Positions 1 to 11,641 of a stretch of 11,641 nucleotides of DNA are shown here, piece after piece. Source of the DNA: Planctomycetota bacterium (lineage in GTDB: Bacteria > Planctomycetota > GCA-002687715 > DRQF01); the NCBI GenBank assembly GCA_036479435.1, contig JAZGFI010000182.1, positions 1 to 11,641 of the forward strand. The letters run 5' to 3'. Numbering within the stretch: position 1 is the first letter of the stretch; each line of letters opens with the position of its first letter. The position numbers were made by a program, and so were the translations under genes. Below the pieces are notes generated by a model that was given only the letters and a program-made list of their open reading frames with translations, was not told where the DNA came from and did no database searches.

Positions 1-187
1 GGCCGAGGATTTCTTGCTTGGAGCTTGGGCGCCGAGCTTCCTTTTCGGCTGAAAAAGGAGCCTCCCACGACGACAAGGATGGACCGGCCAGATCTTCGGC
101 ATCGCTACCTGCAAGCCAGCTCCAAGCGAAAGCCAGAACTCCGGCCACGAGAATCGTTAGCAGCAAAATGACAACTCGAAATCTCAA
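1..187 (-). CDS. 5' part of third tandem paralogue, exported beta-sandwich (carboxypeptidase regulatory-like) protein; runs off window
   Basis: Not in ORF track. Read from TTG at 187-185: MRFRVVILLLTILVAGVLAFAWSWLAGSDAEDLAGPSLSSWEAPFSAEKEARRPSSKQEILG, aligning with the N-terminus of 212..1765 (MRFRVVILLIAILMAGILAFGLSW...SAEKEARRSNSQQEVLGP). Same 24-nt intergenic gap as the preceding pair. Confidence 0.85.
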   Translation of the reverse strand, partial: MRFRVVILLLTILVAGVLAFAWSWLAGSDAEDLAGPSLSSWEAPFSAEKEARRPSSKQEILG

Positions 188-211
188 CTTCGTTTTCCCG
201 TTTGGAGTGAG

Positions 212-1765
212 TTAGTTGGGCCTTGGGTGCAAAGGGATGATGAGGTCGCTTCGGTTGAATCCCCAGTGAGGACCTCGCGCCTTTATCTGTTCGGAACCAA
301 AGACCTTCAAGGAATCATCGGGGCGAGCCACGTATTTCCCGTACGAAGAAGCACCGTTCTTCTGCCGCAAGTAGCCCCTTACAGATTGCACCCGCAGATC
401 AGCGGCTTGATCAAGGGTTACCGTCACGATTCCCCAAGAACTCGTGCTCGTTGAAATGGTTCTTCCGCTGCCGTCGCGGTAGGCCAAAACAACGTGGGCA
501 CCGGGAGAAACGTTCTTACCTTCGAACTGGAGCTTGGCGACATGCTGAAACGCTCGCTTTAGTTTGAAACGCAGATGCTGAGTCTTGGGTTCTGACTTGA
601 GCTTCATGCGGCGCTGATGGCCGCCGACAACCAAAAAGGGAGCATGTTCCTCGCCAATCTTTAGCCAGTAGTTCCCTGGTGCAAGCCCGCGAAAAACGCA
701 ACGGCCTTTGATGAGTTTCCCGGTGCGGCTGCTCTCCGGTGTCAAGTCTGCGACCAAGGCCATACCCGCCACATTCGAGCCGGCTGACGCCGCAACCATG
801 GCTACTGAGATACCGCCCAAGTCAGTGCCGCCTTCAAGCTGAGCTTCGACCAAAAAATCAATCTTGGCCAGGTGGATCTCGAGAGGAGCAAGGGCTTGCT
901 CACCGCCGACGACAACTTCCACTCTCGTCATCGGAAAGCCATCCGCGAAAACGTCAACGAACCAATGGCCACTCTCCCAAGGCCTAAGCTCAAAAGCACC
1001 ATTCAAATCTGTCCGTGTGGCAGTTTTCGGAGTGTCCAGGGTGGGGACGCTCACCATCTCAAACCAGTCGTCCACTTGCATCAGCCTCACTCGGGCTCCA
1101 ACGACCGGACGACGCTCGACGCCCGCGAACAGCACTTGCCCGCTCACTCGATCCATCGAGCGGACATCTATCTCCAAAAACTGGTCGGGGTTCGCCATCG
1201 AGACCACAACTGAAATAGAGGACACACTCCAATGACGTAGACCTCCGCTAACCGCTGGAGCACCGGTCCTTCGGGATTCTTTTGAGCCCTCGGGAGTGTC
1301 GAAGCTGAGATAACGTTTCCGCAACTCTGGAAGATCCAAGACAATCAACCCGCTAACCCTCAAGGCTATGCGGCCATCACGAATGTCCTCGAACTCAAAA
1401 CTCCCGTCCGCCTTCGTCACTGCCGGCTGGTGCCCGTGGAGAAAGATCTGGCGACCACCCAACTCAAGCTTGCGTTCGCGAGACCGCAAGCGGCCGCGGA
1501 TACGAAAGCTGGGAGTAGCCAACACCTTCTCGGCGAGCTCAGGCAAATCCTCTACCAAACGCCCAATTTGTGATTCAGGGCCGAGGACTTCTTGCTGGGA
1601 GTTCGAGCGCCGAGCTTCCTTTTCGGCGGACGAAGGCGCATCCAACGACGACAAAGATGGATCGGCCAAGACTTCGGCATCAGCATCCACAGGCCAGCTC
1701 AAGCCGAAAGCCAGAATTCCGGCCATGAGAATCGCTATCAGCAAGATGACAACTCGAAATCTCAA
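212..1765 (-). CDS. Exported/membrane-anchored protein with carboxypeptidase regulatory-like (prealbumin-like beta-sandwich) domains
   Basis: 517-aa ORF, TTG start, hydrophobic N-terminus, motifs such as VSGQVLFAG..RPVVGARVRL...TRTDLNGAFEL and FRGLAPGNYWL; full-length paralogue of 1790..3370. Confidence 0.85.
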   Translation of the reverse strand: MRFRVVILLIAILMAGILAFGLSWPVDADAEVLADPSLSSLDAPSSAEKEARRSNSQQEVLGPESQIGRLVEDLPELAEKVLATPSFRIRGRLRSRERKLELGGRQIFLHGHQPAVTKADGSFEFEDIRDGRIALRVSGLIVLDLPELRKRYLSFDTPEGSKESRRTGAPAVSGGLRHWSVSSISVVVSMANPDQFLEIDVRSMDRVSGQVLFAGVERRPVVGARVRLMQVDDWFEMVSVPTLDTPKTATRTDLNGAFELRPWESGHWFVDVFADGFPMTRVEVVVGGEQALAPLEIHLAKIDFLVEAQLEGGTDLGGISVAMVAASAGSNVAGMALVADLTPESSRTGKLIKGRCVFRGLAPGNYWLKIGEEHAPFLVVGGHQRRMKLKSEPKTQHLRFKLKRAFQHVAKLQFEGKNVSPGAHVVLAYRDGSGRTISTSTSSWGIVTVTLDQAADLRVQSVRGYLRQKNGASSYGKYVARPDDSLKVFGSEQIKARGPHWGFNRSDLIIPLHPRPN

Positions 1766-1789
1766 GTCCGTTTTCCAGAAAAGATTGGG

Positions 1790-3370
1790 CTATTGGGGCC
1801 TTAGGCGCAAAGGGATGATGAACTCGGTACGACCGATGCCCCGGTTGGGGCCTCGAGCCTTGATCTCATCAGTACCAAAAACACTCAGTGAAACGGAAGC
1901 AGGATCTTCGAAATGCCCGTGCCAGCGAGTGCCGTTTTCTTGCGCCAGGGAGCCCTCCACCGACAGTAGACGCAAATCCACTCTTCGATCCAGGGTTACC
2001 TTCACGATTCCCCAACGGCTCGTGGTCGTCGAAAGGGTTCTTCCGCTGCCATCGCGATAGGCCAAGACCACCTTGGCGCCCGGGATGATGTCTTTACCTC
2101 CGAATTGGAGTCTGGCGACATGCTGAAACGCTGGTTTCAATCTAAATCGCACTCGCTGGGTTGTGGAATCTGGCTTGATCGTCACGCGACGCTGATAGCC
2201 GCCGACGACGAAATAGGGAGAATGCTCTTTGCCGAAACTGATCCAGTAGTCTCCCGGTGCGAGGCCGTGAAAAACACAGCGCCCCTCGACAAGGTTCTGG
2301 GTTCGGCTGAGGCCAGACGCGCTGCCGAGAAGAAACTCAGCATCGCCCATGCTTCCTCCGTTCACCGCCGCAACCATGGTGATCGCAAGGTTGCCCAAGT
2401 CACTGCGGCAGTCATGATCCACCTCGACCAAGACATCAATTTTTGCCAAGCGAATCTCGAGGGGCACAAGAGGTTGATCTCCTCCAACGACGATCTCAAC
2501 GCGCGTCGTCGAAAAACCCTCCGCCAAGACGTCGACGAACCAGTGTCCGTTGCCCAACACTCCCAGATCGAAAGCGCCATCCACATCCGTCTTGGGATCA
2601 TTGACTTCAGAGATCCCGGCGGCGTACTGAAATATCCACGATTCCCAATTAGAAATCCGAATCCTCGCCCCGGCGACTGGAAGATTGTCTTCCCCCGCGT
2701 AGAGCACCCGCCCTTTCAGTCGAGGAAGCAAACGAACATCGATCTCAATGAACTGGTCGGGTTTCAGCTCCGAGACCGAGATAGATATGGTTGGCAAACC
2801 CCAAGAAACTCGACTTTTGGAAACACCCGGTTCGCCAGATTGTTTGAACTTCGCTTGCTCTTTTGGAACGTCGAGATCAAGAAATCGCTTTCGCAGCTCT
2901 CGCAGATCCAAAGCCAGTCCACTGTCAACTCTCAGGGTTCTAGGCCCCTCGACAAGACCATCAAACTCAAAACTTCCGTCAGCGCTCGTCACCGCCGGTT
3001 TTTGACCTTGAAGCAAAACGAGGCGACCACCTATCTCAAGTTGAGGATCGCGAGTGCGCAAGCGACCGCGGAGGCGAAACCGGCGCGTCGGCAGTTCTCG
3101 CGAGGTCGCTGGGGGCAGCTCTTCTTCAAAGGGCCGGGGTCGTTGAACTGCATTGGAGGCTACCTGAAGGGAGTCGACCGCCCGTGCCGGAACTTGCTGA
3201 ACTCCAAAACTTCGCCGTGCTTTTGCTCTGACGGCCGAAGGCACAGCGACTAAGGGTTGAGACGGATCGGCCAGGTCTTCGGCGTCGTTAACGTCGGCCA
3301 ACCCTATGACAATGGCGATCAGCAAGCCGACCAAGCCCATGATCAGCCAACTTGCAGTTCGGAGGCTCAA
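1790..3370 (-). CDS. Exported/membrane-anchored protein with carboxypeptidase regulatory-like domains (paralogue)
   Basis: ORF track gives 1790..3466, which overlaps the upstream gene. TTG at 3370 (MSLRTASWLIMGLVGLLIAIVIGL) matches the paralogue start and lies 4 nt after the upstream stop; ATG at 3340 is an alternative. Motifs LKGRVLYAGEDNLPVAGARIRI, KTDVDGAFDL, FHGLAPGDYWI. Confidence 0.85.
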   Translation of the reverse strand: MSLRTASWLIMGLVGLLIAIVIGLADVNDAEDLADPSQPLVAVPSAVRAKARRSFGVQQVPARAVDSLQVASNAVQRPRPFEEELPPATSRELPTRRFRLRGRLRTRDPQLEIGGRLVLLQGQKPAVTSADGSFEFDGLVEGPRTLRVDSGLALDLRELRKRFLDLDVPKEQAKFKQSGEPGVSKSRVSWGLPTISISVSELKPDQFIEIDVRLLPRLKGRVLYAGEDNLPVAGARIRISNWESWIFQYAAGISEVNDPKTDVDGAFDLGVLGNGHWFVDVLAEGFSTTRVEIVVGGDQPLVPLEIRLAKIDVLVEVDHDCRSDLGNLAITMVAAVNGGSMGDAEFLLGSASGLSRTQNLVEGRCVFHGLAPGDYWISFGKEHSPYFVVGGYQRRVTIKPDSTTQRVRFRLKPAFQHVARLQFGGKDIIPGAKVVLAYRDGSGRTLSTTTSRWGIVKVTLDRRVDLRLLSVEGSLAQENGTRWHGHFEDPASVSLSVFGTDEIKARGPNRGIGRTEFIIPLRLRPQ

Positions 3371-3374
3371 GAGC

Positions 3375-4721
3375 CTAAAGCTCACGCAGCGAGACGGCTT
3401 CTTGCCAAGCCTGATCGATCGGCCGCAAGATCGTGCCGTCGTTACTGCGCAAACCAATTCCCACAAAGGGCGGGAACATGGCTTGGCCGTCTACGTCGTG
3501 CAGGAACAACCACTGAACGAGCTTCATGTTGATGTTGGTGGTGAGCGAAAAGAAGCGGTCAAGGAAGGCGACTTGGTCAGCTTGGCCACCCGGGTAGGGA
3601 AAACTGGGTGCCGCCAACCAGCCAATCTCGCTAAAAGCCACCGGTCCCCGATCCCAATGCGCAGAGATGTCGTCGTAGTGGCTGGCGGGGATCGCGGCTG
3701 GCGTGGCGTACTCAAGGTAGGGGTAGCTCGTGAAGGCCGCGATATCCATCGGCCCGTCGAGCACCATTTGGTCAAAAGCGGGCCAAGTAACCCCGTGGGC
3801 CCAACCTTGACCCTCACCCTTTAGGAACTCGAGTTGAAAAGTCAGGTAGACCTTCGTGTTGGAACTCGCCAACTTGATAGCGTCGTAGGCATCCTGGTAA
3901 AGCGAGATCCAATCGGCGTACTCTGATGGGTGCGTCGCCCACCAGATGTTGAACTCGTTGGCAATCGCTAACCGCTTAGGACGGTAGGTCGCCGCCACCG
4001 CAGTCAACATGTCCAAGAACTCTTGCCGGGTTTCGGCATTGGTCCAAGTGTTGTTGTTGGGTTGGCTGTCGCTGGTCAGGTCAGGGACCCCTTGCCCATC
4101 GGCCCAACCCAAGACCAAAGTCGGCTCGATGCCGAACTGGTCGCGGGCCGCCATGGCGCTTTGCACCAGCATCGGGATCTCAGCGTTGGTGTCGCCGTCG
4201 TCGCGCCAATTCGTGTGGTAGCCGACGAGTCGACCGTGCGTTGTCGCCGTCAAGAAATCGAGCGCGTCTTGCGTGACGACTCCGACATCGTGGCCCAGTG
4301 GTGAGTAAGCCGTACCCATCAAGATGCCCTGGTGGACGCGCAGGCTGAAGTTTACTTTCGCCATCTGCCTGCCGTCTCGTGCCTCAATCCGAACCGACGC
4401 AGTACCGAGATCGCCGAGAGTTGGAGTCCAGGTAATCCGCCCCAAGTTGTCGACGGTCAATCCCGAAGGGCCATAAATCACGATGTAAGTCGGCGTGCTC
4501 TTGGGGCCGAGCAGCGTCAGCTTGAATCCCCATGGCACATCGACTTCAAGGTTCGAAAGCGCCGCCGGCGCGACCAAAAACTGCAGATCGACATCCACGT
4601 CGCTATCGACACGGTTCAATCCACACCCGGCAATGAGGGTTAAGGCCAAAAGGCAAGTCGCTAGCAACGAAGCCACAAGATTTTGACTTGAGTTACGACC
4701 CGACTGCTTTGAGAATCTCAT
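3375..4721 (-). CDS. Lipoprotein with putative Ig (He_PIG-like) domain and clan GH-A glycoside-hydrolase-like TIM barrel
   Basis: 448 aa; lipobox LIAG-C33; Ig-like segment GPSGLTVDNLGRITWTPTLGDLGTASVRIEARDG; GH-A-type acid/base motif LAIANEFN and nucleophile motif VAFSEIGW. Exact GH family not determinable by eye. Confidence 0.75.
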   Translation of the reverse strand: MRFSKQSGRNSSQNLVASLLATCLLALTLIAGCGLNRVDSDVDVDLQFLVAPAALSNLEVDVPWGFKLTLLGPKSTPTYIVIYGPSGLTVDNLGRITWTPTLGDLGTASVRIEARDGRQMAKVNFSLRVHQGILMGTAYSPLGHDVGVVTQDALDFLTATTHGRLVGYHTNWRDDGDTNAEIPMLVQSAMAARDQFGIEPTLVLGWADGQGVPDLTSDSQPNNNTWTNAETRQEFLDMLTAVAATYRPKRLAIANEFNIWWATHPSEYADWISLYQDAYDAIKLASSNTKVYLTFQLEFLKGEGQGWAHGVTWPAFDQMVLDGPMDIAAFTSYPYLEYATPAAIPASHYDDISAHWDRGPVAFSEIGWLAAPSFPYPGGQADQVAFLDRFFSLTTNINMKLVQWLFLHDVDGQAMFPPFVGIGLRSNDGTILRPIDQAWQEAVSLREL

Positions 4722-4849
4722 GGCAGAATCCTATCAGAAGGACTCAGGCGCTTCTCTTCGAAAAGCGCCCTGGCGCCGACAAGGCATCAACTTGGCGATC
4801 CCGCGGCGTGAAAGCGGCGGGCATGACGTCGACGAAGGCGAGCAACACC

Positions 4850-5746
4850 ATGACCAGAGAAACCCGTGTCGTCGATAACCGAGTGTTCTTGACCGGTTTA
4901 GACGAGCTTTACCGCACGGCGATGATGCAACACGAGAGCAGCGAACTGCTAACTTGCGCCCGACGCGTCGCCGAAAAACTCAAAGCACAACCAGCAAACC
5001 TGCCCGTCGCGGGCTACTACGTCAAATCCAAAGAGCTGACTGAGTTCTTCCTCCTCATGAAGGCTCTTCAGGAAATTGGCGAAGACCAAAGGCCTGAGGT
5101 GGAGACGATGCCCGAGTATCAACGCCTGCTGGCCGTCACTTCCTCCGCTTTGTATGGCCGCCCCGCGCAGACCGGCAAACTACTGCCCCTGGCGATCAAC
5201 TCTCTCACTCAAGCCCTGGGGGAATCGGAAAACTGGTCGCTCCAAGAACTGGTCAAGACGGCCAGCAAAGTGGCGAGGGGCAATGATGACGACTCCATCG
5301 TCGGCCTCGCCGCATTGGCCAAAGATGCGCTGATGGTGGTCGCTACAAGTGAGTCGGTGACTCTTTTCACCTTAGATTCCACAACGTCAGCGTGGCCAGG
5401 CCGCAGAGAACCACCTCGCTACCTATGGAAGGTTGATGCCGATCTCAGCGAGCGCGCAACACGATTCGTTGAAACCTTCAACGCCCTTTTTGTTGAGGAT
5501 CTCCCCCGACCAGGCCAACATCAAGCTGAGGCCTACTGGCGAGCAGCCCGTTCCGACACGCACTTGGGTCGCTGCGTTTGTCTTGGCAGGAGCTTTGGCG
5601 ATCACCACTACTATCACTGGGCCATCCGTCGCAGTGAAGCCGGTGGGTACGAAGTCGACGAATTCTGGCATGCCGAACGGTGGACCACGGCGCGCTATCG
5701 TGAATCCATTGGGTATGTGGGCATAGCTTCGGCGCCCGGATTTTGA
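4850..5746 (+). CDS. Hypothetical protein (weak DUF3160-like motif)
   Basis: Long ORF (track 4688..5746); ATG 4850 or 4823 avoids overlap with the divergent gene. PVAGYYVKSKELTEFFLLMKAL resembles the GHY..S..L..YF..M motif I recall from DUF3160 (tentative). Confidence 0.7.
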   Translation: MTRETRVVDNRVFLTGLDELYRTAMMQHESSELLTCARRVAEKLKAQPANLPVAGYYVKSKELTEFFLLMKALQEIGEDQRPEVETMPEYQRLLAVTSSALYGRPAQTGKLLPLAINSLTQALGESENWSLQELVKTASKVARGNDDDSIVGLAALAKDALMVVATSESVTLFTLDSTTSAWPGRREPPRYLWKVDADLSERATRFVETFNALFVEDLPRPGQHQAEAYWRAARSDTHLGRCVCLGRSFGDHHYYHWAIRRSEAGGYEVDEFWHAERWTTARYRESIGYVGIASAPGF

Positions 5747-5789
5747 AGTCCTCTCCAAGAAAACCAGCTTTGGTCACCAGCACTGCGGT

Positions 5790-6284
5790 CTAAGCGGGAT
5801 CTTGACCAAGCCAACAATTCTGCGTCGAGAGTTCTTTGGCCCCGGCCGCTTTGGCCTGCAAAAACAGCTGCATTCGGTAGGCGGCATAGAACTTCAATGT
5901 CGTATTGACGAGCACCTCGCCCAGCATTGCCTCACCACCCCAAGGGTAGGCCACCTTGCGGCTGACCAGATCTTCGTCGCTCACTTCGACAAGGATCGAC
6001 TCAATCTTCGCAAGTTGGCGATCCAGCTGGGCTGGGAAATCCGAAGGCACGACGTCCGCATCTCCGCTTTCTTCGTAGACCTCCTTGAATTTATCCCAGC
6101 CGTGGATCGCACAATAGGCTGGCAACCAGCCACAAGTCCCAAGGTAAACCAGCAGCTCTTTCGTGCTTCTCATTCCCTCTGCGATCCGAAACCCCATTGC
6201 CCCCTCTGGAATCTTGCTCTGAAGATGCTTCAGTATCTGCGTTTCACTGCGGACTGAGTCAAGAAACTGCTTGCGATCGAACAT
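5790..6284 (-). CDS. DinB/YfiT-like four-helix-bundle protein
   Basis: 164 aa, AGGAG RBS upstream; family pattern IPEGAMGFR...RSTKELLVYL ... SDEDL...YPWG ... YRMQLFLQAKAAG. Not the DNA polymerase IV dinB. Confidence 0.8.
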   Translation of the reverse strand: MFDRKQFLDSVRSETQILKHLQSKIPEGAMGFRIAEGMRSTKELLVYLGTCGWLPAYCAIHGWDKFKEVYEESGDADVVPSDFPAQLDRQLAKIESILVEVSDEDLVSRKVAYPWGGEAMLGEVLVNTTLKFYAAYRMQLFLQAKAAGAKELSTQNCWLGQDPA

Positions 6285-6535
6285 GGAATTTCACTCCTGG
6301 ATTTTTTGGAAACCGATGATGACAGCAAACCCCGAGGAACTCCAAGAATTCGTTCCTGGGCAGGCATCTCATGCTCCTCCGTCACGATGCGAGCTCCATC
6401 CCCATGCTTCAGGTAGGCAAACTGGTGCAAGTCGGCGATAGTCTTCTCTTGCGGCCGAGCGCAACCCGAAGCAAGAAAAAGAAATGCCACCAAGCACAAG
6501 CCGCTTTCAACGACGCCCCCCGACAAGACCTTCAT
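6230..6535 (-). CDS. Possible small or truncated lipoprotein
   Basis: ATG start, hydrophobic stretch and lipobox LASG-C; 3' end overlaps the DinB-like gene by 55 nt and is Ser-rich. Confidence 0.4.
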   Translation of the reverse strand: MKVLSGGVVESGLCLVAFLFLASGCARPQEKTIADLHQFAYLKHGDGARIVTEEHEMPAQERILGVPRGLLSSSVSKKSRSEIPCSIASSFLTQSAVKRRY

Positions 6536-6608
6536 GCTGATTTCCCGCCCACTCCATCGCCAAGTTCAGCCGCGGTTCTTGGGGCTTTGATTGCCCATCG
6601 CGAATCAC

Positions 6609-7654
6609 TTACTCCGCTCGATCAAAGTCCAAGATCAGTCTTTTGATCTCTTCGCTTTTTTTGTCGGTGATCTCGAGGAGTACTTCCCGATCGACATCGA
6701 ATGGTCCAGTAACCTGTCCCAAGGAGATACCCTCAATGGCGCCCCGTTTCCATTTGCTGGACCGAGGTGCGACACGAAGCTCATAGCTCCTTGGTCGCTC
6801 GGCCGGAAGATGAAAGCAAAGGACGTCATCAACGTAGGAACGAATCATCAGTTCCACGCGCGGCGCATCTGATCTCGCCAAACGTATTTTCCAAGAACCG
6901 TTGCCAAGGGTGGGCAAAGTCTCTGAAAGCCGAATGGAGAGAATTGCTGCCCACTCCAAGCGAACCTCTTCAGGGATGGGAATGTTGCGAAGACTCTTGG
7001 CAGCGATGCTTCGAACGCCATTTCTGGCGAACTGAAAGGGTGGACTGATGTAGATGTCGGCCAGGGCACCGCTTGCTGCCCCAAAGCGGAACTCACCCTG
7101 GGATTCTGTTTTGCCGCTCTCATGAACGGTTCCAGTCTGCTGTTCAAGGCTGCACCTGACTTCTGCCCCAATCAGCGGCTTCCCTTTGGGATCGAGAACT
7201 CTGATCGAGTAACGTCGCCGATCGTTGTCGATGACGATAGACTGAAGGCGATCCGATTGGGTCGACTTGCCCGACATCACGACGATGCCGCTTTCTCGCA
7301 ACACGACCTTTCTTCGATACAGCAACTCGAGGGTGTAAGTCCCCGGGTTCAATGCCTCCGGAATCAGAGCACCACCCCCTCTAAGCCTGATGTTGCGCTC
7401 AGTATTGTCGTCCTCCGAAATAACGCGCGCCGAAATCTCCGCACGGTTGAACAGCTCTAACTAGCCGATAGCCAGCCAACCTCTGATGAAACCACCTCGG
7501 AAAACGACAAGGCTAAGGGCTTGATCTCCCGGCTCAAAAGGCCTCGGTTCTCCCTGCCAAGGCCCAAGGGCTGATAGCTGATGCTGTGCATTCTCAAGGG
7601 CATGGCCGCAAATCTCGAATCGCCCGTCGGCATCACTCGCCTTCGAGTAGAAGC
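6609..7654 (-). pseudogene. 3' part of a large carboxypeptidase regulatory-like domain gene, interrupted by IS1182 and carrying an in-frame TAG
   Basis: Track ORFs 7461..7796 and 6609..7352 share a frame: ...GFIRGWLAIG*LELFNRAEISARV...IPEALNPGTYTLEL..., with a single TAG at 7463-7461. Motif IRVLDPKGKPLIGAEV...GKTESQGEFRF. Confidence 0.85.
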
Positions 7655-7851
7655 CTAGGAGCGTGCGCCACTGGACGGATTTGGCGACGCGAGGAATGCC
7701 CACCGGCATTTGTTTTGAGCCGAATCGCGTTTGTGGGATTTCGAGCGTCAGTCGCTCGCTGTTGAGATCGCCAAGCCAGCTTGGCGGCGCAGGCATTTCA
7801 CTTGGCCGTCGTTGATTGATTTAGCGGTCTGCACCGCCGCCCTTGGTCGAA

Positions 7852-8773
7852 TCATGTCCATGTGATGAGCTGGTTCATCCGCCTCAGGTTCACTACGAAG
7901 GCAACGAGAGAGAATTCGCCAGCGGCTTTCTTCTTTCCTCTCACGCTGAATTGTCGAAAGCCCATCGCTGATTTGATCCAGCCGAAGGGTGCCTCGGCAA
8001 CCCACTTGCGCTCGCGGTAGCGCTTTTTTCCTCGCTCGGAGTTCATCTTCTTGGCCATCCTCTTGGTGGCCCTGTGCTTGTCATTGATCTTTTTCTTTGC
8101 GCCCTTTTCGCCGCGGCCGATTGCGACGTAGCCGTCAACACAGCGTCGTTCGAGTTCTTGAAGGTTTGCTTCGGAGCAATAGCCGGCGTCGGCCAGTACG
8201 CGCTTGGGATCAACGCCGTTGAAATTGAGTTTCGTACGATCGAGCACCGGTATCAGTTGTTGGAAGTCGGAGGCTTGCTCGGTGACTTGTGTCGCCACGA
8301 TGAGTTGGGAGTCCCGGTCAACGCCAATCTGAGCATTATAGCCCTGCACATACCCCTTCGCGCTCTTCATGATTCGGCTCTCGGGGTCGGTAAAGTTGTC
8401 CTGAGCCTTATCGGGGGGCGTCCCAAAGGAACGCGCATGTGGTCGGCCACGCCGGCATTTTTGATCATCCCCCTCCGAGCGGCCCGCCGCTGAATCCTTG
8501 GCCTTTTGACGTTCTTCCAAACGAGCCTTCGCCTCCTGGATTGCTTTGAGCCGCTTCTCCGCCCGAGCAAGTTCGTCCGGAAGCTCGTCGCCACGAGACT
8601 CTCCGTGCTCACCATCTTCGGCTTCATCAACCTCCGATGCCTTCTTCGTCAATTCGCCAACTCTCTCCTTCAGCTTCTTCTCTTCCTCAATCATCCGGCC
8701 GTAGCTCATCGCCTTGTGCTTGCTCGCATTGGCTCTGATCTTCGTCCCGTCGATACCGATCGTCCCGAGTTTC
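7852..8773 (-). pseudogene. IS1182-family transposase, C-terminal part (DDE region)
   Basis: KLGTIGIDGTKIRANASKHKAMSY, NFTDPESRIMK, QGYNAQIGVD, LADAGYCSE and RKWVAEAPFGWIK..MGFRQFSVRG are typical IS1182 motifs. Confidence 0.93.
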
Positions 8774-8779
8774 GCTAGG

Positions 8780-8857
8780 TGTGAGCAGCCAACTTATTTG
8801 AGGTCAAATCGACGATTTATCGCCACGCTCTTTGAGGCTCGTTGGGTTCTGAGCCTC
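8780..8857 (+). repeat. Left end with repeated TTTGAGG motifs (putative transposase-binding sites)
   Basis: TTTGAGG at 8797-8803 and 8831-8837; CCACGCTCTTTGAGGCTCG (8823-8841) is the exact 19-bp reverse complement of 9921-9939. Confidence 0.8.
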
Positions 8858-9041
8858 GTTTACCTTGGCGTTCGGCATCCGAGCTATGCCTTTGAAAACC
8901 TCGGGGGTTTAAGGGGGCTGGCCCCCTTCTTTGTGCAAGCGCCGCAGGCGCTACCGCTTGGCAATGCCGTCAGTTTCGTCTCTTGACTTTTCCGTTGTCA
9001 GAGCCAAAGTGCTGTCGACACGCGATAGACGAGGCGAGAAT

Positions 9042-9590
9042 TTGACCAATCCAATACTGGGCCAGTCCAAGCTATGGCCACTCCTTTTCCGTTTGGATGT
9101 CGTACTGCGCGACGAACTGCAGGCTAAGGGCTGTATGCACTGCGGTTCGCGTCTCGACCGCGCCGACTACGAACGAAAACCACGCGGCGGACCAGACCTC
9201 CGTGGTGATGTCTTCCAACTTCGACTGAGCCTATGTTGCTCGTCGCCTTCATGTCGTCGCAGGGCCACTCCGCCATCCACCCGTTTTCTTGGCCGCCGTG
9301 TCTACCTTGGAGCGGCGGTGGTCCTTGTGTCGGCCTTTCACCAAGGCCCAAGCCCAAAACACACAAAGGCGCTGGCGGCAGCTTTGGGAGTGGGAATAAG
9401 GACCATCGACAGATGGTCCAAGTGGTGGCGGGAAGATTTCCAGCAAAGTCGTCTTTGGCGGCGGCTCCGAGGGCTTGTTCTGCATGCAGACGAACCAGTT
9501 CCGAGACGATTCGTCTTAGCGTTCGACGCCGAATTTGACGTCAGAAAGCAATCCCTCATGATGTCGTTTCTTTGCGGAGCCAGTCCATAA
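9042..9590 (+). CDS. Zn-finger + helix-turn-helix accessory protein of Mu-like/IS481-related elements (DUF6431-like, tentative)
   Basis: GAGG RBS then TTG at 9042 (182 aa); CMHC...YERKPRG...RLSLCCSSPSCRRRATPPSTRFLGRRVY, then HTH-like LAAALGVGIRTIDRWSKWW. I recall this type of ORF preceding DDE integrase + ExeA-type ATPase genes. Confidence 0.75.
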   Translation: MTNPILGQSKLWPLLFRLDVVLRDELQAKGCMHCGSRLDRADYERKPRGGPDLRGDVFQLRLSLCCSSPSCRRRATPPSTRFLGRRVYLGAAVVLVSAFHQGPSPKHTKALAAALGVGIRTIDRWSKWWREDFQQSRLWRRLRGLVLHADEPVPRRFVLAFDAEFDVRKQSLMMSFLCGASP

Positions 9591-9898
9591 TTCGCCAAGT
9601 TCTTTGTCCCGACGACTGAAAATGACGATCCACGCAGAAGATGTCCCAAGGCTCGAAATCGCCAAACGAATGCTCTTGAGTTTGCACCAAAGGAACGCGC
9701 AACCTATCGCACAGTCATGATTGAACGGGAAACCGAACGGCCCCAATGGTGGCGATTTTCGCCGATCATTGGCGGCGCTGTGGAGTGACTGCCCAAGTAG
9801 GCGCAGCAAATGCTGCCCCGACATGGTCAACGCGAAAGAGCGCCCCGCCAGCCAAATCGCCGTCACTACGGGCCATCTGTCCGAATTGCGGTATTTAG

Positions 9899-9972
9899 AC
9901 TCAAGATCGCGCTGCCGTTTCGAGCCTCAAAGAGCGTGGAGTCGGAAACCTCAAGATGCGTGGGTGCTTACA
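9899..9972 (-). repeat. Right end with three repeated motifs (putative transposase-binding sites)
   Basis: CCTCAAGATGCGTGG (9949-9963), CCTCAAAGAGCGTGG (9925-9939), ACTCAAGATCGCGCT (9899-9913); spacing 24 and 26 bp. Confidence 0.8.
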
Positions 9973-10373
9973 GCTAGGCCGGCCTCACGCGCGATCAGAA
10001 GAAGCTGTACGAATAGGTTTTCGAAGTCATCCAGATGCTGTTGACGAAACCGGCAGATCGTCCGGTGGCTCGGGAAATTTGTCCCGGCCAAATAGCGCGT
10101 CGGCACGTCCTCCTCGACAGCTCTCGCGATCTTCCTCGAAGAAAACACTCCTCGCGCGTACGAGTACACCAACACCCGCAACAGCATTCGGGGATCGTAG
10201 GGCTGCGCGCGACGGCCGTCTCCGTCGTAGCGACCGTAGAATGCCGATAGATCGAGTTCGTCGATCGCGTCCGCAATGAAGTACACCAGATGATCTTCCC
10301 GCAGCCACTCACGCGGCGACGCGGGGAACAACCAACACTGGTCTGGTTCGTATCCGCGGAACGTGGTTCCCAT
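9973..10373 (-). pseudogene. IS1182-family transposase, N-terminal part (DUF772-type)
   Basis: ATG 10373 with AGGAGG RBS; LFPASPREWLREDHLVYFI, PYDPRMLLRVLVYSYARGVFSSRKIARA, PSHRTICRFR. Joins the C-terminal part in frame (EAGLA|KLGTIGIDGT) to give 440 aa. Confidence 0.93.
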
Positions 10374-10463
10374 CGATATCGCCCTCCTGTGACACGATAT
10401 CAACCCAAAGACAGGTCCGAAAACGCTGTTGCGATTCCGGCAGCTCTTCTGTGGCGCACGCTC

Positions 10464-11346
10464 CTAGGGAGAATCTAGCCGAGCGCCGTGCTTTGGTCTT
10501 GGAAGCAAGGACGACTCCTGCAATGGGCTGACCTTTATGATCTAGAACTTGCCCCTTAGCGATGAGCGGCAGGCTTGGGATCTTCACTTCCCCCACATCG
10601 ATGCGAGCGTGTTCGCTAAGTGCGTTGAAAGAGATCTCCGCATAGACACCTCGGATTCGACGTCCGAGGTAGCCGCCGCCGCGTGCATTCGAAGACACCT
10701 TTAGCGTACCTTGGGCCAAGGTATCGAACTGAAAGGACCACGCCCCCGGCGATTCACCCTTAATGATCCGGTGTTCAATCCACTCCCCTTCTGTGTCCAA
10801 AAACTCGATCCGAACTCGGTTCTCGAGCTTTATCACTGGGCCCGCATCATCCGTCAGTCGAAGAGAAACAATTGGTTTTCTGCTCTGCTGCTTCGACCAC
10901 GTCGCGAGTTCTTCGGACCAGTTGATCTTGAGATCGTGAGTGCCCGACGATGGGATGTCGATGACTTTCGACGGGTCTTCGCGGCCTTCAAGCTCAAGGG
11001 TGAAGCAGACGATTCCAGACGGATCGAAGGCGGCGAGACGGAGTCCATCCTTGGGATTCGCGAAACTCCATCTGTCCTTTAGATGCGCAAGTCTCTTCGC
11101 GACTGGAGAGGGGTGCGAGTGGATTCTCGTCAACCATTCCATGTGAGGCTTTTTAGAAGTGCGCCCCGTATTGACGAAGAGGCGATCAACCTTCTGCGAA
11201 TCGTCGATGCCAAGAAACTGTAGGCTCATCGTGACCGGACGAGGTACAACGACTTCCAACTCGACTAGGCTTCCCTTCTTCAGCTGAAAGCGCTTGATGA
11301 TCGACTCACCTGTCCTTCCCGAAAACTCGAAAGCTATCCCCCTTTG
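10464..11346 (-). pseudogene. Upstream part of the same disrupted exported-protein gene
   Basis: Removing the IS and one CTAG joins ...GQVLDHKGQPIAGVVLASKTKARRSARFSL to GFYSKASDADGRFEICGH in frame. The frame is open to 11409 (GTG) but has no signal peptide; its 5' end is probably cut near 11346 by another IS. Confidence 0.8.
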
Positions 11347-11359
11347 TGTCAACGTCGAT

Positions 11360-11388
11360 GAGACAATCTTCGAAACAGAGTTTAGTGT
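11360..11388 (+). promoter_or_regulatory. Putative sigma70-type promoter for the ORF at 11411
   Basis: GAGACA (11360-11365), 17-bp spacer, TAGTGT (11383-11388); RBS GGAGGA at 11397-11402. Confidence 0.4.
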
Positions 11389-11410
11389 AGAAGGGCGGAG
11401 GATTTTCACG

Positions 11411-11488
11411 ATGACCGATCAGAAAAATAACGACAGCCCAGCCGCCCCAGAGGGGAGCACGGAGCGTAGCGGAGTGCTCCCCTCTGGG
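11411..11488 (+). pseudogene. N-terminus of a probable transposase ORF cut by the element starting at 11489
   Basis: Strong RBS + ATG; MTDQKNNDSPAAPEGSTERSGVLPSG. ERSG encoded in a GC hairpin loop resembles N-termini I recall from some IS transposases; only 26 codons are visible. Confidence 0.45.
11446..11488. repeat. Perfect 15-bp inverted repeat (hairpin) with 13-nt loop
   Basis: CCCAGAGGGGAGCAC (11446-11460) / GTGCTCCCCTCTGGG (11474-11488), loop GGAGCGTAGCGGA; pairing stops exactly at the TGT of the next element. Confidence 0.95.
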
Positions 11489-11641
11489 TGTAAGCACCCA
11501 CGCATCTTGAGGCTCCCAGCATCGCGCTATTTGAGGCCTCTCTTGGACTTCAAGTAAGTGAGGCCCACGCCGAGTTCCCTCGTCGTGAGCCTCTTTGCCC
11601 GAAGGCTTCCGAGTCCCGGCTATCCCTTGGCGGGTTGCTCC
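11489..11641 (+). mobile_element. Terminus of a second, related TGT...ACA-family element extending beyond the window
   Basis: TGTAAGCACCCACGCATCTTGAGG (11489-11512) is identical to the reverse complement of 9949-9972; a second TTGAGG follows 24 bp later (11531-11536) and GTGAGG at 11558-11563; internal sequence then diverges. Confidence 0.88.

Follow-up and report, generated by a model that had tools for sequence, protein, structure and literature searches.

An 11,641-nucleotide stretch of Planctomycetota DNA (the window) contains a 1,193-bp mobile element that is almost certainly a non-autonomous derivative of Tn6049. This element retains an intact homologue of one transposon gene, tnmB, and behind it a 13-bp box that recurs in nearly all related loci. 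The Tn6049 family itself is known; what is new is the box, its place at the mapped start of the transposase gene tnmA, and the short form that carries tnmB only. These observations are drawn together in a proposal that we regard as doubtful when taken as a whole: the Tn6049 family would carry its own activator, TnmB, which reads one box across many phyla, and a class of transposase-less parasites, laden in some lineages with kilobases of cargo, would repeatedly have retained the activator and the box, thereby turning on, in trans, the transposase made by full-size copies.

Viewed as one insertion, the element is unremarkable. Tn6049, however, has a name but no classification, and the papers searched assign no function to tnmB despite its large protein family; searches of the openly accessible literature found neither the box, nor derivatives with tnmB only, nor a study of what TnmB does. 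Together, the box and the mapped start provide an exact and testable hypothesis that links a protein, a site and a promoter. If TnmB activates, Tn6049 would be an unusual, compact transposon that switches on its own transposase, and non-autonomous elements would keep a regulator and not just ends. If TnmB instead represses or works in cis, the retention of the gene by short elements would still be explained.

A short Tn6049-family element and its helper

A first-pass annotation made from the sequence had described TGT...ACA termini, multiple inward TTGAGG repeats, an exact 6-bp duplication and an intact 182-amino-acid open reading frame, and all of these features are confirmed at positions 8774-9978 (Table 1). 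The inner part of the left end is 85-87% identical over 172 nucleotides to the left ends of full-size copies, and the outer 24 nucleotides of the right end are identical to family right ends. The second core unit of the right end is a copy of the second unit of the left end, and nucleotides 8823-8841 form a perfect 19-bp inverted pair with 9921-9939. Inward TTGAG cores number two at the left end and three at the right end within 80 nucleotides of the termini, a pattern equalled in none of 20,000 dinucleotide-block shuffles. The reading frame could also be opened at ATG 8964 or TTG 8931, while homologues start at 9042.

Table 1. Features of the short element and its insertion site (window positions)
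Feature	Positions	Strand	Remark
Interrupted IS1182 transposase gene, 3' part (DDE_Tnp_1)	7852..8773	-	
Left copy of 6-bp target duplication, GCTAGG	8774..8779	.	exact match to 9973..9978
1,193-bp element, non-autonomous, assigned with high confidence to the Tn6049 family	8780..9972	+	
Element left end	8780..8955	+	TGT terminus; TTGAGG cores at 8798 and 8832
Putative tnmB promoter	8983..9010	+	TTGACT, 16 nt, CAAAGT; by eye and family context; absent from promoter-scanner list
tnmB homologue	9042..9590	+	182 aa, TTG start, intact
Conserved 13-bp box	9631..9643	+	CACGCAGAAGATG; family form CCCGCAGARGATG
Site of the family -10 hexamer	9671..9676	+	here TGCTCT, without the conserved A
Tail in common with the sister short element on contig C188	9677..9865	+	88% over 9591-9813
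Element right end	9866..9972	-	ACA terminus (9970-9972); TTGAG cores at 9954, 9930 and 9904 reading inward
Right copy of target duplication, GCTAGG	9973..9978	.	
Interrupted IS1182 transposase gene, 5' part (DUF772)	9979..10403	-	

The insertion lies in an IS1182 transposase gene, a host that the earlier annotation did not state. Removal of the insert restores a 450-amino-acid frame with no internal stops. The interrupted gene occurs once in the assembly, and the joint of an empty site was not seen among the contigs of five sequencing runs, which cannot show absence. Elsewhere in the window, a set of minus-strand paralogues, of which some have carboxypeptidase-regulatory-like domains, is encoded at 212-3466, 6609-7352 and 10309-11409, with 212-1765 and 1790-3466 forming an apparent tandem duplication; a lipoprotein-like frame (3375-4721, minus strand) has a He_PIG Ig domain and, by eye, a glycoside hydrolase barrel-like region. 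The standard right end of another family copy (11489..11641, minus strand) is cut by the contig end, and its duplication partner is absent from the assembly.

The earlier statement that no recognisable DDE transposase or ATPase gene is present also stands, since tblastn with the proteins of the full-size helper described below gave no match on the contig and an HMM of 56 transposase N-termini found nothing significant in the tail. A by-eye resemblance of 9718-9789 to a transposase start proved not significant, and the tail cannot be significantly aligned to the start of the helper's transposase gene. Examined as protein or structured RNA, the tail (9677-9865) has no codon pattern and no unusual fold (z -0.5), and Rfam gave no matches. 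The element is therefore not a complete, autonomous Tn6049, given that tnmA and gspA are missing and the tnmA promoter is represented by a box without a -10. Nor is it a MITE, a class that carries no protein-coding gene, because it contains an intact, conserved reading frame.

Plasmid matches led to Tn6049 of Cupriavidus metallidurans CH34, whose genes are named tnmB, tnmA, gspA and tnmC (PMC13192273 supplement 2). The product of the element's frame is 37% identical to CH34 TnmB over 170 amino acids (E 3e-31). Earlier papers describe Tn6049 in CH34 as a 3.5-kb element in 12 copies with a gspA-like ATPase (PMC2864759), state that the module "could not be categorized" (PMC6210171), and report 12-bp imperfect repeats with a 4-bp duplication on pHS87a (PMC4739549). 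The protein family is large: a search at E 0.001 gave 2,291 homologues, and at 50% identity the family has 2,667 representatives. A direct protein-pattern search of GTDB found nothing, viral contigs gave one 17-residue match, and the best PHROGs match had an E of 0.09. One neighbour in the Atlas, of 202 amino acids, is commonest in Actinomycetota.

We examined 83 related loci, comprising the best 80 of 309 matches from a GTDB alignment search and three distant metagenomic loci, from a scan that gave at least that many, with ends set by copy-to-copy alignment. All three genes are present in 56, a zinc gene and a transposase with no ATPase seen in 14, and the zinc gene alone in 11; the remaining two lie at a contig edge. 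This distribution, together with a helper in the same genome, bears out the proposal that the element derives from one encoding a zinc-finger protein, a DDE integrase and an ExeA-type ATPase. The three-gene layout resembles the annotated Rv2811-Rv2813 (IS1604) cluster.

The first-pass annotation had called for an autonomous helper with the same ends, and one is found in the organism's own assembly (299 contigs, 92% complete). A full-size copy with left end, tnmB, transposase and ATPase can be read across contigs C15 and C67, whose 127-nucleotide overlap we treat as an assembly adjacency because the helper is a collapsed repeat. Known only in pieces (C15, C67 and C209), it has the same ends and 6-bp duplications as the short element. 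Its tnmB product is 58% identical to the 182-amino-acid protein, and C67 encodes a 491-amino-acid rve transposase and an AAA_22 ATPase, which are 47% identical to TnmA and, over the 170 amino acids present, 61% identical to GspA. The transposase scores below the NCBIfam cut-offs for IS481 (141 versus 224) and IS21 (42 versus 160). We infer that TnmA and GspA from such full-size copies would move the short element in trans. The same genome also carries a second, distant transposase-plus-ATPase element, 25-28% identical to the helper (G000:C210:890-2586, L107).

The assembly contains 35 left-type and 20 right-type family ends, mostly at contig ends. Thirteen left-right pairs share an exact 6-bp duplication, compared with a mean of 1.3 and a maximum of 6 in 5,000 permutations, and the corresponding numbers at 4, 5, 7 and 8 bp are 2, 1, 0 and 0. 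Family-wide, the 6-bp target shows the preference S-Y-N-N-R-S: in 33 of 42 distinct sites the second base is a pyrimidine and the fifth a purine, against a background of 24%. A sister short form, with its left part on C205 and C102 and its right part on C188 and encoding protein P0001, is 85% identical to the 1,193-bp form, has the same tail, and ends on C188 in a left-type terminus. Two other left-type ends, at G000:C80 14800 and G000:C237 17961, adjoin the same duplication, CCAAGG, so that, as on C188, some copies may have a left end on both sides.

Sequencing runs point to more than one copy of the short element. Part of it is present in 11 runs from seven studies, and half or more in seven of those runs. 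Among the five runs examined as unitigs, mismatch-free interior unitigs have about twice the depth of the flanks in X1, X3, X4 and X5 (18-24 versus 9.5 in X1; 96-115 versus 47-52 in X5), and in X4 and X5 the doubled depth ends near 9785. In X1 and X3, from studies P1 and P2, a unitig of the right end (9911-9972) with six differences continues into a different flank, whose first bases, CTGTAG, match the family target preference; neither this flank nor a second copy is in the assembly. A second full-length insertion is likely and no more than that, because depth is a poor measure of copy number and unitigs are unphased. Of the multiple copies expected if the element moves in this form, the runs show a second right end at another site; together with the perfect duplication, this is indirect evidence for mobilisation in trans. 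The evidence also departs from the picture of a single copy made by simple deletion, given this second right end, a tail that does not align to the helper's transposase start, and a sister form that is 15% diverged and has the same tail. Two junctions are of another kind: at 9709 in X3 and X4 a left-type family end abuts the element in one unitig, the mark of a full-size copy that either inserted into a copy of the short element or was joined to it by rearrangement, and in X6 the element runs out at 9909 (junction 9905-9909) into the middle of an ordinary 769-amino-acid gene (G000:C152:2962), by rearrangement or as a chimera. No RNA runs carrying the element were listed.

A conserved box at the tnmA promoter

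When up to three mismatches in 13 positions and a wider window are allowed, 84 of 87 loci have the box CCCGCAGARGATG after tnmB; at no more than two mismatches in 11, it lies behind or at the end of tnmB in 78 of 86 rows. Its range extends from Planctomycetota to Pseudomonadota and Actinomycetota. The motif holds about 24 bits of information and has one clear site in each of five elements scanned, and its three top genome-wide scores are three element copies. The distance from the tnmB stop codon varies, from about -41 to +42 nucleotides in most rows, indicating that the box is not a coding constraint.

A second signal occurs at a fixed distance from the box. Among 60 distinct full-size loci, 44 carry a TAnnnT hexamer at offset 36-40, whereas control windows average 0.5 with a maximum of 3, and the gap between box and hexamer is about 27 nucleotides (26-28). 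The corresponding -35 is weak in the family, with best matches of two to four positions in six that lie slightly above those of shuffled sequences. We had predicted this -10 before the CH34 start-site tables were examined, and the mapped tnmA start, 21-22 nucleotides before the ATG in 12 of 12 CH34 copies (PMC13492112 supplement 3), falls directly behind it and so places the box at -52 to -40. These 12 starts count as one observation, because reads were evidently shared among identical copies. The same study calls the tnmA promoter a plain RpoD promoter with both boxes in position (PMC13492112), and an earlier CH34 table lists no tnmA start (PMC13192273).

The regions of the tnmB and tnmA promoters have further features. 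An inverted pair, CCCCTC...GAGGGG, surrounds the tnmB -35 in several loci (L001, L005, L014, L017, L025, L037, L073 and others), with a weaker version at 8980-9003, and a TGAGG-like word precedes the box by about 10 nucleotides. Because both resemble the core of the end repeats, they suggest that the transposase may also bind its own promoters.

The protein encoded by the element has conserved cysteines (C31, C34, C65, C66 and C71) that are predicted to form a zinc site, and a helix-turn-helix (HTH) at about residues 105-135; weak HTH_23 matches are present in 30 of 48 family members. Its structure model (pLDDT 74) gave no match at E 0.001 with Foldseek and generic HTH matches only, at Z 5 or less, with VIA-align. 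The zinc domain folded alone (pLDDT 60) retrieved nothing above Z 4.2, and a search of PDB sequences with the TnmB profile found nothing below E 0.2. DUF6431 (PF20020) has no match at E 0.05 among the 48 members, and Atlas neighbours at 0.94-0.97 carry this domain in 32-44% of their members. Residues T121, R124 and W125 of the HTH recognition helix are invariant in all 48 sequences, and R120 is kept in 45, as would be expected for a protein that reads an invariant box.

Judging from these sequence features, TnmB may well be a box-binding regulator of the tnmA promoter. It would bind the 13-bp box behind its own gene and regulate, probably activate, tnmA, activation being favoured because the box directly adjoins, on the upstream side, a poorly conserved -35. 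The site of the phage Mu activators Mor and C spans about -52 to -36 and directly precedes a weak -35. In the short element tnmB and the box are kept and the -10 is not, and its TnmB would consequently act on the promoters of helpers, raising the amount of the transposase on which this passenger depends. Considered apart from regulation in general, activation is a tentative reading.

Transcript data from CH34 temper this reading. Three copies of Tn6049 were read from PMC13492112 supplement 4, with the column order inferred from the ratio columns and Table 1 of that paper. A strong transcript into tnmB, at 2,000-8,000 counts, is present only in plasmid-bearing CH34 and drops to the floor value in plasmid-free AE104, whereas the tnmA start is weak and nearly equal with it (62, 73 and 85) and without it (45, 65 and 62). 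Under metal stress the tnmB start rises 2.4-fold in CH34 and the tnmA start falls in both strains (PMC13492112 supplement 4). There is no clear dose effect of the tnmB transcript on the tnmA start in these data, in which reads are shared among copies; this makes activation by TnmB less probable. The strong tnmB start itself, at nucleotides 8-9 of Tn6049, was considered as an intrinsic promoter and rejected, as it vanishes in the plasmid-free strain. It corresponds to L111 3849-3857, in the Tn6049 copy on pMOL28, and probably comes from one plasmid copy, where a junction promoter was probably created by the target duplication and the flank.

Retention of tnmB and possible roles of its product

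An unlikely alternative holds that TnmB bound to the box is required in cis for assembly of the transpososome, the promoter spacing reflecting double use of the site. Phage Mu has an internal enhancer that acts in transpososome assembly. Such a role would account for an intact box beside a decayed -10 in the 1,193-bp element, on C188, and in the L033 family with its 78% relatives L144, L145 and L153. It would also suit the perfect identity of 9622-9652 between the two short forms, whose tails differ at 12%, and a CH34 tnmA start that does not track the tnmB transcript. A box-to-hexamer spacing held constant across phyla is more in keeping with RNA polymerase geometry, however, and at 6% drift a 13-bp site has roughly an even chance of staying intact. 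Moreover, the -10 is retained in two of five transposase-less lineages (L035 and L055), and L024 and L045 are tnmB-only elements without the box.

We consider it similarly unlikely that tnmB is a neutral passenger, which adjoins the left end, inherited its conservation from full-size parents, and lies beside a tail later exchanged by recombination. Because of this position, truncations would keep tnmB in any case. Broken or frameshifted copies of the gene exist (L055, L080, L145 and G006:C146), ends can be mosaic, as the left-type terminus of C188 illustrates, and the element's protein has H107 where 44 of 48 sequences have arginine. Against neutrality, the two short forms differ with dS 0.55 and dN 0.08 over 113 codons, a sign of purifying selection (dN/dS 0.14, interval 0.07-0.26), and all 24 invariant residues are present in P0001, a sequence outside the alignment, an outcome with P 0.015 in a neutral simulation at 6% change. 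The tail is slower than the synonymous sites: it differs at 27 of 223 positions (12%) compared with 18 of 54 fourfold sites (33%; p 0.0004), a gap that points either to constraint on the tail or to a subsequent exchange, and part of the dN/dS signal may therefore predate the loss of transposase. Comparison of nonsynonymous sites with the tail gives a one-sided p of 0.04. Decay has erased every detectable trace of the transposase start from the short element but has spared tnmB.

Elements with tnmB only are also found in soil Planctomycetota and arose independently: an AU test on 24 rows rejects a single clade with p 2e-34, and a larger tree, of 86 rows, was built by a quick method only. The dN/dS values in this soil group are 0.17-0.66 for 10 pairs of five copies, a sixth, frameshifted copy being left out, and the interval reaches 1 or more in three of the 10, as neutrality would allow. 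However, divergence at second codon positions is below that of the tail in all 10 pairs, with p<0.05 in four, although the pairs are not independent. Two soil elements have both ends, a duplication and kilobases of cargo without tnmA or gspA (7.8 kb, GCTTT; 5.2 kb, ACGG), and two others examined at both ends showed no duplication. In L185 (G311:C42:139371-147177), L186 (G309:C1:86614-91793), L039 and L033, all tnmB-only, 3-8 kb lie between left and right ends; by eye, the cargo of L033 and L039 includes Ser/Thr kinase-TPR genes. The selection tests thus support, but stop short of proving, the first-pass suggestion that the retained gene does something in its own right; of the roles offered there, regulation has evidence, and none emerged for target choice or immunity.

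Regulation by TnmB could also take the form of repression, as with InsA, and short elements might then persist by damping a much-invading family. This version, which is counted within the regulator reading, strikes us as improbable. InsA is a zinc-finger and HTH repressor of the IS1 promoter and of transposition (PMC12903888), and Atlas clusters of InsA-type zinc ribbons are weak look-alikes of TnmB (0.77-0.78), useful as leads only. The weakness of the tnmA start would agree with repression, as would the persistence of tnmB-only elements where no helper is found; five soil genomes with such elements contain no close TnmA, the best match being 29%. Conversely, the family is evidently very active in the present genome, and AE104, without the strong tnmB transcript, shows no rise in the tnmA start. 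The location of the box upstream of the -35 also counts against repression, since such a position is unusual for a repressor site.

Finally, the suggestion of the first-pass annotation that the gene might serve target choice, for which zinc cysteines and an HTH in a transposase-ATPase element would suit a TniQ-like selector guiding the ATPase to insertion sites, is very improbable: insertion flanks show no conserved position within 60 nucleotides beyond S-Y-N-N-R-S and no fixed promoter-like position beside them, the box is internal to the element, TniQ/TnsD has no Pfam match among the 48 members and is absent from the fold-search lists, and domain order gives no TniQ link.

Comparison with known transposons

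The closest relative is Tn6049 of CH34, which likewise has tnmB first behind a TGT left end, the same box after tnmB and short, imperfect TGT...ACA termini, and whose TnmA and GspA have homologues in the genome of the short element. Unlike Tn6049, the short element measures 1.2 kb, lacks tnmA, gspA and tnmC, and has a decayed -10 at the tnmA promoter. The duplications also differ in length, with 6 bp in the 13 pairs described here compared with 5 and 6 bp in two CH34 copies and 4 bp on pHS87a.

Multi-site TGT/ACA ends had been likened at first reading to those of Tn7- and Tn5053-type systems, and subterminal repeat arrays are indeed present at both ends. Several inward repeat units at each end are also described for Tn552, Tn5053 and Tn7-like elements (PMC8649781), and the parent of the short element, like these transposons, pairs a DDE transposase with an AAA+ ATPase. 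In contrast to them, no TniQ/TnsD match and no resolvase is found in the element, the extra gene is TnmB, and the 5-bp duplication of Tn7-like elements and Tn5053 is not the rule (one pair at 5 bp versus 13 at 6 bp).

Phage Mu Mor and C offer a likeness in promoter architecture, namely a conserved box just upstream of the -35 of a mapped promoter. They show no sequence or fold match to TnmB, and are phage proteins where TnmB is the transposon's own. InsA of IS1 is alike as a small zinc-finger and HTH protein encoded by a mobile element, whose promoter it controls as TnmB would, and differs in being the N-terminus of the transposase and in binding the ends (PMC12903888). TnmB is instead encoded by a separate gene, has no profile match to its transposase, and has an internal candidate site.
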